A stretch of DNA of 64,000 bases from an uncultured bacterium (GTDB lineage: Bacteria > Babelota > Babeliae > Babelales > Babelaceae). The notes under the pieces are model-generated. The model saw nothing but the letters and a program-made list of their open reading frames with translations, had not been told where the DNA came from and did no database searches. Of the stretch, positions 1 through 64,000 are shown one piece after another. Position numbers and translations under genes: made by a program. Within the stretch, counting starts at the first letter, position 1. The number at the start of each line of letters is the position of its first letter. The stretch spans positions 576,001-640,000 of the forward strand of contig OY970209.1 of NCBI GenBank assembly GCA_963713855.1, given 5' to 3'.

Positions 1-1
1 A

Positions 2-1342
2 GAATATAAAGACCCACTTGGTGAGTCACTTCTTAATCGGTTTTTAAAAAGCGGCGAAGAGGCCGTTCATACCATTCCGCTTAATAATGCCCGTATGCGC
101 TTACGTACAAAGAAGGTCAAAAAAGATGGTAAAGGGTTCATACTCGGCTGTGGTTTTTACCCTGATGCATCGGAATACGTATCACTTGAGCTTGTTGAGC
201 GAACAATTCAGATGATTAAGGAGGTTGGCATGCCTAGTACGGTTCGCGCGGTTAATAATCCTGCCGGCGCCATGCTTTCTGGCGACAGTTTTCTTTTTAT
301 TATTCGTAAAGATGGTAGGATTTTGGCCCATGGCGGAGATAGGGCTCAAGTAGGAAAAAATATCAACGACCAACCGCTTTTGCCTACGGATTCCCCCGAG
401 TTGCAGGAAGAAGTTGCGTACCGGAAAGTGTTAATTGAATTCTTGCAAAGCAATAAGCCAAAAGGATGGCTTCCTCCTGTTAAGCTCAATAATACAACGC
501 AGCGTATTTTTATATCAAAGTATACCGATCCAAGGACTTCTGAAGTCTTTCTTGTAGGATCTGTTTATTTTCCTGAAATCGATGATGACGCTATTTATTC
601 ACTTGTGCAGAAGGCTATTACCTATATTAAGGCCCAGGGCAAGCAAGTTGCTTTTACAACTATTAGTACGCCAAGAGGCCCATTAGCACTCGGGCGAGGA
701 AGGGTTATCGTCTATGATGGTAATGGAATGTGCCTTGCTAATGCTGAGGATGCAAATTTTGTTGGCAACAATCTCATCAAGAGAGTTGATGCCCAAGGAC
801 ATTATTCTCTCAGGCGGCTTATTGAGGACGTAAATAAATATGGACATGCATGGTCAAGCGAGTTTTCAAGAAACACCTATAAGCTCATTTACTCCGAAAA
901 ACTTGATTTACCGGACGGCGCGCTTATCGTTTCCGCTGGTTATTGGCCAGCCTCTAAAGAGTTAACTGTTCGAGGAATGGTTGATCGTGCGGCTGATGGC
1001 TTAGTAAGTCAAGGAAAACCAGCGTCCATGTACGATTTTAGTGGTTTTGATTCCGACTTTTTGCGTGGTGAAGTTCACATAACAGCGTTTAATACTGAGG
1101 GCGTTGTCTTAGCTGATGGACCTTGGTATAAACACCTTATCTGGTCCCCCATGTCGATGCGCGATAGGTATGGAAGAAAGGTTATTGAAAAGATTCTTGC
1201 AACGGCTGCTCGTGGTGAAGGATGGGTCGACTATAAGCAAGCAAATGCAACCTTTAGGGCATATACTCGCCGAGTGGATCTAGAGCGTTCCCCGAAGAAC
1301 GTAGAAAGCGTCGTTGTTCTTTCAGGACACTATGTATTCTAA
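2..1342 (+). CDS. Tandem multi-Cache (single Cache-like) domain protein, 5'-truncated by window edge
   Basis: Frame is open from base 2 (EYKDPLGESLL...). Repeated ~125-aa units with Cache-like motifs (LV..AI..IK..G, F.....G..LAH.....VGKN, D..G....GWV.Y) joined by G(F/Y)(Y/F/W)P linkers. Confidence 0.7.
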   Translation, partial: EYKDPLGESLLNRFLKSGEEAVHTIPLNNARMRLRTKKVKKDGKGFILGCGFYPDASEYVSLELVERTIQMIKEVGMPSTVRAVNNPAGAMLSGDSFLFIIRKDGRILAHGGDRAQVGKNINDQPLLPTDSPELQEEVAYRKVLIEFLQSNKPKGWLPPVKLNNTTQRIFISKYTDPRTSEVFLVGSVYFPEIDDDAIYSLVQKAITYIKAQGKQVAFTTISTPRGPLALGRGRVIVYDGNGMCLANAEDANFVGNNLIKRVDAQGHYSLRRLIEDVNKYGHAWSSEFSRNTYKLIYSEKLDLPDGALIVSAGYWPASKELTVRGMVDRAADGLVSQGKPASMYDFSGFDSDFLRGEVHITAFNTEGVVLADGPWYKHLIWSPMSMRDRYGRKVIEKILATAARGEGWVDYKQANATFRAYTRRVDLERSPKNVESVVVLSGHYVF

Positions 1343-1450
1343 GAGACTATTATGCTAAAGAAAACTTCACCCTTGGGCTTGTAAATATTAAAACTTCATT
1401 TATAATAAAAATTGTTTTTTAAAGTAAAACATTTTTAAGATGGAGTTTTT

Positions 1451-2122
1451 ATGACAGTGCGCCCGGTTTCTGTTGTTTTGGGTATAGTTGTGCCGTTTTT
1501 GATGGCTGGTTGTATTCATCAGTCTGATGAGCAGATTTTAGAAAAAGCTGAGCGCTATTTTGCTGTTGTTTCTTTACGTTATGAAAAGCTACTTGATACG
1601 GCCGATCCTGAAAAAATTATACTTTGTGCACGCAGTCTTGGTACTTCGTCGTATGCTCCCACAACTTCATGGTTCGATTTCATATTTAAGGGTGATTCTA
1701 CCTATAGGGAGGCCATTCCTCTACACACAGTGGCACGTTTTCTAGAAAGCGATTTGGATGATTTGTATAGTCATCTTGCGTCATTACAGACGCGATTATT
1801 GGTTGGACTTCCTATTTATAAAAGGCTACAAATGTTGCGTGATGGCCTCGTGCAAGCGCTTGAGACCATCAAAGTTGATGAGGATTATATTGAAGAAGCC
1901 CGTTTTATAGATTTAAAACGTGTTGAGGAAAAGCGGCTAGCAGCTGAAAGGGATCAGCGTGACTATCTTCGAAAAATAGCTGAAAGACCACCTTATAAAG
2001 AAGAAATTACAATCACTGAAATTGTAAAAAAACCCTCAAAAAAGCACTGTGAAGTTGAATGCGACGAGACGCGGCCAGTCAAAAAACCCAAAAAGGAAAT
2101 TGCTGAGATCGTAGTAGAATAA
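1451..2122 (+). CDS. Hypothetical lipoprotein
   Basis: 223-aa ORF with GGAG SD, hydrophobic N-terminus and lipobox LMAG|C. Confidence 0.6.
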   Translation: MTVRPVSVVLGIVVPFLMAGCIHQSDEQILEKAERYFAVVSLRYEKLLDTADPEKIILCARSLGTSSYAPTTSWFDFIFKGDSTYREAIPLHTVARFLESDLDDLYSHLASLQTRLLVGLPIYKRLQMLRDGLVQALETIKVDEDYIEEARFIDLKRVEEKRLAAERDQRDYLRKIAERPPYKEEITITEIVKKPSKKHCEVECDETRPVKKPKKEIAEIVVE

Positions 2123-2160
2123 CTCTGTATTCAAAAATATAATGGGCCTTCCAAAGGCAC

Positions 2161-2195
2161 ATATACCAGAAGGGGGAAATCCCTTTCTGGTATAT
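2161..2195. terminator. Hairpin between convergent genes, probable bidirectional terminator
   Basis: atataccagaagggg...ccctttctggtatat inverted repeat. Confidence 0.5.
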
Positions 2196-2327
2196 TAAAC
2201 CCACATAAAAGTTTAAGCAGGGTGTGGGTCAAGGGCGTTTGCCCTTGCGCTGGCCGCGTAGGCGCCTCTTTCTCTTTGACTTACTATTTAGGGACTCTAC
2301 AAGGCCTAAGAAATGAGGAAGGCCTTT

Positions 2328-3224
2328 TTAAGCCATTTTTTGACGCTTTATCTCATCGGCGTAAAAAGTAAGAAGTCCTACAAAAAAAACGCTTGCTGCT
2401 AGTGCAAATTGGAGCGTCAGTTTTTCGCCAAGAAAAGCCCATCCCAACAATCCAGCAAATATAGGAATAGAAAAACCTGATAACGAAATTAAGGTTGCGC
2501 TGTGATGTTTTAGTAAAGAAGCATAAAGTGTATAGGCAATTACGTTTCCTGCAATGATCGTGTAAGTGAGTAGTAACCAAAACAGTGAAGGCGAGCTTAT
2601 GACCAATGGTGAAGGTGTATCGAGCCACGCTGAGGTTAATAAAGCTATGATGCCACTTTGGGTCATAATAAGTCCGTTAAGTTGTGCTGGCGGATAGCGA
2701 TTTTTTCGTAATTGGTGTTGTACCATAATCCAGCCAAAACGACTAAAAAGAACAGCACACAAGGCCGCAGCTTGGGGTAGCAATAAAGGGCCTGTACAGG
2801 TTTTTGTGCCCACGTTAGAAAGGTTGACTGAAAACAAAACGCCTGCGCAAGCTATCAAGATGCCAATAATCTTATTTCGTGTTAATTTTTCGCCAAAAAG
2901 TAGGTATGCGTAAAGAGCAGTTACAAATGGGTCGATGCTTCCTAAAAGTGTGGCGTGGCCAGTTTCTAAATTTTTAAGAGCGTAGTTTTTTAAAATTGAT
3001 GGGGTGTAGGTTGTAAAAAAAGCTATGCCCGTTAAAAACCGCCAATCTTCTTTTAATTGCGCGAGGGTGTAGGTGCGCTTTTTCCAAGTATAAGAAAGAA
3101 GAATTATTCCGGCGCTCAGCATTCTTATGCCAACGAATAAAACGGGTGGGATTATCGTGAGAAGGATTTTATTAACGAAGATACCGCTTGCAAAGAGAGC
3201 AAAAGTAAAGAAAATAATAAACAC
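2328..3224 (-). CDS. DMT/EamA family transporter
   Basis: About 10 hydrophobic helices in two EamA repeats (PP..F.GIR; P....L.....GEKLT). Start trimmed to GTG 3224 because the longer ORF overlaps tRNA-Ser. Confidence 0.85.
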   Translation of the reverse strand: MFIIFFTFALFASGIFVNKILLTIIPPVLFVGIRMLSAGIILLSYTWKKRTYTLAQLKEDWRFLTGIAFFTTYTPSILKNYALKNLETGHATLLGSIDPFVTALYAYLLFGEKLTRNKIIGILIACAGVLFSVNLSNVGTKTCTGPLLLPQAAALCAVLFSRFGWIMVQHQLRKNRYPPAQLNGLIMTQSGIIALLTSAWLDTPSPLVISSPSLFWLLLTYTIIAGNVIAYTLYASLLKHHSATLISLSGFSIPIFAGLLGWAFLGEKLTLQFALAASVFFVGLLTFYADEIKRQKMA

Positions 3225-3295
3225 GCGCGCACTCGGTGATTTGTTTATGTAAGTATACCCGTTTTGATTAAGAGAAGGAAAGCGGGCACTTTTAA

Positions 3296-3387
3296 TGGAG
3301 GAGAGAGTGGGATTCGAACCCACGATCCCGATCTCTCAGGATAACGGTTTTCAAGACCGCCGCCTTCGACCACTCAGCCATCTCTCC
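3296..3387 (-). tRNA. tRNA-Ser(TGA)
   Basis: Cloverleaf: acceptor GGAGAGA/TCTCTCC, anticodon loop CT-TGA-AA, long variable arm, GTTCGAATC, encoded CCA. Confidence 0.95.
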
Positions 3388-3419
3388 AGTTGAGTTTTAT
3401 GTGGTCTTCGTTTTAAAGC

Positions 3420-3496
3420 TGGTGCGCCCAGGAGGAGTCGAACCCCCAACCTTCAGATCCGTAGTCTGACGCTCTGTCCAATTGAGCTATGGGCGC
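3420..3496 (-). tRNA. tRNA-Arg(ACG)
   Basis: GCGCCCA...anticodon loop CT-ACG-GA...GTTCGACTC...TGGGCGC-A-CCA. Confidence 0.95.
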
Positions 3497-3560
3497 ATTC
3501 AATGAAAAATAATAAAAGTATTTTAACAGAATTCTCGGTGGCGGTCAAACGACAAGGGGC

Positions 3561-4094
3561 TTATTTAAATGCTTTTTGCCAAGCAAGCGCACGTTCTAGA
3601 AGCTCGTTTAAGAAAGCGTGTTTTTGATCAGAATAGCCTAAGAGTGTCCGAGTGCCTGAATTGAGGATGCGCTCTTTCATGCTGGAATATTCATGCGCCA
3701 CCAGTGGATGGGTTATAAGATAGTTTCGCAACGCAGTGTTGTTATTGCAAAGATTGCTTTTATAGCGTGTGATTGCAAGATTATATCCATGCTTTGGGCC
3801 TCTTTTTCGATAGTATAACCGCTCTGGTATGCCAGCGTGCCCGAAGCCCGTATATCCAAGCTGTTCAAGTAAGTTATTTTCTACGGTAGTTACTGTAAGA
3901 CTGTTGAGGCCGATAAGAATATCAATAATGGGTTTTGCTTTTAGGCCAGGAACGGCAATGCTGCCAAAATGTTCGATACCCTCTAATCGAGAGCCAAATA
4001 CCTTTTTAAGGGGAACTTTTTCTTCTTCGAAAAATTTTTTCCACGAAGGGCTGTATGCGACTAGAATGATTGGTTCGTCTATTTGGTGTTGCAT
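3561..4094 (-). CDS. GrpB family (UPF0157) nucleotidyltransferase-like protein
   Basis: Motifs Y...W...F..E, IEHFGS.AVPGL.AKPIIDI, LR.YL..HP....EY...K. Start trimmed to ATG 4094 to avoid tRNA overlap. Confidence 0.85.
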   Translation of the reverse strand: MQHQIDEPIILVAYSPSWKKFFEEEKVPLKKVFGSRLEGIEHFGSIAVPGLKAKPIIDILIGLNSLTVTTVENNLLEQLGYTGFGHAGIPERLYYRKRGPKHGYNLAITRYKSNLCNNNTALRNYLITHPLVAHEYSSMKERILNSGTRTLLGYSDQKHAFLNELLERALAWQKAFK

Positions 4095-4117
4095 AGTATC
4101 TATTGATAGATGGCACT

Positions 4118-4209
4118 TGGTGGAGAGAGAGGGATTCGAACCCTCGCGCCCCGTTTTACAGGACTCTTGCTTAGCAGGCAAGCGCTTTAGACCACTCAGC
4201 CATCTCTCC
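4118..4209 (-). tRNA. tRNA-Ser(GCT)
   Basis: Acceptor GGAGAGA/TCTCTCC, anticodon loop CT-GCT-AA, long variable arm, encoded CCA. Confidence 0.95.
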
Positions 4210-4410
4210 TTGCATGATTCTTATATTCTAACCAAGAAAGCCCTATTAATCAAGGCGGCTTTGGGCGTAGCTGATGACGAAGGCGTTCGAGCGTTAGGTT
4301 TTTCTGAGGGGACAGCAAACAAGTAAGTCCAGAATCAAAATAATGAGCGTCCATTGCTGTTTTCATGTTTATCATATATAATAGTTATTGTTATAATAAT
4401 AAGGTGAGCT

Positions 4411-4638
4411 ATGAAAAAGATAAATGTTACTTTTACGATTCCTGTTGAAACAAATAAGCTGCTACACTCTGTTGTTGGCCGCAGAAAAATAAGCTCCTTT
4501 GTTACTCAAGCTCTACATAAGGCGTTAAAAGAAGAGTTAGAAGCTCTTAAAGAAGCATATGCTCAGGCAGAGCAGGATCCTGATAGAAGGTCAACTATAA
4601 AAGACTGGGATGCGATAGAGATAGAAGGATGGGAATGA
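4411..4638 (+). CDS. Type II antitoxin (RHH-like N-terminus) of PemK/MazF module
   Basis: 75 aa, N-terminal beta-strand KINVTFTIP, acidic C-terminus; ATGA overlap with the toxin gene. Confidence 0.75.
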   Translation: MKKINVTFTIPVETNKLLHSVVGRRKISSFVTQALHKALKEELEALKEAYAQAEQDPDRRSTIKDWDAIEIEGWE

Positions 4639-4970
4639 GCACTTGGCCAAAACGTGGGGAAATTTACTGGGTTAATTTAGACCCAACAATGGGGTCTGAA
4701 ATTACAAAAACTCGGCCAGCGTTGATTATTTCCAATAACGCACATAACGAAATATCTCGTCGAGTTATTGTGGCTCCCATTACTAGTAAGGCAACCAAAG
4801 TTTTTCCATTTGAGGTCGCACTTACTATTAAGGACAGAAATTGTAAAATATTACTTGATCAAGTGAGAGCTATTGATAAATTAAGATTGGCTAGCAAAAT
4901 TGGCATTGTTTCGATTGATGTCTTGGAAAAAGTTGAAATTGCTCTTAAAACGGTATTTTCCTTATCATAA
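4635..4970 (+). CDS. mazF: PemK/MazF family endoribonuclease toxin
   Basis: PKRGEIYWVNLDP..GSEI.KTRPALIISN...V.VAPITS...LLDQVRAIDK.RL. Confidence 0.92.
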   Translation: MSTWPKRGEIYWVNLDPTMGSEITKTRPALIISNNAHNEISRRVIVAPITSKATKVFPFEVALTIKDRNCKILLDQVRAIDKLRLASKIGIVSIDVLEKVEIALKTVFSLS

Positions 4971-5096
4971 GTTTTAGAACAAGCGTTTCAAATAACTTGT
5001 CTAATGCAACAAGCCTCTCTAAGCGGTATCAGCCTTAATTCACTTATTATCGAGAAATTGAAAACAGATACGTAAAGATAAAATGGCTCTAGTAAG

Positions 5097-5366
5097 ATGA
5101 TTCTAGAAATTAAAGTTTTTCCGTGTTCTGGTAGGCAAGAATGGGCCATTGAAGCAAATGGCATGATTAAATGTTACCTAAAAAGCCAGCCTGAAGGTGG
5201 TAAAGCAAATCGAGAGTTTCTGATGCTTCTGGCACATTTATTGGGATTACCTGTACGGCAGCTTACCATAGTGTCGGGATTGACGACTCGTATCAAGCGG
5301 ATTAGGATACCTGTAGAGATTACTCAGGAAGCACTTTCAAAGCTTATTGAGTCACAAAACAGGTAA
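5097..5366 (+). CDS. DUF167/YggU family protein
   Basis: IKV.P, P..GKAN, IVSG.TTRIKRI motifs; 89 aa. Confidence 0.8.
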   Translation: MILEIKVFPCSGRQEWAIEANGMIKCYLKSQPEGGKANREFLMLLAHLLGLPVRQLTIVSGLTTRIKRIRIPVEITQEALSKLIESQNR

Positions 5367-5387
5367 CATTCTTACATTTTAAAATAT

Positions 5388-6557
5388 ATGCCCTATTTTA
5401 TATGGACCGGTATAGACGGCAGTGGTATCGTCAAAAAAGGAAAGCGTTTTGCGCGTACGGCACAGCTTCTCAATACGCAGCTTTTACGAGAAGAAATTGC
5501 TTTAAAGAGCTATTCTAAATCATTGTGGAACAGAGTCTTGCCATTACCAAAACAGGTTCAGGGCCAATTTGCAGAGCACTTGGCAAGCCTTTTAGAAAGG
5601 GGGATTCGTTTAGCCGATGCTCTTGATATTGTAAGTAAAACCGTGGCGTGGCCTCTGGTGCGGGATGTAGCACGCGATTGCGCCCAGGGAGTTTGTGAAG
5701 GACTATCTTTGGGCCAAGTTTTACATGCTCACGATCCATTAATAGATAGGATTTTTGTGACGCTTGTAATCGCAGGGCAGGAAGCGGGAGCCTTGCCAAA
5801 GGTATTAAGAATACTGACCAACTATTACAAGGTGCGTCAAGAACTGGCCCGGAAGTTAAAATCCTCTCTTTTAATGCCCGGCATTACTTTTCTCTTTTTT
5901 CTTTTGAGCCTTTACGGCTTATTTTATTGGATCATCCCCCGCTTTGAATCACTTTTTTTGCTCATAAAAGGTCCATTGCCACATCAAACGGCAATGCTTT
6001 TTAAAGTAAGCGCTATACTTCGTGGTAGTATGGGTTACTTTCTTGTTGGAGTAGTAGTTGTTGGGATCGTTCTTAAACGTTTTGCACCTAAGATAGATAT
6101 GCTTTTGTTTCCTTATATTAGGGAGTGGTGTTTAGCCTACCACTTAGCGTTTTTCTTTCGCTCTCTTTCGCTGCTTCTTGAAGGCGAGGTGCGTCTTCCA
6201 GAGGCATTGTCCCTGGCTTCGGAAAGTGTTTTTCATACGAAGATACGTAAAGCATTAGAGGACGTCAAATATGAGGTGGATGCTGGAAAAAGTTTTGGTT
6301 CAGCTTTATTGAGTAATGCGTTATTACGCGCACCTGAAGCTGGTATGCTTTGCAAGCTTGGCGAGTCGATGGGGACGCTCACTCCGATGGTGAGTAAAGT
6401 AGCTGAGCTTTATGAAAAACGACTCCAAGTTTTACTCGAGACAATTGCTACTACTGTTCCAGCACTTGTGCTCATACTTTTGGGATGCATGATAGGATTT
6501 TTTATCATTACCGTCTATGCGCCTCTTTTAACGCTTGCCCAGAATATTGGACCATAG
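5388..6557 (+). CDS. Type II secretion F / PilC family inner-membrane platform protein
   Basis: Two GspF repeats (LASLLERGI.L..AL; G.EAG.L..VL; L..GE..G.L) with TM segments; starts MPYF.W.G.D..G. Confidence 0.88.
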   Translation: MPYFIWTGIDGSGIVKKGKRFARTAQLLNTQLLREEIALKSYSKSLWNRVLPLPKQVQGQFAEHLASLLERGIRLADALDIVSKTVAWPLVRDVARDCAQGVCEGLSLGQVLHAHDPLIDRIFVTLVIAGQEAGALPKVLRILTNYYKVRQELARKLKSSLLMPGITFLFFLLSLYGLFYWIIPRFESLFLLIKGPLPHQTAMLFKVSAILRGSMGYFLVGVVVVGIVLKRFAPKIDMLLFPYIREWCLAYHLAFFFRSLSLLLEGEVRLPEALSLASESVFHTKIRKALEDVKYEVDAGKSFGSALLSNALLRAPEAGMLCKLGESMGTLTPMVSKVAELYEKRLQVLLETIATTVPALVLILLGCMIGFFIITVYAPLLTLAQNIGP

Positions 6558-6616
6558 CTTTCTTCGTTGACCCGCAAGCTGATTCTGGTATTCTTAAAGA
6601 ATGATATATACAGTAC

Positions 6617-6702
6617 ACCGGGGTGGCGAAATGGCAGACGCACGAGACTCAAAATCTCGCGGTGGCAACACCATGTCGGTTCGAGTCCGACCCTCGGTAC
6701 CA
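6617..6702 (+). tRNA. tRNA-Leu(CAA)
   Basis: ACCGGGG/CCTCGGT acceptor, anticodon loop CT-CAA-AA, variable arm, A-CCA end. Confidence 0.95.
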
Positions 6703-6712
6703 AGGATTGAAT

Positions 6713-7048
6713 ATGAACGAATGTGTTTTTTGTCAAATCAAAGAAAAAAAACTACCGGCGGCCTGGGTTTTTGAAGATGACCAAGTCTTTGTCATTAAGG
6801 ACAGGTCTCCACAAGCTCCGATTCATTATCTTATCATTCCTAAAGAGCATGTAATTGATATCCGGTCACTTTTGCCTGATCAACTTAAGCTTGGCGCTCT
6901 TATTTTTAAGACGGCGCAGCATCTAGCGCGTACGGTACAGGAAGCTGAACAGTTTAACTTATTCATGAATAATGGGCCAAATGCTGGTCAAAAGGTGTTT
7001 CACCTACATGCCCATTTCTTGGCTGGACGACTTCTTACCAATCTATAA
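6713..7048 (+). CDS. hinT: Histidine triad nucleotide-binding protein
   Basis: C.FC.I, D..PQAP.H.LIIPK.H, NNG..AGQ.VFHLHAH. Start at ATG 6713, after the tRNA. Confidence 0.92.
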
Positions 7049-7050
7049 TT

Positions 7051-7137
7051 GCCGAAGTGGCGGAAATGGTAGACGCGCAGGTCTCAGAAGCCTGTGGTGG
7101 AAACACTGTGTCGGTTCGAGTCCGGCCTTCGGCACCA
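7051..7137 (+). tRNA. tRNA-Leu(CAG)
   Basis: GCCGAAG/CTTCGGC acceptor, anticodon loop CT-CAG-AA, A-CCA end. Confidence 0.95.
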
Positions 7138-7181
7138 AGTACTGTCCCGTTTTTTAAAAACATTTTGTTAGGGAATCTAAT

Positions 7182-8249
7182 ATGTTTGGCATAAAGGTTA
7201 TTTCTGCTTTGCTTTTGTCACTCATTCTTGGCTTTGGCGTCACCTACTTCTGTCCATTGTTCGACCGTTTACCGACGCCGACTGGGTTTTATGCTGTGGG
7301 AACTACCTCTTATCACTGGATTGACTCTAAAAGAACTGATTTACGAATGGACTCGGGTCATCGAGAGCTCATGATCCACGTCTATTATCCAAGACATAGT
7401 TCATGCCATAAAACGGATACATTTTCTTATATGCCTGAGCATGTAAAAGCTTTAAAAGAGACTTCATCGATCCCTCTATTTTTTTGCGCCTTTTTTCCCG
7501 ATGGTCTTGTAAGTTATGCCGAGCGTAATGCGCCTTTGGAAGTCGAAAAAGTGCCGTATCCCGTTATACTCTTCTTGCCAGGTATTGGAGGAAGCGGGCT
7601 CTATAGCAGTTATCTTGAAGAGCTTGCCAGTCACGGCTACGTGGTTGTTTACCTAGTACCTACTTTCGATACTGCTGTAACAGTTTTTCCAGATGGAAAG
7701 ATTGTATCACTCGATGCTACTTTAAAAAAAGCCATGGATGAGGTTGATAGGCTTGCGATTTACAATTATCGAACAGCTGCTCATGAACGTTGGAAGCAAG
7801 ATATAGAGTTTGTTATTGAAAAGCTCAGCGCGCTGTCGTCGAGTGGGACATCACTTTTTTATCACGCACTCAATATGGATAAGGTAGGACTTTTGGGTCA
7901 TTCGCATGGGGGATGGGTTGTTACCGATTTTTGCGCTCATAGTGCGATTTGTAAAGCCGGTATTAACATGGATGGCTGGACCAAAACTGTCGACGTAAAA
8001 TCTTTTAATAAACCTTTCCTGTTTCTTCTCAACGATCAATCAATTGAAGGTGTTGATGCATTCTACAAGTCTCTTGAATATCCAGTGCGTAAAGAGATAA
8101 TTCCTGGTGCGGGCCACGAAGCTTTTAGCGATTTCGTTTTTATTAAAAAGTCCTTATCGACCTATTTTGGCATAAGTAGCGATCCAAACCTTGTGAGAAA
8201 TAACATTATTGAAAAAATAGTGACCTTCTTTGACGCGTATTTAAAATAA
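7182..8249 (+). CDS. Alpha/beta hydrolase, PAF-acetylhydrolase-like, N-terminal signal/TM
   Basis: LP.PTG.YAVG, R.L...VYYP, EELASHGYVV, nucleophile GHSHGG, IN.DG, GAGH..FSD. Confidence 0.85.
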   Translation: MFGIKVISALLLSLILGFGVTYFCPLFDRLPTPTGFYAVGTTSYHWIDSKRTDLRMDSGHRELMIHVYYPRHSSCHKTDTFSYMPEHVKALKETSSIPLFFCAFFPDGLVSYAERNAPLEVEKVPYPVILFLPGIGGSGLYSSYLEELASHGYVVVYLVPTFDTAVTVFPDGKIVSLDATLKKAMDEVDRLAIYNYRTAAHERWKQDIEFVIEKLSALSSSGTSLFYHALNMDKVGLLGHSHGGWVVTDFCAHSAICKAGINMDGWTKTVDVKSFNKPFLFLLNDQSIEGVDAFYKSLEYPVRKEIIPGAGHEAFSDFVFIKKSLSTYFGISSDPNLVRNNIIEKIVTFFDAYLK

Positions 8250-8450
8250 AGTACGCTATCCTGGCGCCTTAGTACATTTTGAACTCTTCAGAAAAGTCTA
8301 ATGCTGTAAACTTCTAAAACTTTATTAGATGATGTTACATCATGGAGATTAAGGTTTTCAGATGACGCTATAGCTATCGCTTAATCTACTCTTGAAATTA
8401 TTTTCAATTATTTGATATATTCGTAAATGAATATATTAAGGAGACACATT

Positions 8451-8642
8451 ATGAAGAAACAAATCGTTGCAATGTTGACATTAGGATGCTTACTTACCTC
8501 TGCAATACCAGTTTTGGCTGAAGGAGGAATGTATCGTCGTGGTGAACGAAGGAGCGAGCGTCATGGTCAGCGTGAAATGCGCCGCGGCGAAAGACGTGGA
8601 TATGAAGGTCAAACGCATGAACATAGAGGGATGAGATACTAA
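8451..8642 (+). CDS. Small secreted Arg/Glu/Gly-rich protein
   Basis: AGGAG SD, Sec signal MKKQIVAMLTLGCLLTSAIPVLA, repeated MxRRGERR; followed by a strong hairpin. Confidence 0.7.
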   Translation: MKKQIVAMLTLGCLLTSAIPVLAEGGMYRRGERRSERHGQREMRRGERRGYEGQTHEHRGMRY

Positions 8643-8672
8643 TACCTCGATGTTAACACGTTTGCACGTTTT

Positions 8673-8708
8673 CAATAAACTACAAAGAAATTTCTTTGTA
8701 GTTTATTG
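8673..8708 (+). terminator. Perfect 36-bp palindrome / intrinsic terminator
   Basis: caataaactacaaagaaa|tttctttgtagtttattg followed by ctttttg. Confidence 0.7.
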
Positions 8709-8793
8709 CTTTTTGAGCAAAACTCGCTTTTGACCAATAGATGCCACTCATATATACTTCGTATCATGTAACAAAGTTGATGTTAAGATAACG

Positions 8794-10347
8794 ATGTTGA
8801 GTAGCTATTCAATTGCCGCTGCTGTAATTGCCGCATGCATAGCTAGCATTATTAGTACCTATGTAGCACTGGTAACACCATTTGGTCCCTGGATGGAACC
8901 AGTACTTCTTTTTATAGGTGTTTTGTGGCTTTCAGCCCTTGGTGCTAAAACAAATGAGCACAGGGGTTTTTTAGTGTCGGCTGTGGTCGCCGGTGGTCTA
9001 GCCGGTATTATTGCCACTGCGTGCTCTTTTTCTTGTCCCACATTATTCTTTTTAGAGCCTGCTATTTTTAGTAAGTGGCTCACTGCTCCTTTCTATTTTA
9101 TACTTTTTTTAGCACTATCCATCCTTGTTGTTGGCAGCATAGCTTTTGCTTTGGTGTCTTTGTGGGAAGAAGATTTAATAGAAAAGCAATCACTTAGTTT
9201 TCCTGTAGCTCAATTAATTCACAAGGGTATGCACGCTATAGAAAGGTCAGCCACGCGAGTTTTTTTATCCAGTTCGCTCGGCACGCTTTTATACTATGGG
9301 CTTCTTTCAAGTATAGGAAAGGCTTTGCTGGGCTCATGGCTTTCCGCAGCACAGTTGTTGCCGATGCTCTTTTCTATAGGTGCAATGACAACTTTTTCAT
9401 TTGCGGTACCGTTACTTGTTGGCCTTGTTGCAAAAAGTGCCGTAGTTAGTCCCATTCATGCATATTTTTTTTCTACTCATGCTACTCAGGCTTTCTTTTT
9501 TAGCTGGTGTGCTGGATTAATCGTGCACAGCACGCTCATAAGCTTTTATCATGGGTTTTTACAATTGATTAATTTTTTAAGAGAAAAAAATCATTTTTCT
9601 AGCTTGAGGCACCATTACGCATCAGGTTACACACGTGTCATTGGCATCCTTTTGATAGGATCTTTTTTAAGCGCGACATTGTTGTTGCGGTTTTTAGATT
9701 TTTCATGGTTTTCCATTCCCGTGATACTTGTTGGTTTAACTTTTTGTTCGTATCAGTTAGCTCAGATTGGAGGCAAGATAGGATTAGCTCCTCTGGGGCG
9801 ATTTGCGCTTTTTTTAGCGCTTCCTGGAATGATACTTTTTAAGCACAGCTTTGCGCAAGTAACGCTGGTTGCTTTGTTTGTTGAGTTATGTGGAGGAATG
9901 AGCGTTGATCTTCTTTTTGGACGTAAGCTGGGCACTCTTATGTCGATGCCTAGAGAAGAGATTGTAAAAGCGCAGCTTGTCGGTCTTCTTATCGGTGCTG
10001 TGACATGTTCGACCGTGTTATGGGCGCTTTGTTCTTGGGGATCGTTGGGCGTAGAGCCACTTTACGCGCAAAGGGCATATACCAGAGCATTGCTCCTAAA
10101 GGCACCTTCATTTGATGTTCTGGGAATGGTTTTAGGAGCCATTTTTGGGGTTATTTGCCATTCTTTCAGCATTAACACCGTTATGGTAATGACTGGGCTT
10201 TTGATGCCAGCGTATAGCGTCTTACCCTTGGTAGGTGGTAATCTCGTTGCTCGATTTATAACTACTGAACATCAACATGCCGTCTGGGCTGCGCTTTTTG
10301 CTATCGCTTCACTTGCACTTTCGTTACAAACTTTAACGGTTAAATAA
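8794..10347 (+). CDS. Polytopic membrane protein, possibly OPT/YSL oligopeptide transporter-like
   Basis: 517 aa, many TM segments; F..PTLFF and L.FP.A motifs reminiscent of the OPT family. Confidence 0.55.
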   Translation: MLSSYSIAAAVIAACIASIISTYVALVTPFGPWMEPVLLFIGVLWLSALGAKTNEHRGFLVSAVVAGGLAGIIATACSFSCPTLFFLEPAIFSKWLTAPFYFILFLALSILVVGSIAFALVSLWEEDLIEKQSLSFPVAQLIHKGMHAIERSATRVFLSSSLGTLLYYGLLSSIGKALLGSWLSAAQLLPMLFSIGAMTTFSFAVPLLVGLVAKSAVVSPIHAYFFSTHATQAFFFSWCAGLIVHSTLISFYHGFLQLINFLREKNHFSSLRHHYASGYTRVIGILLIGSFLSATLLLRFLDFSWFSIPVILVGLTFCSYQLAQIGGKIGLAPLGRFALFLALPGMILFKHSFAQVTLVALFVELCGGMSVDLLFGRKLGTLMSMPREEIVKAQLVGLLIGAVTCSTVLWALCSWGSLGVEPLYAQRAYTRALLLKAPSFDVLGMVLGAIFGVICHSFSINTVMVMTGLLMPAYSVLPLVGGNLVARFITTEHQHAVWAALFAIASLALSLQTLTVK

Positions 10348-10355
10348 GCTTTCCA

Positions 10356-11015
10356 TCAAAGTTCAGTTCTAACCGCAGGTGCATCTTTTTCTTTTGCGAT
10401 TTCATGCGAAAGCTCTTTTTCAAATTTTTGTAGTTTTTCCTGAGAACCTTCATATTCAGTAAATACTTCATCAAAATGTATAATCATACTCTGAATAGAT
10501 TTGACGGCATCCGCTATGTCGGTGTACGCCGTGCGATACATGTCACCAGAGCCATCTTCAAGAGATACGCGGTATTCGCTGCCCAAATCGGATTTAAGTT
10601 GTCTGTCCAATCCCGCTAAAAAATCAGAAAGTGATTCGAAAGGCTTATGCATCAAAGCCATCCTTTTCATAAATTCCTCAGTGTGTATTGAAAGTTGCTG
10701 AGTAGAGTCACGCATGTTCAAGAGACTTATAAGACCTTGTAATGCGTCATAAATCTCCTCTTCTGTTTGTTTAAGGTGAGCGTAGTTAGTATTGACATCT
10801 TTTTCCTGTAAGAAAATCTCAAACTTTAAACGCCCCACTTGTGTGAGTGCTTTTGAGCGGTGCTCTTGAGCGAAGCATAAGACAGAAGTTGATACAAATA
10901 CCATTAAAGCAGCATATTTTGCATCTTGATAGACAGCTTTTAAACTAGGAAAATAACCGATAGCTCTTACTAAAGCGATACTTTTCATGATCATGAGGAC
11001 ATTCCTTTTTGACAT
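10356..11015 (-). CDS. Hypothetical helical protein with signal/TM segment (start uncertain)
   Basis: 219-aa ORF; hydrophobic AALMVFVSTSVLCFA followed by a coiled-coil-like region. Confidence 0.55.
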   Translation of the reverse strand: MSKRNVLMIMKSIALVRAIGYFPSLKAVYQDAKYAALMVFVSTSVLCFAQEHRSKALTQVGRLKFEIFLQEKDVNTNYAHLKQTEEEIYDALQGLISLLNMRDSTQQLSIHTEEFMKRMALMHKPFESLSDFLAGLDRQLKSDLGSEYRVSLEDGSGDMYRTAYTDIADAVKSIQSMIIHFDEVFTEYEGSQEKLQKFEKELSHEIAKEKDAPAVRTEL

Positions 11016-11195
11016 AGATGTTTTTTTAATATTTTACAATAAAATATTGAGAAATAGATATAATTAACAAAAAAAAGATATACAAATAAATTCTGATTAT
11101 TATTTAAAAGCCCAAACTCATGATTTATTATCTTATTCTTGAAATTATTGACAGTTTTTTATTATAATAACTTTTATAATGGAAGGAGAAATAGT

Positions 11196-11672
11196 ATGAA
11201 AACACAAAAGTATGCGATGCTTACGCTAGCGCTTTTAGCGCTAGCAAGCTCTATCGGTGTTCAAGCTCAGGGAGCTATGACCGTTTATCAACCAGGAAGT
11301 AGTCCTGCTCGTTATGGAAATGAGTGGGAGAATGAGGGAAGTGCTGAATATGGAAGTCAGCCTGTTAGCATGTATCCGGGTGACGTAGGGATGTATCCTG
11401 CGATGCATGGCAGATCAGAGGAGCGACGTGAGTCCCGTCAAGAGCCTCTTTTAATGTACCCAGGTGATGTTGGCATGTACCCTGGATTAAGGTCTAGAAC
11501 TGCAGCTTCCGAAGAAGAAAGGCGTGAACGCAGAAGAAGACACCACCATGGTAGGGATTGGCGTAAGCGTAAGGGTCACGGAAAAGCTTGGGGTTGGTAT
11601 AAAAAAGGATACGGTCAGAGACAAAATCCTCCATATAGATCATCTCAAGGTGCCCAAGGCCAAGAAGAATAA
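11196..11672 (+). CDS. Secreted low-complexity protein with duplicated MYPGDVGMYP motif
   Basis: AGGAG SD, Sec signal ending VQA, two MYPGDVGMYP repeats, basic RRRRHHH tail. Confidence 0.7.
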   Translation: MKTQKYAMLTLALLALASSIGVQAQGAMTVYQPGSSPARYGNEWENEGSAEYGSQPVSMYPGDVGMYPAMHGRSEERRESRQEPLLMYPGDVGMYPGLRSRTAASEEERRERRRRHHHGRDWRKRKGHGKAWGWYKKGYGQRQNPPYRSSQGAQGQEE

Positions 11673-11678
11673 TATGTT

Positions 11679-11714
11679 CATCAAGAGCGTCTGAGGACGC
11701 TCTTGATGCTTTTC
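11679..11714 (+). terminator. Intrinsic terminator
   Basis: catcaagagcgtc-tgag-gacgctcttgatg followed by ctttt. Confidence 0.75.
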
Positions 11715-11875
11715 AATTACTGACTAGATCATTGAAAATAACTTCTTTACTTCTGCTTTTTTAAAGCAATGTAGTTTAAAGGCTTATTGGCATAGCACTT
11801 TGCCTATTTAAGGGGATAAAAAATTCTTGCTGTGCTACTATAAAAGAAATCGCTTTTTAAAGGTTTTATTAAATT

Positions 11876-12952
11876 GTGTCTTTCGCCGATCATACGCTTG
11901 ATTACATTATTATAGGTCAGGGGCTTGCTGGCAGCATTTTGGCGTGGAAAATGAGTGTTCGGGGGAATCGTGTTGCGGTTGTTTGTGACGCGTCTTGCAA
12001 ATCCGCTTCTTTGGTGGCGGCTGGTATTATAAATCCTATTGCTGGAAAGAGGCTTGCTAAAGGGTGGAATATTGAAAGTACGCTTCCTGCCGCCAAAAAA
12101 ATATATCATGAGTTAGAGTCTTATTTTAATAAGCCTTTTTTTGAACCTCGTCCTATTATCCGTCTTTATCAATCCGCCCATGAGCAAAACTGTATCAAAG
12201 AAAGAATGAGCGATCAGTTCTATCAATCAGCACTAAGCTTTCATGAGCCTGGTATGCATGCTGAGCGATTTAAAGATCTTCTTGGCGGCTTTACAATCCA
12301 TGGTGGAGGCATCGTTGCTGTTAAAGAGCTCATTAGTATACTTTCAGATTTTTTTAAAGAAAAAGAGTCTTTATACGATGAAACTTTTGACCCCCGAGAG
12401 CTTAGAATGGAAAACGGACTTCTAAGTTGGAAAAATCTTAAAGCCAAAAGAATCGTTTTTTGTGAAGGCTATCAGGGTATGCATAATCCCTGGTTTAAGT
12501 GGTTGCCTTTCGAGCCCGCAAAAGGAGAGATTTTGACGATCAGTACCAATGTTCCGGCTGAATACACTTCAACAATATTAAACAAAGGCATGTGGCTATT
12601 CAGTCAAAAAGATGGTTGTGTAAAACTTGGCGCTACTTACAACCGCAAGGAGCTTTCTGAGTCGCCAACACAACTAGGAAAAGAAGAATTATTAAAAGGT
12701 TTTAGGGAACTTATCAGAAGCGATAAAGATTGTGATATCGTGGCGCATGAGGCTGGTATACGTCCCTGTACGAAGGATTCAAGACCGTTTGTGGGAGTGC
12801 ATCCAATGCACAAGCAACTGATCATCTTTAACGGGTTTGGTTCAAAAGGAACTCTTCTTATTCCCTATTTAGCGGAAAAACTGATTGAACATCTAGAAAA
12901 TGGTATTCCAATTCATGCCGAGGTTTCTATTGAACGCCACTGGAAAGAGTAG
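11876..12952 (+). CDS. FAD-dependent oxidoreductase, DAO / MnmC-oxidase-like
   Basis: IIIGQGLAG, AS.VAAG..NP, P.KGE, GATY, AGIRP...D.RP.VG, NG.GSKG. Confidence 0.85.
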   Translation: MSFADHTLDYIIIGQGLAGSILAWKMSVRGNRVAVVCDASCKSASLVAAGIINPIAGKRLAKGWNIESTLPAAKKIYHELESYFNKPFFEPRPIIRLYQSAHEQNCIKERMSDQFYQSALSFHEPGMHAERFKDLLGGFTIHGGGIVAVKELISILSDFFKEKESLYDETFDPRELRMENGLLSWKNLKAKRIVFCEGYQGMHNPWFKWLPFEPAKGEILTISTNVPAEYTSTILNKGMWLFSQKDGCVKLGATYNRKELSESPTQLGKEELLKGFRELIRSDKDCDIVAHEAGIRPCTKDSRPFVGVHPMHKQLIIFNGFGSKGTLLIPYLAEKLIEHLENGIPIHAEVSIERHWKE

Positions 12953-12959
12953 GCCTAAG

Positions 12960-13529
12960 ATGCGGTTGGTAGATGCAGCGCATGACCATGTAAGAACCTT
13001 TTTAGAAGAAGGTGATAGGGTTATTGATGCAACAGCGGGGAATGGACGTGATACGCTTTTTTTGGCACGGTCTGTGGGGCCTTCTGGTTTCGTTTTTGCT
13101 TTTGACATACAGGCATGTGCATTAGAAAAAACAAAAACCATGCTTTTAGAAAAAGCAGCTTTCGAGCCTGTTAATTTAATACTTGACGGTCATGAAAATA
13201 TGCTAAAGCATGTTCCTCAGTCCTGGCACAAAAAGGTTAAGGCTATACTATTTAATCTTGGCTATTTACCAAAAGGCGATAAGGCGATTACGACTTGTGC
13301 GCAAAATACCTTAAAAGCTCTCGAAGTTTCTTTAAAGTTGTTACATCCAACTGGCGTGCTATCAATCGTTGCGTATCCTGGTCATGAGGAGGGTAAAAGG
13401 GAAGCGATTGTTATAGAGCAATGGGTTAAAAGCTTATCCAATACTTTTGATGTCTTAACGCTAAAAAATGAGCACACCGCAAAGGCTGCTCCTGTGGCTT
13501 TTTTCATAAAGGCAAAATGCCTTAGGTAG
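12960..13529 (+). CDS. mnmM: SAM-dependent methyltransferase, YtqB/MnmM family
   Basis: VIDATAGNG.DTLFLA, FDIQ..A, GHE, FNLGYLP.GDK.I.T, YPGH..G..E. Confidence 0.8.
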   Translation: MRLVDAAHDHVRTFLEEGDRVIDATAGNGRDTLFLARSVGPSGFVFAFDIQACALEKTKTMLLEKAAFEPVNLILDGHENMLKHVPQSWHKKVKAILFNLGYLPKGDKAITTCAQNTLKALEVSLKLLHPTGVLSIVAYPGHEEGKREAIVIEQWVKSLSNTFDVLTLKNEHTAKAAPVAFFIKAKCLR

Positions 13530-14622
13530 CCTTTGATTTTTGAGCATGCTCGTATATAAGGTATGGCTCGATAAATGGCATCAGCTCTCCATCCAGAACA
13601 AGCTCGGGCTGGGGTGATTCAACATCAGTTCGGTGGTCTTTGACCATGCGATATGGGTGTAAGATGTAGGAGCGGATTTGGGAACCCCATTCGATGTTCT
13701 TTTTTTCGATTGATGCAACTTTTGCTTGGGCTTCCTCTTTCTGTTTTTGTTTGAGTTTTGCAAGGAGCATTTTCATTGCTGTTTCTTTGTTTTGCAACTG
13801 AGAACGCTCGCTTTGGCATTGCACAACAATGTTAGTGGGAAGATGCGTAATGCGTACCGCTGAGTCGGTTTTATTAACGTGCTGGCCCCCTGCGCCTCCG
13901 GCGCGGTAAGTGTCGATACGCAGATCTTTAAGATCGATGGTTACTTCAGCCTCTTGAGCTTCGGGTAAGACAAAAACGCCGGCAAAAGAGGTGTGCCGCC
14001 TTTTATTGGCATCAAAGGGCGATATACGGACCAATCGATGAATACCATGCTCTCCTTTAAGAAGGCCATATGCATTTTTGCCTTTGATAAAAAGTGTTGC
14101 TGATTTGATCCCCGCGCCTTCCCCTGGTTGGTAGTCGGTGACTGAGACAGATAGTTTTTGATGCTCACAAAAGCGCAGGTACATTCTTAAGAGCATTTCA
14201 GCCCAGTCCTGGGACTCGGTTCCTCCGGCGCCAGCATTGATACTCAAAAAGCAGGCGGAGTCGTCTTGGGGATTATCAAGAAGTAGAGCTATTTTAAAGC
14301 CGCGCACTTCTTTATAATGTTTGTTAACATCGCCTTTAAGCTCGCTTAGAGTTTCTTCATTGTCTTTAAAAAGGTTAACTAAATCTAGAAGTTCTTGGTG
14401 GTTTTTAAGTACTTCATGATAGTTATCACGTTGCAGTCGCGCTTTTTGAAGTGCTTTTAGAGTTTGGGCATACTCTGGGTTATGCCAGGCATCTTCTTGC
14501 TGGCTTTCTTTAAGGAGTTCTTCATACCGAGATTCACGGTGGGATTCTTGCCAAAAAGAGCGCAGCGTCTGAAGATCAGGATCAAGGCTTTTTAATTTTT
14601 CTTGTAATTCCTCAAAGAGCAT
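13522..14622 (-). CDS. prfB: Peptide chain release factor 2 (uninterrupted ORF)
   Basis: GAGGTESQDWA, HRLVRISPFD (SPF), GGQHVNKTDSAVR, WGSQIRSY. Confidence 0.97.
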   Translation of the reverse strand: MLFEELQEKLKSLDPDLQTLRSFWQESHRESRYEELLKESQQEDAWHNPEYAQTLKALQKARLQRDNYHEVLKNHQELLDLVNLFKDNEETLSELKGDVNKHYKEVRGFKIALLLDNPQDDSACFLSINAGAGGTESQDWAEMLLRMYLRFCEHQKLSVSVTDYQPGEGAGIKSATLFIKGKNAYGLLKGEHGIHRLVRISPFDANKRRHTSFAGVFVLPEAQEAEVTIDLKDLRIDTYRAGGAGGQHVNKTDSAVRITHLPTNIVVQCQSERSQLQNKETAMKMLLAKLKQKQKEEAQAKVASIEKKNIEWGSQIRSYILHPYRMVKDHRTDVESPQPELVLDGELMPFIEPYLIYEHAQKSKAT

Positions 14623-14812
14623 AAAGCATGTTTTTCGTAATAGTTGTCTATAAAGCTAGGATAACTGAATCACCCTACAAATACAGTATAGAGCGTATTC
14701 TGCTAAAAAAGAAGCTTTCATGCTCCACCGCTTTTTTGCTGGATGCTCTTTTGTTTTATATTAAATTTTCGGCTATCATAATACCTTAACTCTTTCATAG
14801 GAAAAATCATAC

Positions 14813-16294
14813 ATGGATATTCAAAGTAGGTATATTGCAATAGCACTTATGGTCTTAACGGTCTACCGCGCTCATGGCGGCTTAATGGGATACCGCGGTA
14901 TGGAAAACGAGCGTGGTAAAATCGTTGATATATATGCTGACAATCATATCCTGGGCAGTGGAATTGATAATGCCAAACAATTGAAAGCTATTGAAAAATC
15001 AATCTCTCAAAGAAAGGCGGAATTGCCTAAGATAGATGTGCTTTATGAAGGAAGAATTAAACATGTTGACTCTCAAAAAGCTAAAGCAATGGTTGATGCG
15101 GGCGATTCTTCTTCATCGTTCCTATTGAGCCTATCACCTGTGACCGTAATAACTCGTTTTCCCTTCATCGATGACAGGCTTACATCTTATGCAAATTTTA
15201 CTAATGTTGAAACGCGACTTGGCGTGCTCGAAATTAACGCTTATCTAAGCGTTCTCTTTTTAAGACGGTTAGAGCTTGTTTTAAAGGAGTACGGGGAGTT
15301 AAAGTTTGTCAATGAACTGCTATCAAGCAGTTTAAGCGCATTAAGCTTTATGGAAGCAGATATGAAGCATTTTGAAGAGTATACCTATGGCGATTTGCTT
15401 AAGGGCGTGGTTAATCTCCGCGCGGACGTTGACACTATGGTTGTTAAAAAGTTTGAAAATGAGCAGTACGAGAAAAAGTTTGAGGAAATTCGCGAGATCA
15501 TTTTAGACGATCTTGATGACGCAATTGACGATTTTTCCCACAATATAGATACAGGCATTATCGATGCCAAAAAATCTATCATGCACGAATTCGATGTGCG
15601 ATTTGATGAATTAATTACTGATTTTAAAGACTCGCTTGTGCCCCAACTTCGGAATATCATGTTACTGGAAGACAATAGCCGATCTGTTAAAGAAAAGATT
15701 ACAGATATAGCAACGAGCATAACGGTATGGTATACGACATGTATGTTAAAACTAGGCTCGCTTTTTAGGAGAAAATTCTTAAAAGAAGCCTGCAGCCGTA
15801 CGTTGGACTTAAAAGTTCTCTCTCACATAGTTGATGCCTCAACCTGTTTGCACTCTGCGGTATTTGTAGGTGCGGCACATGCAGATAGGATTTATCGCGA
15901 TCTACTTGATTTGGGCTATACCCTAAGAGAAGAAGTTTCCTACAAAAGTAATGCGGGTATTTCATATGATATCGTTGAAGAAGCTGTAAAGGACCGTAAG
16001 AATTGTCGCTTGGAGCTCAACGCTGATATCGTGATTGCTTTGATGGCTCTGGTAGTAAGCGGATATACGAAGCTTTCTTTAGGTTCAAGCTCAAAAGCTC
16101 CTTATGAAGAGATTATGAATGAGTCCATCCTCCAAATTGTAAGCAATTTGTTTACGCAGGCAAACTGCTACTTTGCTGGAGACCTAGCACTACTTGAGGA
16201 CAAGTATTTTTCATCTTTGTCTGGCGAAGGCGCGCCTCAATGGTTAGAACTTTCGAGTGAGTCGCACGATGACTGCGATTTTCCCAACGCCTAG
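14813..16294 (+). CDS. Hypothetical secreted protein
   Basis: 493-aa ORF with signal-like N-terminus; contains YADNH, YEG and VFVGAAH motifs. Confidence 0.6.
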   Translation: MDIQSRYIAIALMVLTVYRAHGGLMGYRGMENERGKIVDIYADNHILGSGIDNAKQLKAIEKSISQRKAELPKIDVLYEGRIKHVDSQKAKAMVDAGDSSSSFLLSLSPVTVITRFPFIDDRLTSYANFTNVETRLGVLEINAYLSVLFLRRLELVLKEYGELKFVNELLSSSLSALSFMEADMKHFEEYTYGDLLKGVVNLRADVDTMVVKKFENEQYEKKFEEIREIILDDLDDAIDDFSHNIDTGIIDAKKSIMHEFDVRFDELITDFKDSLVPQLRNIMLLEDNSRSVKEKITDIATSITVWYTTCMLKLGSLFRRKFLKEACSRTLDLKVLSHIVDASTCLHSAVFVGAAHADRIYRDLLDLGYTLREEVSYKSNAGISYDIVEEAVKDRKNCRLELNADIVIALMALVVSGYTKLSLGSSSKAPYEEIMNESILQIVSNLFTQANCYFAGDLALLEDKYFSSLSGEGAPQWLELSSESHDDCDFPNA

Positions 16295-16459
16295 ATTTTT
16301 GCTAATGTATACATCGCCGCCGAAAGCGAAGATGTCCGGTAAACAGATCTTAACGTTATAGGCAATCGATACAATATACTATCTTGGATATCCGCCACGG
16401 TAGTATTATCTTGCATTTTCCGGGTTGGAGTTTTAGTTTGGGTGTCAAGGAGTTAACAG

Positions 16460-17056
16460 ATGTTAAAATGTAAGATCTATTTCTACATGAGCATGATTGT
16501 AGGAATTTGCACGTTTATCAGTTTGCAAGCCGAAACTAACGTTACAAGTTTAGAAGATACCAGTGAACCTGTACTAGGCTACTTAGAAGATGAATTAAGT
16601 TTGAAAGAACTTGTTTCATATATGGAAGCGTTATTTTTGGAAAAGCGGGTTTATCACGAATGTAAATCAAGGGTGCAAAGCGATATTTTGGAGAGCGTGC
16701 TAAATTCTGAAAATCTTGAGGCTGCATTCTTATCAGCAAAGACTGAAGACGAAGATAAGGAATTTAAAGGAAGAATAAACTTGTTGGAGTTAGGTGCCTG
16801 GACTCTAGCGGCATACGGTCTTTTTGTCACCCTTTTCAACCTTGCGGCTCAAAGGTCTGGCTGCAAAAGCACCGCCCTTGGAGCCATAAGCGCACCATTC
16901 TTGGCGACTGCCGTAATAGATACTATTAGCTTGTTCAATCAAATGAGCCGTCATTTTTCGCGCGGTGAGCCTTTTTCCAGTCTTGCTGAGTTTATTGAGT
17001 GCCTAAAGACTCTTTTAAAAGAAGCACAAGAGCAGGAAGAACATGAAATCGCGTAG
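16460..17056 (+). CDS. Hypothetical secreted/membrane protein
   Basis: AGGAG SD, signal ending LQA, two C-terminal hydrophobic helices. Confidence 0.6.
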   Translation: MLKCKIYFYMSMIVGICTFISLQAETNVTSLEDTSEPVLGYLEDELSLKELVSYMEALFLEKRVYHECKSRVQSDILESVLNSENLEAAFLSAKTEDEDKEFKGRINLLELGAWTLAAYGLFVTLFNLAAQRSGCKSTALGAISAPFLATAVIDTISLFNQMSRHFSRGEPFSSLAEFIECLKTLLKEAQEQEEHEIA

Positions 17057-17124
17057 GAAGGAATTGAGCTTGTTTAGCACTTTTCTGCACCCAAAATTAA
17101 AAGCGTATAATAGGAGGTTTTCTT

Positions 17125-17745
17125 ATGGCTAAAAGGTATACATTTTTGTTTGTTATTTTGCTTAACTTAGTGTACTTAAACGTTCTTGCTCAAGAAACTG
17201 ATGAAAAAAACATTGGCACGCCCCAAAGTTTCGAGCTCAACAAATTTTTATGGTCCTATTTAAGTCTACAAGATGATAGCAAGACTCTAGATTCCGTCGA
17301 TCGGCAAGTTCAAAAGTGGCTTGTAAGAATGATGAGGCGTAGAAATATTTGTTGGCACGGTTTTTTAAAGGAAAAAACCTTAAAAACGCTGATGCAGTCG
17401 GAAGACCTAAGGCTTCGAGTTGAAAGGGTTATTAATGAGGAAGCAAAAAGAAAAGGTAGAGAACGCGTCTATACCTCAAGCCTGGCCGGTGGTTCTGTAG
17501 GAGCAGGCTTTTTTGCTCTACTATTCTCTTATATTGGAATGAGGCGGTCGAATTATCAATCTGCTTCTTGTGGATTATTTTCTGGTGCTGCAGCTTTAGC
17601 TGCGTTCGCATCTTTTGGGGCATTTTTCTTAGAGCTGGTTGATCAAGAAGATACGAAGCTGCCACAGTCCCAAGAAGTCATCGCGTGCCTACAAAAGCTT
17701 TCAAAAGATGAGGATTTTGTGGGTGACGGTCTAGATGAGGACTAA
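17125..17745 (+). CDS. Hypothetical secreted/membrane protein, same architecture as upstream gene
   Basis: GGAGG SD, signal ending VLA, helical hairpin near C-terminus; both proteins end ..I.CL..L. Confidence 0.6.
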   Translation: MAKRYTFLFVILLNLVYLNVLAQETDEKNIGTPQSFELNKFLWSYLSLQDDSKTLDSVDRQVQKWLVRMMRRRNICWHGFLKEKTLKTLMQSEDLRLRVERVINEEAKRKGRERVYTSSLAGGSVGAGFFALLFSYIGMRRSNYQSASCGLFSGAAALAAFASFGAFFLELVDQEDTKLPQSQEVIACLQKLSKDEDFVGDGLDED

Positions 17746-17781
17746 GCTTTTTAGAGATGAACGTAAGACGAAGCGTTGGCC

Positions 17782-18678
17782 TCAAGGTACTCTGCCGTAG
17801 TGAAGTGGTTTTTTCTGAGCGAGTGCTTTTGCGACAATAGCATGAGTTTTTTGAGTAGGTATGCAGTCGCACGCTGGTTCGTTGGTTGCGGCTGATCTTC
17901 CCCATCCTCCCGTCCAGTTCATGCCAAAGTCTTTTTGGCACACTATTGGACAAGCTTTTTGAGCTTGGGATTCGGTCTGAAGGTCGCGCCAAGCCTGTAC
18001 CTGAATAGGTCCTCTACCCGCAAGCTGTGTAGGTGATCCATAAAACTTCCATGCTCTCAATCGCTCAATTTTCTCATAAGCTAATGTCCGAGCTTTAGCT
18101 GCAGCTTCTTTTTGTGCTTTTTTCCGGGCGGCAAGCGCTGCTTTTTCCTGAGGCGTCATTTCTGACAAAGTCTTTGCTTGCTCTTCAGCTTGTATTCGTG
18201 CAGCTGCTGCTTGCTGAGCGTTTGCCGCTTGTATGATGCTTTTGTATCTTATGCGCGCAGTGGCGACAGCTATGGTGTCTTCAGTTGGAACACAACCACA
18301 CACAGATCCGTAATTAAGTGAATTATCCCACTGGCCATTCCACTGCATAAAAAGATGATTTTTACATATGGTTGGGCAGAATGCTTGGGCCGCTGATTCT
18401 GTATAGAATTGGTTTTTTGAAGGAACATTGATCGCGCTGCCTGTTACTTGGCCCTGACGTGCTATTTCACTGTAAACTTGTGAAGCGTCTGCTGATGCTA
18501 TGCTTGCGCGTAACTGCGGAGCGATGAAATTTTCAAGACTTTGTTCGATGCGGGGCGATAACTTTTCCTCAAGAATTTCTCCTACGTCGCCAATAACTCG
18601 TCCGAAAAACCACCCTGCTCCAAGCGTGTTTTGCCAGGTCAAATTCATACATAAAACAATAGCTACAAGTAGCCTCAT
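17782..18678 (-). CDS. Secreted protein with two MVL-type (mannan-binding lectin) domains
   Basis: Two copies of A...CP..C......W.G.W........C.C (AQAFCPTIC...WNGQW...SVCGC; AQKACPIVC...WTGGW...PACDC) with an Ala/Lys-rich linker; AGGAG SD. Confidence 0.7.
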   Translation of the reverse strand: MRLLVAIVLCMNLTWQNTLGAGWFFGRVIGDVGEILEEKLSPRIEQSLENFIAPQLRASIASADASQVYSEIARQGQVTGSAINVPSKNQFYTESAAQAFCPTICKNHLFMQWNGQWDNSLNYGSVCGCVPTEDTIAVATARIRYKSIIQAANAQQAAAARIQAEEQAKTLSEMTPQEKAALAARKKAQKEAAAKARTLAYEKIERLRAWKFYGSPTQLAGRGPIQVQAWRDLQTESQAQKACPIVCQKDFGMNWTGGWGRSAATNEPACDCIPTQKTHAIVAKALAQKKPLHYGRVP

Positions 18679-18993
18679 ACTATCTCCTTAATCAAGTCCG
18701 TGCAGCGATCTAGCATTCGATACTTGAGTCTGGAAGGTTAAGCCTATTTTTTACAATTTAGCAAAAGTATTACTATTAGTGCAATAAATTTCTACAGAAG
18801 TACATATTTTAGTCGTTTTAAAAAAGAGATCTTTTTTCATATACTTTGGCCTCTTTATTTACTATCTAGCCGGCTGGGCTAAAAAAAGGCTTGTTTGGAT
18901 GCTCGTAACTGTATTAATATTGATTGTACACTGTCCTTTATAAGTGGTATTCTTTTACTAAGTAACTGCTTATAAAAGCTCCCGGGAGGACTA

Positions 18994-19623
18994 ATGGGCT
19001 CTAAAGGAACGTTGTTTCTCGTTTCAGCTCCTTCTGGTGCCGGTAAGACTACGCTTGTAACTCGGCTCATCCAGAAGCTTGCCCATGAGCATCTTTTGGA
19101 GCGGGTCATTACGTATACCTCTCGAAAGCAGCGTCATAATGAGAGCAACGGTTTTGACTATCACTTCATATCCGAGACTGATTTTGAAAAAAAGGCCCGA
19201 GAAGGGTTTTTTATCGAATGGAGCTCAGTGTACGGTGCTTATTATGGCTCCCCTCAGAGTGAGCTTATCAAATTAGAGCAAGGCATATCTCTCTGCATGA
19301 TTCTCGATTTAAAGGGTATAAAAGAGGTAATGTCTTATTACCCCTCTGTGACTTTATGGATTGCACCACCAAGTATGCACGCTTTAGAAAAACGTCTTTC
19401 TAAAAGAGGTTCTTACGAACTTGATGATAGATTATTTCGCCTAGACCTTGCAAAAGACGAGCTTAAGCAGGTATCTGAACATAATGTCTTTGACTACACT
19501 ATCGTTAATGATGACCTAGAAACCGCATTCGATCACCTTGAAGGCATTGTTCTACATGAGATGCACCGGACTAAAAATCTTGAAGCACCAGCTTTTGCTT
19601 ACACCCGGGCTGAAAAGATATAA
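18994..19623 (+). CDS. gmk: Guanylate kinase
   Basis: SAPSGAGKTT, TYTSR..R..E..G.DY.FIS, YYGSP, PPS...L..RL..RG. Confidence 0.95.
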   Translation: MGSKGTLFLVSAPSGAGKTTLVTRLIQKLAHEHLLERVITYTSRKQRHNESNGFDYHFISETDFEKKAREGFFIEWSSVYGAYYGSPQSELIKLEQGISLCMILDLKGIKEVMSYYPSVTLWIAPPSMHALEKRLSKRGSYELDDRLFRLDLAKDELKQVSEHNVFDYTIVNDDLETAFDHLEGIVLHEMHRTKNLEAPAFAYTRAEKI

Positions 19624-20016
19624 ATAGTGCTAAATCATTTCTTACAATCGGCAATCGCATTGCACATAATCCGCAATCAGGCTATGTGTTTTGATTATTT
19701 TGCGACAAGTTCGACTTCTTCTTCAAATTATGACTAACTTAAATAAAAACTTGACAATTTTGCGATTTTAATTGATTATCTTATTAGAATGATCTTACAT
19801 AAGGAGTAATCATGATCATAAATGCGGGGTATCCCTGGCTCGTTTAACTCTAATCTAGCTTCGTTCAAGCTCCCATTCTTTTCCCTTCTCTTTTCGTTCA
19901 TTTTTGGATTTCTAACTTTTCCTTATAACTGGAATGAACTCTGTTGGTGGTAATCACCTTAGGTTTTCTTTCTACGTTTTCACTTTTTTAGTTTTTAAAA
20001 GTTAAGGATTAGTCTC

Positions 20017-21162
20017 ATGAAATCTATTATTTTAAGTTTAATTACTTGTCTTTCATTTTGTTCGGCCTTTACTTTGGCCTTGCAGCAAAATGAATTAGGC
20101 GATGTTGCAGGAAGTGATTGTGAGCGTCAAGGTTACTATGTGGAATCTGAAGTGATTGCCTGTGATCAGTGCGGCGATCCATTTCATAAAGCCGTACGCA
20201 TCATGAGTAACGAACAATATAAGAGTTTTGACAACGTGGATGGTGGTTTCGTTGCGGATAATGCAGGAACAACGCCGAATAAAATAGTGACTTTTGTCAC
20301 TGCTGATGGAGAATCTGCTCGATTTTTGGTAAAGCAGTCCCATCCCATTCAGGTGATCAATACAGTCATCGCTACGTTTCTTTATAAGGCACTATTAGGG
20401 GATGAGCTTATACCAGATATTGCTGTTGTAGATGCTAACAGTTTATACCCAAATGAATGTGGTCAAGATTCTCAAGATACCAATAGAGGTGTAAGGAAAT
20501 ATTACATTGCGAGTAAACTGTTTACAGATATGATAATGCATTTTGGAAACAACTCTGGTCAGGACGAGGGTTCTCCATGCTTTTGTACTTGTGTGTATGG
20601 CAATGGTTGGGGAATCGGTTACCACGTATTAAACATTAAAGAGCACGACGTCTACCAAGGCACTGAGCGTGCGGCTATTGTTTCAATGATTTTGCAAGAC
20701 ACGGACGCTTTTGAAAATTGTCGCAATCACGGTTACCGCAAATTTGGGTCAATCTATAAGCTTGTTCGCTTTGATCTTGATCATTCAGATTTATTCTTTG
20801 CTCCTTTTGCGAAAAATCCTATCAAGATACCTTACAATAGTTTGATACGAGTGAAAGAGTTTTTGACCGAAGTTGGCCTCGCGTATATTGCAAAAATCAG
20901 CCAAGAAAAAGATAAGGTTTTTCATGCTCTTAGTAAGAAGATAGATGAAAGCTTTGAAATTTTAAGTGCCCTCTATACGGACGAAGAAATCAGACTAATA
21001 TATAAGCAGTGTGCTTCTCGTTTTATCGCACCCGGAGCGCGTGATGGCACTCCTCATTACAATGGTTATGGTGTCGGACAAGGTCCTACTGTTAACAGTC
21101 TTAATGAGTTAAAAGAAATAATTTTATCGAATGTGAAAACTATATTGGAAAACGTAAGGTAA
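20017..21162 (+). CDS. Secreted protein with atypical kinase-like motifs
   Basis: Sec signal; FLVKQ, YYIASK, QDTD....N.G, RFDLDHS in kinase order. Confidence 0.55.
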   Translation: MKSIILSLITCLSFCSAFTLALQQNELGDVAGSDCERQGYYVESEVIACDQCGDPFHKAVRIMSNEQYKSFDNVDGGFVADNAGTTPNKIVTFVTADGESARFLVKQSHPIQVINTVIATFLYKALLGDELIPDIAVVDANSLYPNECGQDSQDTNRGVRKYYIASKLFTDMIMHFGNNSGQDEGSPCFCTCVYGNGWGIGYHVLNIKEHDVYQGTERAAIVSMILQDTDAFENCRNHGYRKFGSIYKLVRFDLDHSDLFFAPFAKNPIKIPYNSLIRVKEFLTEVGLAYIAKISQEKDKVFHALSKKIDESFEILSALYTDEEIRLIYKQCASRFIAPGARDGTPHYNGYGVGQGPTVNSLNELKEIILSNVKTILENVR

Positions 21163-21174
21163 GACAAACACGGG

Positions 21175-21210
21175 CAAGGACGCGCTTAAATAAACGTAAG
21201 CGCGTCCTTG
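21175..21210 (+). terminator. Hairpin terminator
   Basis: caaggacgcgctta...taagcgcgtccttg. Confidence 0.6.
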
Positions 21211-21339
21211 ATGAGGATTTCACGAAATCAAATGAACCAAATATTCTAGCCTATCCGCGACAATTTTATTAAAAAATCTTATTTTATAACTCAAAGCTTG
21301 ACATGCTAATACTCAAATTACAGGATTGGGGAATAGAAA

Positions 21340-22164
21340 ATGAAAAGATCTTTATCTGTTATAGTTTTATTATCGAGTATTAGCTTCATAGGAATGGAAG
21401 CATCAAAAGATAAGCCCTACAGCAATAGAGATGACATAGGAAGGGTGGCTTTGCCAGGTCTTGATAGAACCTATCAAACGTGTTTTATGCACGGTTATAG
21501 CTCATTTCGATTAGGAAGCCGAATAAGAGAGGATGGTCAAAGGGAATATATTCGTTATAGCATCCCGGTATTTCCTAAAGCCGCCGTACTATCGGTAGTG
21601 CAAATGTTGACAGCTTTTAGCCAAGTGAGACCAAGTATCCGAGATTCGAGCGCAGAGCAAGAGAGACTCGAAAGGCTAGATACCAGCTTTGAAGAGTATT
21701 TTAGAGATCATTCCATAAATGATAGTTTCTATTTTTTATACCGACCTGAAGTTGGAATCAATGACTGGGCTGCTATGGGTCAACCTGGGAGCACTCGCAA
21801 TGGGGCGGGGACCCTCTGGTCCAATGACTCGTTAAGGTCTGAATTTTTTGTAAGGCTGACGCCGCTGCAACTTCTTGCTATGTCTGCCGACTGGGCGGCT
21901 ATTGAACGCTTGCTTAACCGTGGAGCTAACCCTGACTTGGCTACAGACGATGTTCCTCAAACTCCTCTTGAGCTTCTTATTGCGCTTGTACAATGGGAGC
22001 AACAAGAGTTAGGAAACGAGCGTAGGGACTCACCAGAAACTATCGAACTAAATCAAAGGGCGGCCGAAGAATTTGTAGGAAACGAATGGACACGTTTGGT
22101 ACAAAACTCAAGAAGCTTTGTTAGCAGACTCGTATATGCCGGCCAAACTATAATGAGCATTTAA
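21340..22164 (+). CDS. Secreted single-ankyrin-repeat protein (paralog A)
   Basis: Signal + GME; TPLQLLAMSADWAAIERLLNRGANPD...QTPLEL. Confidence 0.7.
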   Translation: MKRSLSVIVLLSSISFIGMEASKDKPYSNRDDIGRVALPGLDRTYQTCFMHGYSSFRLGSRIREDGQREYIRYSIPVFPKAAVLSVVQMLTAFSQVRPSIRDSSAEQERLERLDTSFEEYFRDHSINDSFYFLYRPEVGINDWAAMGQPGSTRNGAGTLWSNDSLRSEFFVRLTPLQLLAMSADWAAIERLLNRGANPDLATDDVPQTPLELLIALVQWEQQELGNERRDSPETIELNQRAAEEFVGNEWTRLVQNSRSFVSRLVYAGQTIMSI

Positions 22165-22383
22165 CTCTATCGTTTATTCTTGGATAAGCGGCCTATTAAA
22201 GCCGTACGCATCTCTTTTCACTTGCAGCATGCAAGGATTGCGAGGATTTTCTCATAATCGAGTAAACCATATATTTTAGGCTATACATGCTAATTTTAGT
22301 AGCTATTTTAATGCAAAATGATATACTAACAGTCAAATTTCCTAAATTGTAAGTTTTAAGTAGGCTTTAATAAGGATTGAAAA

Positions 22384-23298
22384 ATGCAAAGATCTTTAAC
22401 TGTTTTAGTTTTATTAACGAGTTTTAGCCTCATTGGGATGGAAGCGCGAAAAGTTACGCCCTATGCGAGTAGAGATGACATAGGAAGAGTGGCTTCACTG
22501 GGTCTTGAAAGAACGTATGAAACGGGTTTTGCTTACGGTCATAGCTCATTTCGATTAGGAAGCCGCATCGGACAGGATGGTCGAAGAGAATACATTCGTT
22601 ACAGTATACCTGTATTCTCAGGAGATGCCGGACTGAGGGTTGTGCGAATGTTGGAGGCTTTTGGAGAAGTGAGACCAAGTATCCGAGCTGCGGGTGCGGA
22701 GCGAAAGAGACGCCAAAAGCTTGACCGCAGCTTTACAGAGTTTTTTAGGGATCATTCTATCAACGATAGTTTATATTTTTTATACCGACCTGGAGTCGAA
22801 ATCAGTGGATGGAAAGCTACGATTGGTCAATACAGTCACGAATATCGTGGGGCTGGGCCGATTTGGTCCAACGAATCATCAAGGCCTGAATTTTTTGTAA
22901 GGCTGACACCACTTCAAATCGCAGCTATGTCGGGTGACTGGGCGGCAATTGAGCGGTTGGTCAATCGTGGCGCTAATCCGGATTTGGTTACACCGGACGT
23001 TCCTCAAACTCCTCTTGAGCTTCTTATTACGCTAGTACAATGGGAGCAACAAGAGTTAGGAAACGAGCATGGGGAGTCGCCAGAGACCATTGAACTAAAT
23101 CAAAGGGCGGCCGAAGAATTTGTAAGAAACGAGTGGACACGTTTAGTAGAAAACTCAAGAAGTCTTACTCGAAGACTTTCAAATGCGGGTGAAAACATAG
23201 TGAGCGTATTGCGCAATCCTCATACAGCACAGGTGATCATTGCATTATTATTGCTCTACGTCTATTGGCAAAAGACGCAATCTTCTTCTTTGCAATAG
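22384..23298 (+). CDS. Secreted single-ankyrin-repeat protein (paralog B) with C-terminal TM
   Basis: Highly similar to 21340..22164; extra C-terminal VIIALLLLYVYW. Confidence 0.7.
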   Translation: MQRSLTVLVLLTSFSLIGMEARKVTPYASRDDIGRVASLGLERTYETGFAYGHSSFRLGSRIGQDGRREYIRYSIPVFSGDAGLRVVRMLEAFGEVRPSIRAAGAERKRRQKLDRSFTEFFRDHSINDSLYFLYRPGVEISGWKATIGQYSHEYRGAGPIWSNESSRPEFFVRLTPLQIAAMSGDWAAIERLVNRGANPDLVTPDVPQTPLELLITLVQWEQQELGNEHGESPETIELNQRAAEEFVRNEWTRLVENSRSLTRRLSNAGENIVSVLRNPHTAQVIIALLLLYVYWQKTQSSSLQ

Positions 23299-23354
23299 AT
23301 CGTAGTTCTTAAGTTTTTAACTCAATTCTTCTATTTTTACCATCGGAACGATTA

Positions 23355-25310
23355 ATGATGACTCTTAAAGTCGTAATTTTCTGCTCGAGTATCATGCTTT
23401 CTTGTTTTATACCTTTGGTGGGGATGGAAGAGGATGATGGCACGGGGTGGAAGCGAGATATATTTAAGATGAACGACATTTTGTCTCAAAATGCCCAAAA
23501 CGTTACCTTGAGGCTTAATTCGCGGCTGATTAAGGCTTTACGTGAACTGGGTTTAGATAGCTCTATAGCGGAAGAGCTCAAAAAAGCGCAAGAGAATGAA
23601 GAATTACAGAAACTTGTCGAGCACTTTAATTCACAGGATCTGGCTGCTTTTTCTCCTTGCGAGATTCGGGATGTAAGAACTATGTTCCCTCAAACTACTC
23701 ATCAAGTCGCTCTTGAACTGCAAAACGTTATCGAAGAGGTCGGAAATAAAAAACTCAGGGATAGCCCTGTATGTGCGCGATTTAATAGCTTTGAAGTTTC
23801 ACCAGATGTTGCACGAGCATTAATTGCCCATCGTTTACCTGTGTTCTGCCAATTTACCGCGAGCTCAAGAAATACGCTCGCGCTTACAAGTGATGAGTTG
23901 ATGGCTCAGGATGGAGCGACTTTTATACCGCTCGTTTTTGAAGTACACATTGATGCGTCATCTGAATTGAATGGATCTGTTATTCCCACTACTACTGTGG
24001 AAAGAGGAGCAAAGATCGCGAATGATGATTTGTCTATCCCGAAAGCCTGTCTCTTGTCTCTTTCCAGTTTACAAAACATTTTTAGGGGATTTTCTCAATT
24101 AGCCGAAGTAATGCGTAAAAAGAACAAAGCCCTCATTAACTATCGATCATTACTTGGATCTGACTTAATAAGATCTTTAGAAGTGGATTGTGCAAAATGG
24201 TCGTTTCATAAAGATTATAGCATTGGGGGATATTCGAATCTGGCAAGTGTTTTTGTTTTTTACCAATTCTTAATTGGCCAAGAAGGCGATTTTATTGGCC
24301 AAGGTCTGTCCGAAGAAACTTTTAGTGCAAATCTCATCGCTACCGGGGTACGTGAAGATTTGGCACAATCCTACGCGAGTTTATGGCATGATGAGCTGCT
24401 AGTTTATTCTTGGATAAGGGCTCTATTAAAACCGTATGCGTCTCTTTTTGCGCGCATCAATGGTGGTGATACAAGTTTCGAGGGTGATGATTCACCTTTT
24501 TTGCACCCGAATGATTTTGCGATGTTGCTTGAAAGATGTGCAAGAGATTTTCGAAATGTTGGAAGAAAGCGAGCTAGGAGATTGAAAGCACGATTTAATT
24601 GCGAAATGCAAGAACGGGAAAGTGACGATTCAGGACCTATACTAGATTTGACGAATCTTTCTTTGGATAACTTCGAATCAGAAACCAAAGCGAGAGGCAA
24701 GGGTAAGGAAAAAACCAATACTCAGACAGAAAGCCAAGACTGGAAAGAGCATGTAAAAGAAAATAGGAAAGCTCGTCAAAAAGAAAAAGACAGAGCTCGC
24801 CATGACATATGTGATGAGCACAGAAATAATGCGATAGAAGAAATTGGTACAGCGCAAATCGGACCTCTCATGTCATTATGGCCGAGTGAGCGGGAGCGCC
24901 TAGCAGCACGTTTAGAAAATGAGTTTGGGAATCATCATGTGTATAACGCATTTATCGACCCTTTTGACGGAAGGTATAGTGTGACTCAAGAAGAGATTAA
25001 TGCATTTTTTGTAAGAGTGGCCGACCTAGTGGCAGCATTTCTTTTAGAAGAAGGAAGTTATACTTTAGAGGCAATTGAAGAATTTGTTAAAACATTCATT
25101 GCACATGGTCAAGGAACTGACCATCGTTTTCATGGTTCAAGCCATACTCGAGCTTTGCCAGCTAGCTATGTGGCACATAGAAGAGGGGCGCTTATTATCT
25201 TCGGGGTTATGTCATCTGACATTTTTAAGCGTTTAGGTAAAGATGGTCGTCAGTATGAAGATAAATACCTGATGCGTTTATACTCAAAACTAAGCTCCCC
25301 ATTAAGCTAG
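23355..25310 (+). CDS. Large secreted hypothetical protein (paralog A)
   Basis: Signal + GME; basic/charged linker; conserved C-terminal domain shared with 25461..27614. Confidence 0.7.
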   Translation: MMTLKVVIFCSSIMLSCFIPLVGMEEDDGTGWKRDIFKMNDILSQNAQNVTLRLNSRLIKALRELGLDSSIAEELKKAQENEELQKLVEHFNSQDLAAFSPCEIRDVRTMFPQTTHQVALELQNVIEEVGNKKLRDSPVCARFNSFEVSPDVARALIAHRLPVFCQFTASSRNTLALTSDELMAQDGATFIPLVFEVHIDASSELNGSVIPTTTVERGAKIANDDLSIPKACLLSLSSLQNIFRGFSQLAEVMRKKNKALINYRSLLGSDLIRSLEVDCAKWSFHKDYSIGGYSNLASVFVFYQFLIGQEGDFIGQGLSEETFSANLIATGVREDLAQSYASLWHDELLVYSWIRALLKPYASLFARINGGDTSFEGDDSPFLHPNDFAMLLERCARDFRNVGRKRARRLKARFNCEMQERESDDSGPILDLTNLSLDNFESETKARGKGKEKTNTQTESQDWKEHVKENRKARQKEKDRARHDICDEHRNNAIEEIGTAQIGPLMSLWPSERERLAARLENEFGNHHVYNAFIDPFDGRYSVTQEEINAFFVRVADLVAAFLLEEGSYTLEAIEEFVKTFIAHGQGTDHRFHGSSHTRALPASYVAHRRGALIIFGVMSSDIFKRLGKDGRQYEDKYLMRLYSKLSSPLS

Positions 25311-25460
25311 ATTTAGAATCTGAGTCCGGAGAAATATCAAAATATTGCTAGTATTTTTTTCTAGTGCCGACATCATGTTGCTCTTGCGCTTGGGCTCTAG
25401 AAAGGGTATTAATTATAAAAAATAACCATAGTTTAATCGTTATTAATAGTTAGGTGAGCT

Positions 25461-27614
25461 ATGATAGGTAAGCTTTTAACTCTCGGTTGCGCTTTGCTGT
25501 TTTCTAGTTTTCTTGCAGCAATGGAAAAGGATAATAGCTGGCGGCAAGAAATAGCGCGAATTTTTAATCAAGACACCGAGGGCATCTTGCGACTCTTGAT
25601 CCTTGATATGCTGCGCAATCAAGGGGTTGATACATCGGCTGTCGAAGAGCGCTATGCTCGTGAGGTCGAAGAACTGAAAAAAGACCGAGAAGCTGAGGCT
25701 GAGCAAAATGCACGCGGTACAGCGTGGCAACAAGACGTAACTAGAATGCGTAATATTCTTTTACAGAATAGCGAAAATGCAACACTCAGCGTAAATTCTA
25801 CACTTATAGCTGCCTTGCATCAGCTGCACATCGATAGCTCTGTAGCAGAAGCAATGAAAAGCGCGCAGGAGGAAGAAGAAGGAGATGAGCTATTAATCAG
25901 CCAATATGGATCAAGAGATCTTGTCCCGCTTTATCCGAGCGAGATTAGAGATATAAGAATCATGCTTCCGCTGCCTGAACATTTAGTTTTAAATGAGCTG
26001 TGCGGCATTATAGCCTCGACGACGGAAACAAACATTATGGAATGTCCTATATTTGCCCACCAGTCTAAGTTTGCTGTCTCTCGGGCTACCGCAGAACTGT
26101 TAAGCGGTCATCATTTGACTGTTCTGTGTTTACTGCCGGACGGTTCATATACGCTTGCAGGTACAAGAAGCGAATTACCAGACCGAGAACAGGTGACTTT
26201 TTGTCCATTATTTCTTCATTCGTTAGAGGCAGGTGTGGTGCCGCCAGAACATGAATTCGTCATTCCTATTAGACTTACAAAACAATGCGAAACCGATGAA
26301 CCCACAAAAGAAACGGAGAGACCTAAGGGTGGTGGAATCACCAAAATTTCTTTCTTGCCTATTCCAACCCTGAGGCACGTTTGGAGTGCTATTTCTCAAC
26401 TATCAGAGGTAATGAATCGAAAGCATAAGGTATTGCTTGGGCACCAATCGTTAATGAAATCAACTGTTGGTAAGCTTATAAAACATGTTTTAGTCAAAGG
26501 TGAAGCACTCTGGTCTTTCTTTATGAGCGAAAGCGTTCATTTTTATTCAAATTTGGCCACCGTTTTCGTTTTTTACCATTTTTTAGGTGAGCAACACGAT
26601 GAGGGAGAAGATAGATCGGAGGAGGAGCTTATAGAACGAACGATGCTGTTTGGATTAAATGAAAATGCGGCTCAATTGTACGCAAGCTTGTGTCATGAAG
26701 AAAAGCTTATCCGTGACTGGGTAATGGCTCAATTAAGGCCCTACGTTTCTCTTTTTGCTCAATTGAACGGCCATGATTACAGTCTCTATCACGAAGATAA
26801 TCATTCTATCAATCATCTTGATCTTGAAAGATTGTTTGAAAGTTACGCAAGAGAATATCAAAATGCTGGAAGACGGCGCGCCAGAAGATTAAAAGGACAA
26901 GCCCGACGAGAGCTCGAAGGAAGTAGACAAACACCGACTTTAGATTTGACGGCCTGGTCCGAGGATCTCGAATCGAAGAGTAAGACCAAAAAAAAGGGAA
27001 AAGAAAAAGAGACAAAGAAGCCTCAAGTCCTAAATTGGAAAGAGCGTGTGGCAGAAATAAGGAAAGCTAGCGAGCAAAGAAAAGCCGATGCTCGAAATGA
27101 AATAGGTAATGAACACAGAAATAATCAGATAGGAATGCCGCAGGTAATCGAAGGTTCTTCTCAAAACAATGAGTCAGGTATAATGGCTCTATGGCCTAGT
27201 GAGCGAGATCGCCTTGCAAAACTTTTGGAAAATGAATTTAGGAATAATCGAGTATATAATGCATTTATTGATCCTTTTGACAAAAGGTATCGTGTGACTC
27301 AAGAAGAGATTAATGAATTTTTTGAAAAAGTAGGTGATAAGGTGGCAGCATTTCTTGTAGAAGACGGCAGGTATTCAAAAGAGGCTATCGAAGAATTTGT
27401 TGCTGAGTTTGTAGAACTTAGCCAAGGTACAGACCATACTTTTCATGGTTCTAGCCATACAGGAGCCCTGCCTGCAAGTTATGTGGCTCATAGAAGAATC
27501 ATGCTCATTCTATTTGGAATTATGCCCCTTGGTATTTTTAAACATGAAGGTAGAGACGGTCGTGAAGCTGAACAAAATTATCTCATGCGTTTGTTGCATA
27601 ACCCTAAGCCCTAG
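25461..27614 (+). CDS. Large secreted hypothetical protein (paralog B)
   Basis: Signal + AME; shares LWPSER.RLA..LENEF, VYNAFIDPFD.RY and FHGSSHT.ALPASYVAHRR with paralog A. Confidence 0.7.
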   Translation: MIGKLLTLGCALLFSSFLAAMEKDNSWRQEIARIFNQDTEGILRLLILDMLRNQGVDTSAVEERYAREVEELKKDREAEAEQNARGTAWQQDVTRMRNILLQNSENATLSVNSTLIAALHQLHIDSSVAEAMKSAQEEEEGDELLISQYGSRDLVPLYPSEIRDIRIMLPLPEHLVLNELCGIIASTTETNIMECPIFAHQSKFAVSRATAELLSGHHLTVLCLLPDGSYTLAGTRSELPDREQVTFCPLFLHSLEAGVVPPEHEFVIPIRLTKQCETDEPTKETERPKGGGITKISFLPIPTLRHVWSAISQLSEVMNRKHKVLLGHQSLMKSTVGKLIKHVLVKGEALWSFFMSESVHFYSNLATVFVFYHFLGEQHDEGEDRSEEELIERTMLFGLNENAAQLYASLCHEEKLIRDWVMAQLRPYVSLFAQLNGHDYSLYHEDNHSINHLDLERLFESYAREYQNAGRRRARRLKGQARRELEGSRQTPTLDLTAWSEDLESKSKTKKKGKEKETKKPQVLNWKERVAEIRKASEQRKADARNEIGNEHRNNQIGMPQVIEGSSQNNESGIMALWPSERDRLAKLLENEFRNNRVYNAFIDPFDKRYRVTQEEINEFFEKVGDKVAAFLVEDGRYSKEAIEEFVAEFVELSQGTDHTFHGSSHTGALPASYVAHRRIMLILFGIMPLGIFKHEGRDGREAEQNYLMRLLHNPKP

Positions 27615-27668
27615 TTTGGAATTATTTTAAATACAAAAATGATCGCAACTTTTACAATTTTGTTAGGG

Positions 27669-27709
27669 ATGTTAATGGCCGTGCTCATTAAAGCTTCGGC
27701 CATTAACAT
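27669..27709. terminator. Bidirectional hairpin between convergent genes
   Basis: atgttaatggccg...cggccattaacat. Confidence 0.6.
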
Positions 27710-27721
27710 GTTTAAGCGCTT

Positions 27722-28726
27722 TTAAAGTTCTGATTGAGCAAGTTGTTTAGGAGCTTTATTAACTATAGAGCTTTCTTCTTGCGTAAAGATCTTTCTTGCC
27801 TCTTCGGCTTTATCTGAAAGACGTTGTGTTTCTTTAAGAAGAGCATCTGCCTCTTCTTTTGAAAGAACGGCTTTATTAACCCTGTCGTATACTTCTCTCG
27901 TAAAGGCAAAAGTATACTCTAATAATGGCCAAAGAAGTACCACGTAAAGCCCATATCGTCCGACGAGCATAATCGTATTTACGGTATCGCGTAATCGAAG
28001 CACACCCGCTGCGGTTAGTGCTGCTCCGCCAATAGCAGGTATTGCTGGCGAAACTCCGAACTTCTCGGATACCATTTTGTTGGCAGAGATGACTCCATCT
28101 TTTATGTTATTCAAAACAGAGCTTATATCAATTGATGAGGCAAGTACTGGTACCTCGGGAATGTGTTTACCAGCTAAATATAAAGCTCCGGCTCCTGCAC
28201 CGTATAGAGCTGCATACGGTACGCGAGAAAACGCTCTTAATAACGTTGGAATTACGGATTGTGCTCCCAGAATGCTAAGGCTTATCAAGATACCTGCCAT
28301 GATATCTTCCGGTAAGCCAACACGGGTAGCAATAAACGAATTTGTTTCTTGCAAAGTTTTCAAGGTAGACATTAGTGTTTCCTTGATTTTTTCTTGCTCT
28401 TCTTCTGTCAAGAGGTTGGGAAGAATTTTTTCGGTCAAGGTTCTAGTAGCAATTTTCGGAGGCCTAGTTTTTTCTTGTATATAATTTATCGCATTAAAGG
28501 CGCCGTTTGCAGCTGTCATTGCTTGTTCAGCGGCAAAATTGGAAGCCATTCTCAGATTTTCAAGGGTTAACTGTTGCCATATTTTTTCATCGAGAAAGTT
28601 AATTGACGGAATTGCAAACTCTGATGTCCATTCGCCACGAGGGATATTTAGCGTGACTTGATCTGCTTGTGCTTGAATTTCTAGAAAGGGTATCAATAGG
28701 ATTACTAGGGAAAATATATTTTTCAC
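27722..28726 (-). CDS. Hypothetical secreted/membrane protein
   Basis: 334 aa; GTG start with GGAG SD, signal ending IQA, several Gly/Ala-rich hydrophobic segments. Confidence 0.6.
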   Translation of the reverse strand: MKNIFSLVILLIPFLEIQAQADQVTLNIPRGEWTSEFAIPSINFLDEKIWQQLTLENLRMASNFAAEQAMTAANGAFNAINYIQEKTRPPKIATRTLTEKILPNLLTEEEQEKIKETLMSTLKTLQETNSFIATRVGLPEDIMAGILISLSILGAQSVIPTLLRAFSRVPYAALYGAGAGALYLAGKHIPEVPVLASSIDISSVLNNIKDGVISANKMVSEKFGVSPAIPAIGGAALTAAGVLRLRDTVNTIMLVGRYGLYVVLLWPLLEYTFAFTREVYDRVNKAVLSKEEADALLKETQRLSDKAEEARKIFTQEESSIVNKAPKQLAQSEL

Positions 28727-28913
28727 TGCGACTCCAACTAAATTTACTAAACAAATACTCTTTGTATATAATAATATACCAACACTCTCTTTTTTGTAAA
28801 TGATTTTCGGTAAAAAATCTGATGTTCTTGAGAGGAATAGGCGGCTACTAAGGGGCTTTATAAGCTATCGACATGATCAGTTGCTCGAGAGCGCTTGAAG
28901 GAAAATAAAAGTG

Positions 28914-28941
28914 TTGACATAGCCCTGAGTTACGGTATAAT
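28914..28941 (+). promoter_or_regulatory. rRNA promoter P1 (sigma70)
   Basis: TTGACA(28914)-16 nt-TATAAT(28936), A-rich UP element. Confidence 0.8.
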
Positions 28942-29026
28942 TCTTTATAGAATTTCGTTTGGCACTTAAAATTTGAGTCGACTTTTGACTTAAAGTTCAA
29001 GCAAAAAATAAAAATCGAAAAATTTG

Positions 29027-29054
29027 TTGACAGCTTACGCTTCAATGATATAAT
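29027..29054 (+). promoter_or_regulatory. rRNA promoter P2 (sigma70)
   Basis: TTGACA(29027)-16 nt-TATAAT(29049), A-rich UP element. Confidence 0.8.
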
Positions 29055-29067
29055 TATAAAAGTTTCT

Positions 29068-29100
29068 GAAAGCGAAGGCTTTCTAAAAGTTCTTTGACAA
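29068..29100 (+). promoter_or_regulatory. rrn leader boxB hairpin and boxA antiterminator
   Basis: gaaagc-gaag-gctttc hairpin then agttctttgacaa; a second boxA gttctttgaaa lies near 31091 in the spacer. Confidence 0.65.
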
Positions 29101-29149
29101 ACACAAAGAGAAAATTTGTCTACGATCTTGCGATCATCCAATAATTTTT

Positions 29150-30689
<1,540 letters not shown>

Positions 30690-30806
30690 CGAGGGAGTAA
30701 AAGATCTACACTTTGGTGTGTAATTTATATAATTTGAATGAGCAAGATCGTAGACATCCTATAATTAATGAGTACAATAAATATTAGTAGGCAAAAGCTT
30801 CTGAGC

Positions 30807-30883
30807 GGGCCTATAGCTCAGGTGGTTAGAGCACCCCGCTGATAACGGGGAGGTCAGTCGTTCAAGTCGACTTAGGCCCACCA
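30807..30883 (+). tRNA. tRNA-Ile(GAT)
   Basis: GGGCCTA...CT-GAT-AA...TAGGCCC-A-CCA in the 16S-23S spacer. Confidence 0.95.
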
Positions 30884-30906
30884 AAAAGGCCTGACTTCCT
30901 TCAAAA

Positions 30907-30982
30907 GGGGGTGTAGCTCAGTTGGTAGAGCGTCCGCTTTGCAAGCGGAAGGTCATCGGTTCGAATCCGATCATCTCCACCA
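30907..30982 (+). tRNA. tRNA-Ala(TGC)
   Basis: GGGGGTG...TT-TGC-AA...CATCTCC-A-CCA in the 16S-23S spacer. Confidence 0.95.
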
Positions 30983-31701
30983 ACAAAACATACCAAATAA
31001 GGTATGTTTTGTGACGCCCAGTTAAGATGTCTTTTGTAATACTAAGTATATTTGGTAAAACTCTTTGTGTTTTAGTATAAAAATTATCGTGTTCTTTGAA
31101 ATGTATAGTGTAATATGTCCTAAGTGACAAATTACTGAGTATCTCAAAAGTTTTGAAAATTTAGTGGTTAATTGAAAAGGGCTTCTGGTGGATGCCTTGG
31201 TACCAAGAGACGATGAAGGAGGCGGTAGACTGCCATAAGCTTCGGGGAGCTGTCAAGCAAGCATTGATCCGAAGATGTCCGAATGAGGAAACTCACTACG
31301 GCAAAACCGTAGTACTCTTATCTGAATCTATAGGGTAGGAGGGTGAACGGCATGAACTGAAACATCTAAGTAGTGCTAGGAAAAGAAAACAAAGTGATTC
31401 CCTGTGTAGTGGTGAGCGAAAGGGGAACAGCCTAAACGTATATTATGTGATAACCTGTGAGTGTTATAGTATATGGGTAGCGGGATTATAATATCTAAAA
31501 GTCACAGCTTTTAGCATAGAGTTACTGAGTTTAGTTGAAATGTTCTGGAATGGACGGCCATAGAAGGTGACAGCCCTGTAAGCGAAAAATCAGTAATATA
31601 TGAGTTTTAATCCCAAGTACTGCAGAGCACGTGGAATTCTGTAGGAATCAGCCCGGACCATCGGGTAAGGCTAAATACTTCTTGGTGACCGATAGTGAAC
31701 G

Positions 31702-31732
<31 letters not shown>

Positions 31733-32305
31733 GGGAGGGGAGTGAAATAGAATCTGAAACCAGTTGTCTACAATCGGTGGAAGCGCAGTTTAAGAACGCG
31801 CAACCACGTACCTTTTGCATAATGAGCCAACGAGTTATCGTATGTTGCAAGGTTAAGCTTAGAAAGAGTGGAGCCGCAGCGAAAGCGAGTCCGAATAGGG
31901 CGTTTAGTAGCATGCGATAGACCCGAAACCCAGCGAGCTACCCATGTCCAGGATGAAGTCTCAGTTAAATGAGATGGAGGTCCGAACCGGTGTAGGTTGA
32001 AGACTGCTCGGATGAGATGTGGGTCGGAGTGAAAGGCTAATCAAGCTGGGAGATAGCTGGTTCTTCCCGAAATATATTGAGGTATAGCCTCGTCGAATTT
32101 ATTATGGCGGTAAAGCACAGTTGAAGTTTTGGGGGAGCAATCTTACCGGACTTTTACTAACTCTGAATGCTATAGTTTTTGAAGACGGGAGTCGGACTGT
32201 GGGGGATAAGCCTCATAGTCGAGAGGGAAACAGCCCAGACCATCAGCTAAGGTCCCAAAATATTTGTTAAGTGTGAAAAGAAGTAGCAGTACATAGACAG
32301 CCAGG

Positions 32306-32362
<57 letters not shown>

Positions 32363-33160
32363 TTTGCTGCACTGAAATACAAACGGGGCTCAAACAAATT
32401 ACCGAAGCTATGGCTTGTATACATTACTTGTAATGTAGTACAGGGGTAGGGAAGCGTTCTCTAGGAGATACAAGCTCGACTGGAAAGACGAGTGCCGGCC
32501 TAGAGAAGTGAATATGTTGGTATAAGTAACGATAAATAGGTGAAATTCCTATTCGCCGTAAGTCTAAGGTTTCCGTGAGACAGGTTTATCCGCTCAGGGT
32601 TAGTCGATGCCTAAGCCGAGGCCAATTGGAGTAGGCGATGGACAACAGGTTAATATTCCTGTACCACTTTTAGGCGTTTGAGCGAAGGGGGGACGCAGTA
32701 GGGTAAGCTGACTTGGCTTATGGATTGCCAAGTTAAGCACGTAGGAAGATTTGATAGGCAAATCCGTCAAATTAATTCTGAGATGTAACGAGTATGTTAA
32801 GTCCTTGTGGCTTGATGTATTCAGCTGATCCCACACTGACTAGAAAAGCCTCTAGCAAGCCATAAGAGTGATCGTACCGCAAACCGACACAGGTAGACGG
32901 GCTGAAAATGCTCAGGCGTTGAGATAACTACCATTAAGGAACTCGGCAACTTGGCCTCGTAACTTCGGGATAAGAGGTGCCTATACTGTGATTTTGCACA
33001 CGCAAGAAAAGCAGTGATAGGTTTCAACAAAGAGGCCCAAGCGACTGTTTATCAAAAACACAGGGCTCTGCAAACTCGTAAGAGGAAGTATAGAGTCTGA
33101 CGCCTGCCCAGTGCCGGAAGGTTAATAGGAGATGTCAGCCGTAAGGCGAAGCGTTGAATT

Positions 33161-33450
<290 letters not shown>

Positions 33451-33484
33451 AACGGTCCTAAGGTAGCGAAGTCCCTTGTCGGGT

Positions 33485-34196
33485 AAGAGAATCTTGCCCC
33501 TTTATCTCGCGAGGGATAATGAAACACCAGCTCATATCGGGGAAGCCCTCCTGAACTTGTTCAAAGGGTAATCCCGAGGGAAGTCTCTTAAGTAATTAAG
33601 ATGACCCCGTAACGACTGATCCGAAAGGAGAGGCACGCGTAAAAGTGTGCAACACGCTGGTTACTTGCCTAAGAAAGGGGGCTTATGGAGATATATAAAG
33701 TACTTGATCCATGGTTTGTGACAGGATTGACTGATGGAGAAGGTTGTTTTTCAATCTCGTTTACGTTGCGAAAGCGCGTAAAGATTGGTATAGAAACGCG
33801 TCCTTCTTTTTCAATATCCTTAAATCGTCGAGATCTTGATTTAATTAAAGCAGTGCATGCTTACTTTAAATGTGGAAGTATTCGTTATAGTAAGAATGAT
33901 CGAACGTACAAGTTTGAAGTTCGTTCAATTCAAGATCTTATAAAACGTATAATACCGCACTATAAGAAGTATCCGTTGCAATCGAGTAAAGCAAGTGATT
34001 TTGCACGGTTTGAGGAGATATGCGCGAAAGTGCATGCCAATCTTCATTTAAGCAGAGATAATCTGCAACAAATCATTGAAAGTGCCTGTCTTATGAATCC
34101 TTCTGGAAAACGGAAGTATACAAAAGACGATCTCCTAAAAGTACTCTGCAAGTAAAAGGTATAGTCTACTTCTTGTAGAAATATAAGATAAAAGTG
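33485..34196 (+). mobile_element. Group I intron at 23S position 1951 (712 nt) carrying a homing endonuclease
   Basis: Interrupts GTCGGGT|AAGTTCCGAC after U, ends in G. P1 gggtaaga/tcttgccc; P7 elements aacgactg and ggtatagtc flank the ORF. Confidence 0.92.
33685..34155 (+). CDS. Single-motif LAGLIDADG homing endonuclease
   Basis: WFVTGLTDGEGCFSIS motif, F.CG.I, IIPH..KYPL.S.K..DF; 156 aa within the L1951 intron. Confidence 0.93.
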   Translation: MEIYKVLDPWFVTGLTDGEGCFSISFTLRKRVKIGIETRPSFSISLNRRDLDLIKAVHAYFKCGSIRYSKNDRTYKFEVRSIQDLIKRIIPHYKKYPLQSSKASDFARFEEICAKVHANLHLSRDNLQQIIESACLMNPSGKRKYTKDDLLKVLCK

Positions 34197-34228
<32 letters not shown>

Positions 34229-34669
34229 TGGGCGCTGTCTTGATGGTAGACTCAGTGAATTTGTAGTACCGGTGAAAATGCCGGTTACCCGCGACTGGAC
34301 GGAAAGACCCCGTGCACCTTTACTGCAACTTGACATTGATTTTCGGATAGCTCTGTGTAGGATAGGCGGGAGACTTTGAAGTTAGGGCGCTAGCTCTAAT
34401 GGAGTCAACCTTGAAATACCGCTCTTATCTGTTTGAAAATCTAACTTTGACCCGTAATCCGGGCAGAGGACCGTGTCTGGTGGGCAGTTTGACTGGGGTG
34501 GTCGCCTCCCAAAATGTAACGGAGGCGTTCAAAGGTTCCCTCAAGGCGAATAGAAATCGCCGGTTGAGTGTAAACGCATAAGGGAGCTTAACTGCGAGAC
34601 ACACAGGTCGAGCAGATGCGAAAGCAGGAGTTAGTGATCCAGTGGTTCTGAATGGAAGGGCCATTGCTA

Positions 34670-34702
<33 letters not shown>

Positions 34703-34979
34703 TATCTCCTCTGAGAGTCCTTATCGACGAGGAGGATTGGCACCTCGATGTCGGATCATCGCATCCTGGGGCTGGAGAAGGTCCCAAGGGTCTGGCTGTT
34801 CGCCAGTTAAAGCGGTACGTGATCTGGGTTCAGAACGTCGTAAGACAGTTCGGTCCTTATCCGTCGTGGGCGTAGGGTATTTGAGAGGGGTTGTTCCTAG
34901 TACGAGAGGACCGGAATGAGTGAGCCTCTAGTGTTCCAGTTGTTTACCAAAAGCAGGCTGGGTAGCTAAGCTCATAAGA

Positions 34980-35010
<31 letters not shown>

Positions 35011-35235
35011 TTGCCTCAAGATAAGATACCCCCGTTTTCGAGCAATCGAAATCATAAGATCCCTTGAAGACTACAAGGTTGATAGGCTGGGTGTGTAAGC
35101 ACAGTAATGTGTTCAGCTAACCAGTACTAATAGATCGAACGTTTTAATCACTTAAATATTTTTTAAAGATACTCTACATCTTAGTTATTAGGACATGCAC
35201 TATATATTTCGAGAACACGACAAGTTTGAAAAATT

Positions 35236-35351
35236 CTCTGGTGCGTATAGCTGTAAGGAAACACCCGTTCCCATTTCGAATACGGCAGTTAAGCTTACAG
35301 CGCCGATGATACTTGTCTGGTAACGGACTGGAAAAGCAGGTAGTGCCAGGG
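35236..35351 (+). rRNA. rrf: 5S rRNA
   Basis: ctctggtg...acacccgttcccatttcgaatacggcagttaag...gccaggg. Confidence 0.92.
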
Positions 35352-35358
35352 TTAAATT

Positions 35359-35393
35359 AAAAAAGGTCGCAGAACATCTGCGACCTTTTTTTT
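35359..35393 (+). terminator. rRNA operon terminator
   Basis: aaaaaaggtcgcaga-aca-tctgcgacctttttttt. Confidence 0.9.
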
Positions 35394-35598
35394 GTAGAAA
35401 AGCGAATACATGTTATTCGATAGTTGGAAGAAACTATCATGTTCTTGTAGATTCTTTTTATGTAAAATCTCTTCTCAACAAGGCTTACATTAAACCTTAA
35501 GCTTACGTCTACGCTATTCTTCTTTTATTGTTATTCCATGAGAGTTTAATTATAATAATAGTATTAGTATTTATTAATTTTTTTCGAAAGGAAATAGT

Positions 35599-35892
35599 AT
35601 GAAAACCTTATTTATGATTGGTTTATTGGGAAGTACTCTGGGATTTGCTTTTGGTTTGACAGGCGTTGTTCGTAGCCGATATCTGTCAGACGTCGAACGA
35701 GCTAAAATGGATATATATGCAGCCGAGAAGGAAATCGAGAAGGCTGAGCGTGATATTAAAACCTATAGTGCAATGGGAGATTTTAGCGTTTATCCGAGCT
35801 ATGTGGAAGCTGCACAGCAAAGACGTAATGAGGCTATTAAAGATATAAAGGATCTGGAAAGAAAACTTAAAGCGGTAGAGCGAAGCTTGTAG
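35599..35892 (+). CDS. Small secreted coiled-coil protein
   Basis: AAGGA SD, signal MKTLFMIGLLGSTLGFAFG, heptad-like charged helices. Confidence 0.6.
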   Translation: MKTLFMIGLLGSTLGFAFGLTGVVRSRYLSDVERAKMDIYAAEKEIEKAERDIKTYSAMGDFSVYPSYVEAAQQRRNEAIKDIKDLERKLKAVERSL

Positions 35893-36130
35893 CGCAGCTA
35901 ATTATCTGTTGATGTCCGAGAACTTAAATAGGCCAGGGTTAAGTAAAAACGATCGTAGTGTTAAAAGCTACGGTCTTTTTTTTGATCAAATGTTGAACCC
36001 TCTAGACAAGATCGGGAGTAATGGCAAATGCCGCTTGTCGGCATGCTCATCAAAACAAAGCCTTTATCATTTCAGATTAGTTGCTTTGTGATATCCTAAT
36101 AAGAACTGCATTTGATCAAAGGGTCACATT

Positions 36131-37123
36131 ATGTTTTTCCAGATAAATTGTCTTAATTTTTTTCTTCTTACTTTGAGCTTTTTTCCTTTTTTTAGTAACT
36201 TGCCTATCAGCGCTATGGAAGAGCAAAAACCGACTCATAAAGAAATAACCGAAGTAAAAAAACTGCCTTTGGGTAGAGAAAATGCAGTGCCATATTACCT
36301 CGTTCTTCATGAAGATAAGCACGTGTGTACGATTTGTCTGGAGGATAACAATAACCCTTACATGCTGCCCATTGTGGCATACACGATGTCACTTTCGCAC
36401 AGGCTTGTAGTCGATTTTTTAGCAGACACGATATCACTAGAAAGAATGGTTGGGCAAACAGGTGCGGCTACCCGCTTGGACAGTTGCCTTCTGCCTTCAC
36501 GTTCCAATGGAGTAGCAATTTCACCTGATGGCACATTTGCGGTTGCTACACACTTTGGGACCAATGTGATTACAACTTACGCACTGCATCAAGATCGATT
36601 AAAAAAACTTGAGACGTATAACCTTCCTGATGGGGCTGATAGTCCGTGGGGTGCTGCTATTGCGCCAGATGGTTCTTCGGTTGCGATCACTCTTGAAAGG
36701 TCTAATCGAGTAATACTAATCCCGTTAAGAGATCAAAGACTTATCATGGGCGAAAGTGCTATCTACAATCTGCCACCCGGTGCCGAAAGTCCAAGCGCGG
36801 TAGCTTATGCGGCTTCCGGGTCGGGTCTTGCTGTGGCTAATTATGGATCTAATAGTGCAGTCTATGCTTCATTAAGACCAGGAACTACAGTCCTAGAAAG
36901 ATTTTCCCATCGAGTATTACCCCCAGGTTCTTCAGGCCCAGTTGCGATAATATTTTCGCGGCAGGACGACTCTTTTATGACAGCCAATTATCTATCTCGC
37001 GATCTTTCAGAATTCATGTTAGGTGATGCGGCTACTTTAGTGGACACTCTGCCAGCATGTTTAATGTTAGTATTGGTAGCATATGCCCTCCGGCTAAGTA
37101 AGACGCAAAAGGGAATACTATAG
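36131..37123 (+). CDS. Secreted beta-propeller (lactonase-like) repeat protein with C-terminal TM (paralog A)
   Basis: Signal + AME; repeats Y.LP.GA..P..VA..PDG..A..N; hydrophobic C-terminus. Confidence 0.75.
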   Translation: MFFQINCLNFFLLTLSFFPFFSNLPISAMEEQKPTHKEITEVKKLPLGRENAVPYYLVLHEDKHVCTICLEDNNNPYMLPIVAYTMSLSHRLVVDFLADTISLERMVGQTGAATRLDSCLLPSRSNGVAISPDGTFAVATHFGTNVITTYALHQDRLKKLETYNLPDGADSPWGAAIAPDGSSVAITLERSNRVILIPLRDQRLIMGESAIYNLPPGAESPSAVAYAASGSGLAVANYGSNSAVYASLRPGTTVLERFSHRVLPPGSSGPVAIIFSRQDDSFMTANYLSRDLSEFMLGDAATLVDTLPACLMLVLVAYALRLSKTQKGIL

Positions 37124-37212
37124 AGCTTATACCACCGCGTTTACCGTGGCAGATTTGTTTGTTTTGTGATAAAATCAGCCTCCATAATGAACTGCTTTTT
37201 GAGGATCAAATT

Positions 37213-38217
37213 ATGTTTTGCAAGAAAAATAATCTTGGATTTAGTGCTCTTCTTACTTTGAGCTTGTTTTCTTTGCTCACTGATTTACATATCTGCGCAA
37301 TGGAAGAGCAAAAAGGTAGTCATAAAGAAATAACAGAAGTAACAAGAAGCTCTCTGCCCAATGGAAGTGGAAGACCTTATTTTCTGACTCGCGTAGGAGA
37401 TGCGCAAGCGGCTAGCATTAATATAGGTGATCACTCTCCAATTCCCCCAATTGTGGCGTACTCGAATACTTCTCCGCACAGGGTGGTTGTTGATTCGTTG
37501 AGAAATTTCGCTACCTTAGAAAGGTTGGCAGGAGTAGGTATGGCTGGTACTCCTCTGGGACTTTTTCGTCTACCCAGTAATACTGCCTTTTCTCAAGGAG
37601 TCGCAATTTCACCAGACGGCTTGCTTGTTGTTATTACACACTTTGGTACGAACAATCTTACGATATACGCTTTACGGCAAGACAGATTAGAAGATAGTGA
37701 AACATATGAACTTCCACCACTGGCTCGTAATCCATGGGGTGTTGTATTTGCTCCCGATGGCTCTTCAATTGCTATCACGCTCTATGGCTCTAATCAAATA
37801 ATGCTAATTCCCATAAGAGATCAAAGACTAGTCATGGCTGAAAGTGCGGTCTACCATCTCCCGCTTGGCGCAGAAGGGCCTCGCTCTGTAACTTATGACA
37901 GGTCTGGCACAGCACTCGCTATTGCTAATTATGGCTCGAATAGTGCAGTCTACGCTTCATTAAGGCCTAGAACTACGATCATAGAAAGATTTTCTCACAG
38001 GTTATTACCTGTAGGTTCTTCCGGTCCCGTTGCAGTATTATTTTCGTCAGAAGACTCTTTTGTTACTGCTAACTTTCTTACTAGAGACCTTGCCACATTT
38101 AGGTTGGGAGCAACCAGCACTTTAGTAGAGGAACCAAACATAATGTTTGTCTTCTTGCTAGCATGTGCGTTATACCTGAGAGATACCAAGGTTTCAGGTG
38201 GTGGTGACCATAAGTAA
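37213..38217 (+). CDS. Secreted beta-propeller repeat protein with C-terminal TM (paralog B)
   Basis: Tandem paralog (AMEEQK..HKEITEV; ANYGSNSAVYASLRP). Start taken at ATG 37213. Confidence 0.75.
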   Translation: MFCKKNNLGFSALLTLSLFSLLTDLHICAMEEQKGSHKEITEVTRSSLPNGSGRPYFLTRVGDAQAASINIGDHSPIPPIVAYSNTSPHRVVVDSLRNFATLERLAGVGMAGTPLGLFRLPSNTAFSQGVAISPDGLLVVITHFGTNNLTIYALRQDRLEDSETYELPPLARNPWGVVFAPDGSSIAITLYGSNQIMLIPIRDQRLVMAESAVYHLPLGAEGPRSVTYDRSGTALAIANYGSNSAVYASLRPRTTIIERFSHRLLPVGSSGPVAVLFSSEDSFVTANFLTRDLATFRLGATSTLVEEPNIMFVFLLACALYLRDTKVSGGGDHK

Positions 38218-38230
38218 ACGATCTTTTTAT

Positions 38231-41200
38231 CTATGCGCCTTCTATCGATCCTTCAGTGCCATCAAAATTAACGTGGCTGGCAGGATGTCTGTGCAGGTAT
38301 TTATAGAGTAAATAGGTGGTTCCTGCAACCGCAACAGCCATGCCTGTAAAAACGATAGGGATACCCAGTGATATGCCCACAATAGCACCCGTAGGCACGC
38401 TGCTTCCATCACCCGATTGTGAAGATCCTCCCTGAGAGCTTCCTCCAAAGAGCACACCAACCGAGACGTCGTTCGAAGCGAAGTTGGCCGTTACGACGTT
38501 TTCGCTAATACCACTACTCGATGTGTAGGGAGCAAATATAATACCTTTAATTGAGTTTGCAGGTAAGTTATAAGAAGTTGCTTGATTGAAGGTGTTACCA
38601 GTAAGGTTAAAAAGCGTAAAGCTATTTGAATCACTGTTTGCAGTCGCTAGAAATCCGCTTGGAGTGTATGCAATCGATTGAGGATTGAGCGACCCTGCTG
38701 GCAAAGGATATGATTGACCAGTACCCAAGCTACCAGAAGAAACAGGAAAAACCGTAACGTCATTCGATCCGCTATTAGCGCTAACAAGTGTAAGTTGTCC
38801 AGATGGAAGTTGGACAAATACAACAGCTTGAGGCCCTGTCGAACCAGAAGGTAAACTTGTCAACATACCGTTACTGAGCGCCCCTTGAGCATAGTCAAAG
38901 AGAACAACATTGTTTGATTTAAAATTAGCTACTGCAAGGAGAGAACTGTCAGGGCTTAGAGCAATTCCTTGGGGGTTAACGGCTCCGGTTGGAAGCTGAG
39001 TGTTGATAGGATTGCTTAAAACACCCTGCGCAAGTTGAAAGACAGTTATATCATTCGATCCACCATCCGCGACAATGCAAAATGCGTTGTCTGGGGTTAT
39101 TAGGATACTAGTTGGGTTTGAGGAACCTGCTGGTAACTTGGTTGAAAAAGCTCCTGTTAATTGGCCGCCTACAACATTAAAAGTAGTTACGTCATTTGTT
39201 TTTTGATTGGCAGTCAGAAGGTATCCGTCAGTTGTAAATGCCAATGCTACTGGCAAGGAAGGCGTAACACCATTGTATGGCAGTGGGTAAGATGTTTTTG
39301 TGCCAAAAGTTAGAGTACTCGTGCTGTTTGGAGTAAATAGAGTTACGTCACTCGACCCATAATTTGCACTTGCTAGATACGCTTGCTGTGGTAAATAAGC
39401 GACAGCATTTGGTTGCTTGGATCCTCGCAGTAATGGTGGTAGAGGAAATATGGTTCCAGTATTAAGCGCTCCATTAGTTACCGTAAACATCGTGACAGCA
39501 GAAATGTCTCGGCTAGCCACCGCTAAAAATGCTCCATTAGGTGAAAAATTTACCGAACCAGCGTTATTGAATCTACCCGGCATTGAATACTGAACTTCAT
39601 TTACTAAGCTTCCGTTGCTTAAAACGTTAAAAATATTAACTGCTCTGGGTCCAAAAGGTGCAACAGCCAAATAAGAGCCTGATGGCGCATAAGAAAGCAA
39701 AAGGGGCACAGCTGCATTATTTATGTCAGTTGTTGGTCCGGTTATAGTTCCCGTTGGGCCCACGTTAAAAACAACAATACTGTCTTGAAAGTTGCCTATT
39801 GTGAGCTTTGAACTATCAGGTGAAAAAGCGATGGAAAAAGGGGTCGGGCTGCTACCAGGAATGGGGTGCGATGTTGGCGTGCCTAATGTACCTCCAGCTT
39901 GTATAGGAAAGAGGGTAAAATCACTAGATCCGCTATTACCGGTAGCAAGAAATGCTCCATTTGGAGAAATTGCAAGCCCATTGGGAGTGCGCGAACCTGC
40001 GGGCAGTGACCATGTTTGGGGATTAGTCAAGCTACCGTCAGATCCAAAGGTCAACGTAGTTACATCTACGGTATTAGCAACAGCAAGATAGGCTCCGCTT
40101 GGAAAAAATGCCATAGCATTGAGCCCATAAACTGAAGGCGTGGCGTACGATGTCCCATTAGTCAACGTGCCCTGGTTTGTGATAGCAAAAACAGTTAATG
40201 TGCTTGCCTGACCATTAGCAGTCACAAGGAATGAGTCATTGGGAGAAAATGCAAGTGAAAAAGGTTGTACTGAATCAGAAACAACGGGATTGGTAGATGC
40301 GAGGGTGAGAGAGCCTCCCACTCCTACGTCGAATACGCTAATGTTAGCAGGAGTATAATTAGCCGTGACAAGAAGAGCATTATTAGGCGAAAATACTACA
40401 CTGAAAGCCTCGCCCGGTAATGAGTAGGAAGTAGGTCCTGTCAATGTTCCGCCAGATCCTACGTCAAAGAGCATAAGATTTGCGCCAGTAACTGCAAGAT
40501 ACTTACCGTCGTTCGAATAGTTTAGAGCTCTAGAAAGTCCGGGAATTGTATACGTTTGCTGATTACTTAACGTTCCATTTACAGCTACGTTGTAGGTAAC
40601 AATATTGCTTACCTGAGTGCCTACCGCTAGGTTTAACCCATCTGCTGAGAAAGCAAGGGACTGCGGTGTTGAGCCCGGTAATGTGTAGCGCGTTCCTGCG
40701 TTAAGTGCGCCGTTTTGAAAGGTAAAAATTGTTATATCGGCAGAACCATAATTAGCTGTCGCAATCAATGAGCCTGAGGGAGAAAAGGCGACATAACCAG
40801 CAAACATCGAACCACTTGGCAGTTTATAAGAAGTGCCTGGGCTAAGCGTTCCTTGCGGTGTTACTGCAAAAACGGTAACGTCCGAGCTCACATTTGCTGT
40901 AACAAGATAATCTCCGGCAGGAGAGAATGCTACCGAAAATGCTTCAGAGGAACCGGGAGGTAGATCGTACGATATTCCGCCTGTTAGCATTCCTTGCGGG
41001 GTTACGGTAAATATGCTTACATCAGACTGATTGGCAGTTGCCAAAAGTGAACCATCAGGCGAAAAAGCTACACCATTTGTTTGTTGAGATCCTGATGGCA
41101 AAGTATAAGGGATACCAGTGCCAACTATGGTGTTCCCGCTTACAGTAAACACGGTTACATCGTTAGTTTGAGGATTAGCAGTTACAAGATAATTACCACT

Positions 41201-41485
41201 TGGCGAAAATGCTGCGCAATTAGGGTTTGTTGAACCTGGTGGCAATAGATAAGATGCACCATTAAAGAGATTCCCGTTTGTATCGACGCTAAAAAAAGAA
41301 ACGTCATTTTGATTTGATGCAGCAACATATTTTCCGCTGTGGGAAAACAAAGCTTCGGTAGGGTATCGTGAGGCACCCGGAAGCAGATAGTTTGTGGCGT
41401 TAAAAGACAAGGCTATAGTGTGAACACAAAAAACGAAAAACGGTAAAGCTCTAAAGAGCACGTGAAAAATGGACATGGTAAACAT
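38231..41485 (-). CDS. Large beta-propeller repeat protein (21 repeats), type I membrane topology
   Basis: Signal peptide, 21 countable (A/V)F(S)P.G-type repeats, GS-rich linker, TM helix, short tail. Start ATG 41485 or 41476. Confidence 0.85.
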   Translation of the reverse strand: MFTMSIFHVLFRALPFFVFCVHTIALSFNATNYLLPGASRYPTEALFSHSGKYVAASNQNDVSFFSVDTNGNLFNGASYLLPPGSTNPNCAAFSPSGNYLVTANPQTNDVTVFTVSGNTIVGTGIPYTLPSGSQQTNGVAFSPDGSLLATANQSDVSIFTVTPQGMLTGGISYDLPPGSSEAFSVAFSPAGDYLVTANVSSDVTVFAVTPQGTLSPGTSYKLPSGSMFAGYVAFSPSGSLIATANYGSADITIFTFQNGALNAGTRYTLPGSTPQSLAFSADGLNLAVGTQVSNIVTYNVAVNGTLSNQQTYTIPGLSRALNYSNDGKYLAVTGANLMLFDVGSGGTLTGPTSYSLPGEAFSVVFSPNNALLVTANYTPANISVFDVGVGGSLTLASTNPVVSDSVQPFSLAFSPNDSFLVTANGQASTLTVFAITNQGTLTNGTSYATPSVYGLNAMAFFPSGAYLAVANTVDVTTLTFGSDGSLTNPQTWSLPAGSRTPNGLAISPNGAFLATGNSGSSDFTLFPIQAGGTLGTPTSHPIPGSSPTPFSIAFSPDSSKLTIGNFQDSIVVFNVGPTGTITGPTTDINNAAVPLLLSYAPSGSYLAVAPFGPRAVNIFNVLSNGSLVNEVQYSMPGRFNNAGSVNFSPNGAFLAVASRDISAVTMFTVTNGALNTGTIFPLPPLLRGSKQPNAVAYLPQQAYLASANYGSSDVTLFTPNSTSTLTFGTKTSYPLPYNGVTPSLPVALAFTTDGYLLTANQKTNDVTTFNVVGGQLTGAFSTKLPAGSSNPTSILITPDNAFCIVADGGSNDITVFQLAQGVLSNPINTQLPTGAVNPQGIALSPDSSLLAVANFKSNNVVLFDYAQGALSNGMLTSLPSGSTGPQAVVFVQLPSGQLTLVSANSGSNDVTVFPVSSGSLGTGQSYPLPAGSLNPQSIAYTPSGFLATANSDSNSFTLFNLTGNTFNQATSYNLPANSIKGIIFAPYTSSSGISENVVTANFASNDVSVGVLFGGSSQGGSSQSGDGSSVPTGAIVGISLGIPIVFTGMAVAVAGTTYLLYKYLHRHPASHVNFDGTEGSIEGA

Positions 41486-41744
41486 CCTTTCAATTACGAG
41501 GGCCAAAAGCTTAATTCTTCGCAAACTTATTTAACTCGAGAACATAAGCTTTTGCCTCTGACTTTTGGCTTAGTATAGTATTACAACAGAGTTTGTCTAC
41601 CACCTGCCGCGTGATTGCTTTCCTTTAAACATACGTCTTAAGCTTGTGCTCAATGAAGAAAGTCACTGTTTATTCTTGCTAGGGTTTTTTCTTTGTGTAT
41701 GATGAATAATAGATTTTTTTTAAAAATTTCCCGGTAAGGTATTT

Positions 41745-42299
41745 ATGGTTTCTTATTTTTTTCGCAGCGCAAGTATGTGCATTGGGATTTTGACGCTTCT
41801 CGGCTGTGGTGGTCAGCAGCAAAATTCTTCTCCATTTAGAGCCGAGCACAAAGCTCGCCAGGACGCGATAAGAGGGGCTGCGAACATCGAACAATTAAAC
41901 CGAGTTTATACGACTACGAGCGGTACTTTCCTTAAAGAAAGAGAACTTTTCGACGCATACATGGCAACAAAAGATACCGAAAGTTTGTCAAAAAACCTTA
42001 AACAGCTTATTGTGCATAAGTATGAAGAAGCCAAAAAGAAAGCATCGTTTAGCGAAGCTCTTCTACAGCCAATTCTCGACTCGAATGCGCATTTTCCCTA
42101 CGTGTGGTATGAGGACAAGTTAAAGTCAGATAGAGCATTATTTGAAAAAGCAGATACCGTGCTAAAACCACAGAATCAACTCATGCAAGATATAACGGTT
42201 CTCGTGTCTCTCATTGATTGGCTCAAAGAACAGATGCCTATTCTCTTTGTTGATCAAATAATGAATGAAAAACGCGATTTAGTATACTTTTTAAGGTAA
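41745..42299 (+). CDS. Hypothetical lipoprotein
   Basis: Lipobox LLG|C after a hydrophobic stretch. Confidence 0.6.
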   Translation: MVSYFFRSASMCIGILTLLGCGGQQQNSSPFRAEHKARQDAIRGAANIEQLNRVYTTTSGTFLKERELFDAYMATKDTESLSKNLKQLIVHKYEEAKKKASFSEALLQPILDSNAHFPYVWYEDKLKSDRALFEKADTVLKPQNQLMQDITVLVSLIDWLKEQMPILFVDQIMNEKRDLVYFLR

Positions 42300-42470
42300 T
42301 CACGAGCTAATAGTTACACCTTACTCTCTCTTATAGCCAATCCGGTCTATTTTTATTTTTTTAAAAATTCAAATATTGATTTTTCAATCTTGAATGTTGT
42401 AGATTAGTGAAAGTAAAGGGCCTATTGCCCGTACAATTAGGAATCGTTTTCTCTAAAAAGAGAGGTAGTC

Positions 42471-44324
42471 ATGTTTAACAAATTAAAAAAATTTAAGCTT
42501 TTGGGGTTGATGCTTTCGGTATCGCTCACTTTAAGCTCGATTTGTAATGGTCAGCTTCGTTCTGACGATGCACGGCGTGTGGCAAGTATTCGTTACAATG
42601 CTCATCAGTTTAATAAGGCGCGTACACAGCAGGGTAGAGATAGGCGAGGTACGAGAATATTGAACACTGCAAGCGGAATCCGGACCCCAAGAGGAGTTTC
42701 AAGTGCGCGAAGGGCACTAGAAAAAAAAGGGATAAGTGGCACAGAGCTTAAAGAATCAGCTTTTAGAAATACGCAATTCTTACTATTTAAAGAAGCAGTC
42801 GACCGGTTTGTGCAAAGAAGAAGAAGTCCGCGTAGGACCAGGAGAGCTGCAATGCGTGTTGTTGCTGCTTATAGACAATTAAGTCCTGCGTATGAACGCG
42901 ACGCTCAGAAATATTTAGCGAAGTACCGTTTGACCTTACCAGTTCTTGGAGCGATTGCCGGCATGTCAACAACACCGGTAGTTCCGCAAAGAACTCCATC
43001 TCCAGCAGAAGCTCGCCAAACTGCTCAGCGAGAAGCTTTGCAAGTTAGAAAAGATGTCGGGCAACTTCAGGCTCAAGTAGGCGAGGTCGAAGGCAAAGTT
43101 AATAAACTTTTAAGTCAGCCAACTACAACGTTTACTTTAGACGAGGTAAAGTCTATCGTTACCAAAGCCGTAGCCGGTCTTCAGAAGAAACTTGTAGACT
43201 TGGAAGCGCGTGTGGCTGACCAGGAAGCCTTGGTAGACCCATCGTTAGATTATGAAAAAGAGAGATTGGAGGCAGAAGCCTCGCAATTTGCGGATGTTAA
43301 AAAGCTTATTGATTTAATCGAGAAAGCTGATGCTTTAATGCTCCGGAAAATTAATTCTCGTAGGGCGGCTCAAGCCGAGTCTATTAGGTCGGACCTTAAC
43401 GATGCTCTTGGTGACTATAAAGATACGCCAAATTCAAATCCAACGATTATGAGCGCAGCTCAAAATCGTATTGTCGGGCTTTCAGCATTTATCGGTAAGC
43501 TTTCTGTCCCCGAAAAACCCGAACCTGTAACAACTAATGCGGTAAGCATGCATGAGCTTCGTAGTGCCATAGATTTTGCTGATCAAGTTCTTGGCAAAGG
43601 TGTACCTATAGCATATCTAGAATCTGTTGAAGAAAGGCTTACAAACGAGCTAACTGTTATTGATGAAGCTATTGCAGATAACAAACAAGGTATCGATTAC
43701 GCAATGATAGCTGATGGTCGCCTAAAGTTGGCACAAGTGGCTAATGAGCTTGCAGCTAGGGCTGCAGCTAAGCCTTTACTGCTACCGATAAAATCAGAGC
43801 CATCTAAGACACCAGCACCTCGTCAGAGCTCTCTTAAGCCGTTATCACCCTTAGCTGAATCTGTAAAAAATCTGACAGATCTTGCTAATGTAATGCTCGC
43901 AGGCGGTGCAACGCAGTATCTTGGAGGCTTGAAGGCAGATCTTCAAAAGAATTTAACTGATCTTCAGAATGAGCCAAGGCCAGATAAGGATGTTGTTGAT
44001 GGAGCACAAGATGCTATTAACCGTATAGAAGCGAAATTGAATGCTCCGGTACTTTCTGGGAATGTGCAAAGAGTAGATGAGCCGACGATGGATTTCTATG
44101 TAAAATCTGTCGTAGATGCCACGAATTACGCAAATTCGTTAAACGCTTATGATTCATATAAGGACTTAGCAGGAGCGATAGCGTCACTGAAGGGCGCAAT
44201 CGAGCATCTCGAAACAGCGGCGGCTGCGCAAAAGGTCGCGGTCGACCAAACCGTCGTCGATAATGCTCAAGGCGCTATCGGACGCCTGATTGCTGTCGAA
44301 AGACAGAAAAGCGCGCCGATCTGA
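42471..44324 (+). CDS. Secreted protein with Arg-rich N-domain and helical repeats
   Basis: GAGG SD, Sec signal, ~140-aa very basic region, then coiled-coil/helical repeats (V...AQ.AI.R.). Confidence 0.7.
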   Translation: MFNKLKKFKLLGLMLSVSLTLSSICNGQLRSDDARRVASIRYNAHQFNKARTQQGRDRRGTRILNTASGIRTPRGVSSARRALEKKGISGTELKESAFRNTQFLLFKEAVDRFVQRRRSPRRTRRAAMRVVAAYRQLSPAYERDAQKYLAKYRLTLPVLGAIAGMSTTPVVPQRTPSPAEARQTAQREALQVRKDVGQLQAQVGEVEGKVNKLLSQPTTTFTLDEVKSIVTKAVAGLQKKLVDLEARVADQEALVDPSLDYEKERLEAEASQFADVKKLIDLIEKADALMLRKINSRRAAQAESIRSDLNDALGDYKDTPNSNPTIMSAAQNRIVGLSAFIGKLSVPEKPEPVTTNAVSMHELRSAIDFADQVLGKGVPIAYLESVEERLTNELTVIDEAIADNKQGIDYAMIADGRLKLAQVANELAARAAAKPLLLPIKSEPSKTPAPRQSSLKPLSPLAESVKNLTDLANVMLAGGATQYLGGLKADLQKNLTDLQNEPRPDKDVVDGAQDAINRIEAKLNAPVLSGNVQRVDEPTMDFYVKSVVDATNYANSLNAYDSYKDLAGAIASLKGAIEHLETAAAAQKVAVDQTVVDNAQGAIGRLIAVERQKSAPI

Positions 44325-44334
44325 TTGAGATTAA

Positions 44335-44359
44335 AGGGCAGCGATATCAGCTGCCCTTC
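44335..44359. terminator. Hairpin between convergent genes
   Basis: aagggcagc-gatatca-gctgccctt. Confidence 0.55.
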
Positions 44360-44361
44360 CT

Positions 44362-44883
44362 TTAAAATTCGAAATCTTTGTAGAGCATGCTTGGTTGAAT
44401 GCCATTATTATGTTGGTATTTGTTGCTTGAGTAAGGGGTGTAATCCCCTTCGATCGTGTGATAAAAAATTTGCCCGATCTCAACCCCAGGATAGACTTTT
44501 ACTGGTTGCACACAAAACATCTCAAGAGTCCAAAATCCGCAAAAGCCCACATCACCAAACCCAGCAGTAATGTGAATGAAGAGCCCTAATCTTCCGATTG
44601 ATGAGCGGCCTTCAAGCATCGGCACGGCATTTTTAGTAATGGTATATTCTAAAGTGCGTCCAAGATAGAGGACTCCCGGCTCCAAAATGAGGCCCTGTGT
44701 TGGTATTACCAGAGTCTTTGTTGAATGCTTTTTTTTCATGTCGAGTACGGGCTCGTCGTAGAGTAAAAGCTCATGATGTAGGCGCACGTTGTAGCTGTTG
44801 GGACCCAACTGCTTTTCGTTAAAAGGCTCGATTGTAATATCGTTTCCTAATCTTTTTTTTATCTCAAGTCCTGATAATATCAT
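44362..44883 (-). CDS. dcd: dCTP deaminase
   Basis: MILS..EI, PNSY.V.L, LG.T.E, EGRSSIGRLGL..H.TAGFGD.GF.G..TLE, Y...KYQ. Confidence 0.93.
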   Translation of the reverse strand: MILSGLEIKKRLGNDITIEPFNEKQLGPNSYNVRLHHELLLYDEPVLDMKKKHSTKTLVIPTQGLILEPGVLYLGRTLEYTITKNAVPMLEGRSSIGRLGLFIHITAGFGDVGFCGFWTLEMFCVQPVKVYPGVEIGQIFYHTIEGDYTPYSSNKYQHNNGIQPSMLYKDFEF

Positions 44884-44910
44884 CGCAACAGCCCTTGTGT
44901 AATATAACTC

Positions 44911-45771
44911 TTAGACAGGGTAGAGACCCTCTGACTCGAGTATATCACAAGCTCTTGCTGGCCAATAGACATTGCTTCTAAAGTGATTAAAGTGTTCTCT
45001 TCGGTCACCTAAACCCGGGCCCGAGGTATGTAGAACTCCCGATTCACGTCGATGCAATTCGGCTGACACCTCAACGAGTGGTCCTGGATCTTCTTGAACC
45101 AAGTGGTGTAACTCGACAGATTCACCATCGGGACCGATCGGCGCATTACCACGCAACATTCGCTCGAGGTTGGTGCGTCCGTTGGTATCTACGTGCCATG
45201 GATCGATCAGGCCGTCGCGTTGATGAAACGTGTATCCAGAAGGATTTTCAATGATCGCATCCCAGTGCTCGCCTTCCCTAAATATAGCGCGTGCAAGCAC
45301 GCGGACTTTTCTGCGCACCGTCCCCGAATCTTGTTTTTTCCTTCGCTTTCTACTTTTGCTCTCTCGTGATCCAATCTGTTTTAGAGGGCTCGGATTTTCT
45401 GGGTTGTCTGTATCATGGGTAATGGGATACACTTGCCTAAAAAAGGGAGTCAAAGCGATAGCCTCTCTTCGTATGCGCTCTTTTCGGCGAGGAGTGCTTG
45501 CGTCGGCAAGATCAGTTAGCCGTTCATGGTTACGACTAAAAACTTGAGGTTCCTGTTGCCCTTCCTCGTACTGCATCCGTTTGCGCTTTTTGCCTCTAGG
45601 AGAATCAGCCCCGTCTCGGCCACGGTTAGGATCTCTATTTTCGACGTCGTCGAGGTTTTGAGAACCATCCGATGGCTTGGTAGGCTCCATCGCACAAAGC
45701 GGTGCAAAGAAAAAGCACGGTACCAAAAGGATTAAAAATAATTTATTAAAAAAAGCGATTATCTTTTTCAT
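44911..45771 (-). CDS. Secreted LHH-family (HNH/EndoVII) nuclease with basic NLS-like motifs
   Basis: Signal ending LCA|ME; PRGKKRKR and KSRKRRKK; C-terminal TNLERM..G.APIG.DG..VELHH..Q...GPL.EV...H...LH....R..F..FR..YW. Confidence 0.85.
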   Translation of the reverse strand: MKKIIAFFNKLFLILLVPCFFFAPLCAMEPTKPSDGSQNLDDVENRDPNRGRDGADSPRGKKRKRMQYEEGQQEPQVFSRNHERLTDLADASTPRRKERIRREAIALTPFFRQVYPITHDTDNPENPSPLKQIGSRESKSRKRRKKQDSGTVRRKVRVLARAIFREGEHWDAIIENPSGYTFHQRDGLIDPWHVDTNGRTNLERMLRGNAPIGPDGESVELHHLVQEDPGPLVEVSAELHRRESGVLHTSGPGLGDRREHFNHFRSNVYWPARACDILESEGLYPV

Positions 45772-45900
45772 TAACGTTTTATACCTATGTGATAAAAAAT
45801 CGTGTTCACATCCAAATTGTAAGTTCATTATCAATTATAAATTATATACTTAAAAAAGCAATAAAACTGCGGGCTTTGTGAACTTGATAGGCATCAAAAT

Positions 45901-46953
45901 TTATGTAGATCTGGTGCTTGCGAATTTTTTCCAGTGGTAGATGAGAAATCCAAAAGTGGCGATGAGGCTTATCTGGATGAGAATGATGGAGGAGATTTTA
46001 AGAGGGACAACGTACTCGGGAAAGCGGTGGGCTCCTTCAAGAAGAGCGAGCATAACGAGGAATGCTATGAAGGAATGTATGAGGAAGATGTTAAAAATAT
46101 GGTCTGAGAGAGTAAAATAACTCACGTTGGGCGAGATTCTTTCGATGACAAAACGATAGGCAAGAAGTCCGGTCAAACTCGCGATACTGAGCGTTACCAT
46201 AGGCTGAGGATACTTTTCCGGATTAAGGGTTAGGGCAAGAAAACCGATAAAAAAGGCAAAAAAGAGCGGTAGCGCGATAATAAACAATTTTCTTGTTCCT
46301 TCCCTGATACAGCTTACGGTAAAGACGAGTGTTGGATACTCGACAACATTGCTGTTGTGCCCACGCCGATCCATTTGAGCATAGGCATCTTCTACCTTCA
46401 GGTACCAACCTGGAATGCGAGGGTGCGTTATAGCCAAACTTTCTTTAGTCGTTTTCAATGACATGTTGCTGAGTATGGAGGACGGGTATTCCAGAATGAG
46501 GTGCATGGCGTGATTTCCAAGAGGAAATGATTGATAATAAAGGTCAGTACTAAATTGGACCCTTATTTTAAAAAAAGTGTGGGTTATTCCATCTTTTACG
46601 TACTCGTCTTGCTCAAAAAGCTCCGCCACTTTTCCTCGTCTACAGGTGAATGCTGTTAGATATTTCTTGTTTATTGCGTCAGCATTATAAGAAAACCATA
46701 AAAATCCCTCGAGTATGAACGAGTTTCCCGTTATATCAAAAAGAGGGAAGTCTTCAATAATAAGCCCAATGTGCACCTCAGGTACATTTGCATTTTCGGC
46801 AAGGGGATAAAAAGGGGAGGGTTGTGCGCTTATCTGGACGTTGTTAAGCGTCTTTATGTTTGTATAAAATAAAAAGATAATGACAACCGCCGTGTACGAA
46901 ATACTCAGCAGCTCAAGAAGAAAGTTATCGATCTGATAAAAGTGCATGGCCAT
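45901..46953 (-). CDS. Prokaryotic pentameric ligand-gated ion channel homolog (GLIC/ELIC-like)
   Basis: V.IG..I......D....F...G.LW, Pro-loop L.Y..FPL..H, W, R preceding M1 with LPL, M2-M3 loop P.VSY.T..D, four C-terminal TMs. Confidence 0.75.
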   Translation of the reverse strand: MAMHFYQIDNFLLELLSISYTAVVIIFLFYTNIKTLNNVQISAQPSPFYPLAENANVPEVHIGLIIEDFPLFDITGNSFILEGFLWFSYNADAINKKYLTAFTCRRGKVAELFEQDEYVKDGITHTFFKIRVQFSTDLYYQSFPLGNHAMHLILEYPSSILSNMSLKTTKESLAITHPRIPGWYLKVEDAYAQMDRRGHNSNVVEYPTLVFTVSCIREGTRKLFIIALPLFFAFFIGFLALTLNPEKYPQPMVTLSIASLTGLLAYRFVIERISPNVSYFTLSDHIFNIFLIHSFIAFLVMLALLEGAHRFPEYVVPLKISSIILIQISLIATFGFLIYHWKKFASTRST

Positions 46954-47167
46954 ACTTTAAAAGAGACTTCATTGTCTTCCTACCATACCCCACCAGCACA
47001 TATCTTGTCTATACGGGAAAACTGTTCTAAGCCCCCTTCTTCTGAGATATTCTTATAAGACATTCTAGATGATCTTGAAAACCATTGATTTAAAAGCCTT
47101 TTTTTTAATATAATTACTAGTAGTAAAATAATAAGTACATAACTACCTGATACAAAGGAGGAGTAAT

Positions 47168-47695
47168 ATGTTGAAGAAGTATGTGGCTATTGCGCTTGCG
47201 GTTGGCATGGCGCTGAGTGGCCTTATGATTGAAGCTCGTGGCGGAGGCCGTGGCGGCGGCGGAGGCAGAGGCGGTGGAGGCCGTGGTGGTATGGGCCGTG
47301 GCGGTGGTCGTGGCGGCATGGGTCGTCGTGGCGGCATGGGTCGCGGAGCTATGAGATCAGGATTCCGTGGTGGCCGTGGTATGGCTCGAGGCGGAATGCG
47401 TACAATGACCGGCAGTCGAGGCAGAGGCTTTAATCGTGGCGGACGCGGCTTTAACCGTGGCAGAGGCTTTAACCGTGGTAGAGGCTTTAATCGTGGCTTT
47501 GGACGCGGCGGTGGATGGTGGGGCCCAGGATGGGGTGGCTACTGGGGCGGTGGTTACTGGCCTTGGTACGATGACTATGACTATTCTTATCCAAGCTCAA
47601 CCAGTTATTATTCCTATCCAAGTTCTACTACCTACGTTGTAGATAGCGATAGTGATTATGGCTATGATGATGGTTCCTATGCCACCTATTATTAA
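47168..47695 (+). CDS. Secreted Gly/Arg-rich (RGG) and Tyr/Ser/Asp-rich low-complexity protein
   Basis: AGGAGG SD, signal ending IEA, RGG and GRGFNR repeats, GWWG, YDDYDYSY tail. Confidence 0.75.
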   Translation: MLKKYVAIALAVGMALSGLMIEARGGGRGGGGGRGGGGRGGMGRGGGRGGMGRRGGMGRGAMRSGFRGGRGMARGGMRTMTGSRGRGFNRGGRGFNRGRGFNRGRGFNRGFGRGGGWWGPGWGGYWGGGYWPWYDDYDYSYPSSTSYYSYPSSTTYVVDSDSDYGYDDGSYATYY

Positions 47696-47743
47696 GATTG
47701 TCTTCTTATAAAGAAGCTATCGATGAAGGGTAAGGTTTTCGCC

Positions 47744-48232
47744 TTACCCTTTCATTTTTAAAAAAAGCCAGGCATTTTTAGAAGTCTGATACATCTTTGT
47801 TTTGATTAATGCGTAGGTGCCTTCAAGTTTTTTTCCATGCAGAAGTATTTCTAGGTGACCTTCTTTGTACGCTCTTTCGGCACTTATATCTTTAAGCATA
47901 GAAAAAGTGCCGTGATCCCAAATTTCAACCGTTCCTGCCCCATAATTTCCTGGAGGTATTGTACCTTTAAAGGTGGCATATTCGAGTGGATGATCTTCAG
48001 TTTCAATGGCTAAGTGTTTGTCACCGGTTTTAAGTGGTGGACCTTTGGGTACCGCCCATGATTTGAGTACTCCATCAATTTCGAGCCTAAAATCATAATG
48101 TAGATGACTTGCGGCGTGCTTTTGTACAACGAAGATCGCTTTATCTTTTTGTTGAGCAGGCAACCCCGAAGGCTCTGGTGTTTTGTCAAAAGTTCGTTTG
48201 GAGCGGTATGTTTTGAGTCTCTCATTTGTCAT
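47744..48232 (-). CDS. Stand-alone LigD 3'-phosphoesterase (PE) domain protein
   Basis: Y..KR.F.KTPEP, FVVQKH.A..LHYDFRLE..GVLKSWAVPKGP, TEDHP.EY..F.G.IP.G.YGAG.V.IWD.G. Confidence 0.9.
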   Translation of the reverse strand: MTNERLKTYRSKRTFDKTPEPSGLPAQQKDKAIFVVQKHAASHLHYDFRLEIDGVLKSWAVPKGPPLKTGDKHLAIETEDHPLEYATFKGTIPPGNYGAGTVEIWDHGTFSMLKDISAERAYKEGHLEILLHGKKLEGTYALIKTKMYQTSKNAWLFLKMKG

Positions 48233-48438
48233 TACGAGCACCTTGCTAAAAGACTATATCTTTAGTGTAACAGGGTCATGGCGTAGCAGTGCAAGAGCTC
48301 ACGTTAAAGCTAAGCGAGTGACTGAACAATTCTTATAAATTCAATCTGGTGATAATATATATATTTAAATTCGTAATTTTATATGATAGAATTAGAGGTA
48401 AGGTGATATTTTTCAATAACCAAACGGAAGGTATAATT

Positions 48439-49128
48439 ATGCAATCGACTTCTAAGTTTTTCTATCTTTTATCTGTCCTGTTGCTTGCTGCAACTGTTTC
48501 GGAGTGCAGGCTTGCAGTCATGTCCGATTCATCGAGCACAACGGTAGAAAAAGCTAAACGCAGAGCTCTAAGTGGCTATCTTAACCGAACAAATCGTACC
48601 ACCTTCAATCCTCGTTTTGTAGGTATTTTTGTTAGTAAGACGGATCCTTCAGAAGGGTTTATCGATTTTTGTGGTAAGAAGGTAGCAACTATAAGACTCG
48701 AAGAAAACGGCAAAGAGCAAGATGGCGAACTGTTCGTTGGAAAGCTTGCTAAAAAGGGCATTTTTGTAAAGAAAGCTGATTTAGCTGCTGGCTCATTTGA
48801 ACAATGTCCCCTTCTTCCCGGCAAGAGCCGTGGATACAGCGGTTATGTCAATAAGACGAGTGCGGTAAGCTTTACTCCTCGTTTGATTGGGATTTTTGTA
48901 TCGCAAGATAATCCTGAAGAGGGCTTTCTTGATTTTTGCGGTGTAGGTGTTGGTCCTGTCACCCTCAAGCCAGCAAAAGAAAGTTTAGAAGCGCATGAAG
49001 TTATTCTGGGCACGATCAACGGCAATAACCTAGTTATCTCAGCTGAAAATCTGTCTAAAGCTTCACTTTCTTGTGGAGTATCTCAAAAAGGTCCAGGCTT
49101 CAAGTTTGCTGGAAGAGAAGAGTTATAA
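48439..49128 (+). CDS. Secreted protein with internal two-fold repeat
   Basis: Signal; SGYLNRT...F.PR.VGIFVS...P.EGF.DFCG occurs twice. Confidence 0.7.
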   Translation: MQSTSKFFYLLSVLLLAATVSECRLAVMSDSSSTTVEKAKRRALSGYLNRTNRTTFNPRFVGIFVSKTDPSEGFIDFCGKKVATIRLEENGKEQDGELFVGKLAKKGIFVKKADLAAGSFEQCPLLPGKSRGYSGYVNKTSAVSFTPRLIGIFVSQDNPEEGFLDFCGVGVGPVTLKPAKESLEAHEVILGTINGNNLVISAENLSKASLSCGVSQKGPGFKFAGREEL

Positions 49129-49148
49129 AAAAGTAGTAAAAAAAGCAT

Positions 49149-49182
49149 GGGCAGATGTTCCGTAAGGAGCGTCTGCCTTTTC
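49149..49182. terminator. Hairpin between convergent genes
   Basis: gggcagatgttcc-gtaa-ggagcgtctgcct followed by ttt. Confidence 0.6.
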
Positions 49183-50100
49183 TTATACGCTTGCTTTGGA
49201 TGGGCGCATGAAGAGTGTGCGTAAACTTTTTTCAAGCTGGTGTTTATATACTGAACAGACAGCTCCCATGCTGATGAAAATGCCAGCTATGCCGACGGTA
49301 GAGTTTATAGGAACACCAAGGAAAAGAGCTTCTAAAACACTCGTCAGGAAGGGAATGCTAAAGCTTGATAAGGTAAGCATAGTGACTGTGTACCTTGGCG
49401 CAATGGTCGTATAGATATGATCAACGGAGCCATGGTAAATGAGCGCTAAGGCCAGCACATCAAAGCGATTATGTATGCAACTGGCAATATCTATTTGAGA
49501 CCACTGTTCAGTGAAAAATGAGTGAGCTACCGCTAAAATGCCGCCAATGATCATACTAACACTGGTTAGCATAAAAGGATCAAAGTTTTTGTCTTTATAA
49601 AGGTCACGTATAAGTATGAAACCGCATGTCCACGCAATATTGGCTAAAATTATCGTTATTTCGCCTGGCATGTAAGAAAGCTGGCTCAAAACGTCCACTG
49701 GACTGAAAAAAGGCGTTGTTCCCAGTGTTATAAGGCCTAGACCAATCCACTCAAAAGCGGTAAGACGCTCACTAAAAATTATCCATTCTAAAAGAGCAGA
49801 CATAAGAACAGCTGTGTTATCCAAAAATGCTGCCTTGGTAGCAGCAACTGTCGCTAGTCCCCAGAGAGCCAGAGCATTATAAAGATATATGCTTAAAATG
49901 CTGCTCAAAGAGATGAGCCCAAGACTTTTCCAGCGCAGTGTAAGTGCTTTTTTGATGAACCCCAGATAGAAAAGGGGTGCTATACCGGTAAGGAGTAAGC
50001 GCACTCCTAAAAAGAGAAGAGGAGGCATGGTATCAACTACAACCTTAGTGAGCGGATAGCCGATTGCATACAGTAAATTGATAAATACAAGGTATAACAT
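49183..50100 (-). CDS. DMT/EamA family transporter
   Basis: About 10 TMs; PPL...G.R and F.ERL motifs. Start trimmed to ATG 50100. Confidence 0.8.
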   Translation of the reverse strand: MLYLVFINLLYAIGYPLTKVVVDTMPPLLFLGVRLLLTGIAPLFYLGFIKKALTLRWKSLGLISLSSILSIYLYNALALWGLATVAATKAAFLDNTAVLMSALLEWIIFSERLTAFEWIGLGLITLGTTPFFSPVDVLSQLSYMPGEITIILANIAWTCGFILIRDLYKDKNFDPFMLTSVSMIIGGILAVAHSFFTEQWSQIDIASCIHNRFDVLALALIYHGSVDHIYTTIAPRYTVTMLTLSSFSIPFLTSVLEALFLGVPINSTVGIAGIFISMGAVCSVYKHQLEKSLRTLFMRPSKASV

Positions 50101-50350
50101 AAATCCTTTTTTAAGAGCGTATATCGTATACGTTCTTAACATACTCTCACTCATGGATATAGTAAAGAAGAATTGTGAGAGAAAAAAGTGGCTTAGAAGA
50201 AGCCTTTAAATTAACGAGTCAATGCTTCTTTTAGTAAAGCCAGTTACCAAAAAATTCCTCGCTAGCTCTTTATTGAAGAAAAACATTTTCTTTAATCGTT
50301 GTATGAAACAGTATTTCTATTCTTGAAAAAGAAAAGTCGTGACGGGTGGT

Positions 50351-51631
50351 TCAAGATTGACTGGCATGCTCGGCGATGATGCTTCTTAGTTCAGTTGGTA
50401 ACTCAAGAAAAGGAGAACCGCCAGTACCCGCTCGTGCAGTTGTCAAAATTCTTTCAGTTCCGCGTGTTAGAACTTCGTGCATGATAAGACTATATATCAG
50501 TTCATATCGTGCATGGTCGGGTCCAGGATATCTAGCCAAACGTTCGACTCGATGAAGGGCTGGCAATAGCTCAACCTGAGTATTACTTCGAACTTGATGC
50601 AGAAGATACTCAACGATTTCTAAAAAGCCTCCTTGAGCGGCGTACAAAAGAGCTAAGCTGAGATGTTGCGGGGATGCGTGAGTTTGGAGCCTCTCATTAA
50701 ATTCTCGTACAAGGTCCAGGTTGCCCTGTCTGGCTGCAATAACAAGCCCGTCATCTAATGAGATATAGCTAGAAAAATTGTTGACTAGAAGATGGATTAT
50801 AGGCGAATTATTTTGAGCAATGGAGAGCAAAAATATCTCGTTTAATCTTTCAGTAAGCTCTTTTAGAGCTTCTTCGGGAAAATCCGTATGATAAAGTTTT
50901 ATCAAGAGGTCCTCGGCTTGCGAGGTTTCTCTGAGGGCGATAGCTTGTAAAATGGGATCATTCTTAAAAGCATGAAGAATTTCTTTGCGAACCTCTTTTT
51001 TCTCGTTTTCGCTTACTGTATTAAAGTCTGCACCATATTCAATCATAAGTCTGGTGAAGTTACTATTAGTCCGAGTAGAGAACTCAAGGATTGAATGGCC
51101 CATTATCCTAATCCTATTGGGATCAGCTCCGGCTTCGAGAAGCATCTCAAAAGTTTCTAAATCTTTGTCAAGTAGACTCTGAAATAAAGGATTACCGACA
51201 TTAACGTCAGCGCCAGATTCAATGAGTAATCGTATTACCTCAAACGATAACGCTGCCTGTTTAGGTCTCGAATTATATGAATGGTTTCTTCGCTCAGTAA
51301 TTGCAAGTAATAAAGGCGATCTGTCGCGGCTCAACTCATTAATATCGGCGTCTTGCTCAATAAGAGTGCGGATGATTGTGATGCCTTCGGGGCCTTGGAG
51401 TGAAAAAATTGCCAAATGTAAAGGAGAAAAATGGTTGTGGGATTCCGCACCAAGACTCGCTCCCGCTTTAATTGCTGCTCTCAACGCTTTGTCGTCTGAG
51501 GCATAAATTGCATCAGTCAACGCCTTGTTTGCGTTTGCATTATCCCCATTCATTGGCGTGGTGGGCAGAAAAATTGAGTGAGAAAGCCCTGCTAATGCAA
51601 TTAGTGCTAGATGTTTTAAAAGCATTATCAA
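50351..51631 (-). CDS. Secreted ankyrin repeat protein with C-terminal F-box-like motif
   Basis: Signal; SPLHLA, SPLLLA, GADVN, AA..G.L..V repeats; ends PFLELPTELRSIIAEH. Confidence 0.85.
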   Translation of the reverse strand: MIMLLKHLALIALAGLSHSIFLPTTPMNGDNANANKALTDAIYASDDKALRAAIKAGASLGAESHNHFSPLHLAIFSLQGPEGITIIRTLIEQDADINELSRDRSPLLLAITERRNHSYNSRPKQAALSFEVIRLLIESGADVNVGNPLFQSLLDKDLETFEMLLEAGADPNRIRIMGHSILEFSTRTNSNFTRLMIEYGADFNTVSENEKKEVRKEILHAFKNDPILQAIALRETSQAEDLLIKLYHTDFPEEALKELTERLNEIFLLSIAQNNSPIIHLLVNNFSSYISLDDGLVIAARQGNLDLVREFNERLQTHASPQHLSLALLYAAQGGFLEIVEYLLHQVRSNTQVELLPALHRVERLARYPGPDHARYELIYSLIMHEVLTRGTERILTTARAGTGGSPFLELPTELRSIIAEHASQS

Positions 51632-51931
51632 CCTCGGTTTCCAGTAATTATTTCAATTATTATAAAAAAAAATAGTGTGTAAAGTCAATAAACTACCATT
51701 TTACCAGTTTGGCATACGAGATTGAGGAAGCGTTTGAAATAGGAGACAGCGGTTTGCAAAGAGAAAGAACTTGTACTAACTTGCCATGTATGGAAATCAG
51801 TGTGATTGAGCTCACTTTTGCTACTAAAAAAGAATTCTTTTTGGCAGTGACGACTTGAGATGGGTACCAGCTCTCATTGTCGTGAGCGTGTGCTGATGAT
51901 GTAATTAAGAGGAGTATTAAGGAGCACCTGT

Positions 51932-54900
51932 ATGACTGTTTTATATAAAGTTTTCTCGTTTATTTTTATGCTGTTTTTTTGTGTTGCAAACGGCCAGCAA
52001 TCAAGTAAAAGCTATCCATTGCCAGGAGTTTCTAAATGGCCCAACGATGTAGCATTTTCGCCTTCGGGCGGATATCTTGCAACTGCCAATATGGGGTCAA
52101 GTGATGTAACCGTGTACAATGTCGGACCCTCGGGAGTTTTAAGCGGCGCTACATCATACGGCTTACCCCTTGGTCCAGCAATTACTAATGCTGTTGCCTT
52201 TTCACCGGAAAGTTCTCTTCTTGTTTCTGCTAATGGAAGCTCGAGTAGTGTGGCGCTCTTTGTCGTAGAAGAAAGCGGAGCATTGTCGCCGGGTACTTCG
52301 TTTCCTCTGCCTGCTGGCTCTGCTTATCCTAATTTTGTAGCGTTTTCGTCTTCCGGTGATTATGTTGCGACTGCAAACATGTCTAACGATGTTACGATAT
52401 TTAAGGTTGAAGCGGCAAGCTTGGTGGGAGCTACTTCATATCCATTGCCAACGGGTTCTGGTGATCCTCTTAACATCGCGTTTTCACCAAACGGTTTATT
52501 TCTTGCTACGGCGAACGCCCCGAATCATGTTACGGTATTTGCTGTAGGTAATGATGGTGTTTTAAGTCCTGGCACAACATACGCTTTACCACCAGATACT
52601 TCGCCTATGTCGCTGGCGTTTTCGCCGGACGGGTCCTATTTAGCAACCGTCAATCAACTGTCAAATGGCCCCCTGTTTGCTGGCAATGTGACCATATTTA
52701 CCGTGCAATCCGATGGTGTCTTATCAGAACCCACAACGTATCCCTTGCCCGCAGGCTCTCAATTGCCGCAGTCGATAGCATTCTCGCCTAATGGCCTATA
52801 TCTTGGGGTCGTTACTAATATACGTTCAGCTGTAATAATGTTTACCGTTGGGATGGGCGGAGTATTAAACGCAGGGACATCCTATAAACTGCCTGAAGGT
52901 GCCTCTGGCTCTTATTGGCTTAACTTTTCGCCTTCCGGCGCGTATGTAGCTGTAGCTAATGGGACAAATAATATCACCATGTTTTCTGTAACTTCAGAGG
53001 GAGTTCTTAGTGGGGGTGCCAACTTCAACTTGCCATCTGGAGCGACGTTGCCTGAATCCTTTGCTTTTTCTCCAAACGGGTTATATCTTGCTACTGCTAA
53101 TTATGGCTCAAGTAATATTACTGTCTTTAATGTAGGAGCTCATGGAACATTAGCAGCCGTGGGAACTTATGAAGTACTATCAAACGATGTACCACCTAAC
53201 ACATTAGCGTTTTCTCCAAATAACCTATATCTTGCCACAGCCAATGGCATTTCGAGCAGCGTGACTATGTTTAATTTTGCAAATGATGGAAAGTTGAGTA
53301 ACGGTAAGACTTTTGCGTTACCTGGAGGTTTGGGTCTACCCTCCTCAGTTGCGTTTTCGCCAAATAGCTTATATCTCGCTACTACAAGTTCCACTTCTAG
53401 TCCCGCTGCTAACGCTGTCACGGTGTTTCAGGTTGGAGCGGGTGGGACGTTAAGTAACGATGTAACATATAGTGGCAATTTCTTTTACCCCTCGTGGGTG
53501 GCGTTTTCGCCTAATGGCATGTATCTGGCTACCGCAAATTCCATTTCAAATGATGTGACGCTCTTTAAAGTTGCGGCAAACGGAAAACTTAGCGATGCCG
53601 GATCGTACCCCCTTCCTTTGAACTCTATGAGCCCTTATTTGGTAGCATTCTCACCCGATAGTGAGTATCTTGCAACTCCCAACTATTCAAACGATGTGAC
53701 TATTTTTCAGGTTCTCAAAAACGGAACCCTGTCTTCCGGTAAGTCATACGCGCTGCCCGCGGGTTCCACAAGTCCTTTCGGGGCTGCATTCTCTCCGGAT
53801 GGGCTCTATCTTGCTACGTCAAACTTCGGTTCTAGCAGCGTTGCTGTATTTAAAGTGCAAAATGGCGGAGCGCTTACTGAGGGAATTTCTTATGCAATCT
53901 CAAATACTCCGGCCACAGAAGTGGCTGCTGTTGCTTTTTCGCCCAACGGTTTATATCTTGCGACTGCAAACACAGGCCCTTCAACCGTTACACTGTTTAG
54001 TTTTGCTGAAGGGGTGCTTTCTGGTAATAATTCTTACGTCTTGCCGCAGTTATTCACTGGTTCACGAAATCCAGACTCGATCGCTTTCTCGCCTAATCGT
54101 TTATATCTCGTAACTGCAAACTATAACTCAAGTGACGTTACGCTCTTTAACGTTGGCTTACCAAGCAGTGGTTATGCTTTGCAAAATAAAACCTCCTATC
54201 CCTTGCCCTACAACACGGCATTAGGAGCATCACTACCTGCCTCAGTAGCCGTTTCACCGAATAGTTTTCAGGTCGTAACTGCTAATCAACAGACTGATGA
54301 TATAACAGTATTTGAATCAGTGGCTGGTCAATTAATTAACGCGGTCACTTATCCATTGCCTGATAATGCAAAAAACCCGAGCTTTGTACAATTTTCGCCG
54401 GATAATCTTTACCTTGCTGTAGCAAATAGCGGATCAAACAATATTGCAGTTTTCAATGTTACTCAGAATGGAGCTTTAGAGAACACGGCTACTTATCAAT
54501 TACCAGCTGGAGCATTAGATCCTCAAGCACTTGCTTTTACGCTAGACGGTGCCTATCTAGCAACAGCAAATAAGGGCTCGAATGATGTTACCCTCTTTAA
54601 TGTAACAGAAGGTACTTTAAGCAATCCGGTAACAACGCCCTTACCATCAGGCTCTAAAGGACCTGCATCAATCATATTTGTTCCGCTTGGTAGCAATACT
54701 AGTTTATTACTTGTAACTGCTAATAGCGGTTCAAATGACGTAACTGTTTATCTTTTTCAAGACGGTATTCTTAGTAATCCGCGATCTTATCCATTACCAG
54801 CTAACGCTCTTGGTCCTCAATCGATCGCAGTTTCTCCTGATGGAACCCAACTTGCTACGTCAAATAATGCCTCGAATACTATCGCGATATTTACTGTTCT

Positions 54901-55273
54901 GCAGGGAATGCTTAGTCAAGGTACGGTTTATACACTACCTGCTAATTCAACAGGCTGTGTAGCGTTGGCATTTTATCCTTCTGTTTATAATGATAGCGTG
55001 ATTGCGACTGCAAATAGTAACTCGAATGACGTTTCCGTGTTAGTTTTGGAAAGCCCTCAGTCAGGGGATGGGAGCAGCTTGCCTCTTGGTCTTATTATTG
55101 GAACAACTGTGGGGATTCCCCTTGGGCTGAGCTTACTAGTAGCAACCGTTGGAGTTGGTAGTTGGCTTATTTATAAATACCGATATCGATACAAGGGCAT
55201 GGGTCAGGTCAACTTCTTAGGAAATGAAAACTTAAGCGATCCGCTTATCGAAAATGGCGTGGACGTTTTATAA
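51932..55273 (+). CDS. Large beta-propeller repeat protein (21 repeats), type I membrane topology
   Basis: AAGGAG SD, signal, 21 AFSP.G.YLATAN-type repeats, QSGDGSS linker, TM helix, tail; paralog of 38231..41485. Confidence 0.85.
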   Translation: MTVLYKVFSFIFMLFFCVANGQQSSKSYPLPGVSKWPNDVAFSPSGGYLATANMGSSDVTVYNVGPSGVLSGATSYGLPLGPAITNAVAFSPESSLLVSANGSSSSVALFVVEESGALSPGTSFPLPAGSAYPNFVAFSSSGDYVATANMSNDVTIFKVEAASLVGATSYPLPTGSGDPLNIAFSPNGLFLATANAPNHVTVFAVGNDGVLSPGTTYALPPDTSPMSLAFSPDGSYLATVNQLSNGPLFAGNVTIFTVQSDGVLSEPTTYPLPAGSQLPQSIAFSPNGLYLGVVTNIRSAVIMFTVGMGGVLNAGTSYKLPEGASGSYWLNFSPSGAYVAVANGTNNITMFSVTSEGVLSGGANFNLPSGATLPESFAFSPNGLYLATANYGSSNITVFNVGAHGTLAAVGTYEVLSNDVPPNTLAFSPNNLYLATANGISSSVTMFNFANDGKLSNGKTFALPGGLGLPSSVAFSPNSLYLATTSSTSSPAANAVTVFQVGAGGTLSNDVTYSGNFFYPSWVAFSPNGMYLATANSISNDVTLFKVAANGKLSDAGSYPLPLNSMSPYLVAFSPDSEYLATPNYSNDVTIFQVLKNGTLSSGKSYALPAGSTSPFGAAFSPDGLYLATSNFGSSSVAVFKVQNGGALTEGISYAISNTPATEVAAVAFSPNGLYLATANTGPSTVTLFSFAEGVLSGNNSYVLPQLFTGSRNPDSIAFSPNRLYLVTANYNSSDVTLFNVGLPSSGYALQNKTSYPLPYNTALGASLPASVAVSPNSFQVVTANQQTDDITVFESVAGQLINAVTYPLPDNAKNPSFVQFSPDNLYLAVANSGSNNIAVFNVTQNGALENTATYQLPAGALDPQALAFTLDGAYLATANKGSNDVTLFNVTEGTLSNPVTTPLPSGSKGPASIIFVPLGSNTSLLLVTANSGSNDVTVYLFQDGILSNPRSYPLPANALGPQSIAVSPDGTQLATSNNASNTIAIFTVLQGMLSQGTVYTLPANSTGCVALAFYPSVYNDSVIATANSNSNDVSVLVLESPQSGDGSSLPLGLIIGTTVGIPLGLSLLVATVGVGSWLIYKYRYRYKGMGQVNFLGNENLSDPLIENGVDVL

Positions 55274-55360
55274 TGTTTTCAAAACTCATCGAAAAGTAAG
55301 CTTCGAAAATCTTTCCCTTCGTATAGCCGGATGAGTTGTTGAAATAAGCCGACAAACTAG

Positions 55361-55486
55361 AAAGAGTACAAATTGGGAATCCAGGAAAAATATTCTTTAG
55401 ACGCTATGCTCAGCCAGATAACTGAAGAGAATAAGCGTGGTTTAGAATGGAACGATGGCAATAGGAGAGGCGCTGAAGAATGGTAA
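55361..55486 (+). pseudogene. MazE/ChpAI antitoxin C-terminal remnant
   Basis: Translates KYSLDAMLSQITEENKRGLEWNDGNRRGAEEW*; in-frame TAG at 55358 removes the AbrB-type N-terminus. Confidence 0.7.
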
Positions 55487-55814
55487 AGTATATACCAGAT
55501 CGCGGTGATATAGTATGGCTTGAATTTGGGCCTCAAAAGGGTAGAGAAATACAAAAAACGGATCTGCTTTGATTGTTTCACCAAAGAATTACAACTCAAA
55601 AGTTGGTCTAGCGTTGTGCATGCCTATTAGGAGCAAAATCAAAGGCTATCCTTTTAAGGTAGTTATAAATGAAGGGTCTGTTAGAGGAGCGATATTAAGT
55701 GATCAAATACGTTCATTGAACTGGTTATCAAGAAAAGCAGTTTTTATTGTCCAATGTGATAATGACTTACTTCATGTGGCTCTAGTAAAGCTCAAGCTTT
55801 TAATTGATCAATAA
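55480..55814 (+). pseudogene. Frameshifted MazF toxin
   Basis: MVKYIPDRGDIVWLEFGPQKGREIQKT then a frameshift near 55560 to SALIVSPKNYN...PI.SKIKGYPF.V...ILSDQIRSLNW..RKA. Confidence 0.8.
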
Positions 55815-56266
55815 GATAGATGGACGCGTGAGATTGCGTAACTTGAAATAGTTAGTTTTAGTGAATGTTCATACGTAGAAAATTGCAGTCCATAATGCTT
55901 ATCGCTATATGGGCAAGCACAGTCATAGCAAGGAAAATCCGTGGCACGTGAACTATAAAAACAGTAATTTATCGTAGTGGAAATAGTGAGCGGTGGTTTT
56001 ACCCGTTACGTGGTAAGCTCCGATCGCTTTTTTTAGCCTGGATGGAACCCATTTGCTGTTGATGTACTTTGTCAGTTCTAGCGCTTCGCGGACCTTCAGA
56101 ATAAACACCTAATAATCCGCACGCGGGTCAAATTGTAGAAAATCTACCCAACAAATTCAAAAAAAGATATTCTTGTAGATATTTTCCCCTGATTGCGTAA
56201 AGCAAGAGCAATGAGAATAAAAATGCTTAGCTAAGTTGGGTTGTATGTTGAAGAGAGGGATGCTTA

Positions 56267-57607
56267 ATGGTTGAGTGTATAGTAATTGACCAATCTCCTG
56301 CATTACGTGGGTCGGTGGATGTTGCAGGTGCCAAGAACGCTGTGCTTGTTATTATGGCATCGCTCATCTTGACCTCAGGAAAATCTCGTCTTTTTAATGT
56401 ACCCTGGTCCGCAGATGTGGAGCACATGGCTTTGCTGCTTCGGACTTTGGGAGCGGACGTCGAATTTAACCGTGTTAACCAATCGTTAGAGATTGATACT
56501 GCGCACCTTAATCGCTACACAATCAATCCAGAAAGCATGCGCAAGATGCGTGCTTCTATTCTTCTCATGGGACCCCTTCTTGCTCGTTTTGGCTTAGCAG
56601 AAGTGGCCATACCCGGAGGCTGTGTTATAGGTCAACGTCCAATAGATTTTCACCTTAAAAGTTTTGTGCGCATGGGAGTTGAACTAGAACTGCAGGGCGA
56701 ATTTATCAAAGCGACTGCAAGTCAATTAAAAGCCACACGCATCGTGCTTGAATACCCAAGCGTTGGTTGTACCGAAAATGTTCTTATGGCAGCGGCTTTA
56801 ACACCCGGATTGACGACCGTAGTTAACGCAGCCTTAGAGCCCGAAGTGCTTGACCTCATTGCAGCGCTTCAGAAAATGGGAGCATCGATAGAGATAAAAG
56901 CTCCTGCAACAATTGAAGTCGAAGGCATGGATGAGCTACGACCAATCGAGCATACCATTATGCCTGATCGGTTAGAGGCTGGGTCGCTTCTTGTAGCAGC
57001 TGCTATGACGGGCGGGACCGTTACGGTACGACATGTTTCCGCTTTAACTCTTGAGGTATTTTTAGAAAAATTATCTGAAATGGGGCATACCATTTCAATG
57101 GGGCCTGCGGGCAAGGATATTACACTCAAAGCAACAGATTCGCCTAAAGCGGTGTCTTTCAGAACCATGCCCTATCCGGGCTTTCCCACTGATCTTCAAG
57201 CGCCAATGCTTGCGGCACAGTGTGTTGCTGAAGGTGTAAGTTACATTCAAGAAACAGTGTATGAAAATCGCCTACTCCATACGCGTGAGCTTCAAAAAAT
57301 GGGGGCGCATATTACGTTGGATGGCCAAACGGCTACAATCAAAGGGGTTGAAATGCTTTACGGCAGTCGCGTTATAGCTACAGATATACGAGCATCTGCA
57401 GCTTTGATTGTTGCTGGCCTTAGAGCCGAGGGTCAGACTATTATGACGGGTATCCACCACTTAAAGCGCGGCTACCAAGACATTGAACGCAAGCTTTCAT
57501 ACTTGGGAGCTCGACTTGGGTACGCTTCATATGAAAATGTTCTCCATGACGCAAAGCCCGTTTTTTCAACTGAAAATAGGCCACAAACCGCTGATGCTAG
57601 TCTATAA
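56267..57607 (+). CDS. murA: UDP-N-acetylglucosamine 1-carboxyvinyltransferase
   Basis: GAKNA, MRAS...GPLLAR, PGGC.IG.RP.D.H, SVG.TEN, PYPGFPTDLQ, TDIRASA. Confidence 0.97.
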   Translation: MVECIVIDQSPALRGSVDVAGAKNAVLVIMASLILTSGKSRLFNVPWSADVEHMALLLRTLGADVEFNRVNQSLEIDTAHLNRYTINPESMRKMRASILLMGPLLARFGLAEVAIPGGCVIGQRPIDFHLKSFVRMGVELELQGEFIKATASQLKATRIVLEYPSVGCTENVLMAAALTPGLTTVVNAALEPEVLDLIAALQKMGASIEIKAPATIEVEGMDELRPIEHTIMPDRLEAGSLLVAAAMTGGTVTVRHVSALTLEVFLEKLSEMGHTISMGPAGKDITLKATDSPKAVSFRTMPYPGFPTDLQAPMLAAQCVAEGVSYIQETVYENRLLHTRELQKMGAHITLDGQTATIKGVEMLYGSRVIATDIRASAALIVAGLRAEGQTIMTGIHHLKRGYQDIERKLSYLGARLGYASYENVLHDAKPVFSTENRPQTADASL

Positions 57608-58439
57608 AGCTTCCAATAAGGTCAGTAAGTTCGCGAGTGATCGTTGCTTGTCGTAATTTGTTATAGCTCAACTTCAGATTAGCAATGATCTCTTCAGCGT
57701 TTCTGGTCGCGCTATCCATAGAAAGAAAACGCGCGGACGACTCGGCTAAAAGAGAATCCATAAGCAATGATTCGATACGTGCCTTGATAGCAAGAACTCC
57801 GAGAGTGTTTAGAGTATCTTGATATGATTGTTCTTGTACCAATGATACTGCTTGACGAGGCAGTGAGACGCTTGAGGCTTGAAAAATATCTTTAGTGAAT
57901 GTTATGCGCTCATACGTTTGCGTAAAGAAGGTTTTAGGGCGACTTGTGTAAAGAGTAACCGAATCGTAAAGGGGTGATACAATATATTTAGCAAGCTCAT
58001 CAGTTATGTTCGTAATCTCGTGCGACCCAAAGACATCGAAGGAAAAAACGGGCACGATGCTCTGATAGAGCAATGCCTCTTTCATTTGCTTTCCTATAAC
58101 CAAAATATCGTAATCGATACTTTTTGATGGCTTATGCCCTTTAAAATAGGCCACCAGATTAACGTTAAAATTGCCGCACAGCCCTTTTTGGGACCCGACG
58201 ATGACGACCAGCTCTTTTCGGGGATGATTTACTTCCTCTGTTTGGTGGCTATGGGCAGTGCTTTTAGCAAGGAGGGTGTGTAAAAGCCTTTCAACAGTAT
58301 CGGTATAGAGCACGAGCGAAGATTTTTCTTGCTGCAAGCGATTATGGGATGCCATTGCAATAAGGCGCATCGCATTTGTTGTTTTTTGAGTAGTCTCAGT
58401 CGCTAACAGCCGCTGGCGCAACTGAGTGAGTAAAGACAT
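57597..58439 (-). CDS. atpG: ATP synthase F1 gamma subunit
   Basis: K.T.AM..IA, KGLCG.FN, AE..ARF.SMDSAT.NA, YNKLRQA.IT.EL. Confidence 0.93.
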   Translation of the reverse strand: MSLLTQLRQRLLATETTQKTTNAMRLIAMASHNRLQQEKSSLVLYTDTVERLLHTLLAKSTAHSHQTEEVNHPRKELVVIVGSQKGLCGNFNVNLVAYFKGHKPSKSIDYDILVIGKQMKEALLYQSIVPVFSFDVFGSHEITNITDELAKYIVSPLYDSVTLYTSRPKTFFTQTYERITFTKDIFQASSVSLPRQAVSLVQEQSYQDTLNTLGVLAIKARIESLLMDSLLAESSARFLSMDSATRNAEEIIANLKLSYNKLRQATITRELTDLIGSFID

Positions 58440-58539
58440 GCTTAAACCCTCATAATTATTTACTAAATAGAGTACGCTATTATTAATGTACGATGTCTAG
58501 AACTTCTTTGCAAATCAAAAAAAGGGTAGCGCGCTTTGT

Positions 58540-59121
58540 ATGGTTATAGTCATAGATGCTTATAATGTGCTTAAGGCGGATTTTGGCAATGCCTTTATTC
58601 AACCGCACGTGACTGAGCGCTTTATCGATGACCTGTGGGCATATAGTAAACGTAAGCACCACACACTGCTTGTTGTTTTTGACGGTGGTCCTGATGTGCG
58701 CGCCTCAAGAAGAGTAAAAGATTACCTTCAAGTCATCTATGCGGGTAGATCGCGATCTGCTGATGATGCCATTAAAGAGCTTCTTGAAATACTAAACCCT
58801 GCTGATACTTTGCTTGTAACTTCAGATAGGATGTTGCGTACGTACGCTTGGCGGTATAGTATTAATTCTATTGAGCCATCTCTTTTTAGGCGCTATAGTA
58901 AGTCTTCCAATGTAGTTGAAAAGCCGCGCGTTATTAAAGATAAAAAAGCTCCGGTAAAAAGAACGAATCATGAAAGTAGTGTCGAACTAGATGAACTGAT
59001 GCAAAAGGCCGCACAGGTAACATTTATAAAGGAAGAGGATGTAGCTTTGCCCGAAACTGAAGCGTTAGAAAAGACATCAAAAAAAGAACGAAAACTCTCT
59101 TACCTGATAAGCAAGTTATGA
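58540..59121 (+). CDS. NYN/YacP (Rae1-like) PIN-fold ribonuclease
   Basis: IDAYNV, VVFDG, SADD.I, LVTSDR.L. Confidence 0.85.
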   Translation: MVIVIDAYNVLKADFGNAFIQPHVTERFIDDLWAYSKRKHHTLLVVFDGGPDVRASRRVKDYLQVIYAGRSRSADDAIKELLEILNPADTLLVTSDRMLRTYAWRYSINSIEPSLFRRYSKSSNVVEKPRVIKDKKAPVKRTNHESSVELDELMQKAAQVTFIKEEDVALPETEALEKTSKKERKLSYLISKL

Positions 59122-59549
59122 AAGTACATGAACTAATCTACACGCTTGATACCATAGACGACGTTGCCGAGGACCTTCATGAGCTTCTACCGGACGTTTC
59201 CGTTTTAACATTTAGCGGCAGCCTAGGCGCTGGTAAGACAACCCTTATTCAGGCGCTTTTAAAGCGTTGCGGTATTTTTGACGTAATACAAAGTCCCACA
59301 TTTACCTACTTGTCTCCATACACGAACTCAAGCGGCCAAACCTTTTATCATTTTGACCTCTACCGCATTAAATCATTACAGCATTTTCGTGAAGCCGGCT
59401 TTGAAGAGTATCTTTACGAGCTTAATAGCTGGTCTCTTATCGAGTGGCCCGCAGTCATAAAGCCATTACTAACTTGTAAAGTTGCTGATTTTGTAATCGA
59501 TTATTACGGCCAAGATAGAAGAAAACTAACCTATTCAATTAAAAAATAA
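59118..59549 (+). CDS. tsaE: t6A biosynthesis ATPase TsaE
   Basis: G.LGAGKTT, SPTF, HFDLYR, IEW. Confidence 0.95.
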   Translation: MKVHELIYTLDTIDDVAEDLHELLPDVSVLTFSGSLGAGKTTLIQALLKRCGIFDVIQSPTFTYLSPYTNSSGQTFYHFDLYRIKSLQHFREAGFEEYLYELNSWSLIEWPAVIKPLLTCKVADFVIDYYGQDRRKLTYSIKK

Positions 59550-59624
59550 ACTTTTAAATCGATTTTCTTTTTTTCGTACTATTGACTTGCTGCATGGTTT
59601 AACTGTGCTTTATAGGCATTTTGT

Positions 59625-60667
59625 ATGCAAAGGCAAATCTATGATGCGCTATTTGTCACTGTTATGGCTGTTCGTTTTTCGAATCTCATATATGGTGAAG
59701 GCTTTGGGCCTTACACGATGATACCTGTTTTTAACGGATTTACGCCTATTTATTTGCTTAATAAAGGTGATACAGTTCGTTGTCATCACTATGACACAAT
59801 AAGGATAGCTAATGTTCGCATTCACTCTGTAACTGAGTCTGTAATAATAAAGTTTAGTAACGAGGAGCAAGTGTGGGTTGCAGCAGACCAACGCATCTAT
59901 GTACCTGTTAGATACAAACATCGTTTTGTTTATGAACTTTATCCTTGTTATGACGATGATAGCTGGCGGACTTATTTTTTTGGCTTGAGTTCTGCACGGT
60001 TACTTCGATCGAGTTTCTATTTCATAAGCCACTTCCTTTTTACAGTTTAGAAATTGCGGGGTTAGACCAAAAATTCTGTTTGATAGATCAAGTGGAGGTG
60101 CATAACTTTCCCTGGACTGCAGGCGTAGAGATTACATTTAGCCATGACGGCTTATTTGATTTTGCAAGTTATGCATTTGCTAATTTCAACGTATATGGAG
60201 TTGTGATTTTTGCTGGGGTTGCTGTTGGAGCTGCTGCAAAATATGCCTATGATAAAACCAAACAGAAATGGGAAAATACGGGTTTTAGAGTTAAAGTAGA
60301 TGCAGCAGACAAAAAGCCCGAGGAGGATTGTGATCCGGCATTTCCTCATACATGCTCATACATGGATGCACCGTACCACCATCATCAGAGTCGGGGAAGT
60401 GCTGAAGGCGGCAAAAGTAGAGCGCCTAAGAATGGTCTAGCTGCTTTGCGCAATTCAATCCCAATTGGTGGAAGTAGTTATGCTCGTATTGGTGTTAGTG
60501 AAGGCGAAATAGTTAAACTTCCCTACAGTAATAACTGTATTTTTCATGGATTTGTAGAGTGGGATGATTTGGATAAATCTGCCCGAAGTATGCTTGAGAA
60601 AGCTGGCCTAGTGAACAAAAAAGGCAGGATTTTATATCATGTTACCAAAATTAGAATTTATTTATAA
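59625..60667 (+). CDS. Hint-domain polymorphic toxin split by a -1 frameshift near 59975-59981
   Basis: Frame A: EGF...T.I....G..PI..L.KGD.V (Hint N). Frame B is open from 59963: VTSI...FYSLEI...V.VHN (Hint C), hydrophobic segment, then toxin-like YH...KS.AP.NG..AL.NS...FHG...W..L. Confidence 0.7.
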
Positions 60668-61250
60668 TAAGGAAAAAGGTGCGATACAACTTTACGCGTC
60701 TAGCAAAAGTTTTTCAAGAATACTTTTGTTTTTAGATGTACTGAATGTCATCGAAGATAAGTATCTTTTTTTAGATAAATTGCTAAACAATCAGTCGAGC
60801 GAGCTTTCTCCGTCAATTAGCAACATTGGATATATAGAGAATGAATATTCTTATACTGAAATTTTGCCACACGGTATTGAATCTGAAGATTTCTTAAAAT
60901 TTGTTTTTTGCTCTACGCCAAGTTATCCGCAACCCAACCTCACTACATGGATTTATAAACAAGCTAATCGCTATTACTTAGAGATAACTCCTAATTATCC
61001 CTACGAATATAGAGATCCTAAGCCAGATGAGAGGTACATATCGTTTGAAGACTTTATGAAGGATTATAAGCCCTTCTATAAAGAAACTATAACAAGACAG
61101 GATCTTCAAGAGTTAAGAAATTTATTTGCCAAAGCGACTATAGAAACCTATAAAAACATGTATTACGACGCAATGCATGCTTTAAGTGAAACTGAAGCCT
61201 GTAGGCACATGGATGTGGATGATCAAGATAAAAGGCAGAAACTTATGTAA
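60639..61250 (+). CDS. Candidate immunity protein
   Basis: Overlaps the toxin 3' end, same strand, no signal peptide; TWIY....LEITP.YP motif. Confidence 0.55.
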   Translation: MLPKLEFIYNKEKGAIQLYASSKSFSRILLFLDVLNVIEDKYLFLDKLLNNQSSELSPSISNIGYIENEYSYTEILPHGIESEDFLKFVFCSTPSYPQPNLTTWIYKQANRYYLEITPNYPYEYRDPKPDERYISFEDFMKDYKPFYKETITRQDLQELRNLFAKATIETYKNMYYDAMHALSETEACRHMDVDDQDKRQKLM

Positions 61251-61276
61251 GCGGTTATTGATTAGAAGCATCCCGA

Positions 61277-61501
61277 TCATTTTTTTTGTCCTGCTTTGTA
61301 TTCAGCCATCGCACATCTGAGCGAAGTGCCGAATTGTCGAACACAATATTCGTCACCGCTACCACAATAGCCGGCATCGCTACAACAACGGCCAGGATCG
61401 CAATCACGATTGCATTTGCATCTGCCTGAAGGATCTTCTTTAGAAAAACTTGCCGAGGGTAGGGCAAGGATAAAAATCGCTAGTATTAATGACGTTTTCA
61501 C
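61277..61501 (-). CDS. Secreted hevein-like (CBM18-like) cysteine-rich peptide, 74 aa
   Basis: GTG start with GAGG SD; signal; CKCNRDCDPGRCCSDAGYCGSGDEYC. Confidence 0.8.
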   Translation of the reverse strand: MKTSLILAIFILALPSASFSKEDPSGRCKCNRDCDPGRCCSDAGYCGSGDEYCVRQFGTSLRCAMAEYKAGQKK

Positions 61502-61629
61502 AGAGTACCTCAATTCTATTTTTGCTAAGACTTCATCTTGAAAAAGTGCCGACTTGTCAACCAAAATGTTAATCCGCAATAGCGCGATTACTGCAACAGT
61601 CGGGACGTGAGCTGATTATGAGTGCTTTT

Positions 61630-61806
61630 TTAGCGCCCTGGTAACAACTCACAGTATGCACGGCCTGCTCCACAAAATCCAAATTGGCTGCAACAGCGGC
61701 CTGCGTCACAGTCATTATCAGATTTACATGAGTGCTGCGCATTTTCCGCAAGACAAACAGATGATGCGCCCATGAGTAGTAAGACTACTATATATACTTT
61801 TTTCAT
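61630..61806 (-). CDS. Secreted hevein-like (CBM18-like) cysteine-rich peptide, 58 aa (below ORF-track cutoff)
   Basis: Manual translation MKKVYIVVLLLMGASSVCLAENAQHSCKSDNDCDAGRCCSQFGFCGAGRAYCELLPGR*; AGAAGGGA SD. Confidence 0.85.
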   Translation of the reverse strand: MKKVYIVVLLLMGASSVCLAENAQHSCKSDNDCDAGRCCSQFGFCGAGRAYCELLPGR

Positions 61807-62026
61807 GATATCCCTTCTTGTTGACGTAAGGAATTAAGACCAATGTCAAAATTATTAGTAATTATATATTACAATTATTTAATTATTAATTGCAAGAGTC
61901 TATCATAGATACTCGTGCGGGGGGAAAGCTCTTTAGCCATTTTATGGATTTTTTGAAAACTTCTTATTGACTAAATTATTCAGTTTGTTATTTTGAATAC
62001 AATAATTACCCCATAGTTTGAGTCAT

Positions 62027-63529
62027 ATGTTATATCGTTTAGTTTGTGTATGTTTATTATTCACGTGCTCTTGTGGTAAAGCGCTTGAAAAGCTAGATAA
62101 TCGGTTAGAGCGACTTGATTTTTCCGACAAAGTTATTGCGGTGCGTGATATTGCCGTGGATGCAGCACACTTTCTTGCTGATCCTGAGGCTGCGCGTAGT
62201 GCCTTACACTATTATAACTTCTTGCGTGAAAAAGCCCATGTGCCGATTGCTTCTCTTAACAATGAGATTGATACTGATTGGCTTACTCATTTTGAGAGGA
62301 AGTTTACCATTTTAGCTTCGCTAGAATATTCTTTAAAGAATGACTGTAAGAAGGCTTTGCTTATGTTGCCAAGCCAGTCCCAAGAAGCGCTTTTAGAGGA
62401 AGCCGCAAAAGACCTAGATATTAAATCTCATCTTGTGCCCGTTGGTTTGACTTATGAGGGCGGAAAGGCTTTTCCTCGTTATGGCACCTTTACCAAGATA
62501 GGTATCGGGCTAGATCCGGATTTGCAGGTACGTACATCAATTTTGTACCATGAACTCGGCCACGTTTTTTATAAGGATTCAGAAATAGGTCTTACTCAAG
62601 AAGAAATTGAAAAATACGTCCAAACGGACCACTTTAAAAAATTTAACGCAAAAGTTGAGCGCTTAGTACAAAAAGGTGCCTCTCTTCTTTCAAGCCTACA
62701 AGGCACTCAGTTAGGAACTAGGCTCTCTAAAATGTGTAATGAAGAAGCAATGGGGCTTATTAAGACCCAAGGATTTTTATGGGTTGGTTCCAATGATCTT
62801 GAGCTTGAGGCTTACCAAAAGCAAGAACCTGAGGAATATGCTTCTACCCTCTACGAAAGATTTACAGAACAACGTGCAGATCTTTTTAGCTATGAAAAAC
62901 TATATGAAAATGATAAGCTTGCTGCACTTTTTGCCCAATTTCGTGAATTTTCAGCCGACACCAATAGCATTGTGCAAAGAGGAAAGATAGTTCATCCATC
63001 TAATCTAGAACGCATTCTCTACGGTCTTGGTTATTTAGCAGACAAAGGCGAAGATGTTGCAAAATCGGTCACAGAATGGGAAAGTCAGGGTGAGTGCGTC
63101 GATGCTGAACAATTGACATGCAAGGGACACTGTGCACACGTTATGAAGCACGCTGGGACCCGCGATGCGCTTTCGGTCTATTATGCATTAAGCAATGAAG
63201 ACTACCTGGCTTGGAAAAAGGCGAATAAAAAGCACCAAAATGTAGTCTCGGTTATCGATGATCTAAAAAAATCTTTAAAATCACTGGAAAAGCCGAACGC
63301 TTGTATAAAGCCACTCTACATGTATAACCTCATTCGCGATTTGACTGATGAAAAAAGAGAGTACTTTCCCGAAGCTATTGATCAAGAGTGGATTGAAAAG
63401 GCCAAAAATAGCGTTTTCATCAGAAACTGGCTCTATGTGGGGCTTTGTATTGGTAGTACCGCGGCTCTGCTAATGCTTTTAGCTATAGACAGCCTAAATA
63501 GAGCACTACCGAAGCGTCCAGTGGTCTAA
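62027..63529 (+). CDS. Putative zinc metallopeptidase (M48-like), exported, C-terminal TM
   Basis: ILYHELGH (HExxH), EQRADLF, HPSNLERI; N-terminal signal with Cys; C-terminal hydrophobic helix. Confidence 0.7.
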   Translation: MLYRLVCVCLLFTCSCGKALEKLDNRLERLDFSDKVIAVRDIAVDAAHFLADPEAARSALHYYNFLREKAHVPIASLNNEIDTDWLTHFERKFTILASLEYSLKNDCKKALLMLPSQSQEALLEEAAKDLDIKSHLVPVGLTYEGGKAFPRYGTFTKIGIGLDPDLQVRTSILYHELGHVFYKDSEIGLTQEEIEKYVQTDHFKKFNAKVERLVQKGASLLSSLQGTQLGTRLSKMCNEEAMGLIKTQGFLWVGSNDLELEAYQKQEPEEYASTLYERFTEQRADLFSYEKLYENDKLAALFAQFREFSADTNSIVQRGKIVHPSNLERILYGLGYLADKGEDVAKSVTEWESQGECVDAEQLTCKGHCAHVMKHAGTRDALSVYYALSNEDYLAWKKANKKHQNVVSVIDDLKKSLKSLEKPNACIKPLYMYNLIRDLTDEKREYFPEAIDQEWIEKAKNSVFIRNWLYVGLCIGSTAALLMLLAIDSLNRALPKRPVV

Positions 63530-63599
63530 AAACCAATTGCATTTAGGACTCTTTTGTGCTATAAAATCACTATATAAGGACATATTTTAAACAAAAAAT

Positions 63600-63685
63600 G
63601 GCGAGATTCCCGAGCGGTCAAAGGGGGCGGACTGTAAATCCGCTGGTTATTGCCTTCGTAGGTTCGAATCCTACTCTCGCCACCA
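63600..63685 (+). tRNA. tRNA-Tyr(GTA)
   Basis: GGCGAGA/TCTCGCC acceptor, anticodon loop CT-GTA-AA, variable arm, A-CCA. Confidence 0.95.
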
Positions 63686-64000
63686 CTTTTTCTCGTTTTC
63701 CCCTCTTTTTCTGACTAAAAATTCATCGTATCGCCCCCTTAGCTACAACATTTTTGAAAAAAAGTGTCATAAGCCGTTAGCCAATGGGAATAACCGTATT
63801 TTCAGCACTGATTATATCCATTACAAAAGGATTCCGGGAAAATAGCCATTGTGAATGATGCAAGTCTAGTCTATACTAGAAGGGTAAAAGTAAAGTACGC
63901 TACCAACAGCAATCTAAAATAGGCTACAATGAGACTCCGAACACTGCTGCTTATAGGTCTTCTTTCGATAGGAATATGCCATATGCCGACGACTCCTCGA

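Follow-up and report, generated by a model that had tools for sequence, protein, structure and literature searches.

A Hint-domain toxin gene spread over two reading frames in an uncultured Babelota bacterium, its likely cognate immunity gene and its relatives in the phylum

Gene layout at the locus

We analyzed a window of 64,000 nucleotides (positions 576,001 to 640,000 of contig OY970209.1) in the genome of an uncultured bacterium of the family Babelaceae, phylum Babelota (also called Dependentiae or TM6), which is assembled as one contig of 1.52 Mb with 41% GC. Positions 59625-60667 of the window, on the forward strand as are all features below unless stated, are one toxin gene spread over two reading frames. 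Frame A (59625-60050) has a signal-like start followed by the motif G-E-G-F...KGD.V. The predicted Sec signal peptide (59625-59696; best 11-residue hydropathy, 2.03) ends directly before the N-terminal part of a Hint domain (59697-59966), in which position 1 is Gly (59700) and block B reads A-D-Q in place of T-x-x-H. The frame changes within 59963-59990, where a run of seven T lies at 59975-59981 and about eight to nine conserved residues are apparently absent. Frame B, open from 59963 to 60667, begins with the C-terminal part of the Hint domain (59969-60106), which is without the F-block His and ends with His-Asn at 60101-60106. Phe is found at position +1 (60107), and here starts a Gly/Ala-rich hydrophobic segment (60107-60244; best 19-mer, 1.66) that would become the new N-terminus if the Asn were cleaved. 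The gene ends with a toxin tip of 95 aa (60347-60667), a homolog of the CdiA-CT of PDB 5T87 (CDD cd20695) as judged from sequence and model, with the residues that are invariant in this tip family: His (60377), Arg (60485), and His-Gly (60545). The next gene (60639-61250), which shares 29 nt with the end of the toxin ORF, encodes a likely cognate immunity protein of 203 aa, for which no family was found in Pfam or NCBIfam.

The whole toxin gene has about 350 codons and lies between tsaE (59118-59549), a conserved upstream flank, and small Cys-rich genes. The slot behind tsaE varies in relatives. A fixed toxin slot at this place was considered and rejected, since a Hint, tip, or immunity module was found within about 1.5 kb in none of 11 relatives. 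Two of the Cys-rich genes, on the reverse strand (61277-61579 and 61630-61806), encode small secreted-looking proteins matching the hevein-type family Chitin_bind_1 (E = 2.7e-5 and 2.7e-6, respectively, the latter just over the cut-off), a domain best known from eukaryotes. Farther upstream, 51932-55273 encodes a beta-propeller repeat protein of 1113 aa with a signal-like start and a hydrophobic end, possibly of a large paralog family with the many ORFs of 1109-1158 aa in the genome, and 55569-55814 is a PemK/MazF-like toxin ORF without the first 25 profile positions. Scans for promoters, terminators, and repeats at the toxin locus gave nothing above chance.

Frames A and B are assigned to one gene because a single intact protein of 353 aa, P0002, aligns to both of them (44% over 105 aa of frame A and 47% over 221 aa of frame B). 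With frame B as query, only three of 304 candidates matched, namely the protein of the window itself along with P0002 and P0003, and no closer relative of the window Hint part was found beyond P0002. Neither frame alone reaches any family in the Pfam/NCBIfam scan. The Hint parts of the window are below the cut-off of PT-HINT (PF07591) and match a custom profile of 55 related Hint domains (E = 4e-11 for frame A and 1.4e-4 for the Hint end in frame B); the PT-HINT cut-off itself is passed by four paralogs in the genome and by P0003, and P0002 gives only E = 0.011. Thus, the Hint identity proposed in the preceding sequence-only reading is supported by way of homologs. That reading had found a Hint toxin concealed in three hypothetical ORFs, and all of its motifs lie where it placed them, including the signal-like N-terminus and the Gly at position 1 and Phe at +1 from which it expected no splicing. 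Its description of a toxin without a CdiA stalk also agrees with the gene length and with the lack of an adjacent cdiB. Two features escaped it: the window copy is a broken gene and not merely a hidden one, and the system is not a singleton and belongs to a phylum-wide family.

The toxin tip

By sequence and by model, the tip of the window protein is homologous to the CdiA toxin of Cupriavidus (PDB 5T87). The sequence comparison gave E = 3.4e-6 for the single sequence and 2.2e-23 for the profile, and the tip model (pLDDT 84) matched 5T87 with a Foldseek E of 7.8e-5 and a Z score of 9.5 (rmsd 1.3 A, 66 residues aligned). His, Pro, Leu, Ser, Arg, and His-Gly are invariant in 26 tip sequences. 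Neither Pfam nor NCBIfam has a family for the tip. Using exact peptide patterns, we found it in nine loci outside the phylum (Bacillus, Paenibacillus, Streptomyces, Tenacibaculum, Enterococcus, and others), where it follows Rhs, Cys-type PT-HINT, and LXG stalks. The tip profile matched 1,248 clusters at 50% identity, and inspection by eye of the 150 listed showed the tip at the C-terminus with only two exceptions. The tip was thus rightly likened to CdiA/Rhs C-termini in the sequence-only reading. The same family (cd20695) has been reported in Rickettsia, which are likewise intracellular, in the available parts of two sources (PMC9111745; 10.1101/2023.02.26.530123).

The tip is a likely RNase. 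BECR RNases consist of a helix and a four-stranded meander with catalytic His/Arg; the tip has invariant His, Arg, and His, and the fold matches to RelE, ParE, BrnT, and CdiA-Kp342 are weak (Z 2.8-3.9), and since none exceeds 3.9 we take RNase as the likely reading and go no further. SRLase1 was set aside as the identity of the tip because the spacing of its conserved residues (Arg70, Asp72, His85, His97) differs. The available text of the SRLase1 preprint (10.64898/2026.09.18.752725) does not mention 5T87, nor did a term search find it in that of a preprint on BECR classification (10.64898/2026.08.28.747851). The tip motif may resemble that of Ntox41. In the open-access literature, we found no activity test of a 5T87-type toxin.

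The likely immunity gene

Within the phylum, 80 of 83 tip matches are immediately followed by a homolog of 60639-61250; because of this linkage, the overlapping downstream gene, already a candidate in the sequence-only reading, is a likely cognate immunity gene. The tip profile was seeded with the first 19 phylum loci, all of which have the homolog behind the tip, and about 60 of the tip-immunity pairs are independent of these seeds. Outside the phylum, five of the nine loci have it. Of 261 phylum genomes, 53 have an immunity match and 45 of these also have a tip match, with no tip match in any other genome; the remaining eight have immunity matches only. No tip precedes 45 of the 125 immunity matches.

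Comparison of the immunity profile with PDB sequences gave weak unrelated matches only, and a search of the ESM Atlas returned only clusters without names. Homology to the CdiI_N protein of the same genome was rejected (probability 6%). The model of the immunity protein (pLDDT 80) is a predicted alpha/beta fold, for which Whirly/PUR folds and the CdiI of Burkholderia dolosa were found at Z 6.1-6.8. The match to the latter (5FFP; Z 6.2, rmsd 3.9, 126 residues aligned) and that to the CdiI of Enterobacter cloacae (4NTQ; E = 0.27) do not reach Z 8 and stand level with those to Whirly/PUR proteins; the modeled fold is thus weakly like Whirly-type CdiI, which we take as a lead only. Three predictions of the tip-immunity complex scored 0.28, 0.52, and 0.01 against a mark of 0.32 and are evidence for neither side.

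The remaining four outside loci have a short, helical, unrelated immunity protein instead; these include Streptomyces, Tenacibaculum, and one other bacterium (L011-L014), in which the downstream protein is HEAT-like. One toxin tip would therefore be paired with two unrelated immunity families, and the family found here is a second, unnamed candidate immunity family for the 5T87-type toxin.

Hint residues and predicted cleavage

The residue comparison covered a non-random sample of 86 different Hint domains, all nearly complete and with E no higher than 1e-8, after removal of duplicates and of rows containing more than 25 gaps. Position 1 is Gly in 72 of the 86 domains and Cys in nine, and the C-terminal His-Asn is kept in 85. 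In the non-Cys group, T-x-x-H of block B is found in only 2/77 domains and the F-block His in 66/77; the corresponding numbers for the Cys group are 9/9 and 7/9. According to the available part of PMC7765530, the Thr and His of block B take part in the N-terminal reaction, and cleavage by A-type BIL domains takes place at their terminal Asn. With Cys1 and T-x-x-H lost and the F-block His and His-Asn kept, the Hint family looks reduced to C-terminal cleavage. The F-block His aids Asn cyclization. The claim of the sequence-only reading that only C-terminal Asn cleavage should remain thus holds for the family as far as the residues are concerned. The window domain, with no Cys or Ser at position 1, no T-x-x-H, and no nucleophile at +1, lacks the hallmarks of a splicing intein of class 1. 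Since the F-block His is absent from both the window copy and its nearest homolog, however, the predicted cleavage is doubtful in this sub-branch.

A hydrophobic leader stands directly before the Hint domain in 61/77 non-Cys domains. After the Asn, a hydrophobic segment (median 37 residues, 30% Gly+Ala) follows in 65/77 non-Cys domains and in 0/9 Cys domains, and the net charge after this segment is positive in 49/76 members. These features define a compact Hint variant that is naturally cut down to predicted C-terminal cleavage.

Occurrence in the genome and in Babelota

The genome has six further Hint loci. Two of them are intact paralogs, PT-HINT+Ntox33 with DUF4279 and PT-HINT+Ntox21 with CdiI_N and orphan modules; of the others, one has an unnamed tip, one is interrupted by both a stop and a frameshift, and two are without an evident tip. 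At the Ntox21 locus (L003:3223-5640, corresponding to G000:C1:1265223-1267640), an array of orphan modules lies behind the intact toxin gene: first CdiI_N, then another small gene, and then a fragment like Ntox37 that is joined to an ORF resembling an immunity gene.

PT-HINT was found in 89 of the 261 phylum genomes (72 over the cut-off) and in only 1 of 14 control genomes, and P0002 matched 54 of the 261; kin are not independent in these counts. In 30 PT-HINT loci and one region of another genome (G009), the tips vary and the Hint domain is mostly behind a signal-like leader. Ntox21, Ntox33, Ntox37, 5T87-type, and unnamed tips follow the same type of stalk, so a survey for variable C-termini after His-Asn, as proposed with the sequence-only reading, did find them, and a genome of the same genus (L018) places the window tip type on a different stalk. 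The family thus shows two features of polymorphic toxins: a shared trafficking part to which different toxin domains are joined at the C-terminus, and an immunity-family gene linked directly downstream of the tip.

Certain family members have no tip at all. In three of them (L058:477-1310, L059:1168-2019, and L067:1270-1977), the tail after His-Asn of the signal-Hint protein is an Ala/Gly-rich hydrophobic peptide without an enzyme tip, and such proteins could be self-released membrane-active peptides.

Two proteins of the same order (P0061 in L020 and P0106 in L021) carry the NCBI name 'polymorphic toxin-type HINT domain-containing protein [Candidatus Babeliales bacterium]'; annotation at the level of the domain thus exists already. 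As one named Hint family member is labelled Promethearchaeota archaeon and the phylum survey covered Babelota, we do not claim that the family is restricted to this phylum.

The break in the window copy

We consider the break in the window copy likely to be real decay and the gene a likely pseudogene, which probably yields no toxin yet retains an intact immunity gene. The other explanation, an assembly error in a gene that is intact and active in the organism, is possible, and we do not regard it as probable. In its favor, the break is at the 7-T run, and the family profile, flat there, does not favor a gap (38-40.5 bits). Furthermore, five frameshifts were found in 4 of 102 conserved genes when 400 kb of the same-genus genome was compared (four shifts in three genes, and one in a gene that is presumably FtsH-like), including genes that we take from their motifs to be rpoB and rpoC. 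At G000:C1:648637-657082, the former is in two frames and the latter in three. The indel errors in this assembly call for caution with other split-gene findings in the genome. However, this rate (about 0.04 shifts per kb) gives a chance of only roughly 4% for a gene of 1 kb, and two of the seven Hint loci in the genome are broken, one of them by two lesions. The read-through alignment with P0002 is also better with about nine unknown residues after 59966 (score 270) than with one (259). The Trp-x-x-Ala-x-x-Leu strand, whose Trp, Ala, and Leu are kept in 81, 79, and 70 of the 86 Hint domains, respectively, has no good counterpart in the window copy; since this strand and the F-block His are apparently absent, the window protein may be inactive even if it is read through. 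The repeat scan found no repeat that would explain the break.

Relation to known toxin systems

The published systems are compared here as described in the available parts of the cited sources. The tip is homologous to those of CdiA-CT/CdiI of Cupriavidus taiwanensis (PDB 5T87; cd20695/cd20694) and Rickettsia rCRCT-3a. In contrast to the former, the Babelota protein of about 350 aa has no filamentous CdiA stalk, so that with no cdiB adjacent the locus does not have the composition of a CdiBAI system; the window immunity protein has no sequence match to the CdiI of 5T87, which is described as a helical bundle, whereas ours is predicted to be alpha/beta.

The PT-HINT toxins of the Sec/T2SS class described by Zhang et al. 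(2012, PMC3482391) likewise have a signal peptide, a HINT peptidase, a variable C-terminal toxin, and an adjacent immunity gene. That paper lists signal peptide and HINT among Sec-type polymorphic toxins, and its Additional File 1 may hold such architectures. Unlike the toxins of this class, the Babelota proteins have the Hint as first mature domain, with Gly1, without T-x-x-H, and with a hydrophobic segment after it; none of the nine Cys-type PT-HINT proteins in our sample has this segment. Class 1 MafB proteins of Neisseria (PMC4287609) likewise have a signal peptide, an A-type BIL domain before a variable tip, downstream immunity, and orphan cassettes. However, MafB has the DUF1020 N-terminal region before the BIL, whereas the Hint domain of the Babelota proteins follows the signal directly and no Pfam match to DUF1020 was found. 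The ABP toxins of Gram-positive bacteria (PMC12582261) also combine a Sec signal, an N-terminal pro-domain, a membrane-active helix unmasked by cleavage, a toxin, and immunity. ABPs depend on a BetaH domain together with an S8 protease as a separate protein, whereas the N-terminal domain here is Hint, the pro-domain would be its own protease, and no S8 protease was found among the flanking genes scanned; this is an analogy only.

Among the matches listed, we found no literature pairing Dependentiae, Babeliales, Babelota, or TM6 with Hint, PT-HINT, or polymorphic toxin, and a term search of PMC6561590 and PMC4776705 found neither 'toxin' nor 'intein'. Thus, this kind of polymorphic toxin is known, and its variant, widespread in the little-studied Babelota, is apparently undescribed, as is the likely new immunity family.

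Possible mode of action

The architecture of the proteins, the homology of the tip, the swapping of tips, and the linkage of the downstream gene are observed. On this basis, we propose that the intact members are probably exported by Sec and cut themselves at the His-Asn of the Hint domain, freeing an entry segment and a likely RNase tip against competing bacteria, and that the window probably holds a decayed copy. Signal peptidase would remove the leader right before the Hint domain; N-terminal splicing would then be needless, and the loss of Cys1 and of T-x-x-H in block B would follow from it. Cyclization of the Asn, aided by the F-block His and the penultimate His, would release the C-terminal part. 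Autocleavage has been reported for the BIL domain of CdiA (PMC4725963, available part). The freed N-terminus, a Gly/Ala-rich segment of about 37 residues, would insert into the target membrane and bring the tip inside, where its His, Arg, and His would cut RNA; the cytoplasmic immunity protein would protect the producer and its kin. In ABP toxins, which offer the nearest working model, the helix unmasked by cleavage drives receptor-free entry (PMC12582261, available part). Sec export reaches the periplasm, and the proposal holds no step for leaving it. As a more tentative extension, the family may form, throughout this phylum of protist parasites with small genomes, a self-arming diffusible toxin in which the predicted C-cleaving Hint is both cap and trigger and the Gly/Ala peptide of about 37 residues carries swappable nuclease tips. 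Equally tentatively, this toxin might act on competing bacteria, or on the mitochondrion of the host, without needing a stalk, a protease partner, a receptor, or an injection apparatus.

The hydrophobic segment could also be a stop-transfer anchor, which would leave the Hint domain outside and the tip in the producer cytoplasm bound to its immunity protein, to be freed or activated by a signal as in toxin-antitoxin or abortive-infection systems. The members have a signal and one hydrophobic segment, and the net positive charge that follows in 49/76 of them also fits such an anchor; one paralog (L001) is among genes that are toxin-antitoxin-like by their names. Nevertheless, a self-directed toxin is unlikely, as the tips are common to the exported Rhs, LXG, and CdiA toxins, and the frequent orphan immunity (45/125 matches not behind a tip, and eight immunity-only genomes) is expected in inter-strain conflict. 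We give a similarly low probability to a host-directed effector, whose released tip would attack RNA in the protist host or in its mitochondrion; the immunity protein would then serve only to keep the producer safe until export. The phylum members in culture are indeed intracellular parasites of protists (PMC6561590, PMC12172432), and they likely export many effectors by Sec (PMC6561590), as far as the available text of these sources goes. However, host-directed toxins of endosymbionts are without immunity genes according to the available part of Zhang et al. (2012, PMC3482391), and both the swapping of tips and the arrays of orphan immunity genes speak for competing bacteria as the targets.

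If rival bacteria are indeed the targets, about one-third of the genomes sampled would carry a weapon system for use between bacteria, in a phylum that has been known chiefly for parasitizing its hosts. Competition between bacteria inside protist hosts thus becomes testable.

Follow-up and report, generated by a model that had tools for sequence, protein, structure and literature searches.

Hevein domains (CBM18) have been treated as modules of plants and fungi, in which the disulfides connect C1-C4, C2-C5 and C3-C6 (PMC5374622, excerpt) and the binding site comprises one serine and three aromatic residues (PMC7662308, excerpt). Hevein lectins bind, to varying extents, chito-oligomers, high-mannose N-glycans and LacNAc (PMC5485984, excerpt). 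The cyanobacterial lectin scytovirin has a hevein-like sequence and binds high-mannose glycans, not chitin (PMC8004682, excerpt), and a database includes knottin sequences from bacteria (PMC5753296, excerpt). The effectors of the phylum Dependentiae have hardly been studied; for one cultured parasite of this group, the food vacuole is the route of entry, and vesicles appear to be shed (PMC6561590, excerpt). Among the papers listed by our literature searches, none dealt with hevein peptides of bacteria or Dependentiae. Here, a host-dependent bacterium of this phylum was found to keep three stand-alone hevein genes, alongside some 35 further genes for small, cysteine-rich exported proteins.

The window, i.e. 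the whole stretch of 64,000 nucleotides that was analysed, belongs to a genome (G000) consisting of a single contig of 1,521,901 bases. The named homologues of the MurA encoded in the window are labelled Babeliaceae, Babeliales or Dependentiae, which supports the Dependentiae host assumed in an earlier note on this DNA. That note had described two neighbouring minus-strand ORFs with Shine-Dalgarno sequences and signal-like starts, and both are present as claimed:

61630 to 61806, minus strand: ORF1, 58 amino acids, ATG start, one six-cysteine hevein-type domain with the full site of serine and three aromatics
61811 to 61816, minus strand: Shine-Dalgarno-like AAGGGA of ORF1, read from the sequence, 4 nt upstream of the ATG
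61651 to 61728, minus strand: hevein-type domain of ORF1, C27-x5-C33-x4-C38C39-x5-C45-x6-C52
61277 to 61501, minus strand: ORF2, 74 amino acids, GTG start, predicted signal peptide, hevein-type domain without the first aromatic
61508 to 61511, minus strand: Shine-Dalgarno-like GAGG of ORF2, read from the sequence, 6 nt upstream of the GTG
61343 to 61420, minus strand: hevein-type domain of ORF2, 25.7 bits on PF00187, below the cut-off

The domain carried by ORF1 is CKSDNDCDAGRCCSQFGFCGAGRAYC and that carried by ORF2 is CKCNRDCDPGRCCSDAGYCGSGDEYC. Both N-termini show a basic residue followed by a hydrophobic stretch, the predicted signal peptide of ORF1 having 20 amino acids; signal peptides were called by eye together with a crude hydrophobicity filter, not with a dedicated predictor. 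Two additional cysteines, overlooked before, bring the mature part of ORF2 to eight. The codon-level hevein pattern gave two matches in the window versus none in 100 shuffles. A six-frame scan of the whole genome led to the identification of a third gene outside the window, ORF3 (G000:C1:875207-875503), which lies 238 kb away and encodes 98 amino acids with a predicted signal peptide and two hevein domains. As a result, a total of three genes and four six-cysteine hevein domains were recorded in the source genome, and the four-domain profile matched this genome exactly four times. All four domains have the spacing C-xn-C-x4-CC-x5-C-x6-C, and at pairwise identities of 10-16 of 26 residues every cysteine is kept.

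On the Pfam family Chitin_bind_1 (PF00187), proposed earlier as a check, ORF1 scored 27.9 bits (E 2.7e-6), exceeding the gathering cut-off of 27.8 by a margin of 0.1 bit, and the two-domain ORF3 passed with 32.1 bits, but ORF2 failed with 25.7 bits (E 1.4e-5). Among PDB sequences, ORF1 was matched best by wheat-germ agglutinin (E 7.6e-6) and variants of Ac-AMP2; scytovirin and squash trypsin inhibitors ranked close behind these heveins. The Atlas matches listed were all PF00187 clusters (three of three, scores 0.81-0.86), which we take as a lead only. The tail motif of the ORFs, G-x-G-x-x-Y-C, is that of eukaryote-like heveins, in which the two glycines and the tyrosine occur in 99%, 76% and 67% of 135 domains, respectively. 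For the structure prediction, also proposed earlier, the alignment behind the AlphaFold2 model of ORF1 contained 21 hevein-like sequences, and because it consisted of heveins the model leans towards that fold; on this hevein-rich alignment the core pLDDT was 86-89. With this model the first nine Foldseek rows were heveins (E 0.095-0.45), but none reached E 0.001, and VIA-align gave Z 2.0-2.5 for three heveins and equally for the squash knottin EETI-II. The model thus fits a hevein and is compatible with other knots as well. Taken together, Pfam, the PDB sequence matches, the fold ranking and the Atlas clusters support the hevein/CBM18 assignment, and the signal-like starts followed by hevein domains without cargo support a stand-alone, predictedly secreted form.

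The binding-site positions are complete in ORF1 (S40, F42, F44 and Y51) and in the second domain of ORF3 (S81, F83, F85 and Y92). In ORF2 (S41, A43, Y45 and Y52) the first aromatic is replaced by alanine, and in the first domain of ORF3 an Asp stands in place of the third, so that an aromatic is lost in two of the four domains. The earlier readings, that the 58-residue peptide keeps the serine and all three aromatics and that the second copy has lost the first aromatic, are both borne out.

Plant six-cysteine heveins (Ac-AMP2, 1mmc; SmAMP, 2kus and 2n1s; quinoa cQ2, 5zv6) resemble the ORFs in having a signal peptide and a cargo-free domain, have the cysteine spacing in common with them, share the serine and three aromatics with ORF1 and the second domain of ORF3, and were the top fold matches. 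ORF1 came close to the Ac-AMP2 core in sequence and fold searches, as the earlier note had recognised, although its first loop has five residues versus four in the Ac-AMP2 alignment. Plant hevein-like precursors carry a C-terminal domain of 25-30 residues (PMC5374622, excerpt), whereas the tails of ORF1, ORF2 and ORF3 comprise 6, 21 and 5 amino acids and this domain is absent. Ac-AMP2 has a stretch rich in Arg and Lys, whereas the mature bacterial peptides are near-neutral, with net charges of -1, +2 and -2. Fungal, rotifer and metagenomic CBM18 domains (P0059, P0072 from Oculimacula, P0038 from Cadophora and P0005 from Physocladia) and the viral contig L042 have a C-x5-C-x4-CC spacing identical to that of ORF1; these CBM18 domains reach 19/26 identity with ORF1 and have the same G-x-G-x-x-Y-C tail, but unlike the stand-alone ORFs they mostly occur as repeats or fusions (with deacetylase, DPBB and other domains).

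Scytovirin (2jmv, PF20888) has a C-x5-C-x5-C-x5-C core in common with ORF1 (E 6.5e-4) and was the best PDB match of a mixed Dependentiae profile (E 2.9e-7), but it lacks the adjacent CC and the hevein third pair, whereas all four domains described here have the CC and the sixth cysteine; the Pfam search gave no match of ORF1-3 to PF20888. Inhibitor-cystine-knot peptides (EETI-II, spider and cone-snail) share the two-disulfide core and gave near-tied fold matches with ORF1, but their third cysteine pair lies elsewhere, ORF1-3 having the hevein positions.

ORF1 and ORF3 have an upstream element of 36 bp in common, at 89% identity (E 1.8e-4; next-best match in the genome E 0.7), and a pattern derived from both copies matched just these two sites:

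61864 to 61898, minus strand: AT-rich, promoter-like element 5' of ORF1, with a second copy 5' of ORF3 (G000:C1:875111-875146)

Scans for promoter and terminator consensus sequences were at chance level. The common element points to duplication of the gene together with its promoter region.

Within the phylum, the Pfam cut-off for PF00187 was passed by one of 261 genomes, the source genome alone; the other 260, sister species included, had no domain above it. Two weak PF00187 matches (G093 and G228) fell in frames of just 23 and 27 codons and were discarded. A word-indexed homologue search with ORF1 as the sole query returned just ORF1. When 185,579 species, without the source genome, were scanned for an exact motif that would miss the first domain of ORF3, 21 loci were obtained, which by reading (neighbour genes for 7 of the 21) comprised 5 genuine bacterial genes, 8 eukaryotic or vector contaminants and 8 chance frames. 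The genuine genes are from Biostraticola tofi, Pectobacterium polonicum, Phytopseudomonas flavescens, Paracidovorax avenae and Sorangium sp.; they are small, have one domain above the Pfam cut-off (30.5-40.8 bits), lie in low-GC islets and show a signal-peptide-like start in four of the five cases. Their first loop is longer, they have at least eight cysteines, and they are not close to the window peptides. Heveins in bacteria are therefore rare but not unique to this genome, given these five other species in the scan. Their loci (L092:1721-2110, L094:3764-4153, L106:3812-4168, L108:3890-4117 and L109:3962-4597) represent four Proteobacteria and one myxobacterium; a YCC motif is common to three, and two lie near MacAB-like exporter genes. 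The loci that probably represent contamination of public assemblies of bacteria and archaea (L099, L100, L101, L102, L104, L105, L107 and L096) include chitinases of plants, proteins of fungi and a chitinase-GFP expression vector.

On viral contigs, 77 loci matched a looser pattern and hevein-like ORFs were found on eight contigs (L042:2560-3069; L018, L020, L034, L054, L056, L076 and L081). The domain of L042, with C-x5-C spacing as in ORF1, is fused to a DPBB-like domain and lies among giant-virus-like genes. The single match of a profile scan of the viral contigs was off-frame and is ascribed to chance, and a fold search of the viral models gave no match at E 0.001. A metagenome profile scan yielded three loci, one of which is the G090 peptide described below (sequence identical to P0145); the other two have no cysteine-knot ORF.

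The four-domain profile matched 357 proteins among 1.84 billion representatives. Among the matches listed for a broader profile (120), 52 bore organism names, comprising 36 fungi, 13 plants, 2 rotifers and 1 bacterial label, the last on a 646-bp contig. The term "plant-type" used earlier is not retained, since among the matches listed fungal names outnumber plant names and the nearest N-terminal match is a Dependentiae peptide (G090). A recent plant donor is unsupported by taxon labels, N-terminal scores and the tree; because the named relatives are mixed and mostly fungal, there is no reason to single out plants, and a single donor lineage cannot be named from the tree and the comparison of fungal, rotifer and metagenomic domains.

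The four-domain profile also matched small secreted cysteine-rich peptides in other Dependentiae (loci were read for 14 of the 19 other genomes with matches). In the sister species G009 (93% complete) it gave no match, and entirely different genes lie there between tsaE and nusG. Within the same family, a second-round profile matched 12 of the 40 other genomes; its remaining matches were G090, which belongs to another family, and one spurious row (G135), which also arose with the family profile and is a 26-codon frame among ribosomal genes. The 12 family genomes (G025, G028, G023, G031, G012, G007, G018, G033, G034, G032, G029 and G030) encode secreted knottin-like peptides of 66-97 amino acids, and 11 of the 12 genes lie within about 1.5 kb of gatB:

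L131, L133, L135-L143 and L145, at the centre of each locus: knottin-like peptide genes
L112:1095-1472 and 1501-1695: tandem secreted cysteine-rich ORFs of G090, the second an eight-cysteine peptide in which hevein and knottin positions are combined

The gatB-linked peptides have no Pfam family above the cut-off, and no such gene was found beside gatB in G000, G009 or four other checked family members. They have four invariant core cysteines in common with ORF1 and mostly keep S/N-x-F-G-[YF]-C; the hevein CC and tail are absent, the third cysteine pair is placed differently, and there are N-terminal cysteine(s) and usually a CC that follows the second core cysteine. In ORF1-3 the cysteines are arranged as in heveins, not in this layout. 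The model of one gatB-linked peptide matched squash and spider knottins best, none at E 0.001. The G090 peptide has eight cysteines, with an N-terminal cysteine plus the hevein CC, and NDCDAGRCC is common to it and ORF1; it lacks the serine and two aromatics, so that the site can be lost in this lineage.

Across positions -7 to +19, the G090 peptide scored 55 against ORF1 and 48 against ORF2, versus 46 and 38 for the best of the 135 eukaryote-like domains, which had been chosen because they resembled the query. A glutamate at -6 is present in three of the four source-genome domains and 7 of 12 Dependentiae peptides, versus 2% of the 135 eukaryote-like domains. A profile of the 12 family peptides, containing no G000 sequence, ranked G090 (E 8.2e-5) and ORF1 (E 1.3e-4) first outside its training set, and six eukaryote-like domains scored level with the best source-genome domain. 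A tree of 56 rows and 33 columns, unrooted and with unsettled bootstrap, from which G032 was left out (gap) and in which the Dependentiae tails were masked, grouped three source-genome domains with 12 Dependentiae peptides at 98/86. With seven upstream columns removed (26 columns) the clade dissolved, G090 remaining nearest to ORF1 and ORF2, and the AU test rejected neither grouping (p 0.49 and 0.16). Mean core identity over 19 residues gave no separation (8.8-9.6 for eukaryote-like heveins versus 8.8-9.2 for the gatB family), while the G-x-G-x-x-Y-C tail of the source-genome domains is like that of eukaryote heveins only, unlike the Dependentiae peptides. The Dependentiae search and phylogeny suggested in the earlier note thus supplied a homologue in G090, but the Dependentiae clade was lost on 26 columns. 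Judged from the sequences, kinship of G090 with ORF1 and ORF2 is likely and that of the gatB-linked family with ORF1-3 is suggestive; the tree being unrooted and its direction thus undefined, we favour retention of an acquired hevein as the simpler reading.

Tentatively, and with more doubt than confidence, the Dependentiae may hold a living series between two disulfide folds, from intact heveins (G000) through an eight-cysteine intermediate (G090) to a vertically inherited, gatB-linked secreted knottin with the hevein S/N-x-F-G-[YF]-C face and a moved third disulfide. Together these would make up a bacterial family of knot effectors that bind glycans and are directed at protist hosts, with folding in G000 independent of DsbA, DsbB and VKOR, and a natural record of hevein/inhibitor-cystine-knot interconversion. 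If the link to the gatB family is true, it would mean a new bacterial knottin family and a natural hevein-to-knottin transition.

The function that we favour, with about even confidence, is that ORF1-3 are secreted small lectin effectors that bind GlcNAc glycans and act on the protist host; GlcNAc or chitin binding itself is predicted from the sequences. The domain would most likely have passed from a eukaryote into the Dependentiae, with duplication together with the upstream element in G000 and possible re-wiring in relatives. The peptides would be exported by Sec and released via the type II-like secretin cluster or in vesicles, and each domain is predicted to form a three-disulfide knot, for whose oxidation an exported thioredoxin-like protein is a candidate. 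Their targets would be GlcNAc-containing glycans of the host (chitin oligomers or N-glycan cores), bound as in hevein through stacking on the three aromatics and a hydrogen bond from the serine. ORF1 would be monovalent, ORF3 could act as a cross-linker, and binding by ORF2 and the first domain of ORF3 would probably be weaker or different. Counted for the glycan-binding function is that the genome also has cyanovirin-like exported proteins and two secretins: a tandem array of three exported proteins that resemble half-cyanovirins (CVNH) and have a hydrophobic stretch at the C-terminus (G000:C1:1409461-1410913, L161), one of them above the Pfam cut-off, and the secretins in a type II-like cluster at 253381-261441. 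Since the peptides are short enough for synthesis, the host glycans that Dependentiae recognise could be tested directly.

The candidate oxidoreductase is an exported thioredoxin-like protein of 401 amino acids with a WCGAC motif (G000:C1:242514-243719), located 10 kb from the two-secretin cluster. DsbA-type proteins, DsbB and VKOR were not found in G000 by searches that detected their positive controls, which raises the question of disulfide formation in a genome where neither a Dsb nor a VKOR pathway can be recognised. GH19 and Erv1 gave no match in searches run without a positive control. Filtering for small ORFs that combine a ribosome-binding site with a signal-like start and at least four cysteines retained 39 in G000, a few of them probably spurious, of which 31 have an even cysteine count, most have no Pfam family and three are galaxin-like. 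Across the whole proteome the even-cysteine bias is weak (169/331 exported-like proteins versus 183/400). GH18 chitinase was not found in G000 and is present in 11 of 41 family genomes (9 of the 12 with a gatB-type peptide versus 2 of the 29 without); because these genomes are close kin, no inference is drawn from the co-occurrence. The failure to find a chitinase and the modest charge of the three peptides speak against chitin digestion or classic antifungal action.

It is rather unlikely that the peptides are knottin effectors acting on a host protein (protease or channel), the hevein likeness being a relic or a common scaffold. Squash trypsin inhibitors follow close behind heveins in sequence and fold searches, squash and spider knottins are the best matches of the gatB-linked peptides, binding residues are lost in two of four domains and in the G090 homologue, and inhibition of a fungal metalloprotease is known for some hevein-like peptides of plants (PMC7662308, excerpt). 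However, ORF1 scored 13.1 bits on Pfam Squash (PF00299, cut-off 22), and two separately placed domains, 16/26 identical, both keep the serine and three aromatics. In squash trypsin inhibitors an N-terminal cysteine precedes the reactive loop, unlike mature ORF1, which has no cysteine before C27.

Quite unlikely, too, is a periplasmic or surface role in which the peptides would protect the GlcNAc-containing peptidoglycan of the bacterium itself against lysozymes or chitinases of the host inside the food vacuole. In a cell with two membranes, Sec export leads to the periplasm first, the genome makes peptidoglycan precursors (murA lies in the window), and GH18 was not found in G000; however, 260 other genomes of the phylum, sister species included, presumably face the same enzymes and have no domain above the Pfam cut-off. 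In fungi, Avr4 is described as a chitin-binding effector that shields the wall, and a similar role has been proposed for chytrid CBM18 (PMC3569864, excerpt). The chance that the peptides act as antifungals against fungal or chytrid competitors, an idea of the earlier note, is slim. ORF1 follows the Ac-AMP2 core, and six-cysteine plant heveins inhibit fungi (PMC5374622, excerpt), but the idea is weakened by the mature net charges, set against the Arg/Lys-rich stretch of Ac-AMP2, and a reduced, host-dependent bacterium would have little obvious contact with free fungi.

The three hevein genes have a GC3 of 0.32-0.35 versus 0.36 and codon adaptation at the 64th, 89th and 97th percentiles. That the ORFs are eukaryotic assembly contamination or silent relics has a very slight chance of being right: although 8 of the 21 loci of the all-species scan were read as eukaryotic or vector contaminants of bacterial assemblies and both hevein loci sit in variable regions, contamination is unlikely because two loci 238 kb apart on one 1.52-Mb contig carry intron-less frames with ribosome-binding sites, native codon usage and a common upstream element, all cysteines are kept despite 10-16/26 identity between copies, and a homologue exists in a second Dependentiae family (G090).

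Several other features were recorded in the window. At 59625-61250 there are three ORFs without a Pfam match, the first of them Hint-like by eye with two paralogous matches in the genome, a layout reminiscent of a fragmented polymorphic toxin with an immunity gene behind it. The stretch 62018-63529 encodes an exported M48-like protease that belongs to a set of about a dozen paralogues in this genome. A group I intron match (33146-33401) lies within the 23S rRNA gene of the operon at 29150-35351, and a PemK/MazF-like ORF at 55569-55814 spans profile positions 25-107 only. A lone ATP synthase gamma-like gene at 57597-58439 is convergent with murA, and the arrangement in G009 is identical.
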